The notes beneath the pieces are model-generated. The model did no database searches. It saw only the letters and a program-made list of their open reading frames with translations, and had not been told where the DNA came from. Of a stretch of DNA of 64,000 nt, positions 1-64,000 are shown in pieces. The stretch is from sequence record MH460460.1; one strand, given 5' to 3'. Positions within the stretch are counted from its first letter, which is position 1; each line of letters starts with the position of its first letter. A program made the position numbers and the translations under genes.

Positions 1-1826
1 CACGGCTCGTATTCCAAGTTGCCCCACAAGTCACCGTGTTTTGTTTCGTTTGTTTTCTGGAAATAACCACCAGTTGACGCAACAGCAGGTGTTAATGCAC
101 TTCCTCTTCCTGAACCTGTCCAACGGTTTCCATCAACAGTTGCGATTCTGAAATTCAGATTCACTGTATGGTCAACGTTACCCCAATAACGCAGAACGCC
201 TTTGCTCATCGTCCAGATAGCATTATTTGGATTGTTTGGATCATCAACAGACAAACAGTTGTACGGAACAGAAAAATCTTGCACATTTAATTTTGGAGGT
301 TGAATTGGACACCAGACGAAATAACTCCAATCACATCCAATACCACTCGTTACGCGTACCGTGATATTGCTACGGAGAACGTGTTCCGGATACTTCCAGA
401 ATTCGAGTGTTCCCGATTGTCCAGCCAGAAGATTTTCAGTATCGAGCAGATTCATTTCCTGATCGAAAACTTCAAACTTCGTATCGAAACTTCCGGCACG
501 CACATCAACTAAGCCTGCGCGAATATCCGTTTGTGTTCCCAATGCGAAGTTATCTTCTGTAGTCGGATGGCCTGCGCTCACTACCCAATCATACTGACAA
601 GGGAAACGATATTCGCGTGCGCCTCGTTCGTTCGGACAATACAGAGAATAGTAGAAGCTATTAATAGAATTATTTTTCCCGAAATCTTTCGCCACAACTC
701 TGACCATAAGATCGAAGTTTTGTGTGCCAGTCGGATCATAATAAAAATAAAGATAGCCACGACCAGTTTGTGCTTCTTGCGTTGACGCAATTCGTCGGCC
801 TGCATGATAAACTTCGATGTAATCTAAGTTATCCCATGACGTATAGTTGAGATAAGTCCAACCAACGTTATTGCCGATGTAGTGATAATATTCAAAAGCA
901 TTACTATCGACGATACGATCAACAATAGGCCAAACAGTTGCGTGACACGGCGCAGGAAAAATAGGAGTGCCGATATATTCAGGAACAATAACATCCGGAT
1001 AAGTTAAAACATCATATGCCGCTTGACTATCCAGCGCTAAGTTTGCGCGGTCAGTAGTTGCATTGAGTTTTGGCGGTATAACCTGCAAACTCCAGTTCGC
1101 ACCTTGAGAAGTACGAACACGAATCATGATACGCATATCTTCCGCATCAGGATCGTTAAGGAATTTAATTCGACCGCGACCGCCAACTTTTCCACACGTA
1201 GACGCAACGCGAATTCCTTCGGCGTAAACATCCACACTTAAACCATCTGCATGATAACTTGCGAAAGTTATTTCAACATAACCTTCTTGTCGTGGAATTG
1301 CGAAAATTGTTTCAGTGATTTGTGCGCCGCGAGAATGCACGGAAGCCCACGGCACGTTAGGGTTCGTCCACGTTCCTAAACCTGCTTGCGAGGCAAGACC
1401 AGTTGGATCGTAACTTTCAATTGTTCTTATTCCCGGTCGAGTAATATAACGCGACGTAGGAGGAACGTTGCCAATCCCCACACCGAAACCAGTTCGCGCA
1501 GCATCCGGTAAATCATATCCAGCAGGATAACCTTTTAACGGATCATATTTAGGGCCACGCGAACCGTCGCCAGTACCGGAACCTTTTGTGGTGGATGTTG
1601 GAGCACCACCACAATTCCCGATTTCCTGATTGATACAAGGATCATCAAAGTTAGGATCAAACTCTGCATCAATATCGTACCAGCGTTTTCCATGCAGACC
1701 GCGAACAGAAAAAGTATCGACTGTTAATGGTTGCCACGTATTTTCTTTTGTTCTAATGAACATCGGAGTATCCGCGCAATCATACCAGCCGTTGTTTTCT
1801 AAATTTCTTACGCGAAAACGAGGCAT
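1..1826 (-). CDS. Virion/fibre-associated structural protein, 3'-truncated by the window edge (>608 aa); absent from the supplied ORF track
   Basis: Manual translation from ATG at 1826 (AAGGA RBS upstream): MPRFRVRNLENNGWYDCADTPMF... stays open to base 1. It is rich in beta-type residues and Cys, and follows the collagen-like genes. Confidence 0.8.
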   Translation of the reverse strand, partial: MPRFRVRNLENNGWYDCADTPMFIRTKENTWQPLTVDTFSVRGLHGKRWYDIDAEFDPNFDDPCINQEIGNCGGAPTSTTKGSGTGDGSRGPKYDPLKGYPAGYDLPDAARTGFGVGIGNVPPTSRYITRPGIRTIESYDPTGLASQAGLGTWTNPNVPWASVHSRGAQITETIFAIPRQEGYVEITFASYHADGLSVDVYAEGIRVASTCGKVGGRGRIKFLNDPDAEDMRIMIRVRTSQGANWSLQVIPPKLNATTDRANLALDSQAAYDVLTYPDVIVPEYIGTPIFPAPCHATVWPIVDRIVDSNAFEYYHYIGNNVGWTYLNYTSWDNLDYIEVYHAGRRIASTQEAQTGRGYLYFYYDPTGTQNFDLMVRVVAKDFGKNNSINSFYYSLYCPNERGAREYRFPCQYDWVVSAGHPTTEDNFALGTQTDIRAGLVDVRAGSFDTKFEVFDQEMNLLDTENLLAGQSGTLEFWKYPEHVLRSNITVRVTSGIGCDWSYFVWCPIQPPKLNVQDFSVPYNCLSVDDPNNPNNAIWTMSKGVLRYWGNVDHTVNLNFRIATVDGNRWTGSGRGSALTPAVASTGGYFQKTNETKHGDLWGNLEYEP

Positions 1827-1838
1827 AGAAAAATTCCT

Positions 1839-2333
1839 TTATGAAGATGTTCTTACCCAAATAGAACCGGGTTCGATCTCGCGCTCAAGTGATGGATCGA
1901 CTGCTTGAATAAATACAGCAACAACACCATCTTTTCCACTTGGGCCAGTTGCACCAGTTGCACCAGTCGGGCCAATATTTCCGCGAGATCCGCGAACACC
2001 TTGTCTTCCCGGTAAACCATCGTTACCGCGTGGCCCCGGACAACCATCACTACCACGACCACCATCAGATCCAGATAAACCGTCGATACCATCACGACCA
2101 TCTTCACCGCCAGGGCCAATTGGCCCCAATCCGATATCGTTTGGAGTTGTGAATCCGGGAATCGAAACTTTTCCGATGTTCGGAATATTTAAAACAAGTG
2201 TTCCGCTCAAACGATCAAAGTTTCCGCTTAACGTGTCGTCAGAAACTTCGCGAACATTTAATCCACCATCGCCGGAATAAACTTCACCGTCTGCGTTAGT
2301 TTTAATTAAACTTAGATCAACTTTTTCAACCAT
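1839..2333 (-). CDS. Collagen-like (Gly-X-Y) fibre protein 1
   Basis: About 22 contiguous GXY triplets; GGAG RBS; N-terminal domain shared with the two upstream collagen genes. Confidence 0.85.
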   Translation of the reverse strand: MVEKVDLSLIKTNADGEVYSGDGGLNVREVSDDTLSGNFDRLSGTLVLNIPNIGKVSIPGFTTPNDIGLGPIGPGGEDGRDGIDGLSGSDGGRGSDGCPGPRGNDGLPGRQGVRGSRGNIGPTGATGATGPSGKDGVVAVFIQAVDPSLEREIEPGSIWVRTSS

Positions 2334-2346
2334 GATTTATTTTCTC

Positions 2347-2979
2347 CTACGGCCACGTTGCAGCTTGATCAATAGAAGGATTCACCCACAACACACCAGC
2401 CGCCATATTTCCCGGTTGAGTAGAACTCACAACGATTTGCAATTTTCCACTTGGGCCTTCTGGTCCAGTTGGTCCAGTTGGTCCAGTTTTTCCAGTTGCA
2501 CCAGTTGGACCGGGGCGACCCATCGGGCCAGTCGGTCCGACATTTCCAGTTGGACCAGTTGCACCAGTTGGACCGATTTCTCCCGGAATTCCCGGATTAC
2601 CGTCGCGACCATCTTTTCCCGGTGGGCCTTCATCGCCGTCTGGCCCTACTGGCCCGGTACAACCGATTCCACCTTGAGCGCCGTCTCTTCCGTCTCTTCC
2701 GTCTTTTCCGTCTGCGCCAGTTTCACCACGCGCACCTTGTCTTCCCGGAGGAATACTTGATGCAGTTGGAAAACCTTTTATTTGAATTGATTTTCCGTTT
2801 TCAAAACGCAAAGTTAAAATTCCGGAAGTTTCATCGTAACTGGATTCGTCAGTGATTTCAGAAGGTACACCAGATTCATCAGCCGATGCAGTAAGCACGC
2901 CAGCATTGGCGCGGATAGGCGTATTGTCGGAAGCCCCCGTTGCTGTGATCATGCCTACATCAACTTTTACTAAAGGCAT
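2347..2979 (-). CDS. Collagen-like fibre protein 2
   Basis: About 33 GXY triplets, many GPT/GAT. Start moved to MPLVKV at 2979 because of a GGAG RBS. Confidence 0.85.
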
Positions 2980-2989
2980 AAAAATACTC

Positions 2990-3964
2990 CTACTTAGGAT
3001 TTCGCGCAGTGATTCGAATCGTTGAACGAACAGTTGCAGTCGGACGTGAACTTTGCCCCATATCCATAACAACGCAAGTTAACGTTGCAGTAAGAGATAA
3101 AGTTTTTCCTTGATCAACTTTTCCGTTAAAAATAATCTGAACAATCCTATCAGTGTTGCCTTTGATGTTTAAATCTTTTGCGTCACTGATTGTCCATTTA
3201 TACGAATAGTTTCCGGTGCCACCACGCACGTTTACAGGCAGATAAGCCTGCGCGAAGAACAAGTCATTGCCAGCAACCACGCGGGTTGCAACGAGATCCA
3301 CATTAGATACAGAAGCACCAATAGAAGGAACGGAAGGAAGTGCAGGAATTGGATTTGTTGTTGCAATTGGAAAACACCATGCGAAAACAGTTTTATTTGT
3401 TGGCGGTGCATTTCCACCACTAACAACAACAGTTGTAGTTGGTGCAGGGCCAGTTGGGCCAGTTGCGCCACTAATACAACTTGGTCCATCTTCTCCCGCT
3501 GGACCATCAGGGCCAGTTGGGCCAGTTGCGCCAGTTGGTCCTTGCGGCCCATCATTTCCGCGAGGGCCGGGATAACCATCATCGCCATCTGGTCCATCTA
3601 ATCCATCATTTCCTGCTTGTCCTGTTTTTCCTTTTAAACCGCGCTCGCCAGTATTTCCACGCGGGCCAGTATTTCCATCACGTCCGTTTCTTCCGTTTCT
3701 TCCCGGTTTTCCCGGAGCACCTTTTCCGCCCGGTAAACCTTCGCCAAATAAACTAACAGTAGGAAGACCTGAAATAGTTATGATCTTCCCACTGCGTTTT
3801 ATGATCACCAAATTTCCTTTGGTATTATCATATTTAATATCGGCGATCTGAGTGTTTGCGAGTGCATCTGTATCTACGAATTCCAGTTCACTACCGCCAA
3901 CAATTTCTTTGCCATCTTGCTCGCCGGAAGTTTTGATCTGTTCTAATCGTAGAGTGTTACTCAT
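2990..3964 (-). CDS. Collagen-like fibre protein 3 with C-terminal Ig-like domain
   Basis: About 29+3 GXY triplets with one CIS interruption, followed by a beta-rich C-terminal domain. Confidence 0.85.
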
Positions 3965-6282
3965 CGCGGTTCCACCTTAATACAAAGATTAGCAATAAGT
4001 TTTGATGCGTAGTTTCCGATCATCGCATTGCTGATACGCATTTTCGCAACGATCTCAACATAACCTGCCGGATGATTATCGCGAATCAAATCGTACATTT
4101 GCGTAATGCTTGCGTTCCCATAAGCAATAGATTCCGTGCTGTTTGGGTTCACAACTGCAAGGCCAGCAGCACCAGTACCTTTCACGCCACGCCCGTATTC
4201 AGGAGCATCAGATCCCGGAGAAGCAGAAGCAAGAACAAACTCGATATGCTCGTTACCAATTGCAACAGCAAAACCTGGCCCTAACTGCGCCTGAAAATCA
4301 GCAGTAGCAGTAATCACAACGCCTTTATTGAATTCGATGCGCTGACGAATAATGATCTCTTCGCTATCCTCAACACGGTTTTGAATGTTGAAAATTGCTT
4401 TCGGATCTTCTGCCTCTGCCATTGCCGCAATGGAATGAATTTTAACGAAAGGCCAAACGCCTTCAATTTTAATTCCTTTCCCGGCGATGATATCAGGAGT
4501 AAACAGCGGAACACTTAACGGAGTCATGCCCTGACGTTTGAACATGTATCCGGTAGGAGTTGCAATCACATCAACGATAACGCCTTCGATGTTTGTGTCT
4601 TTGCTGCCAACACTTTTAACGTTTTCGAAAATCGTGAATTCAACAGTTGTGTTTGCTTTTACCTGAGTTGAAAAACGAATCGTGCTTCCAACCAGAGTAA
4701 AATCAGAAGTGTGCGCAGGCAAACCACCCATGTTCGCAATTACGTGCGCTTTGTTCAGCGGAGTAATTGGAAGCTCAAACGTATCCGTCGCGTAAGGAAG
4801 TTTGAAAGTTGCAACGCGAATACGAGTAGACCATCCGGCACGTTCTTCGTAGCGTGCAGCATACAACGAAACTTTATGGCCGCTAGGAATACTGTCTACA
4901 AATTTCAAACGGTTTCCGTTATTCAATTTATAAACGGTAGTCGGTTGCCACGTATTTCCAACAACAGCGAACACATGATCCGCATCATCGACAGGAGCGT
5001 TGCCAAGTTTAAAATCACTCGTCTGCCCGTCGCCAGTAAAGTCATACGCTTCGAAAAGAACAACGTGACCTTGCGACGGTTCCAAACGGAATTGGCGTAA
5101 ATCCAGAGTCATTGCGTTAGGCAAGTTTTCTGAAAGTGCCATTTCTTTTTTGCGAACTTCGTATGCGGTGCGCGGCTGCAATACGCCACTGGTGCCAAGC
5201 AATAAATCCGTTGCGCTGTCCAATTCTTCGGAAAGAGCATAAGTGATTGCGTCAGTGGAACCAGTCGTTACGAGAGAACTAAACAGAAGTTTTCCCGGAG
5301 GCGTAAAAAGCGTTGCAGTAGTTTGTCTGTTACCGCCTGCGATTGGCCCCCAATAAAGTTTATTTCCTTCACCGCGAAATAAAGCCCATGCAGCGGGAAC
5401 ATCGTTATCTTCCGGCCACGGAATACCAGCAGTCGGAACAATCGGATTCACAATGCGCTTCCACACTGCGATTGTTGTTGCGCTACTGATAAACGGAATC
5501 GCTTTATCCTGATTGATCAGTTGTCCGTTGCGATATTTGAAATGACGACACGCGCCAGCACCGGGGCCACTGATAGTCTGAACTAACACAATTTCATCTT
5601 GCGCCAGTTTCAAACTTGTATTGAAAGTATTTGCGTTAATAAAATCAGCGCCGATTACTTTTGACAGCACGCGATCATGCTCGCCGAATCCCCAATTATA
5701 ACCACCGGGGCCATAACGGAATGCAGTACCGGGAGAACGAGAACCGTCACTATTCACATGCAAATCGAGAACAGAAACCGCGTTAAAATGATTGTCATTA
5801 GAGGCTGGCAAATTCTCAAGCGTTGCAACAGACGGAATAGTTGCATAGTCATACATCGTCACATCAAGAATTCGTTGAATGTCTTGCTTTAAGTGAACGA
5901 GTAAACTGATTCGCGCTGCGCTGTTTGGAACCACCATGATCGGATTAGAAAGCACAACATGCCCGAAGGCACGATTGTCTTCGAGCATGATGAGAATTTC
6001 ACCGATTGATTTAATCTCTTCGTTGTTTTTGTAATCCAGCGAAACATCGAAAACAAAACGCGCGGAGTTTTCACTTTCCACCTGAACAAAAGAAAGTTGT
6101 CCGGAAGCAAGCTCGTTTCCTAAAAGCTGCGAAGGTACTGCGCTAGGCTGAGAACCAGTAAAATCGCCGACTTTAAAAGCGACAGGTTTTACTACAATTC
6201 CACCTGCGTTGGCGGTAGAGACTGCTTGTTCCCCGACAGACGTTAGCCGAAGCGCATCAACATAAATTGCTTGTGATGCCAT
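3961..6282 (-). CDS. Baseplate-attached tail fibre/collar protein
   Basis: N-terminus (LTSVGEQAV...AFKVGD...EIGEILI) resembles tail-collar/fibre attachment domains; repeated GDGQTSDF-type modules; located next to the baseplate wedge genes. Confidence 0.6.
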   Translation of the reverse strand: MASQAIYVDALRLTSVGEQAVSTANAGGIVVKPVAFKVGDFTGSQPSAVPSQLLGNELASGQLSFVQVESENSARFVFDVSLDYKNNEEIKSIGEILIMLEDNRAFGHVVLSNPIMVVPNSAARISLLVHLKQDIQRILDVTMYDYATIPSVATLENLPASNDNHFNAVSVLDLHVNSDGSRSPGTAFRYGPGGYNWGFGEHDRVLSKVIGADFINANTFNTSLKLAQDEIVLVQTISGPGAGACRHFKYRNGQLINQDKAIPFISSATTIAVWKRIVNPIVPTAGIPWPEDNDVPAAWALFRGEGNKLYWGPIAGGNRQTTATLFTPPGKLLFSSLVTTGSTDAITYALSEELDSATDLLLGTSGVLQPRTAYEVRKKEMALSENLPNAMTLDLRQFRLEPSQGHVVLFEAYDFTGDGQTSDFKLGNAPVDDADHVFAVVGNTWQPTTVYKLNNGNRLKFVDSIPSGHKVSLYAARYEERAGWSTRIRVATFKLPYATDTFELPITPLNKAHVIANMGGLPAHTSDFTLVGSTIRFSTQVKANTTVEFTIFENVKSVGSKDTNIEGVIVDVIATPTGYMFKRQGMTPLSVPLFTPDIIAGKGIKIEGVWPFVKIHSIAAMAEAEDPKAIFNIQNRVEDSEEIIIRQRIEFNKGVVITATADFQAQLGPGFAVAIGNEHIEFVLASASPGSDAPEYGRGVKGTGAAGLAVVNPNSTESIAYGNASITQMYDLIRDNHPAGYVEIVAKMRISNAMIGNYASKLIANLCIKVEPR

Positions 6283-6311
6283 TCTTATTACTCCTTTGGT
6301 TTAGTCCTTTA

Positions 6312-6318
6312 AAATTAG
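6312..6318 (-). promoter_or_regulatory. Candidate late promoter CTAATTT
   Basis: cACTAATTTTAA lies 30 nt upstream of the 6282 start, just after a terminator; the same motif recurs at other operon starts. Confidence 0.55.
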
Positions 6319-6332
6319 TGTAATGCGAAATA

Positions 6333-6363
6333 GAAAAGAAAAAGGCCGCCAAAAGGCAGCCTT
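6333..6363 (-). terminator. Rho-independent terminator
   Basis: AAGGCTGCC-TTTT-GGCGGCCTT followed by a U-rich tail, just after the stop at 6370. Confidence 0.85.
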
Positions 6364-6369
6364 AAAGTT

Positions 6370-7440
6370 TTAAAACGCAAAGATTTGTTGATTGCTTAAC
6401 GGCGGTGTGATGCCAGCTTGTGCGACAATCTGCGCACTTGTTCCCGGAGTTACAGTCTTAGCAACAATGTCAGTTGAATTGAGTTTTAAAAATACTTTCT
6501 CCATTCCCCAACGAACTAATAATGCGCCCCACGAAATACGCGGAGTTTCCGGAGTACCTGCGATTGGATAATACATTCCACGCATTGCGCTTTCAGTAAA
6601 AGTTGTATCGTCACGCTTACCGCCAACAGTCAGATTATTAAATCCATACATGTTGTAGTAACTCGGAGTCTGAGCGCCAGAACCTGCCGCATTGATCCAT
6701 TGCTGGAAACGAAATTCAGTAGGTTCAATCACCATCAACTGACCTAAAGCATTTGCGTTTACTGTTTGCTGCGCGAAAGAAGGATCAGTTACGTTCGCCC
6801 AATTGTCTGCTATTGCAGTTCGCGATCCGCCGCTTCCCGTAGTGATTGGACGAATAGTTGTTGTGCTGCAAATGGCAGAGTTTTTGATCCACCAGTTTAC
6901 ATAACCACCGCCAGTTTCAAGATACGTGTTTGCTTTTGAAAAAGGTGCAGTAAGTTTTGCAGATACTGCCGTCGCAATTGCCATAGGCTTCATTGCAAAA
7001 AGCATTCGCGTATCAGGAGCAGAAAATCCATTAGCGCCAAATCCGCACGGTTTTTTCGGATTCACACAAAGCGGAGTTGCTTGATAGTTTTGCGCATCAA
7101 GATCCAGAGTAAGAAAGTTCCACATATCGCCGTTAAAAATTGTAGGCGGTTGCGGAGAGGATGCAGTGCTGTACGATGAGCCTAAAGTACCTTCCAACAA
7201 TGCGCCTAAGTTCGCGGGATAATATTGTGTTGAGTTCGCCTGACCTTGAACCTGACCAGTGCGCCACGCATTACCTTCAAACGTGTACGAACCTGCGCGT
7301 GCTTTCGTGACAAGTTGATTCCAAGTATCAAAAGCTAAATCTGATTCTGGAGTCTGATCGTCAAAGAAAAATATCCGGTCAAGAGCGGCATTGAAATTCC
7401 TTTTCATCATAGGAACAGCATTAGGTGCCACAAATTTCAT
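6370..7440 (-). CDS. Hypothetical protein, probably virion structural (356 aa)
   Basis: Long ORF with strong AGGAG RBS, bracketed by hairpins inside the baseplate/fibre cluster; no family recognised. Confidence 0.6.
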   Translation of the reverse strand: MKFVAPNAVPMMKRNFNAALDRIFFFDDQTPESDLAFDTWNQLVTKARAGSYTFEGNAWRTGQVQGQANSTQYYPANLGALLEGTLGSSYSTASSPQPPTIFNGDMWNFLTLDLDAQNYQATPLCVNPKKPCGFGANGFSAPDTRMLFAMKPMAIATAVSAKLTAPFSKANTYLETGGGYVNWWIKNSAICSTTTIRPITTGSGGSRTAIADNWANVTDPSFAQQTVNANALGQLMVIEPTEFRFQQWINAAGSGAQTPSYYNMYGFNNLTVGGKRDDTTFTESAMRGMYYPIAGTPETPRISWGALLVRWGMEKVFLKLNSTDIVAKTVTPGTSAQIVAQAGITPPLSNQQIFAF

Positions 7441-7455
7441 AATGAGTCTCCTAAT

Positions 7456-7478
7456 AAGGCCACCAAAGAGGCGGCCTT
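7456..7478 (-). promoter_or_regulatory. Intergenic stem-loop without U-tract (mRNA stabiliser or processing site)
   Basis: AAGGCCGCC-TCTTT-GGTGGCCTT between the 7484 stop and the 7440 RBS. Confidence 0.5.
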
Positions 7479-7483
7479 TAGGT

Positions 7484-10400
7484 TTAAGAATATCTGACCG
7501 TCAGAACAGCCGTGCCAAAAGCACGTTCATTACTTCGATACAAATACAAAGTTTCAGTTACGTTGTCGTAGACTTTTTGCAAAGTAAGAGGGCCAGTTTT
7601 TCCATCGTCGCCAGTAACAGGCCAACGCGCACCGTCCATCGCTTTCCACCCGGCATTAATCTGCCCTTGCGAATCCGAAGCGCTACCGAAACTTGCACTC
7701 CCATAACGAGAAGGACACATAAAATATCCGTACTCGTTTGTGCGCGGCGAGAATACAAACGTGCCACCAACATTACTACGCAAACGCGATTGAAGATTTG
7801 CTTCCACTACAGCAAGAGTAGTTAAACCAAACGGCGCAGTTCCGTAATACGGATAACTGCTATGCGCATTAATATAATGCGTTTGAATTAATCGAACTTT
7901 ATTTTCAATGTAGGTGCATCGAATACCAAAACGCACATCACTGAGAAGAGGATCGATTGAAACATTGCCGCGCTGATCTACGCTAACACCTTGAACAGTG
8001 ACAGTATCGCCACGATCATTGGTTACTTGCCATAAAGCCTTAGCAGAAACATCTTCACGGTTAAAAGTGCCTGAACGTCCAAGCAATGCTTTCAACTGAA
8101 TTTTACTTTCATCGCGAACGTTAGTGAAACCAGTGAGTGTGAGATCTTGCGGATAGCCAACTTTCAAACAAGTAATATCTACATCACGTTCTATCACCGT
8201 GCGCTGTTCACGCAAAGTACAACGAACAGTCACTGTTTGAATATCGTCTGCCGCTGCAAACTGGAAGAAGCCTTGCTGATCAATCGTGAAGCCCGGAGAA
8301 GAATTAATAATCGACCACGTAAAACCGACCGTATCAGCATCAGGAGAAATACTGGTGCCAACTTGATCGTTGCGTCGTTTATATTCCATAGACAAACGAT
8401 ATTTGTTGTTCGGAATAACGTTCCCGCCAACATCTTTAATCTCTGCCTCAATAATTGACTGCGTGCTCATCATTGTGATTACACGACTTGCGCTTATCGT
8501 TTCATCCTGAATCGTTTCCGGATTTATTTTCACAAACTCACAATTTATTCTGATCTTACCGTCAGAAATTTGATTGCCTCCGATATACAAATGACCGGAC
8601 GGGCTATCAATTGAAACTGCCTCAACGTCAGTGTCGTCGCCGATTTGCCATGTACCTTCGCTACCGATAATCTGATCACCTGTATTGAGTTGAACACGAT
8701 AGCCGTAAGGAATAAACCAGCGACCTTTTTCATACTCATACGTTGAATTTCGTTCGGCAACTTCCCAAACAATATCTTGACCAGTGATGCCCATCGAAAG
8801 CAAATAAGTATTCGCACGCGTGATATAAACGAGCAAGTATCTTTCGATACTGTACCCATCACACTGATATCGCGCACGGATTTTTACAGCAGTGTCGGAG
8901 TTAATTGTTGGCGTTAAGTTTCCTTCGTCATCAATAACTGCAACAGGAGAACTACTCGGAATCAAAGTGCGTTGATTGTTCGTAATGTCCAGCGTGTAAT
9001 GATCCGTGATAAACCAATCACACGTCATTTCAGCATCATAAGTAGACTTAGGAATGTTTCCATAACTGCCGTCCATATTCTTAACGATGCCGGGAAGTTC
9101 GAACGTGCATACCAGCGCATACGATTCACCTTGAACATCAGCACGAATGTTTGTCGCACCGTCGATACGTGCGCTTATAATCGTGTTAATGCTTTCACGA
9201 TCCGGAATGCGGAGTTGAACCGTGAGAGAAGATTCGATGCGATAGAAACGCGCTTTAATATTGGCGTAGCTGTCAAAAGACAGTTTGTTGACCTGAACTA
9301 TCGCGCCATCGAAAGATGTTTCGCTAAGTTCTTTCAGCGAACCGATATTCAAAAGCATAGGCAACTTACTTGCTTCCATGCTCTTAAAATCTGCGAAAGA
9401 TTTCGGCGTGCGACCTTCCAGAATTTCAACAACAGCCATGCCCGTATAAGTGCTCGGATTGAATTTAATTAATTCGTAATCAACTTCATCCTGTTCAGGC
9501 CAACTTGCAGACCAGTTCGCAGCCTGAACATATTCTTGCGTGCCGTCCTCATACGTCGCAAACAAACGCGCAAACGTGCGGGAGTTTTCGAAAAGAATAT
9601 CGTAGCACTCGATTTCAACACTGCTAACCAAACTACGCACCGGAACCAAAACGATATCCCGGATGTTCGTTATTGTATGCGTGTCGTAAGTGTATTCCAT
9701 TTTGATGCGAGCGGTGCCGTGCAAATCACCTTTGAAATAAAGCTGTTTGATTTTACCGCCAGCGCTTGCAAATGGATCGTACATGTTTTGCGTGCTGTCA
9801 CCGATAGTCAGCGTAACCCAACGCGAATAATCCGGATTGTTAGGATCAAACTTCGTTGGGTCTTGTCCGTTTTTAATCGCTTCTTCCTGCAATGCAACAG
9901 TGCGAGAATACGCTTCTGTTTTTGCGCTAGGTGACGGGATAAACTCAACGGAAACTTTCGCTAACGCTGCAACGGTCTTTCCAGTGTTCCATGTACACGC
10001 AACCGGGAGATTCAAAGTGCTTCCGGAATTAAGTTTTCCAGAGGACAACAGATCCAGAATGCGAGGCACATAAATAGTGCTGTAAATTTCAAACAGCTTT
10101 TGAAAAGTTTTAACCGTGTTGCCTTCGATAATGCCTGCGTTAAGAGAGAAGGTTTCATGACCGTCAGAAATAATCGGTGCCTGAAATTTTCCGGTTTCCT
10201 TATTCAAGTCCGGAATATTGCGCACGCCTGCATTTAAATCCGCAGTTGTTGACCACTGCGCTTCAACTTCAAGTTCCGCAACGATGATTGAAGGATCTCG
10301 ATCATCAATTTGTTTTTGCGTAGCACTGTCCAAAACATAAAGCGCAATTGCTTTTGGCTGAACAATGTCACGCTCTTGCACCACACTAGGCAGAACGATT

Positions 10401-12007
10401 TTCAAATCAGCCAGTTTTGTTTTCGGCGCAATGAACTTGATTGATTTTGTTGTGCTTACCGTAGCCTCATTTTCCGTGTACTGCGCGACAAGGCTAGTGA
10501 GGTAATCGTTTCGCAAAACATTGCTGCGCAGATATTTCTCTACAACTTTCGTATGCTCAGAGGTAGAAAGATATTGCGGCTCAACTACGCGGCTTGAATT
10601 GTCATTGTAAGTAACGATTGTGCGTAACTCAATCTCTTCACCCTGATTAACAGAATCGCCAACAGAGATAGAAAGAGAGACAGGCACAAGTTCCATTTCG
10701 CTTTTCTTAACCGCGAATTCTTTCGTAGCGTAGTAATCAAAGATTCCCTGATAACGCGCTTTGATTGCAATCTTCGTATCTGCGGCAACATACGGCAGCA
10801 CAAGGAAAGAACCGTTGAAACTTCCCAAAGGTGTTTCAAGAATAACGTTACCACTTGCAGTAAGATCGCGGCGCTGTCCGTTGGCATACGTTCCGTAAAC
10901 TTGAATCTGCGTGCTGCTATTTCCGTAGAGAGTTTTCTCTACCAGTTCGATTGAAACCGGATCAGGTTCGATTCCAAGCGGGAACAAACGCACACTGATT
11001 TCGTGTTCAGTTTCACCGTAAACAACAGTAAGCTGAATCGTGCGAATTGCGGCAGGCTCTTTGAACGTAACTTTATTTCCGTTACGGCTCTCGATCATTT
11101 CGTGATCTTTCACATAAACTTCTTCGGTTGTGACGCTGCTATCGCTATACAGAACATTCACGCCGAAAGAAATTTCTTCACCGCCATGAATAAAATCAGG
11201 CTGGATGAATTGCAGTTCACTGACCAGAGCTTTACCCACATAACTGCGGCGAACAGGTTCAACAACGCTATGCGCACCGATATAAATTTCGGCGGCAATA
11301 TTCAGCGTTGTGTATACGCCATGCAATACCTCTTCGATTGGTGCCCACTGATAAAACAGTTGAGCGCAACGACGAAAGAACATTACATTGCGTGCCGCTT
11401 TCTGGTAAGGATCAATGTTAACAGGATCGAAACCGATGTGATTTAAATGCCACTCTTCGGCCTGCGCCTGCGTCATACCAACAGCAACCAACGCATTGAC
11501 GATATCGTTTTTGCTGTCACGGTCGATAGTCAGATCCAAACCGCTATTAATCAAATGGGCGTCAACTTCCAAATCAACGTGCGTTGTTTTATACCAAGTG
11601 CCGCCGTCTTTGATCAGAGTACCAAGCGGAGTAGGAACAAAACTTTGATAGTCGTTGGTATAAAGACGATAGCTTTCGAAGTTCGCGCCAAGCAGAATAG
11701 CTACGAACTTGTGCCAGTTTTTAGTTCCGCTTACTTCACTGTATTCTGGAAGCACATCGAAAATATTTTTGAAAACTTCGCTACGGAAACTCATGATATC
11801 GCGTGTTACGTTGATACCGATTTCCTGCACACTTTCTTCGAGCACTTCCGTTGTGCTCTTATTCGTGATGCGGCGAATATCAATCAGTTGCTGAATAACA
11901 TCGAGGTTTCTCTCATCGTTGTGTTCAGCAATGATATCGAACAGTTCACCTATTGCAGCGTTGTCTTGAAAGAAATCCAGAAAGAAATCTGGAGTTTGTG
12001 ACTTCAT
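7484..12007 (-). CDS. Large baseplate wedge protein with multiple Ig-like repeats (1507 aa)
   Basis: Follows the J/gp6-like gene with an ATGA overlap. Helical wedge-like N-terminus, then repeated Ig-like units (e.g. QIQVYGTYANG, ELRTIVTYNDN, LFATYEDG). Confidence 0.65.
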   Translation of the reverse strand: MKSQTPDFFLDFFQDNAAIGELFDIIAEHNDERNLDVIQQLIDIRRITNKSTTEVLEESVQEIGINVTRDIMSFRSEVFKNIFDVLPEYSEVSGTKNWHKFVAILLGANFESYRLYTNDYQSFVPTPLGTLIKDGGTWYKTTHVDLEVDAHLINSGLDLTIDRDSKNDIVNALVAVGMTQAQAEEWHLNHIGFDPVNIDPYQKAARNVMFFRRCAQLFYQWAPIEEVLHGVYTTLNIAAEIYIGAHSVVEPVRRSYVGKALVSELQFIQPDFIHGGEEISFGVNVLYSDSSVTTEEVYVKDHEMIESRNGNKVTFKEPAAIRTIQLTVVYGETEHEISVRLFPLGIEPDPVSIELVEKTLYGNSSTQIQVYGTYANGQRRDLTASGNVILETPLGSFNGSFLVLPYVAADTKIAIKARYQGIFDYYATKEFAVKKSEMELVPVSLSISVGDSVNQGEEIELRTIVTYNDNSSRVVEPQYLSTSEHTKVVEKYLRSNVLRNDYLTSLVAQYTENEATVSTTKSIKFIAPKTKLADLKIVLPSVVQERDIVQPKAIALYVLDSATQKQIDDRDPSIIVAELEVEAQWSTTADLNAGVRNIPDLNKETGKFQAPIISDGHETFSLNAGIIEGNTVKTFQKLFEIYSTIYVPRILDLLSSGKLNSGSTLNLPVACTWNTGKTVAALAKVSVEFIPSPSAKTEAYSRTVALQEEAIKNGQDPTKFDPNNPDYSRWVTLTIGDSTQNMYDPFASAGGKIKQLYFKGDLHGTARIKMEYTYDTHTITNIRDIVLVPVRSLVSSVEIECYDILFENSRTFARLFATYEDGTQEYVQAANWSASWPEQDEVDYELIKFNPSTYTGMAVVEILEGRTPKSFADFKSMEASKLPMLLNIGSLKELSETSFDGAIVQVNKLSFDSYANIKARFYRIESSLTVQLRIPDRESINTIISARIDGATNIRADVQGESYALVCTFELPGIVKNMDGSYGNIPKSTYDAEMTCDWFITDHYTLDITNNQRTLIPSSSPVAVIDDEGNLTPTINSDTAVKIRARYQCDGYSIERYLLVYITRANTYLLSMGITGQDIVWEVAERNSTYEYEKGRWFIPYGYRVQLNTGDQIIGSEGTWQIGDDTDVEAVSIDSPSGHLYIGGNQISDGKIRINCEFVKINPETIQDETISASRVITMMSTQSIIEAEIKDVGGNVIPNNKYRLSMEYKRRNDQVGTSISPDADTVGFTWSIINSSPGFTIDQQGFFQFAAADDIQTVTVRCTLREQRTVIERDVDITCLKVGYPQDLTLTGFTNVRDESKIQLKALLGRSGTFNREDVSAKALWQVTNDRGDTVTVQGVSVDQRGNVSIDPLLSDVRFGIRCTYIENKVRLIQTHYINAHSSYPYYGTAPFGLTTLAVVEANLQSRLRSNVGGTFVFSPRTNEYGYFMCPSRYGSASFGSASDSQGQINAGWKAMDGARWPVTGDDGKTGPLTLQKVYDNVTETLYLYRSNERAFGTAVLTVRYS

Positions 12008-13467
12008 GACATATTCCTTTCGCTATACGTCACATTGATTTGTAGATTACGCAATGCAACGTATTCAAGTTTGCTGTTTGGAATCAGATCCTGAATCGGA
12101 CTAAGCACATTCAGATAATCCACTTCCGGACGCTTAACAGGTTCATCCGGATCGGTGTGATCGTACTTCACTGCGTCGATGATATCGGATACTGCAAGAC
12201 GTTTGCCAAGCGAACCAGATTTACGCTCAAACAATTTCATCACTGCGGCAGCAATTTTATCCTGATTGGATTGGCGCGTACCACTTGCATCTGCGAACAA
12301 CGCAACGTCAATGATAACATCGGCAGCAAGTTTATCCGGATTCCACGTTTGAATCTCAAGTTCGGATTTATACTTATCATTAATCCAACTCAAGAATTTA
12401 TTCCACTGCGCACTAACAGGACTAGGGTTGATACCGCCCCAACTGCTTGTGTTTTTCGGCAGGATACAAACGCGAATAACGCCCATCCATTCTTTATCGT
12501 TCGGCGCAATATCACGCTGCGACATAATCACAACATCGGCAACGTCAGGATATAAACTGATTGCCGCTTTCCATTCATCGTGGCGAATAAGTTTTCCTTT
12601 CGCACGTCCGAGAATAGGTGCGAAACGTCTGTAGTATTCCGGAGAAGTTTCATCAGCCGCACCAGTAATCGAAGTTGTCGTTTTACCTTGCAGCACACTG
12701 TAATTAACCGCCTGAACTTTTAAGCCGAGCGTATCGCTATTCACCGTAGCGCCAAGTGAACGAGTAGCAGCGACATTAAAAGTGTAACCAACAGGAGGAA
12801 TGCTTCCCCATCGTTCGCCGCCAAACTGAATCGTAACGTCGCCATCATCTTTCGTAATGTCGATAAAAATGTTCTGATTCTCATAGGCTTCAAACAAACA
12901 CTTATCAAATCGATCATAAACAATTTTCTGCCCGGTAGGAGTTTCCAACCAAACTTCAATATCGTTCGTGATTTCAAAATTTTCAGTGTTCAAATCAAAA
13001 CTCAAATAATCCCCGGTTGCGGTAATCAGTTGAGAGTATTTAAAACGCGTGCCGACAATGAGATCAACAGTTTTAGTTTCACCTGCTTCCCACTGCGTTA
13101 CTTCGGCGAGCAATCCGGAAAGGTTGCCAATGCTAATAGGCTCGTACTTATCCAGAATGATTTTGGTTCGCCCGGTATTAGTAATCTGCGCACTAACAGA
13201 ACCGGGAGACTTGCGCGTGATATCAACACCGAGGAAACGAGCGCCAGCATAGATACTTGTTGTGCGTCGTGCGAGACGAATGAACGCTTCACGCGCTGCA
13301 ATCAAAGTTGCGGTACTGTTCGTAATACCCAAATCGCCCAGCGCATCGGCAAGCAAACTTGTCATACTACTTACTTGCTGATCCGTCCAATAAGTCGATT
13401 GCTGCAAACGACGCAGAATATCCTGAGCGAATTCTTCATGCGTAGTAAAAGTATTGAGAATTGTCAT
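12004..13467 (-). CDS. Baseplate wedge subunit (T4 gp6 / baseplate J-like)
   Basis: Motifs DGDVTIQFG and GAADETSPEYYRRFAP...YPDVADV; follows the gp25-like gene. Confidence 0.8.
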   Translation of the reverse strand: MTILNTFTTHEEFAQDILRRLQQSTYWTDQQVSSMTSLLADALGDLGITNSTATLIAAREAFIRLARRTTSIYAGARFLGVDITRKSPGSVSAQITNTGRTKIILDKYEPISIGNLSGLLAEVTQWEAGETKTVDLIVGTRFKYSQLITATGDYLSFDLNTENFEITNDIEVWLETPTGQKIVYDRFDKCLFEAYENQNIFIDITKDDGDVTIQFGGERWGSIPPVGYTFNVAATRSLGATVNSDTLGLKVQAVNYSVLQGKTTTSITGAADETSPEYYRRFAPILGRAKGKLIRHDEWKAAISLYPDVADVVIMSQRDIAPNDKEWMGVIRVCILPKNTSSWGGINPSPVSAQWNKFLSWINDKYKSELEIQTWNPDKLAADVIIDVALFADASGTRQSNQDKIAAAVMKLFERKSGSLGKRLAVSDIIDAVKYDHTDPDEPVKRPEVDYLNVLSPIQDLIPNSKLEYVALRNLQINVTYSERNMS

Positions 13468-13877
13468 AGCGGCCTCAATGCAAATGTGACGGAATCTTTA
13501 TCTTCCAGCGCCGGAACTCGCCATGCAATATAGCATTCATAAGTTTGCTGTTCAGATCGAAAAACTCTCACATAAACGTTTGTGATATCATTGGTTAATC
13601 CGTTATCAGGATCTTGTAGCGCATCGCGAATGTGCGTTTGAATCCATCCAGCAGTTTCATCGTCGAACGGTTCAAACAAATCTTTGTAGACAAGAGAACC
13701 AAATTTCTCACGCCATTTGCGTGAACCTTTACGCGTACCGACAACGAATAAAACTTTTTGAGTAATGCTATCCATATCCTGAACAGTATCACGCAACTCC
13801 ATTTTGATATCCATGTTGATATCAGAATAGACAGCTTCGTTAGCCGGGACGTTAACGCGTTTTGTAATTATGCCCAT
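13464..13877 (-). CDS. Baseplate wedge/sheath initiator (gp25/GPW-like)
   Basis: Motifs YSDINM, GSRKWREKFGS and LFEPFD are typical of gp25; sits between the PAAR and gp6-like genes. Confidence 0.85.
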   Translation of the reverse strand: MGIITKRVNVPANEAVYSDINMDIKMELRDTVQDMDSITQKVLFVVGTRKGSRKWREKFGSLVYKDLFEPFDDETAGWIQTHIRDALQDPDNGLTNDITNVYVRVFRSEQQTYECYIAWRVPALEDKDSVTFALRPL

Positions 13878-14167
13878 TAGCCAAATCCTACGTTACCTGA
13901 ACCGTTGCTTGCCGTATCGCCGCAAGTGTTGCCGTCGCCAGCACGCTGCGCAGGTTTTCCATTCACAAAAACAGTTGCGCCGCTTGTAGCGTATCCGGTA
14001 TGCGGAGGCTTTTTAGGTTTCCAGTGTGGTTGATAAGGATCGCCATCACGCACGACACCCAAACCGTTCACAAAAACATTTCCACTTGCGCCAACAGCAA
14101 CAACAGGAAAATATCCATTGTGACCAGTAGTTTGATCAGCACCTAAGCGAATAACAGGTTTTCCCAT
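13877..14167 (-). CDS. PAAR spike-tip protein (T4 gp5.4-like)
   Basis: VIRLGAD..GH, NVFVNG.GVVRDGD and VFVNGKPAQRAGD..TCG repeats. Confidence 0.92.
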   Translation of the reverse strand: MGKPVIRLGADQTTGHNGYFPVVAVGASGNVFVNGLGVVRDGDPYQPHWKPKKPPHTGYATSGATVFVNGKPAQRAGDGNTCGDTASNGSGNVGFG

Positions 14168-14193
14168 TAGATTTTCTCCTTTTATTACTGGTT

Positions 14194-14200
14194 AAATTAG
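14194..14200 (-). promoter_or_regulatory. Candidate late promoter CTAATTT
   Basis: cACTAATTTAA lies 27 nt upstream of the PAAR start, right after a terminator. Confidence 0.55.
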
Positions 14201-14203
14201 TGG

Positions 14204-14241
14204 CAGAAACAAAAACGGGCAGCACAAAGGCCACCCGTTTT
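14204..14241 (-). terminator. Rho-independent terminator
   Basis: ACGGGTGGC-CTTTGT-GCTGCCCGT (two G-U pairs) followed by TTTTTGTTTCTG. Confidence 0.8.
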
Positions 14242-14485
14242 CGTATCAAATTTTTCATGCGGAGTTAAAAGTTGGACGCGCATAACCTCTATAGAATAAC
14301 GGCGCAGCAATCGGTTTATAGCGCTGGCAAAGAGTGTTCGCCCAATCGCATCCAATCTACACGCCGCGCCATTTGGAGAGGCGCACAAAATCCCACGTCT
14401 GAAATTTTGCTGTCCATAGTATACGCGGAGTTACCCGCAAGGCATCGCAATCAAATCTGAATTTTCGGCAAGAAAGTGTCGCTGT

Positions 14486-14638
14486 CTAACACATCCCTCG
14501 AACGTGCGCTTTGCCGTAAGCCACGGCGTAGCCAGACGCGAGCGCTTTCGGCTTGCTCGCACATTGTTTTTCAATGCCTAATCTTACTCCTTGCCAAAGC
14601 AAGATTAGTAGCGACATAAGGAGGATGAGATCTTTCAC
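14486..14638 (-). CDS. Small putative membrane peptide (50 aa, GTG start)
   Basis: TAAGGA RBS before the GTG; MKDLILLMSLLILLWQGVRLG has a hydrophobic N-terminal segment. Confidence 0.4.
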   Translation of the reverse strand: MKDLILLMSLLILLWQGVRLGIEKQCASKPKALASGYAVAYGKAHVRGMC

Positions 14639-14712
14639 TCTGAATGTTTCCTTACGTCTATTGTGACACGGTGCCACAAATTCTTTTTACAGATTAGCCA
14701 CCATAGAACCAA

Positions 14713-14820
14713 TCATTCATTTTTATTTTCCTTACCGCAATCCATAATCCACGAACGTAATTCTTCGCGAGACATTTTAGAAGGCGGTGTAAAAGTTTTG
14801 GAGTTAAGCGCTCTATCCAT
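14713..14820 (-). CDS. Small hypothetical protein (35 aa, MDRALNSKTFTPPSKMSREELRSWIMDCGKENKNE)
   Basis: Manual translation. It is in frame with the upstream gene after that gene's TGA and has no clear SD. From memory it resembles short phage proteins of the type AL.S..FT.P.G.SREE.R..I. Confidence 0.45.
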   Translation of the reverse strand: MDRALNSKTFTPPSKMSREELRSWIMDCGKENKNE

Positions 14821-14859
14821 CCGGTCGATATCAATCAGAACGACCGGATCTACAAGCGC

Positions 14860-15171
14860 TCATTTTTCACTTGCACGCATCATGCAGTCTTGCGCTTCGA
14901 GAAGTTTGCGAAGTCCCGCACTCTTCTCTGCGCTGTCAGAAATTTCTGCATCAAGCGTTTCTGCGATATGGCGAAAACATCCGGCGATTCCCATCTTTTT
15001 AAGATCGCCAGTGAACCGCTCAGGATCGAAGTAGTTCATAATCGGATTGGAATATTCTTTTTTACCGCCGCCCCAATCGCCGATTTCTTTAGGGCCACAC
15101 ATTCCAGTCACACCCGGAGTCTTACTCGGATGATCTTTATTATCGGTTATATCAATGCGTCTTTCCGACAT
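14860..15171 (-). CDS. Small helical protein resembling the Acb4 (anti-CBASS nucleotide sponge) family
   Basis: AAAGGA RBS. NPIMNYF...LDAEISDSAEKSAGLRKLLEAQDCMMRA matches the widespread phage family PIM.YF.Y.HLP...EKSAGLRKLLEAKDC.VRA. The ORF is solid; the Acb4 label is from recall. Confidence 0.6.
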   Translation of the reverse strand: MSERRIDITDNKDHPSKTPGVTGMCGPKEIGDWGGGKKEYSNPIMNYFDPERFTGDLKKMGIAGCFRHIAETLDAEISDSAEKSAGLRKLLEAQDCMMRASEK

Positions 15172-15194
15172 TTCATTTGTTCCTTTTCAGTAGG

Positions 15195-15880
15195 TAACAT
15201 CCTGCATTACGCTGTTAAGGGCAACGTAATGCAAGTTGTCTTCCCAACTTTCCCGACAAAAGATTTTCATTTCGCTTCCCGTTTCCCAACTAAAACAGGT
15301 CTAAGCGAAAACTATCTTCGAAGCCTCGCAGGAGGTCTTGCAAATACGCGATGGACGGCGTAGGCAATTTACGATCTTCGGTCTGCGGCAGTTATTTGTT
15401 AATCATCTTTCGATGACAAGAATAGGTCGTGAATTAGCTACCCACACTTTAAACTTCCTGCTAACTAAGATTCGAATACGGAAGTACCGCACGGGATATT
15501 CGAATCTAAATCCTCGTTTTGGACGATTGGCAACAGCCTGCTTGATAGCACCACCCACATGCACCGCTATCAGTATATTCACTTTACAGATTTTAAAATG
15601 AACATACGGAACCGATGAAAAAGATTTCCCGTTTATGCCCTCATACGAAAACATAAACGGCATTCTTTCTTGCTGTCTGCAACAAATCGGTTTCTCTGTC
15701 TGGAAGAGAAACAGCGATTTTCGTTTCCCCCTGTTAGGAGCGGCTTGGGAGCCTACAAGTGAAACGGCTGCCAGTGTTATATCCCCACTTTACAGATTCG
15801 TCCTCCCGCAAAAGAACTTTATGAATCCAACTGGCTAGGGTCTAAAGACAAGGCGGGGAAAAAGTAAAACCGCCTTGCCC
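15195..15880 (-). ncRNA. Candidate large structured non-coding RNA (about 690 nt), family unknown
   Basis: No credible ORF in a 736-nt gap. At least 9 stems (6-18 bp) with GAAA, UGCG and GUAU tetraloops; G-U pairs form only on the minus strand. Confidence 0.6.
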
Positions 15881-15907
15881 TAATTAATTACTATTTACAG
15901 ATTTACC

Positions 15908-17686
15908 TTAGAAAATTTTACGCTTAACCAGAGAATAATAAACTTCGAACGGAGCACCATACAAAGCTGGCCCGCGTTGAGCACGCGCTGTCACTTTGCC
16001 TGTATGAATGTTCAACGCAGTGATTTCTACCGTTGGCTGTTTCGGTCGAATAGTTTCATACACCGGAGTGTTGAATGTCGGATAATCATTGCGTAAACGT
16101 TCGATACTTTCTTCCGCTTCTTTCGACGGCTGCGGGAATTTAAAACGAATCTCAGCAGCGCGTTTACCGCGAGCGATAGTCACATAACCTTTCTTCAAAG
16201 GCACGCCGTTATACATCAGATAGGAAGAAATACGACGAGCGATACCAACCACCTGATCGTAAATCGTATCATCCATTACCTGCGCGGAAAAACGAATGCC
16301 AGTAGGTTGCTGTACCATTGCCAGACGCAAACCAGTGTTGAAATAACCTTCGTCAATCAGGCGACGGAAATAATCATACATCGCTTCGGTTTTGGATGCG
16401 ATAGCCGGAATGTGCAACGGCGGAACGTCAGCTTTCGGTTCAACAAAAGTTGGAGTCTGAACCGGAATAGACATTTTCACAACCTGCGAAACTTTATAAG
16501 TGTTTTCCAGAATCGGAGTTGTTTTGATCACAACTTTATTCTTGATTGCTTTCTTATAGTTTTCGTCAGTTGTCAGTGAGGTAAACAGACGATAATCAAC
16601 CGGGCTTGTATAGCCGCTAATGATATCGCGCACCAGCGTTTGAAGTTTTGCCTGCGTGTCAGCGAACACAACGCGACTGCGATTAGGCGTGCTCGGAGAT
16701 ACCGGGAAGAATGCACCGTAAACAGTTTTGATATTGCGCGGTGAACCTGTTCCAGTAACCTTAGTTGCGTTTTCCAGTTTCGGAAGTTTTTCAGCCTGAC
16801 CAACAGGCGCAACTTTCGGTGTACTGCGAATCGCTTTACCTTTAACGTAACTTGTCGCTTCCGGATCAACAGACAGATTACTCAGCAGATTTTTAACTGC
16901 CGAACTATCCATCCAACTCTCAATCGGAACTGCGAGGTTGTGCGCGAGATAATGTTTCTTACGACGCATCAAAACAACAGTGCCTTTAGGAATAACAGGC
17001 GACAGAATTTTTTTCTTCGTTGTTCCGACATACGCGAACGTATCAGTTTTCAGATCGGACACTTGACCGAACGGAGCGGTGAATTCAAGAGCGCCCATAA
17101 TGCTTTGCGCTGTTTCGTGACCGCGAACAATAAACTGAATGCGTGGGCTATCTTTCAGACGCAGATCGTAACGGTCTTTGTTGAGATAGGTAATCTTAAT
17201 CAGATCGCCTTTCTCAAGTTCCAGATCGTATTCATCGGAAGCATCATCAATAGCCAGTTTCTTACCAGTGTATTTGAGATACTTCGGTGCCGCACTTTCG
17301 GAACTAACATCGAGCACATCAAATACACGTTGAGAGTTTTCAGCGTACTCACGCGCCGCCAGCATTGCAGTAGCGAGGTTAAAGCTGATAGATTTTTCTT
17401 TCGGTGGAACTAACTGAACATGAACGCTACTACTTGCACTCATGAAAACAGTTTGATTATCGTCGCGAGTTCCGGCGAAGTGCATTCCAGTAAGGCGCTC
17501 TACAGCGTCAGCACTAATGCTTTCGTGTGCGATACGATCACCGGGAACAATCTCAGTGATTTCGCCACGGTGCCAAACATAGGCAGCGCGTCCATTGTGA
17601 CCAATAAAGTGATCGCCCACTTTAGAGATTGACCGTGGGATAATCCCTAAGTCAGAAATAACGCGAGAAGGTTTTTGAACAATCAT
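15908..17686 (-). CDS. Hypothetical protein (592 aa) with an internal copy of the recurrent YxxYxG domain
   Basis: Long ORF with AAGGA RBS; segment KYLKYTGKK...LEKGDLIKI resembles domains in three other genes. Confidence 0.7.
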   Translation of the reverse strand: MIVQKPSRVISDLGIIPRSISKVGDHFIGHNGRAAYVWHRGEITEIVPGDRIAHESISADAVERLTGMHFAGTRDDNQTVFMSASSSVHVQLVPPKEKSISFNLATAMLAAREYAENSQRVFDVLDVSSESAAPKYLKYTGKKLAIDDASDEYDLELEKGDLIKITYLNKDRYDLRLKDSPRIQFIVRGHETAQSIMGALEFTAPFGQVSDLKTDTFAYVGTTKKKILSPVIPKGTVVLMRRKKHYLAHNLAVPIESWMDSSAVKNLLSNLSVDPEATSYVKGKAIRSTPKVAPVGQAEKLPKLENATKVTGTGSPRNIKTVYGAFFPVSPSTPNRSRVVFADTQAKLQTLVRDIISGYTSPVDYRLFTSLTTDENYKKAIKNKVVIKTTPILENTYKVSQVVKMSIPVQTPTFVEPKADVPPLHIPAIASKTEAMYDYFRRLIDEGYFNTGLRLAMVQQPTGIRFSAQVMDDTIYDQVVGIARRISSYLMYNGVPLKKGYVTIARGKRAAEIRFKFPQPSKEAEESIERLRNDYPTFNTPVYETIRPKQPTVEITALNIHTGKVTARAQRGPALYGAPFEVYYSLVKRKIF

Positions 17687-17695
17687 GACCTGTCC

Positions 17696-18136
17696 TTATA
17701 AGGAAATTTTTCGCATTGAGTGTTGTTGGAGAAGTCGAAGATTCCCAAACATCACATTGTATGCAGAGGTTCCATAAGTATGAATGAGTTGGCGAGGAAC
17801 GAACGTGCCGAAATAAAGACAGTTAGGATCAAGTTGTGTGATTTCCGTTCCCACGTTTTTATCTACGTTGGAAACCACCCATACCCACGGCTCGGCAAAG
17901 AAACGATCATTGCGAGTGTGGATGCGAAAACCAATTGCCATTTCTCGACCGCGAGGATCAAACGAAAACAAATCAACCGTTCTTTGATTCAGCGCTTTCT
18001 GTACGGTGAACAATGCCATCGTGCGAAACTTTTCAGAGAACTGCGGAATGTGCGCGTTGTCCTTTTCAATCTGCAACAAGATTTTGTCTTGTTGTTCCTG
18101 CGTCAACTTTCCGAAATATTTTATTGCGAAAGGCAT
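17696..18136 (-). CDS. Hypothetical protein (146 aa)
   Basis: Fills the gap between tmk and the 592-aa gene, in operon orientation. Confidence 0.6.
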   Translation of the reverse strand: MPFAIKYFGKLTQEQQDKILLQIEKDNAHIPQFSEKFRTMALFTVQKALNQRTVDLFSFDPRGREMAIGFRIHTRNDRFFAEPWVWVVSNVDKNVGTEITQLDPNCLYFGTFVPRQLIHTYGTSAYNVMFGNLRLLQQHSMRKISL

Positions 18137-18714
18137 TTCAGAATCTCCCCGACGATTTCCGTAGGAGTTGAATTATCGGTACTGAATACCGCATCGTAAC
18201 CGCCCGGTAAATTGCGGTAACGATCTTGATACATTTCAAACGTTTCAGCATCGACCATACGAGCTTCGATATTGTCGCTACCTTCGCGTTTATCGCCACG
18301 ACGAGAAACATAAGTTTCGTATGTGCAAGTAAGCAGAATGCTAACTACTTGAACATCCGGACGCAGAATATTAACGGTGCGATCAAACAGCACTTGCGTC
18401 TTATCGTCTTTAACTTGTAGCGCCCACGTTGAAGGCCAAGCACGATCAGTAATGACAACATCAGCAGAAGTTTCTGCAAGGAAATCCATCAGGGAACTAC
18501 GCGCCGCAAGGAAAATCAACATTTCCGTTAACGGCGAACGCGCATTGTTGTCGTGCAATGCAATGTTGCGCAGTTGTTCAGCGAGTGGAGTTGTGCCGGG
18601 TTCGCGAACACGAATAACGCTGATATCACGCAAACGCAGAGACGCCTCTAAAATTTCTGCGGTTGTGGATTTTCCCACACCTTCTGTTCCCTCAAGGACG
18701 ATGTATTTTTTCAT
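18121..18714 (-). CDS. tmk: Thymidylate (dTMP) kinase
   Basis: P-loop LEGTEGVGKST, REPGTT, LIFLAAR and VITDRAWPST motifs; start moved to MKKYIV at 18714. Confidence 0.92.
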   Translation of the reverse strand: MKKYIVLEGTEGVGKSTTAEILEASLRLRDISVIRVREPGTTPLAEQLRNIALHDNNARSPLTEMLIFLAARSSLMDFLAETSADVVITDRAWPSTWALQVKDDKTQVLFDRTVNILRPDVQVVSILLTCTYETYVSRRGDKREGSDNIEARMVDAETFEMYQDRYRNLPGGYDAVFSTDNSTPTEIVGEILKCLSQ

Positions 18715-18718
18715 TTGA

Positions 18719-19207
18719 TTACCTAAACTTGCCTCCACGCCATGCAGCATGGATTAGAAGACGGGAAAGGATTTTGTTTGATGTTTCGTGTGCTGTAGCA
18801 TTCTTCTTAACTCTGGCATTGCCTAAAGAAGTTACAACAATAATCCCTGCGCCGCTGCCTTTAATGCGAGCAAGAATTTTCTCTCCGTGAGATTCAAACA
18901 AACGCTCAGAAATAACGAAATAAAACTTGTGGCAGTATTCAAAGTATTTGTGCCATTTCTTATCAGAAGAAAAATCAGCCCAACTACTTTTAACCTCAGA
19001 GATTACTACATGACATTTTGTGTTGAGTGACCAAACATCTGCACGTAGATTGCCGTATTTGTTCAAACCAAATTCAATGTGATTAGAATATCTCTTATCA
19101 ATCCAGTAACCCACAACTGCTTCCGTTAAAAAGGCAGTTGTCTCGCCACGCGACAAACTTGTGAAAACAACTGCGGGTTTCCTGATTTTAATTCTTCTAC
19201 GACGCAC
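18719..19207 (-). CDS. MmcB-like PD-(D/E)xK endonuclease
   Basis: RADV...ISEVKSSWADFSSDKKWHKYFEYCHKFYFV matches the MmcB/DUF1052 pattern. Confidence 0.8.
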   Translation of the reverse strand: MRRRRIKIRKPAVVFTSLSRGETTAFLTEAVVGYWIDKRYSNHIEFGLNKYGNLRADVWSLNTKCHVVISEVKSSWADFSSDKKWHKYFEYCHKFYFVISERLFESHGEKILARIKGSGAGIIVVTSLGNARVKKNATAHETSNKILSRLLIHAAWRGGKFR

Positions 19208-19649
19208 CTAATTCCAACTTCTTGATTGCCTGTTTAAGAACAGGTTTCCAATCACGATCAATTTTCTTGAGTGCATCTTCGGCGAGGAACCAACGGCGCT
19301 CGCGTTGAGCAACTTCCAGATAGTTATCAAGTTCTTCATGCACCTGCATCAAAAACCATGTTACTTTCTGGAGTCTTCCGGTACTGCCTTTGACGTATTC
19401 CATTTTGGCAATTTTCTTACCGGGAACACCGCGCAGACCTGCTTCTTCCATTGCTTCTTTAATCGCGCTCGCTTCCAACGAAAGATCCGGCTCTTTACCG
19501 CCTTTTGGTAATCCCCAATTGTTCGCGTGCTTTGTGCGAATCATGCAGATTTCCAGATCACCTTCGTCGTTGTAGCGATAAGGAATAACGCCGCTCTGTT
19601 TACGAGGCTTGCGCCCGTCGCCTTCATCCAGCGTGAGAAAAACTTTCAT
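19197..19649 (-). CDS. Nudix hydrolase (Ap4A/DIPP-like)
   Basis: QSGVIPYR...WGLPKGGKEPDLSLEASAIKEAMEEAGL Nudix box. Confidence 0.9.
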   Translation of the reverse strand: MKVFLTLDEGDGRKPRKQSGVIPYRYNDEGDLEICMIRTKHANNWGLPKGGKEPDLSLEASAIKEAMEEAGLRGVPGKKIAKMEYVKGSTGRLQKVTWFLMQVHEELDNYLEVAQRERRWFLAEDALKKIDRDWKPVLKQAIKKLELGAS

Positions 19650-20152
19650 AGATAATCGTTCGCTCTCGGTTTAGGTTCATCCCAATCCCAAGCACGGTCT
19701 ACCCAAAAACCTGCGTTGGAAAGTGAATCGACTGCGCTACGAATTGTTGAGCTTCCAACAACCACGTATTCGACAACCGTGTTACCGACATTATACCCAT
19801 ACTTGTAGTTACCCAAGCAATAGGCAAACGACGCCTGTTTCGGATCAAAAAGAATTTCTCCCGACTGACTCACGACGATTGCGCTGCACGGCGCACCTTC
19901 CGGAACAGTAGAAAGAATTTCGATTCGAGCGAGCGGATTGCGGCGATAGCAACGCTGAACGAATTGAGCACAATCAGCAAATGAACGCGCAATATTTGCA
20001 GCGCGGCTATCGTTGTATTGATATGCGTCTTCGATGATATTGCGTGCGCCAGTAAGATTAAAGCCAGCAGCGGCGATCATGATCGCCAGCGAAGACGGTT
20101 CAATCTGCGAAGCAAAAGTGTTTGAACCAAACACTTCCGGAAACGTTTTCAT
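19646..20152 (-). CDS. Hypothetical protein (168 aa)
   Basis: Start moved to MKTFPE at 20152 (GGGAG RBS); ATGA overlap with the Nudix gene. Confidence 0.6.
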   Translation of the reverse strand: MKTFPEVFGSNTFASQIEPSSLAIMIAAAGFNLTGARNIIEDAYQYNDSRAANIARSFADCAQFVQRCYRRNPLARIEILSTVPEGAPCSAIVVSQSGEILFDPKQASFAYCLGNYKYGYNVGNTVVEYVVVGSSTIRSAVDSLSNAGFWVDRAWDWDEPKPRANDYL

Positions 20153-20178
20153 AAATATCTCCCAATGAATTGTCTTAC

Positions 20179-20496
20179 TCAAATTAGCGAGTTTGGACAA
20201 CTCAGTATTTGCATACGCGACGATGTACGCAGAATACCGCCAACCTGTACGCCATATTTCGTGGGATGTTTTTCACGCGTCCAGTTCACATTAACTTTCG
20301 CAAACTGTCTTATTGCTTGATTGGCGAATTTTCCGCGCAGAATAAGCAAATGGCTTCCATGAGGAAGCCCTAATTTGCGCGTAGAATCGCATACGAGTTT
20401 GAAGATGTTTCTGGCGTGAATTTCAGTAACTTCCTCTTCGCAAAAAATTCTAATCTTTAGCAAAGCCGATTTCCCCGGTGTGGCCTGACAGCACAA
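20179..20496 (-). CDS. Possible small hypothetical protein (start uncertain, perhaps TTG at 20463)
   Basis: The only ORF filling the 20187-20450 gap in operon orientation. Confidence 0.35.
   Translation of the reverse strand: MCCQATPGKSALLKIRIFCEEEVTEIHARNIFKLVCDSTRKLGLPHGSHLLILRGKFANQAIRQFAKVNVNWTREKHPTKYGVQVGGILRTSSRMQILSCPNSLI
20181..20187 (-). promoter_or_regulatory. Candidate late promoter CTAATTT
   Basis: cGCTAATTTGAG lies 29 nt upstream of the 20152 start. Confidence 0.45.
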
Positions 20497-21076
20497 ACAT
20501 ATTTTTGCAAAGCTGTTCGTTAGGAACTTCTACACCCGGAATTGTATCATCGAAAAGATGAACCACAATATCAGGACTGTTAAAATGAGGGATATCGCCG
20601 AAGCGTGCAATCAGAATTGATTTGCCGTTCAGAGATTCTTTATCGGTATACAGCACCGAAGGATCAAGACTGCCTGCACCGATCCAAATAACAGATGCAA
20701 CATGCGGAAGATTTTCTTCTAACGCCAGCGTAGGCACGCTTTCCAGAATTTCCAGATCGATGTTTTCAGTTTTGAAATACTCTTCAAGACTGCAAAGAAT
20801 GCACGAACGATTTTCCGGACGACGATGACGCTTGAGGCTAACGAACGGCTTGTTGCATTTAAACGTCAGTTGATCGGTAATATACGTGCCGTTTTCAACA
20901 TCTACATCTTCCGACTCCAAAGCATACACCGAAGCCAACACGCTTTGCTGAATTCCAGCCCAACGATTGTGGAGTTCGCGATCATTAGTTCCGCGCAAAG
21001 TTACATCCGTGCGCAGAGTACGCAGAATGCCATCAGCGATGAAAGAGACTAAAAGTTTTTTGCGGAGAAAGTACAT
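20450..21076 (-). CDS. Hypothetical protein (208 aa)
   Basis: AAGGA RBS directly after the spike gene stop. Confidence 0.6.
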   Translation of the reverse strand: MYFLRKKLLVSFIADGILRTLRTDVTLRGTNDRELHNRWAGIQQSVLASVYALESEDVDVENGTYITDQLTFKCNKPFVSLKRHRRPENRSCILCSLEEYFKTENIDLEILESVPTLALEENLPHVASVIWIGAGSLDPSVLYTDKESLNGKSILIARFGDIPHFNSPDIVVHLFDDTIPGVEVPNEQLCKNMFVLSGHTGEIGFAKD

Positions 21077-21088
21077 ATAGATATTTCC

Positions 21089-21874
21089 TTAGTTCAGATC
21101 AATTCGATTAGCATTCACTTTGTACCCGGCGGCTTCATGCTTAACATCGCCAGATACTTTCAACGTGTCGCTGCCCTTCACGGTTGTTTTTCGGTTGCCG
21201 TGAATCTCGACCGTTTGATTGCCTTTGATTAAAGTGTACTGATTGCCAGCGCTACCTTTTGCAGCACCTTTAAACGCAACACGTTTCTTTTGATCCGATT
21301 GCAGCGAACGTGCAATAAGAACCGGATCTTCTGAAATGTATTTAGGAACATCAGATTTCGAATCGGTCACGGTTAATTGTTGGTTCCCGATAATCGTTTG
21401 GTTCACATCGCCATAAATAACAAAATGAAAATCGCCGCCGTGAATCAAGATACACTCTTTCGTCATTCGGTCTACGATCATTTGTGTTGCGCTACTCAAA
21501 CGATGCACCATGCGATGCGGATAGTTCACCAATGCTTCCGGAAGCATATCGGCCTCAGTGGGTCGCGCTTCCATCGTGTATTCGCCAGTGTACATATCCC
21601 CTGTAGGGAACTTTACAGAAATCTTTGAGTTACGTTGAGGAACATTAAAAGTTCCAAACGCGTGAACATCAGATCCGCCTTTCCATCCTTCAACTTGTCT
21701 CATCTTAGGACGCAACCACGGCAAATCTTTATCTTCGATGTTGTCAAAAATTCCTACGATGCGTGCGCGAACTTGACCAATTCTTTTTGGATCGTTGGTG
21801 TCCACAACAACAGCTTCGTAATCCATGTTTGGGTCAATGCCCTTTTTCTGGACGTGACCGTTTAAATTCATCAT
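21089..21874 (-). CDS. Baseplate central spike (gp5/VgrG-type OB fold plus beta-helix)
   Basis: YEAVVVDTNDPKRIGQVRARI...LPW OB-fold motif; C-terminal 8-residue repeats (IKGNQTVEIHGNRKTTVKGSDTLKV). Confidence 0.88.
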   Translation of the reverse strand: MMNLNGHVQKKGIDPNMDYEAVVVDTNDPKRIGQVRARIVGIFDNIEDKDLPWLRPKMRQVEGWKGGSDVHAFGTFNVPQRNSKISVKFPTGDMYTGEYTMEARPTEADMLPEALVNYPHRMVHRLSSATQMIVDRMTKECILIHGGDFHFVIYGDVNQTIIGNQQLTVTDSKSDVPKYISEDPVLIARSLQSDQKKRVAFKGAAKGSAGNQYTLIKGNQTVEIHGNRKTTVKGSDTLKVSGDVKHEAAGYKVNANRIDLN

Positions 21875-23754
21875 GCGCCAGCCCTCGGCAAGTACATTGA
21901 AAGTTTCTGACCATTCGGAGCGCCGAACTTGCTACTGCCATCGACAGTGCCATCACCCATACTGCAAAGAAGATTTCTTAAATTCTCTTCGGCCTGACGA
22001 ATTAACTGCGAGAGATTCGTACTAGGGCCAAACAGTTTTGAAATCGAACTTGCATCCAAACATTTATCGGGCAATTCATCTTTTATCGCACGCTGCAAAT
22101 CTTCGAGTTTGTTGCTTACGCAGCTTTGAGAGAATTGTGGCCCACCCATGTAGTAATCAGGAATATCACCATTAGCAATAAGGCCGTTGATATCAGAAGT
22201 AAATCCGTTCAACAATCCTTCCATCTGATCAATACGATTTGCAAGAGCACTCAAAATAGTTGGGCCAAAGTCGATTGCAATGTTGATACTCAATTTCTCT
22301 AAGCTATTCAGCACATCACAAATCCCTGTAAGGAATCGCGCCATGTTAAATTCTTGCATCAGAGAATTTAAAAAGTCAGCACCTTCGCCGTATTTCTCAG
22401 CCAGTTCCGGAAAGCTGAAAATATCGCTATCCATTTTAAACTGATCCAGCATTACATTGAGACGCAATTCATGATTCGAGAAAATACGGTCAATAGCACT
22501 GGTGCCGTCCATAGCCTGCTTTAATGCGGAGTTGATTTGGAACGGGCGCAGAATATTAGCCACGGTCTGAACAGGAACATTCAGAATATTTTTGCCGCCG
22601 CCAATATTGGTTTCACCTTTTACCGGAGTGAAGTTTCGCGCAAGCAAAAATGTTTCGGCATAGCTATTTTGCACAATGCTTTTTGTTCTGCCGATAACAA
22701 TCCAGTTGCCCGAAGTTTTCACATCCATGTTCCCGTTACCATCACGCAAAGGGAAACTTGCTTTGACTTCAACGCAACTCAACAAAGGAATTCCGGAAAC
22801 ACCACCAACATAAAGAGCACGCGCAGTTTCAGTATACGCCATGCTTTGACGTTTCCAGTTGTAGTACGCTTGCTGGAAATTTTTATGCAGATTTATATCA
22901 GCAGTTGGACGCGCATACGCCTGACGAGTTCCTACAATGCCTTCACGAATATCGCTGTTAACGTTTAACGGATCTTTTCCGGCAACAGTGACGCCTTTCA
23001 GTTCGTTGGTTTTACCGTCCGAACTATTCCACATCAGAGTATCGCCGTAGTTACTGATTCCGTTCATTACGCCGGAAGAGGATTTAGGACGAAACTCTTT
23101 AATAGGTAATTCACTGCCTTGATGTTCGACGTTGAAGCACAAAACATATTGCGCTTGTTTTATAAGTTCTCCGTTAACGTCACGAACAACCATTCGCTTA
23201 TCAGCAGTGATAACAACTTTAGGAAGTGCCTCATCGCTGATCCACATATGCTGTTCGATTTCGTGCATAAAGCGTTTCGGACTTTGCGCAGCGCTCAACC
23301 ACAACATATTGTCATCGGTCTGAACGTTGCTGTCCAAAGTTAATCCGCATGTATCGCAGATTTTCTTTAACGCCTGAACACTTGAACCGCGCAAACTGAA
23401 TCCCGCAGTATCGTAAATAAATTTATTGGCATTGATTGCAGCCACGACACGCAGAACACGCAAACCATCTTCATCGTATTCTTTTACGGCAATGGTTGCG
23501 AACGTTGAAGTTTCTGCGTTTTCTAATGTGCTTCCCATTGTGATAGACAACTGAGTTCCATCAACAATCGCATGTTTATCGCGAAGCACGTTGTTACGGT
23601 CAACGAAAATAATAACCGCGCTTGGGATAGAGAAAGTATTTTCCAGAATGTGAATTGAGCGAATCAATCCCGGAGACACTGGCAAACTTTTTCCATCAAC
23701 GAGAAGGGAGACATAACTTTGACCGTGTACGCCTCCGTAAGATTCTCCGACCAT
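21871..23754 (-). CDS. Baseplate hub protein (gp27/gpD-like)
   Basis: 627 aa directly upstream of the spike gene with an ATGA overlap; SGNWIVIGRTKSIV hub-type segment. Confidence 0.55.
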   Translation of the reverse strand: MVGESYGGVHGQSYVSLLVDGKSLPVSPGLIRSIHILENTFSIPSAVIIFVDRNNVLRDKHAIVDGTQLSITMGSTLENAETSTFATIAVKEYDEDGLRVLRVVAAINANKFIYDTAGFSLRGSSVQALKKICDTCGLTLDSNVQTDDNMLWLSAAQSPKRFMHEIEQHMWISDEALPKVVITADKRMVVRDVNGELIKQAQYVLCFNVEHQGSELPIKEFRPKSSSGVMNGISNYGDTLMWNSSDGKTNELKGVTVAGKDPLNVNSDIREGIVGTRQAYARPTADINLHKNFQQAYYNWKRQSMAYTETARALYVGGVSGIPLLSCVEVKASFPLRDGNGNMDVKTSGNWIVIGRTKSIVQNSYAETFLLARNFTPVKGETNIGGGKNILNVPVQTVANILRPFQINSALKQAMDGTSAIDRIFSNHELRLNVMLDQFKMDSDIFSFPELAEKYGEGADFLNSLMQEFNMARFLTGICDVLNSLEKLSINIAIDFGPTILSALANRIDQMEGLLNGFTSDINGLIANGDIPDYYMGGPQFSQSCVSNKLEDLQRAIKDELPDKCLDASSISKLFGPSTNLSQLIRQAEENLRNLLCSMGDGTVDGSSKFGAPNGQKLSMYLPRAGA

Positions 23755-23757
23755 AAG

Positions 23758-23979
23758 TTACTCCTGAGCAAATGCGCCAGATTTAAAACGAATAGCGATG
23801 TTCTTCATACCTAACGCTTCGAGACGACTATTAACGCACAAAGGGCAGAGCGATCCCTGTTCAAGACCGTCTGCCTCTGGCGTTGCTTCTCGAAGTAGTT
23901 GCCACGCGGTTTCAGAAATGACAAATTCCGGAAAAGAATTTGCAGAACACCACGCGCAAAAATTCAGAGAAACTTTCAT
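23758..23979 (-). CDS. Small zinc-finger-like protein (73 aa)
   Basis: CAWC and CPLC pairs; GAGG RBS. Confidence 0.55.
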   Translation of the reverse strand: MKVSLNFCAWCSANSFPEFVISETAWQLLREATPEADGLEQGSLCPLCVNSRLEALGMKNIAIRFKSGAFAQE

Positions 23980-23985
23980 GTAACC

Positions 23986-24384
23986 TCACATTTCGTCCAG
24001 CAAATCCTGTAAGGCACCAATAACAGATTCCAGAACTTCTCTATCAGCCGGGAGATTGAAACCACCTTTGCCAATTTTCATTTCCGGATCTGCTTTGGTG
24101 CAATACATTTTTCGAATGGCAACAACTTCTTTGCCGTAGAATTCAGAAGTCTCGATCTTGATAGCACTGTTTTCACCAGTACGGATAAAGTCTTCTTTGG
24201 ATTTCTTTTTGGACTTCTTAGGCTTCTCAATCTTCGCTTCTTTCTTGAATTTATCAAAGCCTTCCTGAATGATGTTTTTCTTCTTTTCCGAAACTTTCTT
24301 TTTCGTTTTAGACTTCGGTTCGTCTTCAACGACTTTTTTAGTTTTGGATTTGCTGCGAACAATTTTACCGTTGACGATTGGCAT
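23986..24384 (-). CDS. PC4/p15-like ssDNA-binding protein with Lys-rich N-terminus
   Basis: IETSEFYGKEVVAIRKMY...KIGKGGFNLP aligns by eye to the PC4 consensus V.VSEFKGK.YVDIRE.Y...KPGKKGISL. Confidence 0.65.
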   Translation of the reverse strand: MPIVNGKIVRSKSKTKKVVEDEPKSKTKKKVSEKKKNIIQEGFDKFKKEAKIEKPKKSKKKSKEDFIRTGENSAIKIETSEFYGKEVVAIRKMYCTKADPEMKIGKGGFNLPADREVLESVIGALQDLLDEM

Positions 24385-24677
24385 TAGATCGTTGTCCTTG
24401 AAACTTTCCGCACTGGCTGTTTAGGCCGCTGAATCGGAATACGAATCAACATGCCTGCAACCATTTCGCTTGGATGAAAAAGACCGTTGGCTATCAGGAT
24501 ATGACGCCAGTAAGCATTAGTGCCAAACTGCTTGTGAGAAACCATTTGAGGGTTTCCCGCTAACGAGGCATCTATCCTGACATTTACAGTATTCGAAGTT
24601 TCAATTTCATCAAACAGCGTAACAAGAAGAGGATCAATACCAAACTTATCTACGGGTGTTGATTGCCACTGAGCCAT
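24384..24677 (-). CDS. Baseplate LysM-like wedge protein (gp53/Tail X-like)
   Basis: GNPQMVSHKQFGTNAYWRHILIANG...GMLIRIP. Confidence 0.75.
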   Translation of the reverse strand: MAQWQSTPVDKFGIDPLLVTLFDEIETSNTVNVRIDASLAGNPQMVSHKQFGTNAYWRHILIANGLFHPSEMVAGMLIRIPIQRPKQPVRKVSRTTI

Positions 24678-25453
24678 TTTGCAAGATCCTCGCGAGTAAC
24701 AGCAAAGTAACTTGAAATTTGCAGAACGAAATCAACAGAGATTGGGTTCCCTGTTCCATCTTCCCACACGTTATCAAAGTTAGCGGAAACTGAATCAACC
24801 ACACACGGAGACATTGAGAAAAAGTTACCAATGTCTACCGTGAAACTTTCAGCATCATCAGCAGGGTTAACAATATTTGTACCTGCCGCCTGATTGATAC
24901 TCTGAATTGCGGAGTCTGCAAGTTGGTTGATTGGAATTGGCCCTGGTGGAACTAAGATCCCCAATTTTTCAGAAGGCGCACACATACTCAAAAGACCGAT
25001 AATGTTTTTTACCACTTCGTCTCTTGAGTTATAATACGCATCCACGAATATCGGAAGATCGATTGACAGATAACTTGGGCCAGCCCATTTCTTAGCTGAA
25101 AACATTTTCACAAACGACGACGCACCGCCCATTGTCGCAGCACGCTGAATAATATCAGCGCGACTTGATAGTTGTGCGTTACGCGCAATTTGCTGTTCTG
25201 TTTCATTTTTTCGCATTCCGATCCCTTTCTGTGCAACGTCATTCAACGTTGTATCCGCATAAGGGTTCGTCCAGTTCGATGCAAGCGAGAAACTAAAATC
25301 GGGAGGAATAAATCCAGTGAACGCAATCGAGTTCGATTTATTGTGAATCCTGACTTTATACATTGAATCGACGTTAATGATATCTTCGCGACCCAAAAGT
25401 TCCGTAGGCTTAATCGCTGGAGCGCCAGTCGATTTCATTAAATAGTTAGACAT
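24650..25453 (-). CDS. Putative tail tube initiator/baseplate junction protein (gp48/gp54-like)
   Basis: Located between the tape measure and LysM genes; CVVDSVSANFD...PISVDFVL tube-like C-terminus. Confidence 0.45.
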   Translation of the reverse strand: MSNYLMKSTGAPAIKPTELLGREDIINVDSMYKVRIHNKSNSIAFTGFIPPDFSFSLASNWTNPYADTTLNDVAQKGIGMRKNETEQQIARNAQLSSRADIIQRAATMGGASSFVKMFSAKKWAGPSYLSIDLPIFVDAYYNSRDEVVKNIIGLLSMCAPSEKLGILVPPGPIPINQLADSAIQSINQAAGTNIVNPADDAESFTVDIGNFFSMSPCVVDSVSANFDNVWEDGTGNPISVDFVLQISSYFAVTREDLAKWLSGNQHP

Positions 25454-28245
25454 TAGACGTATCCCACGTTAATCAGATTCAACATCGGATCTTCCAGAAT
25501 AACAGGAATATCATCGAGTGACGGAGAAGATGCACCACTAGAAGGAGAGCCGCTTGACCGTGCGCCACCGCCAGAAGATCCGGAACTACGTGCGCCACCG
25601 CCCGAAGGAGTTGTACTCGCAGTTTCAGTAACAGGTGCGGCAGCAGGAGCAGGCATTTCTTCCAAAGGTTTAACACGTTCAACCTCCGGCGAAACTTGTT
25701 CCTTCGTTGCCAAAGATTCACTGCGAACAGAAGTTGATTCCGGATCTTTATTCGCTGTAACAGTTCCAGCTTGAACTTGCTGGTTGCGAATAATTTCGTT
25801 GATCTTTTTATCATCATCACGCGTTACTTCGGGATGCGCTTTGATGTATGCAACTTTTCGCTGTAAGAAATCTTTGTGTTCACGGAGTTTCGCTAGTTCG
25901 GCTTCTTTTTCCGGAATAGATTTTTCTTCAAACGGAGCAGCAGGCGCAGGAGCAGGAGCCGCAGCATTTTTACGTGCATCATCGCGAACTTCTTGCGGAA
26001 CACCAATAGGAGTTTCGGCACGCGGCGCGTCACCAGTAGCAGTAGGTTTCGCTTCCACTTGTGCGTTTTGGCGTTGCAGTTCATCAGGTGAGAAAGTTCC
26101 TTCTTTCTTTTCTGTCTTAACAGGTTCAGCAGAAGCAGCTTGTTTCTCTTTATCCTGTTCATGAACTTTCTTGAGAACATCCAATTCTCTTTGAGTTCGC
26201 GCAGCAACACCTTGCTGAACTTGTACGCTACTGCTTCGGAAATCATTTTGCACATTCGCAAGTTTATCTTGCTGGATGGCTTCGATTCTTTCCTCTTCCG
26301 TCATACTGTTAAAATCTTTTCCTCTAAATGCACGTTGGATTTTATCAGCGGCATTGCCTCCATACTGCATAGAAGTGGAGTAAACCAATTCTTTAAAGGC
26401 ACGCCCTTGTTTATCCATATCAATACCCAAATTCTTTTCGAGCTTTTCCGCAGTTGGTGCGTAGTGAGTTCGAACCAGATATTGATATTGTGCATCCTCC
26501 ATATCTTTCCCGCGTGTCGCTGCAACTTGACGATAACGTTCGTTAAATGCAGCGGTTCCCGGCGTCAATCCCATGAATTCGCCTGAAAGATCTTTCGCTT
26601 CCGGAGACGCAAGAAATTGCGACATACTTCCGTTAGCAGATGCGAGTTGATGTTTACCGTAACTAACACCGCCGTAATCGCCAGCGCCACTACTTACTGT
26701 TCCAACACCTCTACCGCCACTCTCAAACTGTTCTGATACCCCACCGATTTTTTCGCTACTCAAAACTTTCTGAGCAATATCGTTTGCGCGTTGAGAAGTT
26801 TGTCCGGGGAATCGTGCAGGGCCACCGCCACCAAATCCGTAATTGAATCCAGCAGCCGCACCAGTTGGACTAGCACCGCCCAAAGCAAGCGGCATAAAGA
26901 TTGGCGCAGCATAACGCGAAGCAACAGGATTATCTAACAGCGATGCTTCCTGATCTTCTTTCTCTCTGCGTTTGCGATCTTCTTCGATTGCTTCATCAGT
27001 TTCATCAGAAATTTTCTCTCCGACAAAACTACCGATCTTATCTCCGAGATAACCGCCAAGCAAACCGCCGAGAGTTGCGCCGATTGCAGTACCGAAAACC
27101 GGAACAATACTGCCGATAGTGCCACCTGCCCACATACCGATTGCTGTACCAGTTGCAGCGCCGCCAGTGGAAGTTATGTTTTGAACTTGAGCTTTTTTCT
27201 TCTCTTGTTCCGAAAGCGTATCATCATGCGCAATCTGATAGCTGTTATAAACACCATCAGCCGCAGTGACCGCAGCGCCTACGCCGGGAACACGTTTCGC
27301 ACCTGCAAGTAAAAGCGCCGCAGTTGTTCCGGTATCCCACATCGCATCCTGCTTATCACGCGCTTCTTCTTTTTCTGCAATTTGCTGTTCAGTCAAAGGA
27401 GGCTTAACAGTTTGATCTGCGCGTGGAACTTCTGTTCCTGTTTGTGCAGGTTTCGGCGTTGCTTCTTCCGGTTGTGCTACGGAGGCAGTCGGATTTTGCT
27501 GTTCGGAATTTTCATCGCCGTAGTTATCATGACCGTCTTCCAGATTTTCACTGGAATCAGATTTCATTAAATAACCTGCGCCCAAACCGGTAGCGGCAAG
27601 CGCAACTAAACCTGCGATTTTTCCGGCGCGACTTCTACCAAAACGACCGAGACGCATACGGCGTAAACGACTGCGAGAGCTTCGCGATCCTCTGCGCCCA
27701 TTTCGTTGACGACGTTTGCCTCGTTCATCAGCACCATTACCATCAGGCAGAAGATCATCAACCCCTAATCCATCATCACCGCCACCGCCGCGAGTATCGC
27801 GGTCAGTTGATGGAGGCGCAATAGATGAATCAGCTTTTGCTTTATGATCATCAAGAAACGCACGTTGTTGTGTCCACTTCAACCAATCCGCTAAAGTTTT
27901 CGCAACCTGTTTTGTTGAGGAAGTTGATTCATCAACAGACTTGATTAAATCATTTGTGTCTTCGCTTTGTTCTGCAAAAACAGTTTCCAGCGCTTTAACA
28001 ACATCGCGATTATCAGGTCTTGTTGTTGTAGTTTGTTGAGCACGCATTTCACGATTTGCTTTTCGCGATCCGGTGCCAACATACTCTTCGTAATATTCAA
28101 AACCTTCCGGAAACATTTCAGTAAGGCTTTTCTTTTTACGCTTTCTCTTTGGAGCACCTTGAGCCTGAATGTGTGCATCGTCAGCGTGACTCATCATCAA
28201 TTCAAGCGCAGATAGTTGTTCCTCAGAGATCATAGATGCGTCCAT
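25453..28245 (-). CDS. Tape-measure-like protein with a lysozyme-like (VgrG3 C-terminal type) domain
   Basis: Helical N-terminus, Gly-zipper hydrophobic segments (GMWAGGTIGSIVPVFGTAIGATLGGLLGG), then IGGVSEQFESGGRGVGTVSSGAGDYGGVSYGKHQL. Confidence 0.7.
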   Translation of the reverse strand: MDASMISEEQLSALELMMSHADDAHIQAQGAPKRKRKKKSLTEMFPEGFEYYEEYVGTGSRKANREMRAQQTTTTRPDNRDVVKALETVFAEQSEDTNDLIKSVDESTSSTKQVAKTLADWLKWTQQRAFLDDHKAKADSSIAPPSTDRDTRGGGGDDGLGVDDLLPDGNGADERGKRRQRNGRRGSRSSRSRLRRMRLGRFGRSRAGKIAGLVALAATGLGAGYLMKSDSSENLEDGHDNYGDENSEQQNPTASVAQPEEATPKPAQTGTEVPRADQTVKPPLTEQQIAEKEEARDKQDAMWDTGTTAALLLAGAKRVPGVGAAVTAADGVYNSYQIAHDDTLSEQEKKKAQVQNITSTGGAATGTAIGMWAGGTIGSIVPVFGTAIGATLGGLLGGYLGDKIGSFVGEKISDETDEAIEEDRKRREKEDQEASLLDNPVASRYAAPIFMPLALGGASPTGAAAGFNYGFGGGGPARFPGQTSQRANDIAQKVLSSEKIGGVSEQFESGGRGVGTVSSGAGDYGGVSYGKHQLASANGSMSQFLASPEAKDLSGEFMGLTPGTAAFNERYRQVAATRGKDMEDAQYQYLVRTHYAPTAEKLEKNLGIDMDKQGRAFKELVYSTSMQYGGNAADKIQRAFRGKDFNSMTEEERIEAIQQDKLANVQNDFRSSSVQVQQGVAARTQRELDVLKKVHEQDKEKQAASAEPVKTEKKEGTFSPDELQRQNAQVEAKPTATGDAPRAETPIGVPQEVRDDARKNAAAPAPAPAAPFEEKSIPEKEAELAKLREHKDFLQRKVAYIKAHPEVTRDDDKKINEIIRNQQVQAGTVTANKDPESTSVRSESLATKEQVSPEVERVKPLEEMPAPAAAPVTETASTTPSGGGARSSGSSGGGARSSGSPSSGASSPSLDDIPVILEDPMLNLINVGYV

Positions 28246-29087
28246 TAGCCTCTGCCCTTACCTCGCGATGCAAGGAATTTGCGACGTTCTTCTTCCGCAG
28301 CATTTCGATCTTTAATGTAGCAACTGTACCAATACAGAAGTTTCATTAACGCGCCATCATCCGGGAAATAAATTTTATTAGATGCGGCTAAATCAAGCGA
28401 CATATTCATCAACGATTGATCGCTGTATGTTCGCAGGTGACTTAAAATTTCGATTGGCTGCAATGTAGTGTATTGACGAAAACAGTGGTTACACTTGAAG
28501 CGAGTTTCCAGTTCGCAAATACGAAACGAAACCTGACGAGCTTTGTGTAACGTGGAGAGATCGGAAAGCTGAATAGTAGTTTCCAAATCAACATCACTAT
28601 CAATCCAAATTGCGGCTTCCGCTTCCGAACCGTATTTGTCGAGTAAATCAAAATGCTCTACCCAACGTCGAACAGTAGGATGTTTAAAGCCTTCTGGCAT
28701 TTCGTGCCACGGATAAACTTTGATTTGTTGTCTCGCAATTTCTTCGGTGTTCAGTTTATTGCATTCGATTTGGCGAGAGCGAACACGCGGCGGCCTATCA
28801 TAATGACGTTGACCGTCGCTTGTGATAAAGAAAGGCAGAACACAATTCCAGTTGTATATTCTATGGCTATCAGGCCAACTGCTTTTCTCAAACATCAAGA
28901 TGAAGTAACGGAAATCTTCTAAGAGCATATCCATCAAATCAACATTCGTGAAATGCTGTAGCGTTTGCACAAACATTTCTGGCAGGACGTATTTCTGCGC
29001 ATTGTACAAGCTAGGCATGTAATTAACGGTGAATTGTTTTTCAATGCGCACATCAACACGCCCGGAGGGGAGCGCTATCTCAAGCAT
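28245..29087 (-). CDS. Baseplate/tail assembly chaperone (T4 gp26-like), paralog A
   Basis: LPSG start, FKCNHC zinc motif, and position before the tape measure gene. Confidence 0.5.
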   Translation of the reverse strand: MLEIALPSGRVDVRIEKQFTVNYMPSLYNAQKYVLPEMFVQTLQHFTNVDLMDMLLEDFRYFILMFEKSSWPDSHRIYNWNCVLPFFITSDGQRHYDRPPRVRSRQIECNKLNTEEIARQQIKVYPWHEMPEGFKHPTVRRWVEHFDLLDKYGSEAEAAIWIDSDVDLETTIQLSDLSTLHKARQVSFRICELETRFKCNHCFRQYTTLQPIEILSHLRTYSDQSLMNMSLDLAASNKIYFPDDGALMKLLYWYSCYIKDRNAAEEERRKFLASRGKGRG

Positions 29088-29802
29088 GTTCGAAAATCTT
29101 CGCTTTCATTTCCCATGTACGATCTGATTCGCGTTTGCAAACCGGACACGACATAGTAATTGTGGTTGGAATTCCGTGCTGCGCCGCTTTAACCCACTCA
29201 TCTAAACGCATCCAGAGATTTAAATCCGTTTGCCTTTCAAGAAGCGCATAGTTTTCATCGAAGTTAAGACCCATATGCGCTACAAACCAATTGAAGCGCG
29301 ACTCATGAGCAACTTCGTAATTGCGCATACGAGGCAAATCAAACTCATCGGAATTCGCACGGAGAGTTAAAACTGTCACGGCTGATTCATCAATGACGCC
29401 TACGTTATGCGCATCACAAGGAAACGTATTTAATGGAAGTTCATCGTCATCACGCAGATCCGGAAACACCCCATTCGCATATTCAAACAGAGGCTTGTTA
29501 CACGTCCAGAAAACTCGAAGCGGAAAATTCTCAATCAACATGCGTTGCTGAAAAACAAGCGCGTGTGCATCCTGAATTGAAAGCATATCAATAGGAATAG
29601 AAAGAACTTCCGGAAGTGCCTCAAGAAGAATAGGCGCGAGATTATCTTGTTCGATAGCTTTTGAAATATGATACGCTTGCTTTCCGCTAAACGGTTTCAT
29701 ATCAAAAGAAGGAGGAAGGCCAGATTTCCAGCCAGCGGAAGGAAGGCTGCGAGTGATGATTTCCATAAGTGTTTCCTTAAAACAGTAATCGTTGCGCGTC
29801 AC
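29080..29802 (-). CDS. Baseplate/tail assembly chaperone (T4 gp26-like), paralog B
   Basis: LPSAGW..., MSCPVCKRES motif; similar layout to paralog A. Confidence 0.5.
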   Translation of the reverse strand: MTRNDYCFKETLMEIITRSLPSAGWKSGLPPSFDMKPFSGKQAYHISKAIEQDNLAPILLEALPEVLSIPIDMLSIQDAHALVFQQRMLIENFPLRVFWTCNKPLFEYANGVFPDLRDDDELPLNTFPCDAHNVGVIDESAVTVLTLRANSDEFDLPRMRNYEVAHESRFNWFVAHMGLNFDENYALLERQTDLNLWMRLDEWVKAAQHGIPTTITMSCPVCKRESDRTWEMKAKIFEHA

Positions 29803-30289
29803 ATTTCCATTGAATCGTCATAACACCGCGACCACCTGTTCCGTTAAGTTGCAACGACTGCATACCGATAGGCCACACGTTACGAACTTCGGAAGTAGCG
29901 ATCACATTGCCTTTGATATCAAAGAGTGCGACGCGTAAACGTTTTTTATAAGCGGAAGGGAGATTGAATCCACCAGTATACGGATTCTGAATCAGAGTTT
30001 GCCAGCTTTGAAAATATTTCATCAGCGCCGCTTTCTGATCAATCCCCCATTGAGAAGAAAAGCCATCAATGCTACTTCCATGAGGCCAGTGAATTTGAGT
30101 GCTCGCAACCTCTTTGGATTTTTCCGTATAAACAGGAAAAGGCAATTCGATCTCTTCGCACGCAAGAGGACTTAAACTAACGCCCCCAATTGTAGGAAGA
30201 GAAACGATTCGCCACTTTTCTGTAGTAAACGGATCAGCCAAACCGGGAGCGCTCGCATCCATTAATTCAGTAAGCGTTACGGCAGGCAT
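29777..30289 (-). CDS. Tail tube paralog (gp19-like fold)
   Basis: MPAVTLTEL..DP and NVWPIGMQSLQL parallel MPKVTLTEF..DP and GVWPKQVPDLQF of the tube gene; start moved to 30289 (GGAG RBS). Confidence 0.7.
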   Translation of the reverse strand: MPAVTLTELMDASAPGLADPFTTEKWRIVSLPTIGGVSLSPLACEEIELPFPVYTEKSKEVASTQIHWPHGSSIDGFSSQWGIDQKAALMKYFQSWQTLIQNPYTGGFNLPSAYKKRLRVALFDIKGNVIATSEVRNVWPIGMQSLQLNGTGGRGVMTIQWKCDAQRLLF

Positions 30290-30291
30290 AA

Positions 30292-30960
30292 TTATTTCTC
30301 CACGATGATCAAACATGGACGCATAGCGCCGTCAATTTTAATCATAGCCGCACCGACAATGTAACCACGCGGAATAACTTTCAGCACTGCATCTTCAAGC
30401 GCTTGTTCCCATTTGTCTTTCGGCTTGCCGTCAAAGGGAGTATAAGTATCCGTCGCATCATAGTAATTATAAGTTTCAGTTGTTGGCATAGGAACGCCAG
30501 CAAGAAACTCTAAACGATTTGCGCCAGAAATTTTCGCCTTACGAATTGCTTCTGTCAGTTTTTTATTTTCTTTGCCGACAGAGTTATCCACTTCGTAGAT
30601 ACGTGCTTCCATCGGTGCATCTTTTGGCTTAGTAGGAAGTTTTTCTTGAGCCGTGGTATTTGCTTTCTTACCAGTGACTTTGATTCCCTTCACCTTGCCA
30701 GTAAACGGACGCGAACGACCTAACAGAGAGCGTGCAGTTTTAGCGTCAATCAGAAAAACAACATCGGGATCGTCACGGTGCAGCACATAGATTTTATTCT
30801 TAATGATGCACACACCAAAAACATCTTTGGCTTCGATATCCGCCTCAAAATCTTTGTTCTCGACATAAACTTTTCGAGCACCTTCGAAACGATACCAGTC
30901 ACAATCTTCGATTTTGATTTTCGGTAAACGCGGAGCAGATACACTCACAAAAAACAGCAT
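30292..30960 (-). CDS. Hypothetical protein carrying the recurrent WYxFxG domain
   Basis: GAGG RBS; DWYRFEGARK...IEAKDVFGV segment. Confidence 0.65.
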   Translation of the reverse strand: MLFFVSVSAPRLPKIKIEDCDWYRFEGARKVYVENKDFEADIEAKDVFGVCIIKNKIYVLHRDDPDVVFLIDAKTARSLLGRSRPFTGKVKGIKVTGKKANTTAQEKLPTKPKDAPMEARIYEVDNSVGKENKKLTEAIRKAKISGANRLEFLAGVPMPTTETYNYYDATDTYTPFDGKPKDKWEQALEDAVLKVIPRGYIVGAAMIKIDGAMRPCLIIVEK

Positions 30961-30981
30961 ACAGTTACCTCAAATCAGAAG

Positions 30982-30997
30982 TGGGGCCGAAGCCCCA
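30982..30997 (-). terminator. UUCG stem-loop after the tail tube gene (weak terminator or stabiliser)
   Basis: TGGGGC-TTCG-GCCCCA, identical to 53931-53946, but with a poor U-tract. Confidence 0.65.
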
Positions 30998-31002
30998 ACT
31001 TA

Positions 31003-31518
31003 TTAAGATTTCGGCTTAACGTAGTCGAACGACCACTCAACAGTAACAGGGATTGCCTGAGCCGTGCCGTTGAATTGCAGATCCGGAACCTGCTTAGGCC
31101 ACACGCCGAAAATTTCATACTCACCTGCAATGCTGCCGTCCTGTTTAAAGATACGGAAGATTGCTTTCGTTGCGTATTCAGCTTTCGTTGCACCCAACTG
31201 AGTTTCGGTAGCACGAACCATTTCGTGCCATTTTTCCAACGGCTTGTACACAGCCATTTCAGCGTTTTCGTTGAATTCGGTTGAGAAGCTATGCGTAAAA
31301 GTTTTACGGCCTGCATAGTTCAACTGAAAACCGAACGCTTCTTTCAAAACTTCTTCCAGCGTTGAGCCGGGTTTCGCACCAGTTTTACACTGAATGCGCA
31401 ACATAGAAGTATAGGACGTTCCACCAACAGCAGCAGGAACGTTGAACAGCATTTCGAAGTTATCATCCAGCAGCGGATCGCCAGTGGATGCAAATTCAGT
31501 TAGAGTTACCTTTGGCAT
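31003..31518 (-). CDS. Tail tube protein (T4 gp19-like)
   Basis: Directly after the sheath gene; YAGRKTF...FNE...WHEMV...IFGVWPKQV.DLQF...VEWSFDY. Confidence 0.88.
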   Translation of the reverse strand: MPKVTLTEFASTGDPLLDDNFEMLFNVPAAVGGTSYTSMLRIQCKTGAKPGSTLEEVLKEAFGFQLNYAGRKTFTHSFSTEFNENAEMAVYKPLEKWHEMVRATETQLGATKAEYATKAIFRIFKQDGSIAGEYEIFGVWPKQVPDLQFNGTAQAIPVTVEWSFDYVKPKS

Positions 31519-31532
31519 TTTCTAAATTCTCC

Positions 31533-33218
31533 TTAGATTGCGCCGCGATTGATCAGATCGATAGCGTACTGAATATCACCGACAGGCGGCACAATTGCAG
31601 TAACGTGAATACGTTTCGTGTAACGAGTCGGATCAAGGAAGATATCAATGATCAGATCGCCACGCGCTTCGTCCTGCGTAGAGTTGTTGGTGTAGTCACA
31701 AACAACTTCATACCAATCCAAACCACGACCCAAGCGAATAGGTTCCAGAATACTTTCCATTCCGGTAATCTGCGCTTGTTTCAAAATGTCGTCGTTAGGT
31801 TCGAACACCGCACGCAAGTTATTTGCGCGCGCAGAAGCATGAAGCATTGCCAGCAGACGGCGAACACCAATATCGTTCAATGCCGATTTGGTTGTCATCG
31901 CTGTATCTGCGCCCCACAGGAAAATGCCTTCGCCTTCAAAAACTGCAATCGGGTTGATTTGGTTTTCAACCAGAACATCACGATCATTCAGTTTAAAACG
32001 GTGACGAACATCAGTTGCGAAATCAATGTTACCACGATTCAAACCGCCCGGTGCGAGCCAGCTTGCAATCTGATCCGTGTTCAACATACAGTACGCCATG
32101 CACACGGAAGCCGGAACATAAAAATCGCGAGCGTTTGCAGTATCACGCGCTTTCACGTCGCTGTTACAGATCGCAGACCAACTATCAGTGATAGTAAATT
32201 CTGCGCCTTGATATGCTTTGATGCCGCGACGATATGCAACAGCGTTATCGCGAGCCTGCATACTAACAGGAATACCGACCGTAGAAATACAGTCCATGCG
32301 CGTTTGAGCGAGTTCGTTGATCTTGTTTGCGATAACCGGATGTTCGATACCACCAGAGCAAAGAATGCCGCAAGCGATTTGTTCCCAATCCTGATAGTTA
32401 TCCCAACCTTCCAGAATTGCAGCAAGCGAGTTGTTTGCAATTGTCTGATCAGAATGATCAACGTCGATGATATCACCAGAACTTGCACCAACAAATTGAC
32501 CGTTAATTGCAGTCGGATTTGTCGGATCGTAAGGGCCACCGCCGATAGCGTTGAACAGAACGAAATTCGGATCGTCCAACAGTTTGTAGTTATCTTCGTT
32601 CAAACGGAAACGAATATAATTGGAGTTGTTGTTAATCACGTCTTCGATGAAGAATTGATTTCCTGCATCATCACGCCAGTAGAAGTTAGTCACGGAATGC
32701 GACTCAACAGGCGTGAGATTGTTGCCTACATAAACACGAATCAGCGCTTTGATACCAAGCGGATCATTCGTGTCAGGCTGGAAAGAAATCCAAATGTCGT
32801 TTGCTTCGTCGTACTGAGACAGCGAATAAAACAGACCGATATCTTCGGAACGAAACGCAACCTGATCCGGATCTTCAAAACCTGCATCGCTAACAGGGCG
32901 CAGCGTGGCAAGGTTGTTGAACATCGTTGCAAACACGCCGCCATATTTCGCATTGAGAGCAACGCGAGTTACATTCAAACGACGAGCTTTCGTCATAAGA
33001 ATTTTAGCGATTAAAACGTTGATTGCATAACGACCCGTAGGTGAACCAAGTTTCGTTTCGATTTCATCTTTAGAAGTGATGGTAATATTTTTGCCGATTT
33101 CACCTTTCGGGAATGGCAGCACCAGCGTGCAATATCCGTTGGTAACAAGAGTAGTCGAACCACTCCGGTCATTCTCCATCGTATACGTGCCAGCGCTCGG
33201 ATGATCAGGAAGTAGCAT
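31533..33218 (-). CDS. Tail sheath protein 1
   Basis: HPSAGTY start, WLAPGGLNRG, LVENQINPI, IGVRRLL and VFEPND sheath motifs; start moved to 33218. Confidence 0.92.
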   Translation of the reverse strand: MLLPDHPSAGTYTMENDRSGSTTLVTNGYCTLVLPFPKGEIGKNITITSKDEIETKLGSPTGRYAINVLIAKILMTKARRLNVTRVALNAKYGGVFATMFNNLATLRPVSDAGFEDPDQVAFRSEDIGLFYSLSQYDEANDIWISFQPDTNDPLGIKALIRVYVGNNLTPVESHSVTNFYWRDDAGNQFFIEDVINNNSNYIRFRLNEDNYKLLDDPNFVLFNAIGGGPYDPTNPTAINGQFVGASSGDIIDVDHSDQTIANNSLAAILEGWDNYQDWEQIACGILCSGGIEHPVIANKINELAQTRMDCISTVGIPVSMQARDNAVAYRRGIKAYQGAEFTITDSWSAICNSDVKARDTANARDFYVPASVCMAYCMLNTDQIASWLAPGGLNRGNIDFATDVRHRFKLNDRDVLVENQINPIAVFEGEGIFLWGADTAMTTKSALNDIGVRRLLAMLHASARANNLRAVFEPNDDILKQAQITGMESILEPIRLGRGLDWYEVVCDYTNNSTQDEARGDLIIDIFLDPTRYTKRIHVTAIVPPVGDIQYAIDLINRGAI

Positions 33219-33255
33219 TATTATCTCCAAACAGCATGAAAACGTTGACTGTTTA

Positions 33256-33262
33256 AAATTAG
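33256..33262 (-). promoter_or_regulatory. Candidate late promoter CTAATTT
   Basis: cGCTAATTTTAA lies 38 nt upstream of the sheath start. Confidence 0.55.
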
Positions 33263-33275
33263 CGTACCGGAACGA

Positions 33276-33620
33276 TTAATACTGAATCACATGAACTCTT
33301 TGTTCAACTTCGGAAACTAAAATTGATTCCGGAAGTGCGCCAGTAAGTAAAAGTTGTCCGTGAATATCAACATACACACTTCCGATTTGAATCTTCAACG
33401 GTTCGCCAGTGTCGATATGCAGGAAACCTTTTGTTGCAGGTAAAGCATATCCTTTTGGCCCGACGATAACAGAAATGGAATTAAAAATTTCATCTTCCGG
33501 AACACCGACTGCGTGCGTCTGAGATCGAATAGCCGTGTTGTGATTTTGGGTAACTTCACGCACCCGCGAATCAACAACCAATGTTCTCTCAAGAGAACGG
33601 TATCGAGTTTTCTTAAACAT
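33276..33620 (-). CDS. Hypothetical protein (possible neck/head-tail component)
   Basis: Start moved to MFKKTR at 33620 (GAGG RBS); lies between the head and sheath genes. Confidence 0.55.
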   Translation of the reverse strand: MFKKTRYRSLERTLVVDSRVREVTQNHNTAIRSQTHAVGVPEDEIFNSISVIVGPKGYALPATKGFLHIDTGEPLKIQIGSVYVDIHGQLLLTGALPESILVSEVEQRVHVIQY

Positions 33621-33621
33621 A

Positions 33622-34284
33622 TTATTCCTCGTCCGGAACAAAATCGGCTTCACCAACATCAATTTCCGTATTCATTGTGATTTCGCCGTAGTTATTTATT
33701 TTCGCAGTATCCATATTGAAACCGATTTTAGATTGAATCGTAAAAGGGATTTCAATTTCCATACTGCCGGGAGTAGAACCGTCATCCATATCTTCAATGT
33801 TAGGGAACGGAATACTATCGCCGTCAATTAAAAATCGAACAGTCCATTTTGTTGTTGGCATTTCAAGTTCAAACGCCAGCATTTCAACAGTGTGTGCAAT
33901 CATCAATTGCTGAGAAAATAAAATTGCTTGCTCGTAGTTCATAAACTTCAAGTACAAACTTCCGGACAGCGTAATCGGAAGATAGAAGTTTCGAATCACG
34001 ATTGCGTTTGTTGGTTCCTTGCCAATAGCCCAACCAGATCCAAAGCGTCCGATGTTTTTTCCGTTGGCAAGTAACTCACGATTCAAAGCGAAGTTGGTAA
34101 TCTTAAACCAACCATAAGGATAGTCAGTGCTTTGATTGAACACCGCACGCAAACCTTGTTTCGGGTTATTGTGCATACTGAAAACAAATCGCGTTAGACC
34201 GAAGCCGCGTCGAATCTGACGTTGCACGCCAAACAGAGTTGCTTTAAGTGACGTACTTTGTTTTACGATCTGGTCAATGCTCAT
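33622..34284 (-). CDS. Putative tail completion/terminator-like protein
   Basis: Start moved to MSIDQI at 34284. Position between capsid and sheath and a beta-rich composition; the function is inferred from synteny. Confidence 0.4.
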   Translation of the reverse strand: MSIDQIVKQSTSLKATLFGVQRQIRRGFGLTRFVFSMHNNPKQGLRAVFNQSTDYPYGWFKITNFALNRELLANGKNIGRFGSGWAIGKEPTNAIVIRNFYLPITLSGSLYLKFMNYEQAILFSQQLMIAHTVEMLAFELEMPTTKWTVRFLIDGDSIPFPNIEDMDDGSTPGSMEIEIPFTIQSKIGFNMDTAKINNYGEITMNTEIDVGEADFVPDEE

Positions 34285-34303
34285 ATGAATTTTTCCGAAG
34301 CAG

Positions 34304-34333
34304 AAACAAAAAAGGAGGCCAAAAGGCCCCCTT
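34304..34333 (-). terminator. Rho-independent terminator ending the head operon
   Basis: AAGGGGGCC-TTTT-GGCCTCCTT followed by TTTTGTTTCTG. Confidence 0.85.
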
Positions 34334-34354
34334 AGTTTTACCCGCAGAGGGGCA

Positions 34355-34828
34355 TTATTTAATGCGCAGACGCAGACCAGAGGAAGATGATTCAAACTCA
34401 CCATCATCATTTGATTCTTCGTCATCGCCTTCGAATTCGAGATCATCGAGTTCGTCATCTTCAATCAGCAAATCATCTTCTTCATCTTCCGGTTCATCTT
34501 CCGGATCGCCTAGTGAAAGGGATTCGAAATCGTCGCCATCATACAGAGATTGTTGTTTCGCCTTAGAAGTTGTCGTTACCAAAGCAGCAGAAAGCGCTTG
34601 CACGGAATCGGCAAGCGAAGAACTTGCGGCGCTAACTGATTCACAAGGATTTGCACACACATCAATTAGAGTGCTTGCCTCAACGCTATCAGATAACTGA
34701 CACGTTAAGAAATCTTCGCAATCAGGAGCGTGAGCAGCTTGTACCAAAATACGAGCTACATCTTCCCACTGGTTTTCGCGTGCCGCAACAATCGCAAGAG
34801 CAGCTAGGGAACCTGTCAACGTTTTCAT
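34355..34828 (-). CDS. Acidic hypothetical protein (157 aa)
   Basis: AAGGA RBS; D/E-rich C-terminal third; directly after the capsid gene. Confidence 0.7.
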   Translation of the reverse strand: MKTLTGSLAALAIVAARENQWEDVARILVQAAHAPDCEDFLTCQLSDSVEASTLIDVCANPCESVSAASSSLADSVQALSAALVTTTSKAKQQSLYDGDDFESLSLGDPEDEPEDEEDDLLIEDDELDDLEFEGDDEESNDDGEFESSSSGLRLRIK

Positions 34829-34843
34829 AAAAGTTCCTTAGAT

Positions 34844-34873
34844 AAAAGAGGGAACACAATTTCTCATGTTCCC
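34844..34873 (-). terminator. Stem-loop/terminator after the capsid gene
   Basis: GGGAACA...TGTTCCC followed by TCTTTT. Confidence 0.6.
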
Positions 34874-34881
34874 GACTTTAA

Positions 34882-34913
34882 AAAGTTTCTCGCAATTTCT
34901 CGCAAGAAACTTT
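34882..34913 (-). promoter_or_regulatory. 14-bp GAAA-tetraloop hairpin immediately 3' of the capsid stop
   Basis: AAAGUUUCUUGCGA-GAAA-UUGCGAGAAACUUU with two G-U pairs on the minus strand. Confidence 0.65.
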
Positions 34914-34919
34914 CTGCAA

Positions 34920-36014
34920 TTATGCGCGTTGTGCTTTAGCCACGGAGCGAACGTTAGCCAGCGTGAAGGAGAACACGCTAGACAGCAGCCAACCACGATC
35001 AGTAGAACCCTGATTCGCGCCAGAAGTCGGCTGAGACTGAGTGCCGCCGCGAGTGGTGTACATCGCGTGGTAATCCTGATCAGCTACAACGTACAGTTCG
35101 CCGTCATTCAGAACACGATGTTCCGGAGCGCGGAAACCATCAGTTACCAGATCCAGACCGAGCAGAGTTCCGAGACGACCAGTAGTGATCAGTTCGTACT
35201 TACTTACCGGATCGAGAGCAGAGGTAAACTGATCGTTACCGATAATGTCGTTCCAGTAATCGGCTGCCAGAATCGCAGTGCTTACCGGCATAGGCCACGC
35301 GCTTACTTGCTGTTTCAGAACAGACAGCAGGCGCGGAGTCAGTTCGCCGTGAATGTAAGTTACCGGGTTAGCCATACCGACAGAACGATCCGCCGCTTCT
35401 TTCCAGAGACGATCTTCTGCAACCATGATAGATTGCAGACCGTCTTGCTGCGCACGATCCAGCAGGTCGCCGTTGATCTGTTCCAGATCCATGCGAGAAA
35501 CACGGATGATGGATTTCAGTTCAAACTCGTCCGGAGTGAATACACGACCGCGCAGTTGGCGATAACCATATTCAGAAGGACCGGTTGCAATAATTGCCTG
35601 GGCCTGGTGAGTTTTCAGTTCGACACGAGGAACGTCGCCCTGACGAACAGTTGCGCCTTTACAGATACGACGCAGCAGACCTTGACGTTCAGCACGGTCT
35701 TCGATTGCGCCAACGATACTTGCGCCGAGAGAATCCCACTTCGCCGGATCAGCAGCAGCTTCTTCGATCAGTTGACGGTTTTCTTCGCGAATCTGATCTT
35801 TGGTCATGCCAACGTGAGATTCAGAAACTTCCTGAATGTCGCCGTTTTGTGCGGCGTTCAGCAGTTGGCCGATACGACCGATAAGATCTTTCTTGCTGAT
35901 CGCGTTCACTTCGCCAGTCGATTCAGACAGAATACGCTCACCGTTAATTTTCAGATCGTGCAACGGGTCGCCGTTACGCAGAACAACTTTAGCACCACGC
36001 AGTTGATTTTTCAT
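34920..36014 (-). CDS. Major capsid protein (HK97-type fold)
   Basis: Follows the protease, scaffold and decoration genes; strongest codon bias (long antisense ORF); GGAG RBS; 3' hairpins; RRICKGATVRQGDVP...MVAEDRLW segments fit the HK97 layout. Confidence 0.8.
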   Translation of the reverse strand: MKNQLRGAKVVLRNGDPLHDLKINGERILSESTGEVNAISKKDLIGRIGQLLNAAQNGDIQEVSESHVGMTKDQIREENRQLIEEAAADPAKWDSLGASIVGAIEDRAERQGLLRRICKGATVRQGDVPRVELKTHQAQAIIATGPSEYGYRQLRGRVFTPDEFELKSIIRVSRMDLEQINGDLLDRAQQDGLQSIMVAEDRLWKEAADRSVGMANPVTYIHGELTPRLLSVLKQQVSAWPMPVSTAILAADYWNDIIGNDQFTSALDPVSKYELITTGRLGTLLGLDLVTDGFRAPEHRVLNDGELYVVADQDYHAMYTTRGGTQSQPTSGANQGSTDRGWLLSSVFSFTLANVRSVAKAQRA

Positions 36015-36066
36015 TTAATACTCCAGAAATTCTTTTTCAGTTTAAAGTTTTTTGCGAGGTGTGTTA

Positions 36067-36771
36067 TTACACGCCCGGCGTTGCCAGTTCGAAGGTTGCG
36101 TAACCGTTGGTTGCGTCCGGCGCTTTCTTGATGATAACACCTTTCAGCAGAGTACCGTTACCGCCGATAGTCAGCAGACCACCCGCGCCGAGAGACGGAT
36201 TCAGAACGGTGTCATTCTGCCAGTCAGCGGAAGCGTCGATCATGTTGGTAGAAATGTTACCCAACTTGATGTAAGCAACACGCTGGCGAATGTTGGTAGG
36301 CAGACCACCAACCGGAGCATCACCAGTGATTGCGCGAGCTTCGCTTACAGACAGTTCCCACGCGTACTGAATGTGAACTTTTTTGCCGATATCCGCAGAG
36401 TTGAATTTCAGTTCTGCGCCGTCGAAAGCAACTTCGCCAGCATCCGGAGCAGCGCCGCCAGTAACTTCATCAGCTTTGGTTTTTGCGATCTTAACCAGAG
36501 TCTGACCAGCTTTCGGTTGACGTTGCAGAGTGTATGCCAGAGTTGCGTCGATGGTGAATTCTTCAACCATGATCTGATACGCAGGCGGCATGTTACGTGC
36601 CATTGCGAAACCAGCGAAGATTTCACCCTGAACACCGCGAGACAGTTTCAGATAGTTTTTGCCGTTCTCACGATGCCAAACCAGAGCAACGCCTTCTTCG
36701 TGAATGACTTCACCCGGCAGCAGATCAGCTTCATTAGACATTACAATGTCAGTTGCGATTTGATACAACAT
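36067..36771 (-). CDS. Putative head decoration/cement protein
   Basis: Directly before the capsid gene, high codon bias; start moved to MLYQIA at 36771 (GGAG RBS). Confidence 0.55.
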   Translation of the reverse strand: MLYQIATDIVMSNEADLLPGEVIHEEGVALVWHRENGKNYLKLSRGVQGEIFAGFAMARNMPPAYQIMVEEFTIDATLAYTLQRQPKAGQTLVKIAKTKADEVTGGAAPDAGEVAFDGAELKFNSADIGKKVHIQYAWELSVSEARAITGDAPVGGLPTNIRQRVAYIKLGNISTNMIDASADWQNDTVLNPSLGAGGLLTIGGNGTLLKGVIIKKAPDATNGYATFELATPGV

Positions 36772-36840
36772 AGTTTTATATCTCCGAAAATAAATTTGAA
36801 TGAATTGTGTTTGCAATTCAAGTGTCAAATCGGGAGCGAA

Positions 36841-38799
36841 TTAACGCCCGAAACGACGGCGCAGAATGTCATCGAAAGATTCTTTAGAAGAACTTTGCGA
36901 TTCGACGGTTTCCAAACTTTCTTCACGTTCTTCTTTAGAAACGCTAGGAACTTTCGGAGCTTCTTTCGTCTGACGTACAGTACCAGCGGTGCCAGCAACT
37001 GCTTCGGCGATTTCGTTCTGCGCAACTTCGGATTTAGCCATCAGTGCATCAGCCTGAGACAGAGAAGCACGCAGGAAATCTTCCGAGTTGTTAAAGAATG
37101 CACGCTCAACCAGAGGACGCGGATCTGCAATACCTGCATTACGCAGAGTAGCGCAAAGTGATTCAACAACAGGGTTGCTGGAATCGCGCCAGAAGTTGCG
37201 AGTGATGCCGAGCATCGAAGTGGACAGTGCCGCAACGAAACGCTCACGATGAGCTTCGACCATATCGCTAACAGTGGAGTTTACCGTAGAGGAAACACTG
37301 TTAACGCGAGCGTCAGCTTCCGCAGTCAGCATTTTGCTAACAGACAGTTGCATAACAAAAGGTTCGAAACCAAAGTTTTTGCAGGTTTCTTCAACGCCAG
37401 CGTTATGCAGAGATTTACTCACGGCGCGAATGAAATCTTCTTTATCGAAGACGCGACGCGCAGAATCTTCGCCAGCGGCATTGCTAAAGCTACTGAAAGT
37501 AGCGCGTGCAATAGGTTGACCGTCATAGAACAGGTGAACCGCAGGAACACGACCGTTAACAGTGCGAGAGATAGAAACCAGCGACGGATCGAGATTTTCA
37601 TGTTCTGCTTTAACAGCAGACAGGCTATCGAAAGAGCGAACTTCCGCAGCGGTTTCGTCGTTGGCATTCAGATTACGAACAGAACTTTCGGATTCGAAAT
37701 CTTCGTCTTCTTCATCGTCGAAATCGTCATCCTCATCTTCCTCTTCGTCGTCGTCGAATTCTTCATCATCGAATTCTTCTTCGTCGTCGAAGTCATCTTC
37801 TTCGTCGTCATCATCGCCGGAGCAGGACGTTTTAGATTTGGATTCAGAGTCGAAATCTTCGTCGTCCTCTTCTTCCTCATCATCGAATTCTTCATCATCG
37901 AATTCTTCGTCGTCCTCTTCTTCGTCTTCGTCGGAAGAAGATTCAGAATCAAACTCTTCGTCATCTTCATCTTCTTCGTCGTCGTCGAAGCCTTCGTCGT
38001 CTTCCAGTTCCTCTTCTTCCAGAATATCAGAAGAATCATCGTCACTGCTTTCAGAAGCAATGTCGATCAGCGGTGCGGAACAGTGAGCGCAGAAAACGGT
38101 GTCATCATCGGTTGCGATAGTGAACGGAGCCGCGCAATTTGCAGAGCAAGAATATACGTGAGCTTCCAGTTTACCATTCGAAGACAGCGCCTGAATTTCT
38201 TCGCTTTCCAGAACTTTGGATTCGCTAATCGGCAGACAGCTATACGGATCAAAGTGAACGCCATCAGCGCAAGCAACAAAACTTGTTGCGGAGGACAGAG
38301 CAGTAACTACGTCCTGTTTGCGAATCGCGTTAGCCAGATTCTGTTTTGCGTTTGCCAGCGTAGTACCCACGGCAACAACAGAAGAACGAGAAACAGATTC
38401 TTTGTTTTCGTTTTCCATGTGGTCGAGAATACGATCATCAGAAACTTCTTCCAGACTTGCAGAGCAAGACGGGCAATGCGTAATATTCGCACTGCTATCG
38501 CTAACGATGTGGCAACCACAACCATCTAAACAGATGTGATATTGTGCTTTCACGTTAGCGGCAGAAGATTCGGATTGGAATTCGGCCTGCGCCACCAACT
38601 CAGCGTCTTCTTCAAGCAGCTTAGTGCTGCCTTTCGGATCGAAAAGGTCAACGTTGCTTTGCGAAGCATATACGTCGCCGCTTTCAGAACGGTAGAACAT
38701 GGAGTTCTGACCAGTTGCAGTTTTGCGGAAGTTTTCGACTGCTTGAGCGTGGCTGCCACCGACACTAACAATCCCCGCCAGACGGGTAGTTTTAGGCAT
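36841..38799 (-). CDS. Scaffold/prohead core-like protein with zinc-ribbon motifs and a long D/E tract
   Basis: Between the protease and capsid genes; CPSC and CAHC motifs; about 125-aa acidic tract; start moved to MPKTTR at 38799. Confidence 0.55.
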   Translation of the reverse strand: MPKTTRLAGIVSVGGSHAQAVENFRKTATGQNSMFYRSESGDVYASQSNVDLFDPKGSTKLLEEDAELVAQAEFQSESSAANVKAQYHICLDGCGCHIVSDSSANITHCPSCSASLEEVSDDRILDHMENENKESVSRSSVVAVGTTLANAKQNLANAIRKQDVVTALSSATSFVACADGVHFDPYSCLPISESKVLESEEIQALSSNGKLEAHVYSCSANCAAPFTIATDDDTVFCAHCSAPLIDIASESSDDDSSDILEEEELEDDEGFDDDEEDEDDEEFDSESSSDEDEEEDDEEFDDEEFDDEEEEDDEDFDSESKSKTSCSGDDDDEEDDFDDEEEFDDEEFDDDEEEDEDDDFDDEEDEDFESESSVRNLNANDETAAEVRSFDSLSAVKAEHENLDPSLVSISRTVNGRVPAVHLFYDGQPIARATFSSFSNAAGEDSARRVFDKEDFIRAVSKSLHNAGVEETCKNFGFEPFVMQLSVSKMLTAEADARVNSVSSTVNSTVSDMVEAHRERFVAALSTSMLGITRNFWRDSSNPVVESLCATLRNAGIADPRPLVERAFFNNSEDFLRASLSQADALMAKSEVAQNEIAEAVAGTAGTVRQTKEAPKVPSVSKEEREESLETVESQSSSKESFDDILRRRFGR

Positions 38800-38882
38800 G
38801 GTGAAACCCTCTATAAATAAGTCGGTTATCGACACATTAAAATTAATGAATGCAGGAAATTTTCGAAAGTTTTTGAAACTTT

Positions 38883-39986
38883 TTAAAGCGTCCGGCTTTC
38901 AATATCTTCATCCGGAATATAGCGGTTTACGAAGTATTTTTCGACTACCTCAATTCCGTTTAGTGCATAAACTTTTCGCAAACTATCTCCCCAAACCATC
39001 AGTTCGGCAAGCGTAGCGAAATGTTCCATTGCCATCGTGTTTTTCCCGGCGGCAACGTTTCGTATTGGATGAATGTCTTTGCCTGCGATTGCCGCTTTGA
39101 ATTTCATTCTATCCACATTTCGAAGTAAGGTTGTATCAATGAAATGCGCCAGTTCATGAGTAATAACATGAGCAACGCTTTTACTATTGAAACCGCCCAA
39201 CAACTTAACGATTTGTTTCGGGTCGAGGATGATTACACCGTACTGAACGCCCTGATAACGAGTGTTCAAAATAAAGCATCCATCATCACTTAAACCGAGT
39301 CCGATAAACAAACGTTTAAACGGCAACGGAACTTTTAATCCGATTGCTGGCATAACGTTGTCCTGAATATCTTGCATTACATAATCAGGGCAAGAGCGAG
39401 CGGATATACTGGAGCGCAAACCTGTTTTCAAATAATCCTCGTAGCTTTGAACTTCGAGTTTTACTTTGCCGCATTTCTCCAGTTTCTTCACTTCGTAGTT
39501 ATTAATGCTGCCGCCACCGTAAACAGTGTTCGCGTATTTCAGCGGCTTTAACTGTTTATAGTTAACGTGGCCTTTTTCCTGAACCTCCTGCGCACGTCGC
39601 GTATTTGCAACTTCTTCCGTTTCGTTAGAAACAGGTGCTGGAGCAGGAACAGCACTTTTATTCACCTGCGAAGGATAAGCTGTAGGTGCCGGAATCGGCG
39701 CAGCAATTTCAGGCTTCGGAGTCTCCGAAACGTTCGCTTCTGGTATATCGAAATTAAAATTTTCAGGAAAAAGTTTCGAAGGATTTGCAGTAAATTCACG
39801 AGAATCTTCGCGTACCTTATTTCCTATTTCAATGGATACCGGAACCACTTGTGATTGTTTTGGACTGGCAATATAAGCAACGCCATCACCAAACGCAATG
39901 CCAACAACATCACGCGTAGTTATTTCCACTCCATTGGATCTCAGCGGTTCCCCGCCTAAATAACGATAGAAAGTAAAATCTCTCAT
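38883..39986 (-). CDS. Zincin-like metallopeptidase-domain protein
   Basis: ITHELAHFID (HExxH) and downstream MEHFA; N-terminal recurrent YRYxG domain followed by a Pro/Ala linker. Confidence 0.65.
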   Translation of the reverse strand: MRDFTFYRYLGGEPLRSNGVEITTRDVVGIAFGDGVAYIASPKQSQVVPVSIEIGNKVREDSREFTANPSKLFPENFNFDIPEANVSETPKPEIAAPIPAPTAYPSQVNKSAVPAPAPVSNETEEVANTRRAQEVQEKGHVNYKQLKPLKYANTVYGGGSINNYEVKKLEKCGKVKLEVQSYEDYLKTGLRSSISARSCPDYVMQDIQDNVMPAIGLKVPLPFKRLFIGLGLSDDGCFILNTRYQGVQYGVIILDPKQIVKLLGGFNSKSVAHVITHELAHFIDTTLLRNVDRMKFKAAIAGKDIHPIRNVAAGKNTMAMEHFATLAELMVWGDSLRKVYALNGIEVVEKYFVNRYIPDEDIESRTL

Positions 39987-40804
39987 CAGCGTTTAATCTG
40001 CATCAGTTGGTTGACTTCGGTTGCAGCACATGCGAATGCAGGATCATCAACAGAACTACATTCAAAACCAGTGAGCAACAAACAGTTACGATATGCGAGA
40101 CGGCCTGAACGCACATCAAGTTTCGTAGGCACATTGAATGCAGTATGTTCGCAGAAGTTACGAGTTTTAGGCGTAACCAAACGACCGCAAATACTACACT
40201 CATACGCTTTGTAAGTTGTGCCTTTCGAATAGGTGTTCAGTTCACCCGAAAGAATACGGCGGCAACGTTCCGGTTCAAGCGTGCGGTCAAATGCCAGCAG
40301 CAAACTCAGAACAGCGTGATTACCACGGAAACCAACCAGCGGAGATAAATGACTATCAAAAATAATTCCGCGTGCTTTGGTGTAGTCTTTGTTCGCGTGT
40401 TCAATAAAAGTTGGTTTTCCTTTAAAAGTTTGGAACGCCAGCTTTCCTTGATCCGGGTTAAAGCGCAACCATTCTTCTTTCGAGAATCCATCGCCGTTGG
40501 TGTTCGGCAATTCAGTTACGTTAACCGGAACCGGAACAATGATATAATCGCGAATATCTTTCGACGTGTTATAAACTTCCGCAGCTTTCGGCAACCACAC
40601 ATTGATATCCAGCATCAAATCACTGGATGCGCCAATGCGATTACCTGCAATGCGAATAGATTTATTATCGCGAGAGGCTTCTTCTTTATGAAGATCGATT
40701 GGTGCCATTCCGGTGTGTTGCGTAGAACTCAGGTCGAAAGATTTACTTTCAACGGAATTGCTAATTGCCGCAACCGTTCCTTCATTTTTAAGTCGGATTG
40801 TCAT
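39986..40804 (-). CDS. Prohead (capsid maturation) protease
   Basis: NTNGDGF...TFKGKPTFIEH...YSKG..YECSICG...CEH...FECSSVDDPAF pattern; upstream of the scaffold and capsid genes. Confidence 0.75.
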   Translation of the reverse strand: MTIRLKNEGTVAAISNSVESKSFDLSSTQHTGMAPIDLHKEEASRDNKSIRIAGNRIGASSDLMLDINVWLPKAAEVYNTSKDIRDYIIVPVPVNVTELPNTNGDGFSKEEWLRFNPDQGKLAFQTFKGKPTFIEHANKDYTKARGIIFDSHLSPLVGFRGNHAVLSLLLAFDRTLEPERCRRILSGELNTYSKGTTYKAYECSICGRLVTPKTRNFCEHTAFNVPTKLDVRSGRLAYRNCLLLTGFECSSVDDPAFACAATEVNQLMQIKR

Positions 40805-40810
40805 ATTGTT

Positions 40811-41233
40811 TTACCTGTAGTTCTTTTTGTTTTCGTCAGAATCAACGAGATAAATGCGTCCTTCCGGAGCAAGATATTTGTCGCCGTCGCAGTCTTCGAG
40901 AGCATAGAACAAACGACCGCCCTTCATAATCGCGTAAATGATTTTGGCATACAAAAAGTTTTCCGGATACTTATCGCCAAACCTGCGATACTCAACTTCC
41001 AATCCGGGATACATTACATCAAAACTTTTCGTGCTATATACAGGACGAACAACACGGCTCGAATCAATATATTCGGTGCCGTTGCAGTGTTCGATCATGT
41101 AACCTGCTTTATCCTTTCCAATAAGGATTCCTTTCACAACACCGCGAGAAGTGCCGCCGCAATTCCCTTGATCATTTTGCCATTTAAATTCGACAATATC
41201 TTCGATGTTATAATCAAAACTAAATTGAGGCAT
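40811..41233 (-). CDS. Hypothetical protein with two SH3/KOW-like repeats
   Basis: YNIEDIVEF...GYMIE and YPGLEVEY...FYALE repeats. Confidence 0.55.
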   Translation of the reverse strand: MPQFSFDYNIEDIVEFKWQNDQGNCGGTSRGVVKGILIGKDKAGYMIEHCNGTEYIDSSRVVRPVYSTKSFDVMYPGLEVEYRRFGDKYPENFLYAKIIYAIMKGGRLFYALEDCDGDKYLAPEGRIYLVDSDENKKNYR

Positions 41234-41237
41234 ACAA

Positions 41238-42125
41238 TTACCTTAACGCAGAACGCGCCCAAGTTTTTGCAAGTTCAAGAGAAAGGCGTTGCGGATTATG
41301 GAGTTTAACTTCTCCGCTATGCACTGCCGTATACGGTTCGTTTTGATTTTCACCTTTACCGCTACGGAATGCAGCTTCATTGAATCCGTGGAACAGCGTT
41401 GTAATCCAGCCGCTGCCTTTTGGATTCTGTTCGCCAAGTTTTTTATCCCAACGAATAACACCGCACGTTTCGCCACCAACACAAACCAGATAGCAAACTT
41501 TCTCGCCACCTGTATAAATGTCTTTTTGTTTATGCGTGCGGAAAGTTACACGGCTAGATTCAGAAACAACGTCGTCTTGTTTCTTGCGCAGATTGCCGGA
41601 AGTTTTCTGTTTCAGATCGTCGATATCCAACGTACTCCAATAGCTTTCAAACAGCGCCACCAGTTTGTTAGCGATAGGAATATCATCGAGCATGTTAATC
41701 TGCGCAATGGTGCTGGAAGGATCATCAATGATTCGATTCACAAAAAAGGAACCAACAACCACCGGAAGCACACTGCGTTGTGCTGGATTAGTTACGCCAG
41801 CAGCATTGAGATAGTTATTGCTCAGGCCAATCGCGAGACGTGCCAAAACAATAAAAGTTTCTTTCTCAGTTGCGTTAGCGATAGTCGCCATCAAACGAGC
41901 AGCAACAGCAGGATCGGCGGTACGTTGTGCCAAGCCTTCGATTTCGACTTTGGACAAAGACTTTCCGAGTTTCTTTTGTGCGGCAAGTTCGAATGCGTTT
42001 TCGAGTTTAATTGAGTTTGCACGGTTCAAACTATTTTCGATTTTCTGTACAGTTTCTTCGGACGAAGAAAGAGAAATGCCCGTATTCCTACGGGCAACGT
42101 TATGGCGTCGTCTTACTTGCGGCAT
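41238..42125 (-). CDS. Hypothetical protein (about 295 aa)
   Basis: Start moved to MPQVRR at 42125 (GAGG RBS). Confidence 0.65.
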   Translation of the reverse strand: MPQVRRRHNVARRNTGISLSSSEETVQKIENSLNRANSIKLENAFELAAQKKLGKSLSKVEIEGLAQRTADPAVAARLMATIANATEKETFIVLARLAIGLSNNYLNAAGVTNPAQRSVLPVVVGSFFVNRIIDDPSSTIAQINMLDDIPIANKLVALFESYWSTLDIDDLKQKTSGNLRKKQDDVVSESSRVTFRTHKQKDIYTGGEKVCYLVCVGGETCGVIRWDKKLGEQNPKGSGWITTLFHGFNEAAFRSGKGENQNEPYTAVHSGEVKLHNPQRLSLELAKTWARSALR

Positions 42126-42132
42126 GATAACC

Positions 42133-43233
42133 TCATTGAGATTTCTGCAACTTTTCCAGTAATCCAGACGATTTGAGAGACTCATTCACATCAAGACCAC
42201 GTACAGAACATAGTTGCGCATAATAATGAATCGCCTTATCCACCATGCCGAGAGATTCGCAGCACTGATAAGCTATATTCAAACACAGGTCTAAATTACT
42301 TTGTGATGAGTCAAAAAGAAGAGGAGTTTGATTTTTTGCATTGATTCCTTGAAGCGCCAATGCGAGCGCATAAACATAGTCGCCATAGCGGAACATGATA
42401 TCCGCAAACGTTCCATAGCTTTCAGAACGATCTGGACGAGCAGCAATTGCCATATTGCCTGCGCTGATTGCAGTGTGTCGATCACCAACCATGTAAGCGG
42501 CACAACTCAGTTCAACGTTAATCAGGCAAATGTAATCTTCCCAATATGCAAGTTTGTTAAGTCGGGCGATTTCAGAAACGGCTTCTTGATATGCCTGCTT
42601 ATCAATATTTTTTGCAGTACATGAGTCCAAAACGCGATAGCAAAGTTCACGCGCATAATAAAACAAACTGCGCTCATCGCGAGGATTATCGGTAACGTCT
42701 GCCGCCAGTTCGGGCAAATAGTTACGTGGCTTTTCCAAATCAGGATAATGCGTTGTGTGAAAGTCTGCATCCACAACCGATTCCGGAAGGTTGTCGATTT
42801 TTACTAAAACTTCATGCGCACGATATTTCCACGCATAACGTTTTTTCAAATAGGCTTTGTGTTGGAAATAAACACTGCCATTATTGTGCATATTGATGCG
42901 CACAGTATCCGGAACCGCAGGAAGAGACTTTAACGATTCAACCCAATCAGGATCGGAGAAACGTTCGTCGATATCCAACCACACAATTAAATCATCAGGC
43001 TTAAAAGGCGCTGCCGCAAGGTTACGACTTTCGCCGAGATTTCTGCCGCCGTTCGGATCAATGTCATACGCGAAATGCAATTCCGGATGGTTGAACCGTT
43101 CGATAAATCTAACTGTATTGTCGGTGCTGCCAGTGTCAACGATAGAAATTGCATCGGCTTTCGCAACATGGTTTAAAAATTCTTCCATGTTCTTTTCTTC
43201 GTTGCGACAGATCGCAGCTACGCACACACGCAT
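42133..43233 (-). CDS. Glycosyltransferase family 2 with C-terminal TPR repeats
   Basis: VCVAAICRNEE..., IVDTGSTDNT, WLDIDE (DxD), WKYRAHE and RSLFYYARE motifs; start moved to 43233 (AAGGA RBS). Confidence 0.9.
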   Translation of the reverse strand: MRVCVAAICRNEEKNMEEFLNHVAKADAISIVDTGSTDNTVRFIERFNHPELHFAYDIDPNGGRNLGESRNLAAAPFKPDDLIVWLDIDERFSDPDWVESLKSLPAVPDTVRINMHNNGSVYFQHKAYLKKRYAWKYRAHEVLVKIDNLPESVVDADFHTTHYPDLEKPRNYLPELAADVTDNPRDERSLFYYARELCYRVLDSCTAKNIDKQAYQEAVSEIARLNKLAYWEDYICLINVELSCAAYMVGDRHTAISAGNMAIAARPDRSESYGTFADIMFRYGDYVYALALALQGINAKNQTPLLFDSSQSNLDLCLNIAYQCCESLGMVDKAIHYYAQLCSVRGLDVNESLKSSGLLEKLQKSQ

Positions 43234-43243
43234 AAGTGTTTCC

Positions 43244-44161
43244 TTAGATTTGAATGTTACCAGAGTCCGTCCAGCGAATGCCATAACGTTCTACAACCGT
43301 GAATTCGATTTCAGTAAACTTATTGAGATCGAGTTGACGGAAAGTTTTCGTAGGATCAGCAGGAAGCGGAGTTTGTTTTGTTTCAGTATACAGGTTGAGT
43401 TTAATCACAACATCGCCAGCAAGATGTTGTGGCTTGAATGTCTGCGCAGTGTCTTCCAACAAACCGCTCGCGAGAATATCGTCAAAGAAAGTATTGACGG
43501 TCATCGACAAGCCGCTATTTAGAATAGTTGGCGCGAATGCTAAAACTTGATCATAGAACGAACGGTTCCACGATGTATTGCCAATTAGCGTTCGCTGTTT
43601 CTTAATGCGCGTAATCTTCCCGTCTTTGACTTCGCGATATTGATCGTAATACCACGAAGCATAAACCATATGAACAGGAGGAAGATTCATTTCAGAAAAA
43701 TCAAACGCAGGCGCTACAACCATACGATGTTGAGTGCGATCAATATTGCGACGGAAAACATTCAACGAATATTCGTAACCGCGACGGCAATTGATTGTCA
43801 GATTGCTAACAACTGATTGCTGATAGCCATTAGTAACGGCATACGCAAAACAATCTTGCCCAACGAAACCAGCGAGCGGCGTATAGATAAAACTCTCGCC
43901 ATCAACGGAAAGTTTTACGGAGCCGTGTATAGGTTGACTGATAGGAATTAAAGTTAATCGCCATCCACGCTGAACAGGAACTTTATCGAGAACCCCCTCG
44001 CTAGGGGATTCCGATGTTTTAAAATCGCGTGCGCCCTGAATCATAATAGAGCGCAGCGGAATTTCAAAGTCTACGTTGTTCGGCGTTTCAAGCGTGAGAG
44101 CAGGTGCTACAGGAACATCATTGCGCCAGTAGTCTACAACACACGGTTTTGAAATCATCAC
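43244..44161 (-). CDS. Structural-type protein with an Ig/cadherin-like (Big_9 type) domain
   Basis: QPIHGSVKLSVDGESFIYTPLAGFVGQDCFAYAVTNG. Confidence 0.65.
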   Translation of the reverse strand: MMISKPCVVDYWRNDVPVAPALTLETPNNVDFEIPLRSIMIQGARDFKTSESPSEGVLDKVPVQRGWRLTLIPISQPIHGSVKLSVDGESFIYTPLAGFVGQDCFAYAVTNGYQQSVVSNLTINCRRGYEYSLNVFRRNIDRTQHRMVVAPAFDFSEMNLPPVHMVYASWYYDQYREVKDGKITRIKKQRTLIGNTSWNRSFYDQVLAFAPTILNSGLSMTVNTFFDDILASGLLEDTAQTFKPQHLAGDVVIKLNLYTETKQTPLPADPTKTFRQLDLNKFTEIEFTVVERYGIRWTDSGNIQI

Positions 44162-46128
44162 GTCACCTTGTATTTCTTTTTAAACTGATCGATGGTGTAA
44201 ATCGGAATGCCCTTGTCCATCGCTTTCTGAACTTTGCTACTACCGCTTCCCGGATCTTTCGCAATCAGAACAGTAGTGTCTGCCTTCATACTATCCGATG
44301 CGGTGCCGCCCAATTCAACGATACGCGCTTTCAAGTCTGCATCACGCACGCCAGTAAATGCTACGTTAACGCCATTCAGTTTACTGCTTTTCACCACAAC
44401 TTTCTTCGGAGCCTTCAACTTGATGCCAATTTCTTGCGCCAAATCGTAAGCATTAATACAAGCATTAGAAATCTTAGGTGCGAGAGATTTAATGCCATGA
44501 ATGCCGCTAATGAGTTCGGTCAAATCAGAACGACGTTTAAGCAGTTTCTGGATATCAGGAATTTCATCAACAACTTTATCGAATGAAGTGTTTGCACCAC
44601 GCATGAAATACGGAGCACACGCTTTAAGCCACACGTTCAATTCGATTCCTGAAAGAATTGTTTTGTTGTGCTTCGCGATCTGTTTGCCGCGAGCGTCACC
44701 CAAAATCCCACGTAACGTAGGCAGACCGCAAAGAATGAGTGACTTAGGATCTTTGATTCCGCTTTCCATCAGCAGATTCGCAGTCTTGTCTCCAGCGTTA
44801 GAATATCCCGCAGCAGCCATGAAACTCTCAAGAAGTTTTGCATCAGCAGTAGCAGATTTTTTCTTAACGCGAAACTCAACGCCTTCCATTGTATACGGAA
44901 CATCAGGAAGTTTCGCTTTCTTCGCAGGCCGCACGATTTCTTGAATGTACGGAATAACTTTGTTACTACGCACAAGTTTTACTTTCGCGCCGATGCCCAA
45001 CGGACGTTTTTCATGAGGCGGTTTCTGTCCTTTCTTCGTTGGTTTCAGATAGCCATGCTCAATATAATATCCGTTGTGACCATTAGCGCGATTGATCGTA
45101 ATGCCACCGGGAACAACTACAGGTTCCACAATAACAACCGGAGCAAGCACGCCGTATTTTGTTTCCTGATAAACGATATCTTTCACCGTAGTAATAACGC
45201 TATCCGCACTCGTATTCATTTTGAATTTGAATTCGTGTTTAGGATTGCTGCCAGTAGACTTAGGAGAAGGAATGTTATCGGACACCACAAGGCCATCCAA
45301 TTCATATTTGGATTTGCGCATACGGTCTTCGATCATCGTTACCAATTGTTCTTCGGTAAGATCATCAAATGGCCCAAAGTGGCGAACCACAGTGAAGCCG
45401 TATTGTTTCAGCAGTTTGAATTGATCGCTTTTCTTTTTAGTTGCAGCGCTGCCGCCGATTATACCGAAACAAACGAGATCGATATGTTTGATTTCTTTCG
45501 GCGATTCAAAGCGTCGCATAAGCCCAACAGAAGCCGGACGAGCAGAAGTATACTCATAATCGCCCGGAGCATCTTTGTGAAGCGTTGCCATAAATTTCTT
45601 CTGACTGATTAGCGCCTCGCAACGAACAATAAAACGTTCTTTCGTTGGAATCTTTTTCGGGATGTTGAACGAAGCCAAATGACGCGTAACGTCTTTGCCT
45701 TTCATACTATCGCCGCGAGTGTACGCAGCAACAGGAACACCCTTTTCATAAATCAACTCAATGCTTTGACCGTCCAACTTATCACTAACGATCTTGCTGT
45801 TACCGTTACCCAAATGTTTCGCGAGCGCAGGTGAAGAAAGTTTCAGTTGGTTCAGGCTTGCCATTGGAACCGGAAGCGGAACATCACTGTCATCGTGCGA
45901 GCCGATCTTTTTAGCCAGCGTAGACTTAGGCCAGCGCTCAGAAATATAATCGCGAATCGTGTCGTAAATGGTATCATCAACAAGCGGCTGTCCTTCATCG
46001 TATGCGTCATCGAAAGCATTGATGAGTTTTTTCGCCTGCGTCAGATTAAGAGTCTCCATTACTTTGATAGGATTCTTTTCTAATCGTTTTAGGCTTATGC
46101 TGGCTGAAATACTTTTGAATTCAGTCAT
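44158..46128 (-). CDS. ligA: NAD-dependent DNA ligase
   Basis: Domain Ia YDEGQPLVDDTIYD, motif I SDKLDG, TRGD, YELDGLVV, OB fold and C-terminal BRCT (VAFTGVRD...VLIAKDPGSGSSKVQKA). Confidence 0.95.
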   Translation of the reverse strand: MTEFKSISASISLKRLEKNPIKVMETLNLTQAKKLINAFDDAYDEGQPLVDDTIYDTIRDYISERWPKSTLAKKIGSHDDSDVPLPVPMASLNQLKLSSPALAKHLGNGNSKIVSDKLDGQSIELIYEKGVPVAAYTRGDSMKGKDVTRHLASFNIPKKIPTKERFIVRCEALISQKKFMATLHKDAPGDYEYTSARPASVGLMRRFESPKEIKHIDLVCFGIIGGSAATKKKSDQFKLLKQYGFTVVRHFGPFDDLTEEQLVTMIEDRMRKSKYELDGLVVSDNIPSPKSTGSNPKHEFKFKMNTSADSVITTVKDIVYQETKYGVLAPVVIVEPVVVPGGITINRANGHNGYYIEHGYLKPTKKGQKPPHEKRPLGIGAKVKLVRSNKVIPYIQEIVRPAKKAKLPDVPYTMEGVEFRVKKKSATADAKLLESFMAAAGYSNAGDKTANLLMESGIKDPKSLILCGLPTLRGILGDARGKQIAKHNKTILSGIELNVWLKACAPYFMRGANTSFDKVVDEIPDIQKLLKRRSDLTELISGIHGIKSLAPKISNACINAYDLAQEIGIKLKAPKKVVVKSSKLNGVNVAFTGVRDADLKARIVELGGTASDSMKADTTVLIAKDPGSGSSKVQKAMDKGIPIYTIDQFKKKYKVT

Positions 46129-46151
46129 GGAAATTCCCTCTGCAAATATCG

Positions 46152-47075
46152 TTAAATATTTACAGTTTCAGCGATGCGATTCGCAATAAAATCAGGAACC
46201 GCATTCATCGTAAGACCATTGCGTTTTGCCAACATGATAAAGGCTTCCGCATATTTCAATTGCTGACTCCCAACACCACCAAATTGACGAGCGTTGAGCA
46301 GGCGGCGCGACAATTCTGACACGACTGTTTGACGTGTACGGAAACCGGAGTTAATGCTTCGCAGCATTTGAAAATACTTGTGAACATCGGATTTGATAGA
46401 GAAAGTTTTGATGCCACTGAAATCTTTTCGAATAGCAGCATGGAGCAGAACTAAGAAAGGATATAAATCTTCTTTCTGTCTGGCTTCCTTTTCTTTTTCA
46501 ATGTCCTTGATAAAATCAGGACGGTTATCAGGTTCCGGAGTTTCCTTGCCATTCAATGTGGAAGTGATTTCGTTAAAAAGCGAAATGCGTTTGGTCGGAC
46601 GGCGTGACAGCATATCTTTCTTGCTGCCGTAAAAGTAAACCGGAATATTTCTTTTGCGAGCCTGCAAAGCAATGCCGCGAAAATACATCCCATTACTTTT
46701 AATTCGCGCTTCTTCTTTCGTTCCAACGTTGCAGTGAATCTCTTTAACGATACTGATATCAATGTCCGGCTTGTCGCTGATAATGCGTTCTTCGGATTCA
46801 GAGTAATCAGCACCGTTCTGCCAGAAATCGACAGGCACAACTTTAAAGCGTGACCGGATTTTATTTGCATCCAAAACAAACAAAACTTCCGATCCGCCAT
46901 TCGTTCTTATCGCGAAAATATTACTCAGCGTGCGGGTAGTGGAAAGGAAGAAGAGTCTGTTTTGAGAGAACTCTTCTTCCGCATCGCTTCCGGAGGCAAT
47001 GCTCAAATGAAATTTTCCACTTCCCACAATACTCAGCGCGTTTTTCGGCGAAGTAAAGTGGAAGAGTGTATTCAT
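46152..47075 (-). CDS. ADP-ribosyltransferase-like protein, paralog A
   Basis: LFHFT (beta1 His), FLSTTR (S-T-T) and SESEERI (E-x-E) motifs. Confidence 0.5.
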   Translation of the reverse strand: MNTLFHFTSPKNALSIVGSGKFHLSIASGSDAEEEFSQNRLFFLSTTRTLSNIFAIRTNGGSEVLFVLDANKIRSRFKVVPVDFWQNGADYSESEERIISDKPDIDISIVKEIHCNVGTKEEARIKSNGMYFRGIALQARKRNIPVYFYGSKKDMLSRRPTKRISLFNEITSTLNGKETPEPDNRPDFIKDIEKEKEARQKEDLYPFLVLLHAAIRKDFSGIKTFSIKSDVHKYFQMLRSINSGFRTRQTVVSELSRRLLNARQFGGVGSQQLKYAEAFIMLAKRNGLTMNAVPDFIANRIAETVNI

Positions 47076-47914
47076 ATATCTTTAATTGCCTCATAAATAA
47101 AACGAGGAATACCAGCGATTGTAATGCCTTGCTGTTTCGCAAGAATCGCGAGAGCACGCGGAGTTTTCACACGCGAATCATCACTAGGGTAATTGCGAGA
47201 GTTTCCGATATCATTACGCAGACCAGTTGCCAGTTCGTTGTAACGATATTGATCGCCGTAGCTTCCACGAATTTTATCGTAGATGTAAGCAACTTCACTA
47301 TCACCCTGCTTTAAAAGTTTGGGGATAGTTTTATTGATCGCTGCGTGCATCAATTGAAGCCACGGCATCACGTAGTCTTTACGGCTACGCGGAATATAAC
47401 CGCCGCGAATGATTTTAGATTTCGCCAGAATGCGAGGATCGTTCAGAGGCACACGGCGCTCTTTACGCATCGAGATCATATCTTTCTGGTTATTGTATGC
47501 GAACACGCTAATCTTTCGACGAGCGCACGCCAGCACCAGATCACGCAGATATTTTCCGTCATCGTTACGATCCAAGTTAATGTGAACCGCAACAATAAAC
47601 GGCGAAGCCGGAATACTAGGCTTGTCAGTAATCAAACGTTCCTCAGCTTCGGAATATTTGTGATTCGCCCAATAGTCCATCGGTTCAAGTTTGTAACGGG
47701 ATTCAAGGGCGCGTCCATCCAGTTCAAACATTACGCCGTGTGCCTTATCAGCAAACGCATTGCTTCGTGTGCGAGTAAGAGAAAGATAAAACAATTTTCC
47801 CTTATTGATAACCTCGTCAGATTCAGCAGCGTCAGCCATACTCAAAAAGAAACGGTTGTCAGTAACAATCTGCGCCGCTTTGTGAGTTTGAGTGAAGTGG
47901 TATAAAGGTTTCAT
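47072..47914 (-). CDS. ADP-ribosyltransferase-like protein, paralog B
   Basis: LYHFT, YLSLTRT and SEAEERL motifs; clearly paralogous to 46152-47075. Confidence 0.5.
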   Translation of the reverse strand: MKPLYHFTQTHKAAQIVTDNRFFLSMADAAESDEVINKGKLFYLSLTRTRSNAFADKAHGVMFELDGRALESRYKLEPMDYWANHKYSEAEERLITDKPSIPASPFIVAVHINLDRNDDGKYLRDLVLACARRKISVFAYNNQKDMISMRKERRVPLNDPRILAKSKIIRGGYIPRSRKDYVMPWLQLMHAAINKTIPKLLKQGDSEVAYIYDKIRGSYGDQYRYNELATGLRNDIGNSRNYPSDDSRVKTPRALAILAKQQGITIAGIPRFIYEAIKDI

Positions 47915-49878
47915 CAGCTTACAATAGGTTCCTTGTTGACTTCAAACTCTTCTGACATATCGTACACGCGAGCGAATAGAGTTGGTTTCATATCCTTCAC
48001 ATGTTCTGCAATATCGAAAAGACTTTGTTTGCGGGCTTTATTGATTCGCACCTGACGAACTTCGTCCGGGCTATTAGTGATATCGTAAAGCGTGTAAACA
48101 ATAATGCTGTCCGAAGATTTATGAGGCGCTTCGCGAAGAATTACCCATTCACGTTTGAGTTTTTCATCGGCTTTAAACACCACAATATCGCCTGCTTCCG
48201 GATTCGCCAATTTCTCTGGCGTGCCTTTATTTTCTGTAGCTTGTTTTTTAGCAAGTTCAGCGGCCTCCTGTTCAGCGTTGAGAACATCCTCATCGACTTC
48301 ATCGGAATCAGTTTCATCAATATCAGCAGCGTCGTCTTCGGAATCCGCTTCTTCTTCATCCTCGGAATCTTCTTCATCCTCAGAATCAGTGTCTTCCTCA
48401 GAATCAGTGTCTTCCTCAGAATCAGTGTCTTCCTCAGAATCAGTGTCTTCGTCCGGATCTTCTTCCTCTTCGTCATCCGTTTCTTCTTCTGAATCGGTAT
48501 CATCCTCTTCATCAGTTTCTTCGTCCGGATCTTCTTCCTCTTCGTCGTCCGTTTCTTCGTCGTCCGTTTCTTCGTCGTCCGTTTCCTCAGAATCGTCTTC
48601 TGATTCAGTATCATCCTCAGAATCTTCTTCCTCTTCCGGAGCAGGTTTCGCTACCTTAGATTTTTTCTTAACTTTCGATGGCGGCGCTTCTTCCTCTTCG
48701 TCTTCTGGTTCTTCTTCAACATCAGACAAATCGAAATCACTTTCTACGGAATCAGAATCATCGCCGTCGCCAAACATGGAACCAATTACAGAATCAATTC
48801 CCATGTTGTCACTTGCGAATGGACGTGCAGAAAGAATATCTTCAAGCGGAGCAAACATATCGTCTTCCTCTGCCTGTTCTTCTTCAACTACATCCATATC
48901 CAGAACTTCGTCGAGATCTTCTTCGAGTTCTTCTTCTGCCAGAATAGATTTAATCTGGTTGCGGAGACGCACGGTAGGAATCGCATTCTCTTCCGTGTCA
49001 AACGTGCGAGGTTTAGCAGAAGGCGCTTCCATTTCGCCACGTTTGATTTTCTCTTTCATTTCATCGTAGCGCTCTTGTTCTGCGCGAGAATTTTCTTTTT
49101 GTGCGCGTTTGGCTTCACGGGCAGAAATTTCTTTAGCAAGTTTTTCCGCACGCTGTTCAAGACGTGCAGCCTCACGCTGTTCGACCTGCGTGCGATGTTT
49201 CATTTTCTTGCTATCGGCGCGGTACGCTTTAACGTCTGCATCAGACAGCGTGCCATTAGGCCAATCCTGAATCGGCATAACGAGAGTTTCCGTAACCACT
49301 TTATCGTAGTTTTCCGGAGTGAGTTTTAAATACATCCCTTTCTCGTTAATAATAACGCCGCCTTTCGCATCGCGAATGTAGCGCATACCGATCATTTCGT
49401 TCTTTTTCAGAATCTCTTTGCCTTTAGTGTGCGTAACGGTCAAAGACATTTCAGGAACGATACGCCATTGATAGTTGCTAAAATCAATGCCGTTTTTATA
49501 TTCGTTTGGAACAGTGCGCGGAGCAAATCGAGCATTGTCGAAATTCTTACGCTGCAACTGACGTTCCGTAGTTTTAACGCCGCGTGCTTTTGCGCGGCCT
49601 TCGCGCTGAACAATATCAGGCAGCTTACGCAATTTTGTTGCACGCTCTAACAACTGATTCCCGTTCTTCTTATCGAGAGGGAAATTGATATGAGGCATAT
49701 CAGGAAAAATAAGAGTGAAACGAGATCCGCTTTTAAGAGACTTAACGCCAAAGATATCGCCCTCGCGAATCATGCGTTTGTGAGTACGTTCCGAAACTTC
49801 TTTGCCGCGTTGCCCTGTATACTTAAACCAGTTGTATTCGCTAACCGCTTCGTCATATGTAGCCGACTGAGAGAGCAT
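47914..49878 (-). CDS. Large acidic protein (654 aa) with two N-terminal copies of the recurrent domain
   Basis: GGAG RBS; YNWFKYTGQ...IREGDIFGV; coiled-coil middle; very long D/E tract. Confidence 0.75.
   Translation of the reverse strand: MLSQSATYDEAVSEYNWFKYTGQRGKEVSERTHKRMIREGDIFGVKSLKSGSRFTLIFPDMPHINFPLDKKNGNQLLERATKLRKLPDIVQREGRAKARGVKTTERQLQRKNFDNARFAPRTVPNEYKNGIDFSNYQWRIVPEMSLTVTHTKGKEILKKNEMIGMRYIRDAKGGVIINEKGMYLKLTPENYDKVVTETLVMPIQDWPNGTLSDADVKAYRADSKKMKHRTQVEQREAARLEQRAEKLAKEISAREAKRAQKENSRAEQERYDEMKEKIKRGEMEAPSAKPRTFDTEENAIPTVRLRNQIKSILAEEELEEDLDEVLDMDVVEEEQAEEDDMFAPLEDILSARPFASDNMGIDSVIGSMFGDGDDSDSVESDFDLSDVEEEPEDEEEEAPPSKVKKKSKVAKPAPEEEEDSEDDTESEDDSEETDDEETDDEETDDEEEEDPDEETDEEDDTDSEEETDDEEEEDPDEDTDSEEDTDSEEDTDSEEDTDSEDEEDSEDEEEADSEDDAADIDETDSDEVDEDVLNAEQEAAELAKKQATENKGTPEKLANPEAGDIVVFKADEKLKREWVILREAPHKSSDSIIVYTLYDITNSPDEVRQVRINKARKQSLFDIAEHVKDMKPTLFARVYDMSEEFEVNKEPIVS
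48377..48448. repeat. Tandem repeat, 4 x 18 bp (TCCTCAGAATCAGTGTCT), encoding SEEDTD units
   Basis: Exact copies at 48377, 48395, 48413 and 48431. Confidence 0.9.
48541..48585. repeat. Tandem repeat, 3 x 15 bp (TTCGTCGTCCGTTTC), encoding ETDDE units
   Basis: Exact copies at 48541, 48556 and 48571. Confidence 0.9.
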
Positions 49879-49907
49879 TTTTATTCTCCGTTTTTGGTGA
49901 TGTAAAT

Positions 49908-49914
49908 AAATTAG
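49908..49914 (-). promoter_or_regulatory. Candidate late promoter CTAATTT
   Basis: tCCTAATTTAT lies 30 nt upstream of the 49878 start. Confidence 0.5.
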
Positions 49915-49937
49915 GAACTTCCCTGTTCCTAGTTCTA

Positions 49938-52900
49938 TTAACCACCTGCGAGATAGCCGCGAGTGTCACAACCGAATTCACCACAATATTCCCCGCAAGG
50001 AATTTTGATAGCCCACGTCCATGTTCCATCGGGTTGTTGAATGCCAAATACTTCATCAGGTGTTTTGTGCCAAACATTGACAGCGTTTTGCAGCGCATCA
50101 AGTTCAGTCGCAAAATAACCTTTCTTGAGAGGATCTTGTTCGCCGTATTCAGTTTTCGGAACAAACATTGTCACTTTCATGCGCTCAACAGGATAAGCAG
50201 CATTTTCGATTACGCGAGGTGCGTATTCTCCAGCAACAATAACTTGAACGGAAACCAATTCAGCATCAGACGCTTTTGGTTTATAAACATCCGGAGCGAC
50301 TTTGAACCAATGATCCGTTTCATGACTGTAAGCAGCGCTGTCAACTTTCCTTTCAACAGCAGTGTCGAGATTATAAATATTCCCCGGCACTTTATTCTCG
50401 ATATTCGTTCCAATGGCATACGAGAGCGCACTCTTCGCTTGTCGTGGATCGGCGAGATACTTATAAGTCAGTGGTGCGAAAATGAAATGAGAGTCCGGCG
50501 ACATTTCGTAAGACGGATTCAATTCAAACCAATGAGGCAACGGCGGTTTATATTCTGCGGTAGGTTGCAGATAAACGATAGGACGCGGATTAACAGCGTC
50601 GATTCGATGAACTTCATCAACGGTGTTTCTCCAATCCATATCGTGCGCCGATGATGGATTCGCAGGCAGATACCAATCAGATTCTGCGGCATCAACTTTG
50701 TTGTAGTTATATGCCATAGTTTCTGCGGCTTCGAACGCGTCATAGTTCGGAACCAGTGTCGCCTGAATCCACATCACATGAGTTTCATTTTTCGCAGGCG
50801 TAGTAAGTTGGATGTAATATGGTTCAGCAGGGAAGATCCCTTTGTTGGTTCCTTCAACGTAATAAACAGGAGCAGCCGGAATTTGATGAACAGGTTCATA
50901 CGGTTCAACAATTTGCGGCGTAGTGTCAATACGATCAGAAACAGCATTCCACTCACGCGCAATATCAGCAACATCAAAAGCATCGCCAATATTCACTTCG
51001 TTCCATTTAGAAACGCGAGGCGTGATTACACCATCTACGATTAAAACCCTCTCGTCTAGATCCGAAAACGAATTGCTAAACTCACCCGGAACAGAATCGA
51101 CATACACAGAATCGCCGTAGGTGAAACCGTCTTTCGTTCCATAGCTCGATTCGGTCGCATACCCATATGCAGGCATATCCATTAACTGCGCTGCGAATAA
51201 ATGCCACTCTTCACGAACTAAATTCATTTGAGTTGAACGATACAGCAAGGCGGCAGCGTATTCCTCGTTAAAGGTTGCTTCCTGTCCTGCATAATCAATT
51301 GCAAAAGCAAACTCAAATATAGAAGGAATCCGATCATTTCCGGAAGCGGCTTGCGTAGAATAATCTTGCCCACGCGATTCGAAAGCATATTTCAACTCTG
51401 CCAAATCAACAGCATCCGGAACAGAATCAAATTGCGCGGAATACACCACGGTGCCAGCGAAATCATGAAGCCACGAAATTTCTGCGTTACCTAGTTTCAG
51501 AATTTTAGGTTGCATATGTGCCGGATAGGATTCTAGTTTCAGAATCGAATCACACGAAACATCCTTCAACTCAAAACTATTTTTGTACATCGCGCGTGAG
51601 TCAATCGGCGCTTCAATATCAGTGCCGTCAACCTCAAACAAAATGCCAGCAGGTACAGAAATATCCGTAAGAAAGTTTGGTGGAATTTCATCGAACTTCA
51701 ACGGATCGCTTGCTGCAACAACCATCCCATTAGAATAAATTGGTGCAGGCTGCGCGTCCAGCCAAGTTTCATGCGTCCATATATCCCACGTATACTTATA
51801 ACGAGAACTACCAAATTTGATTTGATATTTCTTGTTCGGTTCCGGTGGCGTGAACAGAAGTTGTGTTGACTGTCCGATCTCCAGCGTTACCTCTTTCCCG
51901 CCCTGAATGAATTCCCCATCGTCGGAATCAATCGTGAGCGCAAGCGCCGTGATCCCATCGTTAGTTAAAACAACAGTGCGATATTCTTTTCCAGCTTGAG
52001 CATAAGCGCGATTAGGAACCGGATCGAATTGAATTTCCGAAACAGTATAAATTCCCCAATCAGTTTCATACTCTCCTGCAATCACTTTGATCAAAGTGAT
52101 GTTGTATCCATGCTTGACGCGCAAATAAAACTTATCGCCGTTGTACAGGAACACAGGTGCCGGAGTTTTCACGCCATTAACGAATACTTCAACACGATCA
52201 TTCTGTTCAGTGCCATCAATCAGAACAGAGAATTCGACACGCTGGTTCACACCAGTAATCTGTTTTTCTACTGTTTGTTGCCAGCTATAATCCGGAACAT
52301 CGTAAATTGTGTCAAAGGTAAATGGATCAGGAAGCGGATCAGGAACCACTTCAACCAAACCATTTGAGCGGCCTACGCTAAACGGGAAAGGCTGCGCCGT
52401 TAAATATGCGTGCTCTGCAACTACAGTAACTTGCTCTCCGTTACGAACTGTTTTTACCGGAGTATTGTTGACCGTAGCAGTCCACACAATGCCAGCAGGC
52501 AAAACAATCGGAAGCGAATCGTCTGCATCATCCAGTGTCGCAGTAAAGTTAAACGTAACTTTTTTGCCAAGTGGAACGTTATAAGTCGGCAACGTTGCGC
52601 CGAAGGTTGGCAAATAAGTATGCGTAAGAGTTAATGTCGGACGAGCAACAAAACCGTAAAGCGGAGTTGTTTCTCCGTTGCTCATCAAGTTTAAATAAGA
52701 CCAGTTGCGCGAACTTACATCCGTAATCGGCAATGTTCTTTCGACAAAACTTTTACGTCCGGTTGTATCACTTCCCGCTTCAAGTAAAACAGAAGAAGCC
52801 GGGTTGGTGAAAGTTGTTGGATAGCGAAGATGATTTCCGTCTTGCGTACCTGCGTTAAACTTAACGCCTGTTTTTATCACGTAACGAGAAAGAGAGTTAT

Positions 52901-53900
52901 CTGCGAAATTAATCGCGTAAACATCATCGGTTCCCGGCGCAAACGCATAAAAGAAACTTGCAGCATCCGGAGTTTGCCAAACGTCAGTGCCTACGAGTTT
53001 ACCGCTACGCGTAATATACGCATCAAGGCTTTCGTGGCAGTTAACGTAATAGTCATCACTCTTAACACTGAGTTCCGTAAACGAGGAATCAAGTTTATGA
53101 ATTCTGCCTTCGCTATCGAATACCGCAAATAACGGATCAAATGCGCCAGCAGCTTTTAGAAGAACAACACGAACAACTCGATAACCGAGATTGATATTTG
53201 GCTGCGCTTCCATTCGAACGTTATAGCGAGAAACTACACCGTTCGAAGAAAAAATTGCAATCGTGCGTCGATGCGTTGCAGGAGAATAAAACGCGAGTGC
53301 TTCTGCGAATTCCTGCGAAATGGTTTTATAGCGAATCAAACCATCAGCACTAGACGGACTATTAAAAAGGTGGATCTTCTGCGTAGCTTTATCAGCAACG
53401 AACCAGACAGGCAACTTGTAATCAAATGCCGATTCATTCAGCGTTACGCTTGAAAGTTTTTTCGGAACGAGCGCATCAAATGCAGCCATCGAATTCTGAG
53501 CAGCACCAAACGCAATGACGGCTTCACCAAATTCCGGATCAACAGAATCGGATTTATAAAGCGCATCAAAACCGCTCATCAGTGCTTTCGGCGTAACTGT
53601 TTTGCTGAGAGTCTGCAATAAGTTACGAGACGCCTCTTGCAGTAAAGTCCACTGCCCGGCGTAGTCGTAATAAACAGTTACGTGTTTGGCTTCATATTGT
53701 TTCGTCGGCGGCGTTGCAGTGACAGTAAAGTTATACATGCCAAACTGATCAGCCGTTACTTCTATTTGATCCGAAGAGTTTTCAAACGTACCACCGACAA
53801 CTAAAAATTTCAGTTTGCCGGAAGGATAGCGTTTAATATGAATCGCGTTTGACCAAGATTCAGCTTTGTTTGAAACAATTGTCTGAATGTTATTGGCCAT
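49938..53900 (-). CDS. Large fibre/structural protein (1320 aa)
   Basis: Beta-propeller-like and Ig-like segments (PDPFTF, FVNGV, LYNGDK); located at the end of the fibre cluster; GAGG RBS. Confidence 0.65.
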   Translation of the reverse strand: MANNIQTIVSNKAESWSNAIHIKRYPSGKLKFLVVGGTFENSSDQIEVTADQFGMYNFTVTATPPTKQYEAKHVTVYYDYAGQWTLLQEASRNLLQTLSKTVTPKALMSGFDALYKSDSVDPEFGEAVIAFGAAQNSMAAFDALVPKKLSSVTLNESAFDYKLPVWFVADKATQKIHLFNSPSSADGLIRYKTISQEFAEALAFYSPATHRRTIAIFSSNGVVSRYNVRMEAQPNINLGYRVVRVVLLKAAGAFDPLFAVFDSEGRIHKLDSSFTELSVKSDDYYVNCHESLDAYITRSGKLVGTDVWQTPDAASFFYAFAPGTDDVYAINFADNSLSRYVIKTGVKFNAGTQDGNHLRYPTTFTNPASSVLLEAGSDTTGRKSFVERTLPITDVSSRNWSYLNLMSNGETTPLYGFVARPTLTLTHTYLPTFGATLPTYNVPLGKKVTFNFTATLDDADDSLPIVLPAGIVWTATVNNTPVKTVRNGEQVTVVAEHAYLTAQPFPFSVGRSNGLVEVVPDPLPDPFTFDTIYDVPDYSWQQTVEKQITGVNQRVEFSVLIDGTEQNDRVEVFVNGVKTPAPVFLYNGDKFYLRVKHGYNITLIKVIAGEYETDWGIYTVSEIQFDPVPNRAYAQAGKEYRTVVLTNDGITALALTIDSDDGEFIQGGKEVTLEIGQSTQLLFTPPEPNKKYQIKFGSSRYKYTWDIWTHETWLDAQPAPIYSNGMVVAASDPLKFDEIPPNFLTDISVPAGILFEVDGTDIEAPIDSRAMYKNSFELKDVSCDSILKLESYPAHMQPKILKLGNAEISWLHDFAGTVVYSAQFDSVPDAVDLAELKYAFESRGQDYSTQAASGNDRIPSIFEFAFAIDYAGQEATFNEEYAAALLYRSTQMNLVREEWHLFAAQLMDMPAYGYATESSYGTKDGFTYGDSVYVDSVPGEFSNSFSDLDERVLIVDGVITPRVSKWNEVNIGDAFDVADIAREWNAVSDRIDTTPQIVEPYEPVHQIPAAPVYYVEGTNKGIFPAEPYYIQLTTPAKNETHVMWIQATLVPNYDAFEAAETMAYNYNKVDAAESDWYLPANPSSAHDMDWRNTVDEVHRIDAVNPRPIVYLQPTAEYKPPLPHWFELNPSYEMSPDSHFIFAPLTYKYLADPRQAKSALSYAIGTNIENKVPGNIYNLDTAVERKVDSAAYSHETDHWFKVAPDVYKPKASDAELVSVQVIVAGEYAPRVIENAAYPVERMKVTMFVPKTEYGEQDPLKKGYFATELDALQNAVNVWHKTPDEVFGIQQPDGTWTWAIKIPCGEYCGEFGCDTRGYLAGG

Positions 53901-53917
53901 TTTCTTTCCTCAAGCGT

Positions 53918-53946
53918 CAGAAACAAAAAATGGGGCCGAAGCCCCA
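53918..53946 (-). terminator. Rho-independent terminator
   Basis: TGGGGC-TTCG-GCCCCA followed by TTTTTGTTTCTG. Confidence 0.9.
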
Positions 53947-53961
53947 CGATTTTACACGCGA

Positions 53962-55116
53962 TTAAACGCCACCACCTGCGGCCAACAGGAAGATACGCAT
54001 CCCGGTGTTTTTCGGGCTGTTTGCAGACAGCGCCTGATAGGTACGTTTTTTCGGCGTAGGATTCTGAGGATCAGTGTTATCCATTTCGTTATAAACCTGA
54101 ACGGCAATTTGCACGCCGTTGGAAATAACGTCAGCAGAAGCGTAACCTACCATATCAATTTCATACGGATAGGAATAACGATGAGAGTTGAAACCTTGCG
54201 GTAAGCGGAAGTCAAACTTATTGTCTTCCGAGAATGCAACTTGCTGCAACGGGTTGATAACAGCAAAGGCGTCGGCAGAATGCTGAACAGCAGAAACAGC
54301 AGCAGTCGGCGCGTTCACGTCAGTTTCGCGAACAGTGAAACGCTGAATACCGCCAGCGATCAGATCGTTGGAATTTTCACTACCGCCACCGTTCACAGAG
54401 TACATGCAGAACAGCGGAGCTTTACCGTCAGTTACAACGGAACCATCGCGATTGATTGCACGCTGAATTACCAGCCACGCTTGACGGCAACCGAAATCAT
54501 CAGCACCTTCAACAGAAATGTGCAGCGCCAGACCGTGATCGGAAATCGACAGATGATACGTCATCGGAGTAGATGCCGGATCAGTGAAGATCATAGAATC
54601 GGCGTCGGTGTCCTGAAAACACATCGTACCAGCGTAAGCCGGAGTAGCAGTCAGAGTGCCTTGATCGTTGACGATACCACGATGCCAGAAATACGTTGCG
54701 TGCGCAGAATTTTTATCCGCATCCTGAGTAATCTGAGCAGGCAGCGCACTGGTGCGACGCTTACCAATCGAGCCAGAATAGATCGGATACGCGGCCTGAC
54801 CGATAACAGTCTGACCAATTTTCGCAACGGTTCCAGTATCAGAAATCTGATCCGGAGTTGCAACGTTCAGACGAGTTGACAGCGGAGCCAACTGTCCAGC
54901 GATACGCCAGCGCTGAGATCCAGAAACACCCGCGAGCACATCAACATCTTCGGTTGCTTCGATAACGAAACTGTTCAGCGCAACAGTCGGCATAGAAGAA
55001 CCAGCGGTTCCGTTTGCACTTACCAGAGTGAAGCCATTCGCTACCAGATCGGCAACAATGTCTTTCCACATTTTCTGGTTGTCAACGTAGCCAGATTTTT
55101 TAATAAACTTACCCAT
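53962..55116 (-). CDS. Abundant virion structural protein (possible hair/whisker subunit), paralog A
   Basis: Strong codon bias, GAGG RBS and its own terminator; paralogous to 55135-56109. Confidence 0.6.
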   Translation of the reverse strand: MGKFIKKSGYVDNQKMWKDIVADLVANGFTLVSANGTAGSSMPTVALNSFVIEATEDVDVLAGVSGSQRWRIAGQLAPLSTRLNVATPDQISDTGTVAKIGQTVIGQAAYPIYSGSIGKRRTSALPAQITQDADKNSAHATYFWHRGIVNDQGTLTATPAYAGTMCFQDTDADSMIFTDPASTPMTYHLSISDHGLALHISVEGADDFGCRQAWLVIQRAINRDGSVVTDGKAPLFCMYSVNGGGSENSNDLIAGGIQRFTVRETDVNAPTAAVSAVQHSADAFAVINPLQQVAFSEDNKFDFRLPQGFNSHRYSYPYEIDMVGYASADVISNGVQIAVQVYNEMDNTDPQNPTPKKRTYQALSANSPKNTGMRIFLLAAGGGV

Positions 55117-55134
55117 TGTTAAGGTTCCTCTTTA

Positions 55135-56109
55135 TTATTCGCCAGTATCAACTTTTGCAATCGGGAAAAGAACTCGCATACCACGGTTATCTTTTCCGTT
55201 CGCATTCAGTGCGCGATAAGTGTTAGTCACTTTCGCAGGAGACAGATCAATCTGCGATGCAGCAGAAATAACATCAGCAGAAGTGTACCCCAACATATCC
55301 AGAACGATATGATAGAGATAACGATGAGAGTTAATCATGTGCGGGAACAGAACAATTGCTTTGTTCCCCTCCGCGATCATCACTTGTTGCAGCGGGTTAA
55401 TAATCGGAATGCCATCAGGAGAAGGCACAACCGCGCTGATAGGAGAAGTCGCAGAGAAAATATCACGCTCGATAACTACAAAGCGTTGGATCGATTTCGG
55501 ATTCAGAGTATCCGGATCGCCTTCCTGACCGCCACCGCAAGAGAAAATTGCGAACAGCGGAGATTGCGCATCTACTGCGCCAGTGTCTGCATCAACGCCG
55601 CGCTGAACTACCAGCCAGCTAAATGCGGTGCCAGTGTTATCCAGACCTTCGGCGTTTACGTGCAGTGAGAAACCGTGATCGGTAACAGACAGATCGTAAG
55701 AGAACGGATACGCTGCAAAATCAGCAGCATCATCAACTTTCCAATCATTGACCAGATCGATGAAGTATTCGCTTTCAGATCCATCAACAGAAACACGCCC
55801 AACTTCCGCAGTAGCATTACGCTTAACAGCTTCGAAAGTGGGACTGAGTTGGTTAGACGGCAATACGTGAAGAGAGAGATTTTTCTTAACGTTATCTGCC
55901 GAAATAATTACAGACCATTTTTGATTTTCGTAGAGAGAATCAACCGCCATTGCAGCAGAAAGAACAATCTTTTTTGCCGCCGGAGTGATTGAAGTACCTG
56001 CCGCACCATCGACAGCAACAACCTGAAAACCGGAAGTTGAAAATGATTGCGCCAGATCGCGTGCGAGTGCTTCAAGCCCCACAACATTTTGGCCTTTAAT
56101 GTAATTCAT
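55135..56109 (-). CDS. Virion structural protein, paralog B
   Basis: Shares YxLSxxDHGxxLH, WLVxQR, PLFxxxS, INPLQQV and NxHRYxY...GYxSADVIS motifs with paralog A. Confidence 0.6.
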   Translation of the reverse strand: MNYIKGQNVVGLEALARDLAQSFSTSGFQVVAVDGAAGTSITPAAKKIVLSAAMAVDSLYENQKWSVIISADNVKKNLSLHVLPSNQLSPTFEAVKRNATAEVGRVSVDGSESEYFIDLVNDWKVDDAADFAAYPFSYDLSVTDHGFSLHVNAEGLDNTGTAFSWLVVQRGVDADTGAVDAQSPLFAIFSCGGGQEGDPDTLNPKSIQRFVVIERDIFSATSPISAVVPSPDGIPIINPLQQVMIAEGNKAIVLFPHMINSHRYLYHIVLDMLGYTSADVISAASQIDLSPAKVTNTYRALNANGKDNRGMRVLFPIAKVDTGE

Positions 56110-56112
56110 GAA

Positions 56113-56877
56113 TTACTCCATTACTAAGTAAGTTACCGAAAGTTTCGGCTGCGCTGGAGACGATCCGAGATTTCGCATCACACCATAATGAGTTTTCCCT
56201 GACGGCACAGACAAGAAAGCATAACGACGATGTTTTGTAATCGTGTTATCTTCAATGGTTACACCATCGTCAGAAAGGAAATCTACAGTCGAACGGAAAA
56301 GGTAAGGGTTACGATCATTACGTTCGTCCGTTGTATGGAATTGGATTTCGATATCAAACGCATTTAACTCGACAACCAATAACATGCAAGTCTGCGACAT
56401 ATCCAAAGTGAAATTAAGATTTTCACCCGGTTTAATGAAATCCTGAGCACTGTACTCCACTTTTAATCGTGCGCCTGCGCCAGCACTTCCACCGAAGTTA
56501 GTCCACGACAAAGCGCCGTTCGCGCCTGACGTAAGAACTAATCCCGGTTGATCTGCCTTCGGAATAAGTTGTGAATCTTCGAGACTCACTTCTTGTTCGT
56601 TATTTGCATTCTGAACAACCTTGAGAGGACTTTTGAAAACTAAATTGTTTCCTAACTTCGCGTCTTCCCAAGTTTTCAGATCGTCTGCGAGTTGATACAT
56701 TTGTTTGTCATCCGACACCCAAACCATCATACCCGCAGACTTAGCGCCTGATTTGATTGCGTCACGTTCAGCAACTGTCTTAACGCAACGCAATCCCCCT
56801 TTCAAATGAATATCTTGAACGAGAAAAGGTAGAGCAGTGTTGGACGGTAATAAAAACGAAGTTAACATTACCGGCAT
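56113..56877 (-). CDS. Virion structural/fibre adaptor protein
   Basis: IHLKGGLRCVKTVAERDAI...GMMVWV motif typical of fibre-associated proteins; ATG at 56877 (alternative GTG at 56880). Confidence 0.6.
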   Translation of the reverse strand: MPVMLTSFLLPSNTALPFLVQDIHLKGGLRCVKTVAERDAIKSGAKSAGMMVWVSDDKQMYQLADDLKTWEDAKLGNNLVFKSPLKVVQNANNEQEVSLEDSQLIPKADQPGLVLTSGANGALSWTNFGGSAGAGARLKVEYSAQDFIKPGENLNFTLDMSQTCMLLVVELNAFDIEIQFHTTDERNDRNPYLFRSTVDFLSDDGVTIEDNTITKHRRYAFLSVPSGKTHYGVMRNLGSSPAQPKLSVTYLVME

Positions 56878-56892
56878 CACTTTCTCCTTCTA

Positions 56893-59800
56893 TTAAGGCA
56901 TACCTGACAGTGGATCTTTCGAACCATAAGTCAGTTCAAAACTGAAACTGTACTGATCACCGAATGGGAAGTCAGCGCGATAGACGTAGTACAGCACACC
57001 GTCAATCGTAACTTCTACGCCGCCAACAAAGTTGAAATCATCAAACTCTTTAGCGCCATCCCACGAACCAGCAAAGCCACTCACCGGATCTTTAAAGTAT
57101 CCATATGCGAGGCGTGCAGGCCATGCAGCATACCAGAAGAGTTTGTTTGCTTCCGTAGAAGAACCAGCAGGAATATTCAGAATCTGAGTTCCTGTTTCAG
57201 TCAGATTTGTTTTCAGCGATTCAAAGAATGCTTTATCATAACCTGACATACTCATCACTTTGGTATGCGTGCCGTAGCGCGGGCCATATGCAGTCGGAAC
57301 ATCAGCAGGCAACACGTTAATGTTTCGAGTCTGAGTAACAACAGCACTTTCCAAACGATATACAGCAGTAATGCGCACAACAGACGGAGAGGAAACAACA
57401 GTTGTAGACAGAACACCTTTCGAAATCGAAGGCACAGTAGTTCCGCTAACAACAGTAACACTCCATTCTGTATCCTGCGTAACGTCTTTCGAACTTGCGT
57501 CCGTAAACAAAGCAAGCGCAGTGTATGGAGTATCGTTACCGCCAACAATATCAGTCGGGCCATTGATGGAAAGACTTTCCGGCAGAACGTCAGCTTTATT
57601 GCGAATGATAACACTCGCCTGACTATTCATTTCGCCGTCGCTTGCGCGAAGCAACACGGTCTGATCTTGCGTAACTTGTTTTGCAGTCATCAAGCCCGCA
57701 GAATCAATCGTTGCGTACTCCCCACCTTGCAGAATTAACCACGAAAGATTCGTGATCGGCTGCGTGGTATTATCCGACATTAAATAATGTGCGGTGAAGT
57801 TTCCGGTAGCGCCTTCGTCGATTGTTGAAGGGCCAACGATTTCGATACGAACTTTCGTCGCAGGATTTCCTCGCGCAACAATAGATTTCGTAGCGTTCTT
57901 CGTAATACCGTTTTCGGTGTACGTCGCAGACAGCGAAATATTCACGGACGGAATATCAATCGTGCCTACAGTGAGTCGCCCGGTTGCGCCATCAAAACTT
58001 GCGTAACTGGTTGTCGTCACCATTTTAAATTCATCAGGTTGCACCATTAAAGTGTGACCATCAGAATAAGTCGCGAGCACCGTGTAATCGTGTTGTGAGT
58101 TTTGCTGAACATCGCTATCACCGAGAATCTGAATCGAAGAAAGCGCAACAGTCGGCACAACGTTAACGATAGTAATCTGTTTCGTAGCGCTGCGCGTATA
58201 TCCTTTATACGTGTAAGTCGCCGTCAACGTGATTACAGTATCTTGCTGAACCTGATTTGCGTTCACCGTTTTACTAACGATGTATGCAACGGCAACGTTC
58301 GAACTTGTGAACGTATCCGGATCAACAGTGCGGTTCGTACCAGTGTTCATGATCGCTAAGAAGCGATAGGTACTTGCGCGACCTTCGATGATCGTATCAG
58401 CGCCCTGAATAATAAAATCTTCCATGAATTCTTCGGAAGGCTCTTTCACAATCGTGATAGTTTTCTTCGCGTCGATAAATTGATTATTCGACGGCGAAGT
58501 GTAGCCAGCCTGCAATTCAACAGAACGGTTCGCTTCTGTTTCTTTTTTCGCAGTTACTTTGTTGCCGCTAATAACGGTATACAGAGAAGGAACCGCGTTG
58601 AAGAAATCAGGAGTTACTTGTTCTTTATCGCCATTCGACCAAACAGCAATGAACGTATAGGACGCGGTGCCTGCGCTGTTAATGGAAGACACACCGTTAA
58701 TTTGCAGTTCCGTCATACGCTGCGCTTTAATCGTAACCTTTTTGGTTCCGGTATAAACGTTGCCGTTATATTCGTAAGTCGCAGTAAGAGTAACGATAGT
58801 ATCAGCGTCGATGCGAGCACCTTCGCCGACCATTCCTGTAAGAATCATTGCAGTGGAATTATCCACAACAAAGTTTGCAGGACTAATCGCAGTCAAACCG
58901 CCTTTCTTAAACAACGCATAAACAGCGTAAGTGTCACGTTCGCGGAAGAACAGCGAATCTTTACCAGCGATAGTAATAGATTCAATTTCATCTTCCGGAA
59001 TAAACACGTTGCGAATATGAAGATCGTAAGTGCCAACAACAATTTTTCCGAACACCGGATCTTTCAGTTTCGCCGTAACTTTCAACACAACATCAGCACC
59101 GAGATCCGGAGCAGATACAGTACCATCGGTGGCAATCGTTACGCCAACAACGTTTTCTTCAATCGACCAAATAACACCAGTCGGATCTTGAACAACATTG
59201 TTTTCCCATTCAGCAGTCGCCACAAGTTTAATGCTTGTGTTGTCGCTCATGTAACTTGCGTTACCGGGAAGGCTAATGCGCAGATTCAAAAGTCGCGGAG
59301 AAGTCCAATCAACGTTGTCCAGACTTGGCTTGCGCCATTCCCCGATGTACTTATGAACATCCATAGGATCACGCCCCACAAGGGCAAGAACAGCACCAGC
59401 AACAGGGCTAATGGAACTATCCACTTGTGCGTAATCTTTGCTATTGATACGGATTTTCGTGCGCGGATAATCTGCGTGATCGTGTGAAGTTGGCTCACGT
59501 TTATCGCTCATTCGTGGATCGGTACTGCTAACTGCAATCGACGCTGTTTGGTTATCTTTTAAAATAACTTTACCGATGCGAGTTGTACCGGCTATAGGCG
59601 TAGAAAGCTCGCCCGGATCGATTCCCAAATCATACGCGTTTTCCACAACGGTGCGGAAAAACTGCGAAGACTTATAGAGATTCGCGTAATCAGAAATTTC
59701 TTCCCACGTACCGCGAAACGTTCCATCAGAAATGTGCGAAGTACGAAGCAGAACCTTTTGAAAATTAGGCGACGCAGGATTGCCATCGACCCACAAAAGG

Positions 59801-59976
59801 TTATAAGGCTTATCAGCAAACGAAGGTTCCGTGTAGCTCACAACCATCTGATAAACATCTTTCTGGTTATTCACATACGGTTTAAATTCGAAGTTGATCG
59901 GATTACGCGGAGTTAAGCCACGCATACGCGCAAGCTGAATATACTTCTTAGCGAAATCCAAAATGTTAGTTGCCAT
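56893..59976 (-). CDS. Ig-repeat fibre protein (about 1027 aa)
   Basis: At least five Big_2-like repeats (L.I.G...I.......Y...A..SDG); start moved to MATNIL at 59976 (GGAGG RBS). Confidence 0.75.
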   Translation of the reverse strand: MATNILDFAKKYIQLARMRGLTPRNPINFEFKPYVNNQKDVYQMVVSYTEPSFADKPYNLLWVDGNPASPNFQKVLLRTSHISDGTFRGTWEEISDYANLYKSSQFFRTVVENAYDLGIDPGELSTPIAGTTRIGKVILKDNQTASIAVSSTDPRMSDKREPTSHDHADYPRTKIRINSKDYAQVDSSISPVAGAVLALVGRDPMDVHKYIGEWRKPSLDNVDWTSPRLLNLRISLPGNASYMSDNTSIKLVATAEWENNVVQDPTGVIWSIEENVVGVTIATDGTVSAPDLGADVVLKVTAKLKDPVFGKIVVGTYDLHIRNVFIPEDEIESITIAGKDSLFFRERDTYAVYALFKKGGLTAISPANFVVDNSTAMILTGMVGEGARIDADTIVTLTATYEYNGNVYTGTKKVTIKAQRMTELQINGVSSINSAGTASYTFIAVWSNGDKEQVTPDFFNAVPSLYTVISGNKVTAKKETEANRSVELQAGYTSPSNNQFIDAKKTITIVKEPSEEFMEDFIIQGADTIIEGRASTYRFLAIMNTGTNRTVDPDTFTSSNVAVAYIVSKTVNANQVQQDTVITLTATYTYKGYTRSATKQITIVNVVPTVALSSIQILGDSDVQQNSQHDYTVLATYSDGHTLMVQPDEFKMVTTTSYASFDGATGRLTVGTIDIPSVNISLSATYTENGITKNATKSIVARGNPATKVRIEIVGPSTIDEGATGNFTAHYLMSDNTTQPITNLSWLILQGGEYATIDSAGLMTAKQVTQDQTVLLRASDGEMNSQASVIIRNKADVLPESLSINGPTDIVGGNDTPYTALALFTDASSKDVTQDTEWSVTVVSGTTVPSISKGVLSTTVVSSPSVVRITAVYRLESAVVTQTRNINVLPADVPTAYGPRYGTHTKVMSMSGYDKAFFESLKTNLTETGTQILNIPAGSSTEANKLFWYAAWPARLAYGYFKDPVSGFAGSWDGAKEFDDFNFVGGVEVTIDGVLYYVYRADFPFGDQYSFSFELTYGSKDPLSGMP

Positions 59977-60610
59977 CTTGTGCCTCCAACAGATCAGCAG
60001 CGTCGATAGCTGCGTATTTGGCAACGCTGGCATCTTCCGCAACGAAAGTTGTTCCTACAGTTCCTTTATCGGCATCGACATTAATCTTACCAGTCGAGTG
60101 CTTCAATTCTTTCGCAGGTTTTTCCGGATGCGTGTGATCTTTTGGAACGCGTGCATCGGTATTGCGCGGATCATTTTCAGAAACAAAAGTCGGACGATCA
60201 TCAGCGGTTGCTTTCGTAGTAAGACGAGCAACGCCGTAATCATCTTTAGTTGCGTAAGGCAGAGAAGCGCCGGAAGGAAGATCTTCTTGTGCGTAATACT
60301 GAGGTGCCCAAAGAGAAGAAACTTCTTTCACTTCTACCCACGTATGTTTGAAAATAGCAGAAGGATCTTTCGACGTGCGCGTTAACAACGTGCGATAAAA
60401 TTTCGTCTTAGAATCCATGCACAGCCAAACAACGTTAAGCGGTAAAGGAATTGCCGTTGGTTCCGTATCAGAAACGACAAAACTCGCGCTCGTATTCAAA
60501 ACCGGATTCACCTGACGAATAACTTGCGTCAAGCGTGAGGCTTCGAAGTCCGTAACAGCGAGTAGTGCAGAAATGATCTGATTGAAGGTAGGCAGCAGAG
60601 TTGTTGTCAT
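59966..60610 (-). CDS. Fibre-associated protein, paralog of the N-terminus of 56893-59976
   Basis: VVSDTEP...NVVWL and DPRNTDARVPKDHTH motifs; start moved to MTTTLL at 60610. Confidence 0.65.
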   Translation of the reverse strand: MTTTLLPTFNQIISALLAVTDFEASRLTQVIRQVNPVLNTSASFVVSDTEPTAIPLPLNVVWLCMDSKTKFYRTLLTRTSKDPSAIFKHTWVEVKEVSSLWAPQYYAQEDLPSGASLPYATKDDYGVARLTTKATADDRPTFVSENDPRNTDARVPKDHTHPEKPAKELKHSTGKINVDADKGTVGTTFVAEDASVAKYAAIDAADLLEAQDGN

Positions 60611-61233
60611 TTCAATTCCCCTTCCTTCAATTTGCGCCACGTTACTGCGTCATTTTCAAAAACAAGAATCTGACCAAGTTTCGGTGCCGCTTGATCCTGT
60701 ACAGGAATATGTTCTGCGCCGCCTGATTTATTCACGCTGAACATCGACGCCGGAGTTTCCGGATGCGAATGCTCAAGTGGAGGACGGGCATCAGTTAAAG
60801 TCGAATCGCCATCCTGAATAACGCGTGCTTCACTTTGCGGATAAGAAAGATATCCAACGCCGTGCGTTAATACAGTTGCGACCGGAGCAAGTTGACCAGC
60901 AACCACGCCGATATCAGCAGGCGAATAATGCTGTTCTTCCATTGCGTCGTCGTAGAAATACAATTCCGTCCAAACATCGTTGTAAGGATTTGCACTATCA
61001 TGCGACGTGCGTTTAAAAGCGCTACGGAAAGTTTCAGACTCTGGATTAAAATCAATCCATACGCCATTTTCCGGCAGCACCACATAACGAGGAACCGAAT
61101 AGCCACAGAAGAAAACCAAACCGAGCGAACTCCCTTCCACCGGAAGGCGGAAGAGAATCGGGTTTTTATTCTGACTATGGATGTTCGTTAGAAGCTCAAC
61201 GTTATTGATAAACTTTTCTAACTTTAATTCCAT
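60607..61233 (-). CDS. Fibre-associated protein, second paralog
   Basis: NGVWIDFNPES..F...KRTSH and DSTLTDARPPLEHSHP motifs; GGAG RBS. Confidence 0.65.
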   Translation of the reverse strand: MELKLEKFINNVELLTNIHSQNKNPILFRLPVEGSSLGLVFFCGYSVPRYVVLPENGVWIDFNPESETFRSAFKRTSHDSANPYNDVWTELYFYDDAMEEQHYSPADIGVVAGQLAPVATVLTHGVGYLSYPQSEARVIQDGDSTLTDARPPLEHSHPETPASMFSVNKSGGAEHIPVQDQAAPKLGQILVFENDAVTWRKLKEGELK

Positions 61234-61254
61234 GAGTCTTCTCCAGAAGAAGAA

Positions 61255-62937
61255 TTAGATCACCGTTGCCGTACTGCCTTTCGGGTTGATGTTGAAACGG
61301 TAAATCAAACGACGCGTCATACGAGTCGGATCGAGAACGATATCAATAATCAGATCGCCGTTTTCAATCGTTTTGTTTGTGTTGTTCGTTTCATCACACA
61401 CAACTTTATAACCAGCAGAACCTGTAGAGCCAGTACGCAGACCGCGACCTAAACGAATCTCTTCTAAGAACTTCTCAATCTTCGCAACGAGAGTATCACG
61501 CAGAACACTATCGTTAGGATCGAAAAGTCCGGTACGCGCTTGTCGGCTTGCAACTTCCAGAATGTAACCAACCATACGCTGAATCGGCACTTGCTGGAAA
61601 GCGCTGTCAGTATTCAGGAGCGTAAACGCTTCCCAAATTGCATAACCGCCGCCCAACTGTTCCGGAAGTTTGCGCAGGTAGTTAATCTGTTCACGCGCAA
61701 GAGCATCGCGAGCAGCCTGATCGTAGAGTTGCTTCGAGCCGTACACCTGTAAATTTTCAGATGCAGTAATACCAGCAGGAGCGAACCAAGTACCGCGATT
61801 GTTATCCGTTGCGCAGTAAGCCGCAGCAACCTGACCAACAAACGGAACCCAAATATAACGCCCGGTATCTTCATCGAACTCTTTGATGTGCGGAGCATAC
61901 AACGACATATTTTTTGCGTTGATGTTCAGCGTTTGGCGGCGATAACGAATCGCTTTCGCTACAGTTTGTTCTGATTGCGGAATCGATCCAATAACGTGAC
62001 AGTTGATGTGGTTGTTTGCAGCCAACACCATGCCACGGTGAACGATATGATCGTCCAGACCACCAGACACCAAAAGAGTTACGCGCACTTCTTCCGGATC
62101 ACCGAAATAATCCTGATAGGCTTGCGCCATCATATCGGAAGTAATTGCATCGCCATCACTTGCGCCAGCCATAAAAGCAAAATCGCTAGTGAGGAAATCA
62201 ATATCGTGCGTGAAATATTCGTTGCGAATAAAACGAATGTTTACGCTTTCATCGCGCAGCGCCGTTTCGAAACGGTACTGGCGACCCATATCATCAGCGT
62301 AATCGTTCAGAGTACATTGAATCTGTTCGATAGGCGCACTGCCTTGCTGATAGTTTTGGAAAACTTCCACATAGAAAATTTTCGCATTGTAGAGTTTGCG
62401 GTCACGAACGGCATCCAAACCTTTTGGAACCGCAGGACGAATTTGAACGCTGATTTCATTGTTCCATTCGCCGGGGTTTTCACAAATGATATAACCAATA
62501 ACGTTATCATTGAGAACATCATTAGGCAGGAAACCTAGCAGGTTCGGATCGTCAACACCGACAATATTTCCATCAGCATCCACGTAAGGAGTGATACTGA
62601 TTTTTGGAACTACTGCATCAGGATCATCAACAGAAACAACCAGTACCGCATATTTTGCGTTTTTTGTCAGACGCACATAATACAGTTGGTTCGTTTGTTT
62701 TGATACTTGACGCGCGATGTAAAGACCCAATCCATATTTCGGATCGCGTTTACCGAAAGTATTGCTGAGAACAGAAGGTTCAAGAATCGGAACGCGTTGA
62801 TTAACGGGGCCGCGTCTTGCACCACCTACGATCCCAACAATAGACGTTGACAGTGTTACACCTTCACCCGCAGAAAGATCTTTGGTTGCAGTATAAACGC
62901 CAGCCGACGTATGCGTACTGTTAGTGGGCATCTTCAT
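61255..62937 (-). CDS. Tail sheath protein 2 (paralog)
   Basis: HTSAGVY start, WFAPAG, REQINYL, VPIQRMV, LFDPND and VVCDETNNT...GDLIIDIVLDPT sheath motifs. Confidence 0.88.
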   Translation of the reverse strand: MKMPTNSTHTSAGVYTATKDLSAGEGVTLSTSIVGIVGGARRGPVNQRVPILEPSVLSNTFGKRDPKYGLGLYIARQVSKQTNQLYYVRLTKNAKYAVLVVSVDDPDAVVPKISITPYVDADGNIVGVDDPNLLGFLPNDVLNDNVIGYIICENPGEWNNEISVQIRPAVPKGLDAVRDRKLYNAKIFYVEVFQNYQQGSAPIEQIQCTLNDYADDMGRQYRFETALRDESVNIRFIRNEYFTHDIDFLTSDFAFMAGASDGDAITSDMMAQAYQDYFGDPEEVRVTLLVSGGLDDHIVHRGMVLAANNHINCHVIGSIPQSEQTVAKAIRYRRQTLNINAKNMSLYAPHIKEFDEDTGRYIWVPFVGQVAAAYCATDNNRGTWFAPAGITASENLQVYGSKQLYDQAARDALAREQINYLRKLPEQLGGGYAIWEAFTLLNTDSAFQQVPIQRMVGYILEVASRQARTGLFDPNDSVLRDTLVAKIEKFLEEIRLGRGLRTGSTGSAGYKVVCDETNNTNKTIENGDLIIDIVLDPTRMTRRLIYRFNINPKGSTATVI

Positions 62938-62983
62938 TTCTCCTTATTAGGACTAATGAAAATTATTGAGATCGCAGTAGAAA

Positions 62984-63013
62984 TGAAAAAGGGCAGCATA
63001 TTTGCCACCCTTT
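62984..63013 (-). terminator. Rho-independent terminator
   Basis: AAAGGGTGGCA-AATA-TGCTGCCCTTT followed by TTCATTTCT. Confidence 0.8.
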
Positions 63014-63018
63014 TAGGA

Positions 63019-64000
63019 TCATACAGTGATTTGTTTATAATCCGGATTGATTTCAGGATAAAACGTATCAAAAGTTTTTCGAGACATAACACAACCAGCA
63101 GCATTAACGTGACCGTCACCGCCAAAGCTGTTTGCCACTGAACGCGCACTGATTGGACTATCTGCATCGCTTCGCACGCTACAGAAAACTTTTTCAGGTT
63201 CCGCATTATCTGGAGCGCAACGAACAATCAACACCAGTTTAACGCCGGGATTGTTATCACGAATCCACTGAGCAGCATCGGAACCAATTGCGCGGGATGT
63301 GCTCATAATCGCGTGACGTTGAGCAATGATATCGTTCGGTTCGTAAATCTTTCCGTTTGCTTTGAAAAGTTTTTCGATGTGCTCATTACGTTCTTTAATG
63401 CGCTGTTCGCCAAGAGAAATAATCTCTTCGACATTTCCATTCATCACAATATTGCGAGCGTTTGCAATAGTGCTAGGAACAGAAGAATGCAGCACGCCAG
63501 TTTCTTCTTTGTCTGCGAACATTTCGCGAGAATATCCTTCATAAAAGGCAAAGGCGCGTTTGTTTTGCAACTGCCACGTATCACGATCACTGACCAACTG
63601 AACAATACGCATCAGATTGCCAATCATCGACATGACACGCGGGGAGCCGTTACTGAACTGAGTAATCACTCCAAAGTAACTGAGCATAGCGCCAGAATGT
63701 TGAGAAGAAAACACAACGTTAGTGCTAGGCTGAATACCCAACGCTTCACATTCTGTTTTATACTTCTCCATACTGCGCGTATCGTGATGATCAAACACGT
63801 ACAGATCGTTTTTGTAAAATGCAGTTAAGTCTGCCAACTGTCTTTCGTTGATAGCGATATCAACAAAATAGATGCGATCATACGAGCGAATTTCCGGCAA
63901 TAAATGCAGCGGAACATTATCAGATGTTACAGCATCAGCTTCATCCGGATGAGCATGATCCAAAGCCAGATAATGAATAACATCCATTGGGAACGCTAAC
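63019..64000 (-). CDS. DHH/DHHA1 family phosphoesterase, 5'-truncated by the window edge
   Basis: FVDIA, VFDHHDT, SGAMLSY, VSDRDTW and FGGDGHVNAAG motifs. The frame is open to base 64000 and the first YHxDxDG motif is missing, so the true start is probably outside the window. Confidence 0.85.
   Translation of the reverse strand, partial: LAFPMDVIHYLALDHAHPDEADAVTSDNVPLHLLPEIRSYDRIYFVDIAINERQLADLTAFYKNDLYVFDHHDTRSMEKYKTECEALGIQPSTNVVFSSQHSGAMLSYFGVITQFSNGSPRVMSMIGNLMRIVQLVSDRDTWQLQNKRAFAFYEGYSREMFADKEETGVLHSSVPSTIANARNIVMNGNVEEIISLGEQRIKERNEHIEKLFKANGKIYEPNDIIAQRHAIMSTSRAIGSDAAQWIRDNNPGVKLVLIVRCAPDNAEPEKVFCSVRSDADSPISARSVANSFGGDGHVNAAGCVMSRKTFDTFYPEINPDYKQITV

Follow-up and report, generated by a model that had tools for sequence, protein, structure and literature searches.

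The Dickeya phage vB_DsoM_JA13, a jumbo phage with a 254-kb genome (MH460460.1), encodes a small hypothetical protein, JA13_104, which raises a simple question: is it a sponge that takes up a host immune signal and, if so, to which sponge family does it belong? A reading made from the nucleotide sequence alone (hereafter the sequence-only reading) had proposed that it is an Acb4-like nucleotide sponge with a diverged binding motif, carried behind an N-terminal extension and encoded within an accessory island. We have followed up this proposal in a window of 64,000 nt, which is the whole stretch of DNA that was analyzed and is 100% identical to the phage record. All positions are those of the window, to which 62,000 must be added to obtain the coordinates of the record.

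The JA13_104 gene and its genomic slot

The open reading frame that had been proposed on the minus strand was confirmed (Table 1). It starts with an ATG codon, and an AAGGA Shine-Dalgarno-like site is found 10-14 nt upstream. The N-terminal extension, for which a length of about 40 aa had been claimed, is present at the level of the ORF and is predicted to be disordered, with residues 1-36 displaying a pLDDT below 50 in a full-length AF2 model. An extension is also found in the orthologues of JA13_104, and the stretch immediately before the hairpin domain is conserved inside the JA13 clade. As for the C-terminal part, a 66-residue construct corresponding to residues 38-103 was modeled by AF2 with a mean pLDDT of 94.3. 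The model is all-helical: two short turns of helix at the N terminus lead into a pair of long antiparallel helices (residues 20-39 and 44-64 of the construct). The predicted fold of the C-terminal ~62 residues of JA13_104 is thus a helical hairpin.

Table 1. Features of JA13_104 and its neighborhood, in window coordinates
Feature	Position	Strand	Basis
JA13_104 ORF, hypothetical protein, 103 aa + stop	14860..15171	-	ORF list; annotation in MH460460.1
N-terminal extension, residues 1-40, predicted disordered, Gly/Pro/Lys-rich	15052..15171	-	pLDDT; ORF-level start
C-terminal helical-hairpin domain (predicted), residues 41-103	14863..15051	-	AF2 model; family HMM; hhalign against PF24729 proteins
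Diverged N-terminal motif YFDPERFT, residues 47-54	15010..15033	-	aligns with the Acb2 Tyr11/Leu14 pocket segment (column shares, hhalign)
Start of helix 1, IAGCF, residues 62-66	14974..14988	-	near the column aligned with Acb2 Lys26
Near-invariant second helix, residues 81-100	14872..14931	-	fully kept except Gln94 replacing Lys
Conserved 5' leader hairpin, ending ~20 nt before the start codon	15189..15249	-	covariation; folding energy
Two terminator-like hairpins just 3' of the 592-aa gene, between that gene and JA13_104	15629..15712	-	pattern scan only
Unannotated 46-aa ORF directly 3' of JA13_104	14694..14834	-	tblastn, E 3e-6 to Yoloswag gp110
Unannotated 63-aa ORF with a hydrophobic stretch	14486..14677	-	tblastn: JA29, 79% over 58 aa; L135, 67% over full length, E 4e-22

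The gene is preceded by a conserved hairpin, which occurs once in the 64-kb window. It comprises 22 predicted pairs, four of which show compensatory changes on both sides when four phages are compared, and has a minimum free energy of -27.4 kcal/mol (z -4.8). This hairpin is better conserved than the ORF, since it shares 92% DNA identity with a relative whose protein is only ~45% identical. There is no match to it in Rfam. Since its G-U pairs fit the sense strand only and no U-tract follows, the hairpin resembles an RNA element of the leader more than it does a terminator.

When read along the strand of the gene, the order is a 592-aa gene (15908-17686), the two terminator-like hairpins, a leader of ~450 nt, JA13_104, ~690 nt without annotation, the gene for the PAAR spike (13877-14167) and then the gp25-like and wedge genes. 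In the region of the terminator-like hairpins, conservation in relatives reaches 93% over a piece of 27-28 nt. In Erwinia phage Yoloswag, gp110, the relative of the unannotated 46-aa ORF, is the gene immediately 3' of the family member. Scans of the slot against Rfam and for tRNAs detected neither a known RNA family nor a tRNA, and a promoter scan picked out a single weak sigma-70-like site. The paper describing the JA phages has no proteome or transcript entry for JA13_104.

From this location, JA13_104 might be taken for a minor baseplate protein, structural or involved in assembly, whose function would account for its place between the conserved 592-aa gene and the spike, gp25-like and wedge genes. 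We consider this very unlikely. In relatives, the slot between the 592-aa gene and the PAAR spike also houses the family member, but the content of the slot varies among close relatives, with four small genes in Yoloswag, four or five in a 31-kb metagenomic contig and one called gene in JA13, JA29 and a 193-kb contig. Moreover, members of the same family occupy different positions elsewhere. In AD1, another Dickeya phage, small early-region genes surround the member, which lies close to a methyltransferase in a non-structural region near 17-19 kb, which is also where many Erwinia jumbo phages carry theirs; in lambdoid prophages (Morganella and related), it is found between the lysis genes and the terminase. 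Finally, JA13_104 is separated from the upstream gene by the terminator-like hairpins and by its own leader. A variable slot, together with unrelated accessory positions in other genomes, argues against a baseplate function and fits an accessory role in interaction with the host. The accessory island of the sequence-only reading is therefore supported, and JA13_104 fits the description of a small accessory phage protein. Across the slots and positions compared, no partner protein conserved beside the family gene was seen.

The PHROG 5120/1761 family, Acb4 and Acb2/Tad1

The hairpin part of JA13_104 (residues ~38-101) matches two groups of phage proteins of unknown function, PHROG 5120 (E 3e-12) and PHROG 1761 (E 9e-11), and is recognized with an E of 1.4e-19 by an HMM of the core family that was built without JA13_104. 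An initial protein search returned 46 relatives, mostly 61-66 aa long. A search of 1.84 billion representative proteins with the family profile identified 5,620 clusters (50% identity) at E<=1e-3 and 2,688 at E<=1e-10, and a second, word-indexed protein search found at least 8,000 family clusters at 90% identity. These PHROG matches and cluster counts bear out the earlier statement that the C-terminal part belongs to a widespread phage family. By tblastn, the domain is present in 122 phage records (Erwinia 48, Acinetobacter 37, Vibrio 16, Dickeya 8, Alteromonas 5, Gordonia 4, others). The domain also occurs in fusions with other modules, and it is often preceded by extensions that vary, at least 15 residues standing before it in 94 of 147 family representatives. 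For a WDGH domain that is fused to one member, neither a solved relative nor any literature was found.

Neither Pfam nor NCBIfam has an entry for this hairpin family, which ranks with the larger groups of small phage proteins that lack annotation. JA13_104 matches no Pfam family at E<=10, and scans of JA13_104 and of family members against Pfam and NCBIfam gave nothing usable. Weak sub-threshold matches to Occludin_ELL and DASH_Dad3 were discarded as generic for helical proteins. Sequence searches of the PDB with JA13_104 and with the family profile returned chance-level matches only. As for the literature, full-text searches for the signature of helix 2 yielded no paper whose text mentions the PHROG 5120/1761 family, and the family was not found in the supplements of the Acb2/Tad1/Tad2 diversity paper, of which Table S1 was available in part.

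Is this family Acb4, as had been proposed in the sequence-only reading? Acb4 is gp1.3 of Bacillus phage SPO1, a protein of 96 aa that belongs to Pfam PF13876 and adopts a dsRBD-like fold, with three antiparallel strands flanked by helices (alpha-beta-beta-beta-alpha); its tetramer binds four molecules of cGAMP (10.1101/2024.12.30.630793). While the phage of origin had been named correctly, the identification itself failed. JA13_104 has no match to PF13876 at E<=10, and there is none in the 46 family members at E<=1. The PDB gave no sequence match, and Acb4 entries are absent from the Foldseek lists obtained with the full-length and domain models of JA13_104. Furthermore, PF13876 has three antiparallel strands with flanking helices, whereas the model of JA13_104 is all-helical with a pLDDT of 94. 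Since the sequence-only reading had itself named the lack of any profile or structural match to Acb4 as grounds for rejection, the assignment fails. What is left in its favor are general traits, both being small phage proteins of widespread families found in accessory locations. We thus give next to no credence to the possibility that JA13_104 is an Acb4-family sponge, forming a tetramer that binds cGAMP or cUA like SPO1 gp1.3; the PHROG 5120/1761 family is unrelated to Acb4.

A different relationship, to the Acb2/Tad1 hairpin proteins grouped in PF24729, is detectable at a distance. Direct matches to PF24729 are weak and limited to 6 of the 46 family members (best E 0.021), and neither JA13_104 nor any family member tested scores above the curated threshold of 27 bits. 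The positive controls scored 59.6 bits for JBD67 Acb2 and 34-90 bits for a set of IMG/VR proteins. The sequence of JBD67 Acb2 was obtained from the accession and coordinates given in PMC10312549 and was confirmed by its matches to PDB 8H2J 'p26' (E 7e-22) and to PF24729. Foldseek retrieved from BFVD several proteins labeled as Acb2/Tad1 hairpin with E values of 0.24-2, a single hairpin being a weak Foldseek query. Against the PDB, nothing scored below an E of 1 with either the full-length or the domain model; the matches to Tad1, which extend over 48 columns, have E values of 7-9, and none of the best 50 matches is an Acb2 chain. Two of three large protein searches returned near relatives only and provided no bridge. 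The hhalign comparison of the family was not significant with JBD67 Acb2 alone, or with an alignment of 16 sequences of the PaMx33/JBD67 clade (E 0.37).

The picture is different with a larger collection of PF24729 proteins. As comparators, we used IMG/VR ORFs enclosing a short degenerate DNA pattern of a helix-2 peptide that several of the shorter Acb2 homologues share (10.1101/2025.08.24.671296, supplementary table), a set that covers one part of PF24729 because it was collected by a motif-based DNA scan. These comparators are true PF24729 proteins, as all ten that were tested match the whole Pfam model, with E values from 8e-26 to 4e-8. An alignment of 44 of these sequences (A7) matches Acb2 homolog 43 (9PTQ, E 9e-12), T4 Vs.4 (7UQ2, E 5e-5) and Tad1 (E 8e-4), and the comparator profile reaches the PaMx33/JBD67 Acb2 clade with a probability of 96-97% and E values of 1e-9 to 1e-10. 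When the PHROG 5120/1761 family was aligned by hhalign to 87 of the IMG/VR PF24729 proteins, the probability was 87.8% and the E value 3.3e-6, over 62 columns that correspond to the entire domain. The standard tool, run on alignments A4 and A7, gave a probability of 91.2% and an E value of 9.9e-7. For controls, the E value was 0.18 with a reversed template and 0.045 for the best of 30 column shuffles.

From these profile alignments, we conclude that the PHROG 5120/1761 family is a remote relative of the Acb2/Tad1 hairpin proteins. The link is transitive, since the direct comparison with the PaMx33/JBD67 clade is not significant, and it lies below what Pfam and HMMER detect; for these reasons we do not place the family in PF24729. 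The idea of a sponge family thus survives in part: the family is a remote relative of one (hhalign E 1e-6), but that family is Acb2/Tad1 and not Acb4 as had been named. Therefore, the annotation should be corrected from 'Acb4-like' to 'Acb2/Tad1-hairpin-like, function unknown'. Placing the family next to Acb2/Tad1 provides it with a testable structural hypothesis. This placement is new here, as are the coupled changes of the JA13 subtype.

The altered segments of JA13_104 and the pockets of Acb2

To quantify how far JA13_104 departs from its family, 292 members were aligned to an HMM for which only members of 60-64 aa had been used. In the N-terminal motif, Pro50 takes the place of the aromatic residue found at column 11 in 95% of the family (Tyr in 79%), Arg52 that of the His at column 13 (97%), Phe53 that of the Leu at column 14 (98%) and Thr54 that of the Pro at column 15 (93%). 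Around the start of helix 1, Ala63 replaces Ser at column 22 (95%), Gly64 replaces Lys/Arg at column 23 (73%) and Cys65 replaces Pro at column 24 (73%). The substitution of FDPERFT and AGCF for the usual segments, which had been noticed in the sequence-only reading, is therefore real. So is the retention of the second helix, in which 14 columns are 93-100% conserved: residues 81-100 of JA13_104 keep the near-invariant residues throughout, the exception being Gln94 at column 53, where 97% of the family has Lys.

This exception is not isolated. Gln is found at column 53 in 8 of the 292 members sampled (P0001-P0005, P0024, P0039, P0043), and all eight are without His13 and Leu14, a pair that is essentially always present in members with Lys at column 53. 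This co-occurrence is suggestive of a single functional site to which both column 53 and the N-terminal motif contribute. The Gln-type subtype consists of JA13/JA11, JA29, two metagenomic relatives from jumbo phages, three proteins of 71-72 aa and one more distant relative from the same slot.

The replacement of several near-invariant residues at once, together with a variable position 50 (Pro in JA13 but Gln in its clade member JA29), could also be what is left of a decaying copy, its motif having changed under relaxed selection after the function was lost. This explanation is highly improbable. Comparison of the JA13 and JA29 orthologues gives a dN/dS of 0.11 for the whole gene, with a pN/pS of 0.11 for the domain and 0.40 for the extension. 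Apart from position 50, the altered N-terminal segment is nearly identical in four distinct orthologues, all of which have an intact reading frame, and the leader hairpin is maintained by compensatory changes. The low dN/dS and the conservation of the altered segment in four orthologues show that the gene is maintained rather than decaying; JA13_104 is under purifying selection.

Which part of an Acb2-like protein would be affected by these changes? In PaMx33 Acb2, Tyr11 stacks on the base and Lys26 forms a salt bridge with the phosphate of cyclic dinucleotides, with contributions from Leu14 and Pro90, and Arg67 and Thr74 serve a separate pocket for cyclic trinucleotides (PMC10312549; 10.1101/2025.08.24.671296). 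We mapped these residues by chaining two hhalign alignments, from the family to the PF24729 proteins and from these to JBD67 Acb2. Tyr11 of Acb2 has its counterpart in the conserved Tyr of the PF24729 proteins and in column 11 of the family, which is Pro50 in JA13_104. Lys26 is matched by a basic residue conserved among the PF24729 proteins and lands on column 22 or 23, which is Ala63 or Gly64. The alignment itself sets the Ser of column 22 against that basic residue, but since the family is ~4 residues shorter before helix 1, the register may be off by one residue. In this alignment, the equivalents of both Tyr11 and Lys26 of the dinucleotide pocket are absent in JA13_104. Thr74 aligns with the invariant Arg in helix 2 of the family, which is Arg88. 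By virtue of this residue mapping, the segments that had been flagged as diverged are those that line the cyclic-dinucleotide pocket in Acb2. The JA13 subtype can be viewed as a natural experiment, in which one helix is frozen and a pocket-lining segment has been replaced in a coordinated way, and which can reveal the surface that carries the conserved function.

Possible functions of the hairpin and comparison with known systems

The explanation that we favor, and to which we give about an even chance, is that JA13_104 is an Acb2/Tad1-related hairpin and a putative oligomeric sponge for a small signal, in which the dinucleotide-type pocket has been lost or rebuilt. The family would be a remote sister of the Acb2/Tad1 hairpin sponges. 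By analogy with Acb2, which is a hexamer, JA13_104 may assemble into a homo-oligomer whose interfaces would form pockets able to sequester a small signaling molecule of the host. The JA13 subtype would have lost or re-tooled the pocket that answers to the cyclic-dinucleotide site of Acb2 and kept the invariant surface of the second helix, including Arg88-Lys89, the first of which aligns with the cyclic-trinucleotide position of Acb2. A new pocket may also draw on the conserved stretch that immediately precedes the domain, as the pocket of Acb2 homolog 43 does on its extra N-terminal residues.

The hypothesis that the family contains sponges has already been posed elsewhere. Two members with the helix-2 signature of JA13_104, of 93 aa and 78 aa, are listed in Table S2 of a published screen (10.1101/2025.07.12.664507). 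Both were chosen as sponge candidates because AlphaFold2-multimer predicted them to be 'dimer/hexamer' and 'hexamer' with positively charged pockets at the interfaces, and because HHpred gave no known function (10.1101/2025.07.12.664507). That a structure-based screen for sponges picked up members of this family is explained by its placement next to Acb2/Tad1. Both candidates were transformed successfully, and both were negative against type I and type II Thoeris, a 3'3'-cGAMP CBASS and two Pycsar systems (10.1101/2025.07.12.664507). The choice of these candidates and their negative results in five systems mean that the hypothesis, although already posed, is unsupported for those five signals.

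The main rival to a sponge is a protein-binding role of the same scaffold, in which the invariant helix 2 would dock onto some conserved protein of the host or of the phage, with the N-terminal segment tuning the contact. We regard this as possible but less probable. The inactivity of two family members against five signaling defense systems is in line with it, as are the fusion of the domain to other modules, its occurrence behind variable extensions, and the 93-100% conservation of 14 helix positions across phages of Enterobacterales, Vibrio, Acinetobacter, Alteromonas and Gordonia. However, bona fide Acb2-type sponges show a similar degree of conservation in the corresponding helix, from which both the oligomer core and the pockets are built (PMC10312549). 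In addition, the aromatic, His and Lys columns resemble a ligand pocket and co-vary, and no partner protein is conserved beside the gene.

Returning to the sponge explanation, it can be extended into a bolder and rather improbable form. The family would then be a third branch of Acb2/Tad1 sponges, with an immune or regulatory signal as its ligand, other than the five signals of the screen (3'3'-cGAMP, 3'cADPR, His-ADPR, cCMP and cUMP). The Gln-type pocket of JA13 would have been rebuilt for another molecule, through at least five coordinated positions and the clade-specific upstream stretch, and expression would be controlled via the covarying leader hairpin.

How does JA13_104 compare with the systems already known? 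Its likeness to Acb4 is that of a small and widespread phage protein, the oligomeric sponge being a functional analogy only; Acb4 has a different fold, is a tetramer and shows no sequence, profile or structural match. The two candidates of Table S2 are of the same family and have the same helix-2 signature, but they are different members that come from other phages. The hairpin domain of Tad1 (7UAW, 8KBF) belongs to the same helical hairpin superfamily, with a Foldseek E of 7-9 that is not significant alone. Tad1, which binds gcADPR, is distinguished by a further beta domain at its N terminus.

The closest comparison is with Acb2 (PaMx33/JBD67, T4 Vs.4; PF24729; 8H2J, 7UQ2), which, like the members of the JA13_104 family, is a small accessory protein with a core of similar length. 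In both, a short N-terminal segment with an aromatic residue is followed by two long antiparallel helices (AF2 model; 10.1101/2025.08.24.671296), and helix 2 starts with conserved Pro, acidic and Lys-Ser residues. Acb2 is a hexamer, and hexamers are predicted in the literature for two family members (10.1101/2025.07.12.664507). In contrast, there is no direct HMMER or Pfam match between the two, the helix-2 signature of the family differs, and the loop before helix 1 is ~4 residues shorter in the family. At the positions of R67 and T74 in Acb2, the family has Ala/Pro and an invariant Arg, and the equivalents of Tyr11 and Lys26 are absent in JA13_104.

Acb2 homolog 43 (PDB 9PTQ) offers a precedent for such changes. 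This protein binds 3'cADPR and inhibits Thoeris, and extra residues at its N terminus contribute to the pocket (10.1101/2025.08.24.671296). It differs from JA13_104 in being a clear PF24729-type sequence and in that its added elements are beta-strands, none of which is predicted in JA13_104. Nevertheless, it illustrates that the hairpin scaffold can switch ligand through remodeling of the N terminus. The JA13 clade also has a remodeled N-terminal motif, and the conserved stretch just upstream of it can be likened to the N-terminal residues of Acb2 homolog 43.

The leader hairpin of JA13_104

The 5' leader of JA13_104 contains a predicted hairpin of 22 pairs (see the table for coordinates), four of which show compensatory double changes when four phages are compared. 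Its folding z-score is -4.8, and it occurs only once within the window. At the DNA level, the hairpin is 92% identical to that of one relative, the ORF of which shares ~45% protein identity with JA13_104. No match to the hairpin was found in Rfam. Since no U-tract comes after it, the hairpin probably serves in regulation or processing and not as a terminator.

Coordinates of the features described (window positions, except for the AD1 locus)
Feature	Position	Strand	Basis
Variable island between the 592-aa gene and the PAAR spike gene	13877-17686		Comparison of slot loci L133, L135 and L137 in relatives
Short conserved stretch immediately before the start of the PAAR gene	14192-14220		
Unannotated 63-aa ORF with a hydrophobic stretch, downstream of JA13_104	14486-14677	-	Conservation in relatives
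Unannotated 46-aa ORF, downstream of JA13_104	14694-14834	-	Similarity to Yoloswag gp110
Leader hairpin of JA13_104, with covarying pairs	15189-15249	-	Predicted pairing and compensatory changes
Short conserved stretch at terminator-like hairpins that follow the 592-aa gene	15629-15712	-	
C-terminal family domain of a 150-aa protein	3752-4204 of L134 (Dickeya phage AD1)		

The variable slot and its small genes

In the slot between the 592-aa gene, whose counterparts in relatives belong to Pfam PF20294, and the PAAR spike gene, the number of small genes varies among phages from one to five. The two short stretches listed in the table, which show 90-93% conservation in distant relatives, are possible regulatory sites. 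Of the two ORFs downstream of JA13_104, the 63-aa one is conserved both in JA29 and in a metagenomic relative of 193 kb (E 4e-22), and the 46-aa ORF resembles gp110 of Erwinia phage Yoloswag (E 3e-6). The match of the latter in JA29 is split into two overlapping pieces, and this copy may therefore have been disrupted once.

Architectures and a Gln-type subtype in the family

The family domain occurs in several architectures. In P0137, a 235-aa member, it occupies residues 3-66 of a fusion with a WDGH domain (Pfam PF25311, E 2e-42), for which we found neither a solved relative nor literature. Further members display tandem duplications or long N-terminal extensions. The domain is also present in a second Dickeya jumbo phage lineage, AD1, where the gene lies in another genome region (about 17 kb), surrounded by small genes and with a DNA methyltransferase nearby.

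In eight members (P0001-P0005, P0024, P0039 and P0043), Gln replaces Lys at core column 53, and the N-terminal motif of all eight is without its His and Leu. Because the two changes coincide, the sequences suggest that column 53 and the His/Leu positions form one site.

Follow-up and report, generated by a model that had tools for sequence, protein, structure and literature searches.

Large RNAs with complex folds are rare in bacteria and phages, and to our knowledge every new class has so far proved to be a ribozyme, a sensor, the core of a ribonucleoprotein or, recently, an RNA-only cage. The closest described systems to the locus reported here are GOLLD and ROOL: a ROOL member measures 659 nt, many GOLLD members exceed 800 nt, and these RNAs often adjoin tRNA islands (PMC12286853). 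The window analysed in this study, a 64-kb stretch of the genome of the Dickeya jumbo phage vB_DsoM_JA13, contains an ORF-free gap of 736 nt (15172-15907) between JA13_105, which encodes 592 aa (15908-17686, minus strand), and JA13_104. All flanking genes are co-oriented with the array described below, and their sense strand, minus, is also the strand of the stems in the gap. The original prediction placed here a structured, apparently novel non-coding RNA of about 690 nt, read from the minus strand and folded as a single unit. The structure, novelty and strand have stood up, the helices covarying and no Rfam family matching; the single fold has given way to tandem paralogous modules, which in JA13 are X, a decayed A, and B. 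We consider it very probable that the minus strand of the gap encodes a new family of RNA modules that have complex folds and follow one another head to tail, and no paper that we found describes an RNA at this locus.

Each module is a pseudoknotted unit of approximately 250-300 nt, present as paralogous copies in tandem. At its centre is a core helix, the 5' strand of which is placed within the loop of a hairpin further upstream, and this helix encloses a nested hairpin and a conserved single-stranded junction. A three-way junction, one arm of which is variable, is also part of the module, together with an arm that bears a conserved motif, a small hairpin and, at the 3' end, a long hairpin whose 7-base loop is conserved. 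Two features unite the copies as a family. One is the core helix itself, with its 5' strand (GCGGU in JA13 B), a 3' strand followed by AG, and a fifth pair that varies between copies (A-U, U-A, G-C, U-G); the other is an upstream strand that pairs into the loop of the nested hairpin, found in JA13 B and in two other classes, whereas in module X this pseudoknot is a candidate read from the sequence. The core may be either pseudoknotted or switching between two folds, in which case the pseudoknot and core helices would be alternatives and would not coexist. Inspection by eye for kissing complementarity between the loop of the 3' hairpin and the junction gave nothing convincing. The covariance models of one class find the other classes, with 33 matches in 19 loci, every one of them on the sense strand and inside the gap. 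With filters off, the two best matches in the whole window were 15759-15861(-), which is the best match of model R3 in the window (E 8e-4), and 15374-15594(-), and no other match had E < 0.5.

The JA13 array can be followed from 5' to 3' on the minus strand, which carries all of the features given here. The RNA would start with a 10-bp hairpin (15847-15879) that is identical in JA29; L009 and L010 have a hairpin of different sequence at the same place, and over the four phages 76% is paired. Module X, the first complete copy (15629-15846), is supported by covariance model R3 and a four-phage alignment. Its closing helix GCCAGU/ACUGGC (15830-15835 with 15770-15775) is 100% paired with one compensatory pair, its nested hairpin GGAUUC/GAAUCU (15823-15828 with 15794-15799) is 100% paired and invariant, and its arm CGUUUC/GAAACG (15761-15766 with 15722-15727) has compensatory changes in four of six pairs. 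A stem at 15686-15718 is 77% paired, the 3' hairpin (15629-15660) is compensatory in 5 of 13 pairs, and the module contains in addition a junction and further arms. Between X and A lies a copy of the junction-like or promoter-like motif (15575-15596), conserved in JA29, L009 and L010, which may be either a promoter or an RNA motif.

Module A (15527-15574), the middle copy, is in JA13 a single broken module with two deletions as compared to JA29 and L010. In the JA13-JA29 alignment, JA29 has approximately 270 extra bases that make up a full module A, and models R2 and R3 find the whole module in JA29 (L008) and L010; in JA13 the 5' pairing strand alone remains, and the model joins that strand to module B. 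The stems listed in the original prediction are all present on the minus strand and most are kept through compensatory changes, but UGAUAGC/GCUAUCA (15543-15572) occurs in JA13 only, is not conserved, and is a by-product of the decay of module A. Module B, the last complete copy (15203-15506), is again supported by a four-phage alignment, and its pseudoknot helix (15497-15506 with 15469-15478) which is the 11-bp stem of the original prediction, is 90% paired over its 10 pairs, rising to 100% in the inner 7. The curated JA13 structure places in it the core helix (15486-15490 with 15385-15389), the nested hairpin (15480-15485 with 15453-15458), the junction with an inserted hairpin (15403-15416), the arms of the three-way junction (15319-15383), the arm with the conserved motif (15270-15310) and the small hairpin (15234-15249). 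The long 3' hairpin (15203-15233) is 98% paired, and its ortholog in the AD1 group has compensatory changes in 8 of 13 pairs. What follows (15172-15202), as we read it, is a linker that contains the ribosome-binding site of gene 104.

The covariation is strong. In the AD1-type class of module, which is orthologous to B, pairing holds in 92.7% of cells and compensatory changes occur in 36 of 59 pairs; slid controls gave 5-10 such pairs and shuffles 18.3±2.3, and none of 500 shuffles reached the observed value. The family-wide core, over 31 distinct copies, has 96.7% of its cells paired and changes on both sides in 84 cells, where shuffles gave 22.8±3.8 and slid controls 3-11; pairs were here counted through covariance models, which make alignments biased towards the model structure, and a joint MAFFT alignment of all module copies was poorly registered. 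Module X, with 87% of cells paired, has 18 compensatory pairs out of 62 (1-8 in slid controls), and module B, with 92.5% paired, has 15 out of 84 (1-5 in slid controls), both over four phages, the alignments of the JA13 group consisting of four distinct sequences only. For the pseudoknot helix, compensatory pairs number 4/7 and 6/10 in the two other classes, and its support comes from three class-specific alignments, the helix being out of register in the model-made family alignment. As further evidence of selection we count the identity between JA13 and JA29, which is 90-92% in the modules and 80-91% in five nearby genes.

With regard to strand, G·U and A·C cells stand at 34:4, 88:9 and 21:9 across the alignments, and this excess of G·U supports a minus-strand RNA, although it should be borne in mind that the structures were themselves derived on that strand. 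The curated JA13 structure contains G·U at 9 of 146 pairs, fewer than the dozen or so originally claimed because fewer stems were counted here. Folding energies compared to shuffled controls (20 shuffles for each strand) gave MFE z-scores of -4.67 for the minus and -4.56 for the plus strand, values so nearly equal that they do not tell the strands apart.

At gathering score, Rfam 15 gave no match anywhere in the window or in 13 relatives, the families covered including GOLLD, ROOL, group I and II introns, 6S, riboswitches and self-cleaving ribozymes. A permissive search of the locus returned four matches with E of 2.5-8.1, to unrelated eukaryotic and enterobacterial small RNAs, none of them inside the array, and ARAGORN found no tRNA or tmRNA gene in the 64 kb. 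Protein coding was rejected as an explanation of the gap, its ORFs 15403-15663, 15338-15601 (plus) and 15635-15838 (plus) not being conserved: in JA29, L009 and L010 the matches are broken, frame-shifting or insignificant, and gene 104, as a control, is detected at 1e-16. A replication origin was likewise rejected, the composition not being origin-like: GC is 0.44-0.46 across the locus, the skew is unchanged, and a search of the locus found no iterons or tandem repeats except one motif of 13-18 bases.

Modules are present at the same site in approximately 20 distinct relatives, in which they take up 0.7-1.1 kb of the interval from the 592-aa gene to the PAAR spike gene. The relatives represent five lineages (Salmondvirus, Yoloswagvirus, Alexandravirus, Sasquatchvirus and a Yersinia phage) together with metagenomes. 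A scan of the latter yielded five loci; two that extend past the 592-aa gene were duplicates, which left one new sequence, L034. The distance from the 592-aa gene to the PAAR gene is 1.3-2.5 kb in every relative, and its initial 0.7-1.1 kb (about 1.25 kb at most, in L010) is devoid of annotated or conserved genes. JA13 carries X and B whole and A in decayed form, its relatives carry two to four modules, and copy number differs even among close relatives; type X is conserved across genera, as is type B, and an X-type first module is also found in the AD1 group. Matches to a 19-base motif pattern in IMG/VR were confined to the same phage clade. The same pattern had one match in 596 Gb of bacterial genomes, in Actinoplanes, which we take as chance, a few chance matches being expected in that amount of sequence by our own estimate. 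We note also that the record of the Yersinia phage is cut open inside the RNA locus, and that the locus resumes at the opposite end of the record; a genome end at this point was therefore rejected.

A promoter-like motif (15886-15904, minus strand) stands directly 3' of the stop codon of the 592-aa gene. Its 9-base core, ATCTGTAAA, occurs five times in the window as compared to 0.65 expected, and four of the five copies fall within 14686-15902. In all of the fetched relatives an 11-base form of the motif occurs on the sense strand only, and its positions are after the 592-aa gene, within the 3' end of that gene or before a small membrane ORF; in Yoloswag it is preceded by a hairpin that resembles an intrinsic terminator. 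The motif at 15886-15904 is a putative promoter. A scan with a sigma-70 pattern reported no promoter inside the gap and a single weak match at 14461-14488. Downstream, a second promoter-like motif (14678-14696, minus) lies upstream of the small membrane ORF (63 aa; 14486-14677, minus), which is unannotated in JA13 but conserved, being found in L009, L010, Yoloswag (annotated as gp109), AD1 and Y3. Just upstream of the PAAR gene is a conserved terminator-like hairpin with a U-run (14206-14247, minus), read by inspection and not listed by the terminator pattern scan. It coincides with the inverted repeat I2, which has matches of 36-41 bases at 87.5-94% identity in distant Erwinia phages, and the hairpin at the same place in Yoloswag differs on both sides. 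This hairpin is the probable end of a transcription unit that would start at 15904.

What might such a transcript do? Our preferred reading, which we offer with somewhat less than even confidence, is that it is a trans-acting RNA, in which the conserved junction and loop nucleotides would form a binding surface and the tandem copies would provide valency. The array would start right after the promoter-like motif and would lie within the unit that ends at the conserved terminator-like hairpin before the PAAR gene. The junction and loop nucleotides of each module might then bind a protein, a small ligand or another module, and the raised valency of tandem copies might produce a scaffold, a decoy or a self-assembling particle. 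We favour trans action because the downstream gene varies by lineage while types X and B are kept across genera and copy number varies.

The main rival to trans action is a cis-acting leader, in which the array would be the structured 5' UTR of the downstream message, acting either as tandem riboswitch-like or protein-responsive sensors, or as a stabilising 5' structure that sets expression. We consider this possible if somewhat unlikely. Riboswitches with tandem aptamers of a single class are known, and in every lineage read (JA13, JA29, L009, L010, Yoloswag, the Yersinia phage, AD1 and Y3) a few tens of bases separate the end of the last module from the next start codon, whichever gene follows, with no terminator between; a last module abutting the ribosome-binding site in this manner fits a leader and a free RNA equally. 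The upstream hairpin and core helices both covary and are either mutually exclusive or pseudoknotted, as those of a conformational switch would be. The terminator pattern scan reported two terminator-like hairpins within module X, and the 3' hairpin of X in JA13, flagged as terminator-like, is followed by a U-run; however, this U-run is shared with JA29 only, is not conserved in L009 and L010, and is absent after the 3' hairpin of every other module. The gene that follows also differs by lineage, with the small membrane ORF alone in that position in the AD1 group and Y3. Across the genomes we find neither the conserved expression platform of a riboswitch nor the same class of downstream gene, and an array of 0.7-1.1 kb with three diverged domains of 250-300 nt far exceeds any leader that we know of.

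Returning to trans action, a bolder version of it is that the whole 0.7-1.1-kb transcript is one RNA, composed of three anciently triplicated pseudoknotted domains and serving the phage as a pseudo-symmetric RNA-only scaffold or as a high-valency sponge for a host factor. We regard this version as unlikely. The pseudo-symmetric particle could form within one chain or between chains, and if it did exist, this would be the first giant "ornate" RNA formed through repetition of an internal unit, and also the first from phages of Enterobacterales.

Alternatively, the RNA might engage the transcription machinery, for instance in processive antitermination past the terminator before the PAAR and baseplate genes, or as a decoy that presents the promoter motif to a phage sigma factor; this inferential reading we judge improbable. 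The antitermination RNAs known to us have about a tenth of the size of the array, and no Rfam match to 6S or a similar family was found. The array does lie between a promoter-like motif and a terminator-like hairpin that precedes a long structural operon, and the first nine bases of the X-type junction are those of the promoter-like motif, but these nine bases are common to X-type modules and the spacer motif only and are not found in the other modules. Phages of the wider group are reported to encode a sigma-70-like factor of their own (PMC7412058).

The original prediction described gene 104 as Acb4-like or sponge-like, and proposed that the RNA acts with it in counter-defence, as a decoy or sponge cooperating with a protein sponge next door. 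JA13_104 (14860-15171, minus strand) is an accessory neighbour of 103 aa, outside the RNA, that falls in PHROG families without function; its homologues are hypothetical proteins of approximately 62 aa, and PHROG, Pfam and NCBIfam give it no function. Its AlphaFold model (pLDDT 70.7) has a disordered N-terminus and a helical hairpin. Searches of the PDB gave no phmmer match with E<=1 and, with Foldseek, a best E of 1.6 and none with E<=0.001, so that an identity as Acb4 or another sponge is not supported; neither sequence nor fold resembles a solved sponge, and no source names the protein in connection with defence. Decoy RNAs against host immunity exist, and small accessory genes that differ between phages fill the slot from the array to the membrane ORF, as is typical of variable accessory loci. 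However, the RNA is unlike CRISPR repeats, tRNAs or any Rfam family, and gene 104 is absent from most of the phages that bear the RNA: no homologue was found at the locus in the AD1 group, Y3 or L009, though the RNA is present there (the Yersinia phage, whose record is cut at this place, is left out of the comparison). A joint action of RNA and gene 104 is quite improbable, and counter-defence is one among several possible roles. The 592-aa protein on the other side, with a KMPT-N domain only and no informative PDB or NCBIfam match, was rejected as a partner, and the neighbourhood suggests none.

It is extremely improbable that the locus is a DNA-level element (a replication origin, packaging site or operator array) or a decayed coding sequence in which the stems are incidental. 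In favour of such a reading, the two strands have almost the same low MFE z-score, the record of the Yersinia phage is interrupted within the locus, and the promoter-like motif of the AD1 group belongs to an inverted repeat; against it, G·U far exceeds A·C in the helices, pairing is kept by compensatory changes as the sequence shifts, all model matches are on one strand, GC content and skew are flat with no iterons beyond the short motif, and the ORFs are not conserved while the control gene is detected.

The result is a class of RNA with covariation support from some twenty genomes, in phages whose hosts are related to standard laboratory enterobacteria. Its modules are small enough to be transcribed and probed one by one, and its architecture, in which diverged copies of one fold stand in tandem and natural variants do without one copy, is unusual. 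Because of this combination of covariation support, tractable hosts, module size and architecture, the questions of what the modules bind and whether they assemble are directly testable. The finding also corrects the annotation of an "empty" stretch of 0.7-1.5 kb in more than 50 deposited phage genomes.

We return finally to the known systems with which this array might be compared. Like GOLLD and ROOL, it is large, of comparable size, multi-helix, pseudoknotted and phage-encoded, and its unpaired nucleotides and loops are conserved. It differs from them in that no sequence or structure match links them, in that the window has no tRNA genes, and in that GOLLD and ROOL are each one non-repetitive chain whereas here two to four diverged copies stand in tandem, so far in a single clade of Enterobacterales jumbo phages. 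Tandem riboswitch aptamers, of which the two-aptamer glycine riboswitch is a well-known case, share with the array the repetition of homologous domains upstream of a coding sequence, conserved junction nucleotides and possible alternative pairings; here, in contrast, there are three modules of 250-300 nt, the downstream gene is not conserved, and the array has no conserved expression platform or suggested ligand. The widely known CsrB/RsmB and 6S RNAs resemble it in valency through repetition, in a possible decoy logic, and in that the X-type junction resembles a DNA motif that is possibly a promoter, but the repeat here is a complex fold as compared to the short hairpin of CsrB/RsmB, and has no Rfam match. 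The packaging RNA of phi29 is smaller than the modules described here and shows no similarity to them, but it is, as is generally known, a structured phage RNA that forms part of a phage machine, and the present locus likewise stands among virion genes.

The 736-nt gene-free gap (15172-15907, minus strand) of Dickeya phage vB_DsoM_JA13 (MH460460, to which the window is 100% identical), a Salmondvirus jumbo phage of 254 kb, lies between JA13_105 (15908-17686; 592 aa, with a KMPT-N domain as its only domain) and JA13_104 (14860-15171; 103 aa), and the genes surrounding it are on the minus strand throughout. The original prediction placed a single ornate non-coding RNA of about 690 nt at 15195-15880, and every one of its stems is present on the minus strand of the gap. 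The structured, covarying minus-strand RNA stands, but it takes the form of tandem copies of one module instead of a single 690-nt fold: JA29, the one diverged JA phage, carries ~270 bases additional to JA13 that repeat motifs seen further downstream, and side-by-side reading of the relatives reveals the same short motifs, in fixed order, two to four times per locus.

In each module a 5' strand (JA13 module B: GCGGU) pairs with a 3' strand that precedes AG, and a hairpin is nested immediately within this core helix. The remaining elements are a single-stranded junction that is conserved, a three-way junction that is entered through a short helix and has a variable arm, an arm bearing a conserved motif, a small hairpin, and a long 3' hairpin with, in most copies, either of two related 7-base sequences as its loop. 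Because the loop of the nested hairpin pairs with a strand that lies 5' of the core helix, the core either forms a pseudoknot or has two alternative folds. On its minus strand JA13 holds module X (15629-15846), module B (15203-15506) and between them a remnant, module A (15527-15574), with two deletions relative to JA29 and the metagenomic phage L010. The AD1 group and phage Y3 have three whole copies, the first of which is the counterpart of X.

The MFE of the gap is 4.7 SD below shuffled sequence on the minus strand as compared to 4.6 on the plus strand, so that these figures alone are uninformative on strand or RNA. For the second module of the AD1 type (12 phages, hand-written structure) 92.7% of cells were paired and 36 of 59 pairs had changed on both sides; sliding the 3' partner by 1-3 columns left 33-39% of cells paired and 5-10 double-changed pairs, and column shuffles gave 18.3±2.3, with the observed 36 reached in 0 of 500. 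The core and pseudoknot helix of the AD1-type third module were 91.9% paired (9 of 21 pairs compensatory), while in four phages each, module B was 92.5% paired, with 15 of 84 pairs compensatory (1-5 when slid), and module X 87.1%, with 18 of 62 (1-8 when slid). A family-wide covariance model of the 5' core, built from one module class and then iterated twice, recovered the other classes; 192 kb of relatives yielded 33 matches, none of them antisense or outside the gap. The resulting alignment of 31 distinct copies, which was fitted to the model and hence is biased towards it, has 96.7% of core cells paired and 84 double-changed cells versus 22.8±3.8 shuffled and 3-11 slid; this bias does not touch the slid controls or the counts made independently on MAFFT alignments. 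With filters off, the two top matches of the final model across the whole 64-kb window fell within the array (E 8e-4 and 4e-3), and no other match below E 0.5 was found in the rest of the window.

Helices in all three MAFFT alignments contain more G·U than A·C cells (34:4, 88:9 and 21:9), so RNA pairing works on the minus strand and much less well on the other. Module identity between JA13 and JA29 is 90-92%, equal to or higher than that of five nearby genes (80-91%). Neither GC content nor skew changes across the locus. The gap encodes a conserved, strand-specific, covarying, multi-domain RNA fold.

A nucleotide search matched the array region in the JA phages only, with JA29 (~85%) the sole diverged copy, and relatives were gathered with the 592-aa protein as anchor. 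The same gene order occurs in 57 deposited Erwinia, Dickeya and Yersinia phages, 24 IMG/VR contigs and 5 metagenome contigs, among which ~20 stretches are mutually distinct; the metagenomic phages L009 and L010, whose anchor protein is 69% identical to that of JA13, serve as intermediates. The 592-aa gene and the PAAR gene are 1.3-2.5 kb apart in all relatives whose contig extends that far, and the first 0.7-1.1 kb of this interval (up to ~1.25 kb in L010) is without an annotated or conserved gene. The deposited linear record of Yersinia phage fHe-Yen9-02 is cut open directly downstream of the RNA module. Short ORFs are annotated to either side of the cut, four to one side and three to the other; the three within the RNA array are probably not genes. 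We note also that a BLAST query with 14168-15907 found a second matching place in the JA13, JA33, JA11, AD1 and pEa_SNUABM_2 genomes (records MH460460, MH460462, MH389777, NC_048077, MH460463, NC_048054, MZ443786 and NC_061443).

In every lineage the stop codon of the 592-aa gene is followed by a 19-base promoter-like motif (15886-15904, minus strand), which in Yoloswag has a terminator-like hairpin before it. The window contains five copies of the motif's 9-base core versus 0.65 expected, four of these within a 1.2-kb stretch here, and the 11-base form is confined to the sense strand in every locus retrieved. A second unannotated stretch (14168-14859), between gene 104 and the PAAR spike gene, holds another copy (14678-14696, minus strand) ahead of a small membrane ORF (14486-14677, minus strand; 63 aa, hydrophobic at its N-terminus and equipped with a good ribosome-binding site) that is unannotated in JA13 and kept in L009, L010, Yoloswag (annotated gp109), AD1 and Y3. 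Just upstream of the PAAR gene is a terminator-like hairpin with a U-run (14206-14247, minus strand), which has 36-41-base matches of 87.5-94% identity to distant Erwinia phages and differs on both stem sides in Yoloswag; the ~240 nt that separate this hairpin from the small ORF (~14250-14485) are unannotated as well and might hold further structure. Based on the motif copies, the membrane ORF and this hairpin, we infer that 15904 to ~14200 forms one unit of promoter-like motif, RNA array, accessory-gene slot, membrane protein and terminator. A phage-encoded sigma-70-like factor reported in the wider phage group (PMC7412058) would fit a phage-specific promoter, for which the motif is a putative candidate. 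Elsewhere, the sole other minus-strand copy in the window of the core variant CTGTAAATA, which runs from the third base of the core on, is at 46156-46164, where it overlaps the end of one gene and precedes the start of the next, a putative DNA ligase gene (44158-46128), by ~30 bases. Alexandravirus-type phages have an additional 11-base copy within the 592-aa gene itself, in its 3' end and ~200 bases short of the stop codon (6557-6567 in L005; equivalent position in L013-L027 and others).

The array, presumably transcribed from the motif at 15904, might act in trans as a multivalent binding, scaffold or decoy RNA. We tentatively favor this function, since different lineages have different genes next downstream, type X and type B modules both persist across genera, and the phages tolerate variation in copy number. 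Alternatively, and with somewhat less probability, the array might be a leader of the downstream message; it invariably adjoins a start codon, and its two competing pairings might constitute a switch. That the RNA acts on polymerase we consider unlikely.

Still more doubtful is the proposed counter-defence pairing with gene 104. This gene has no Pfam or NCBIfam family, matches PHROGs of unknown function only, and is predicted (pLDDT 70.7) to form a disordered N-terminus and a helical hairpin; its suggested Acb4-like sponge identity is not supported, with no Acb4 match and no solved structure matched by sequence or fold. The conserved part is the C-terminal 60 residues, and free-standing homologues, hypothetical proteins of ~62 aa with a nearly invariant 16-residue stretch, occur in Morganellaceae and other genomes (Providencia, Morganella, Proteus, Pseudomonas); an Alteromonas podophage has weak nucleotide similarity to this part. 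The RNA-bearing loci of L009, the AD1 group and Y3 yielded no homologue; the accessory slot of the Yersinia phage, whose record breaks off right after the array, lay outside this search. Between array and membrane ORF (14678-15171 in JA13; also L003, L009, L010, L012 and L029) the small genes differ by phage, and the AD1 group and Y3 have none; this looks like a variable accessory-gene slot. Least probable is a DNA-level element or decayed coding sequence: none of the three ORFs of the gap, including 15403-15663, whose translation would have told against an RNA, is kept in relatives, where a real gene next to the gap was recovered at 1e-16.

Among known systems GOLLD and ROOL (PMC12286853), both large ornate RNAs of phages, come closest to the JA13 array and share its size, complexity, phage origin and unknown function. 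The array differs in having no homology to either, no tRNA neighbourhood and a repetitive build. Our literature search found no paper mentioning an RNA at this locus, and we file the array as a new family among the large structured phage RNAs, one with an unusual architecture of tandem paralogues.
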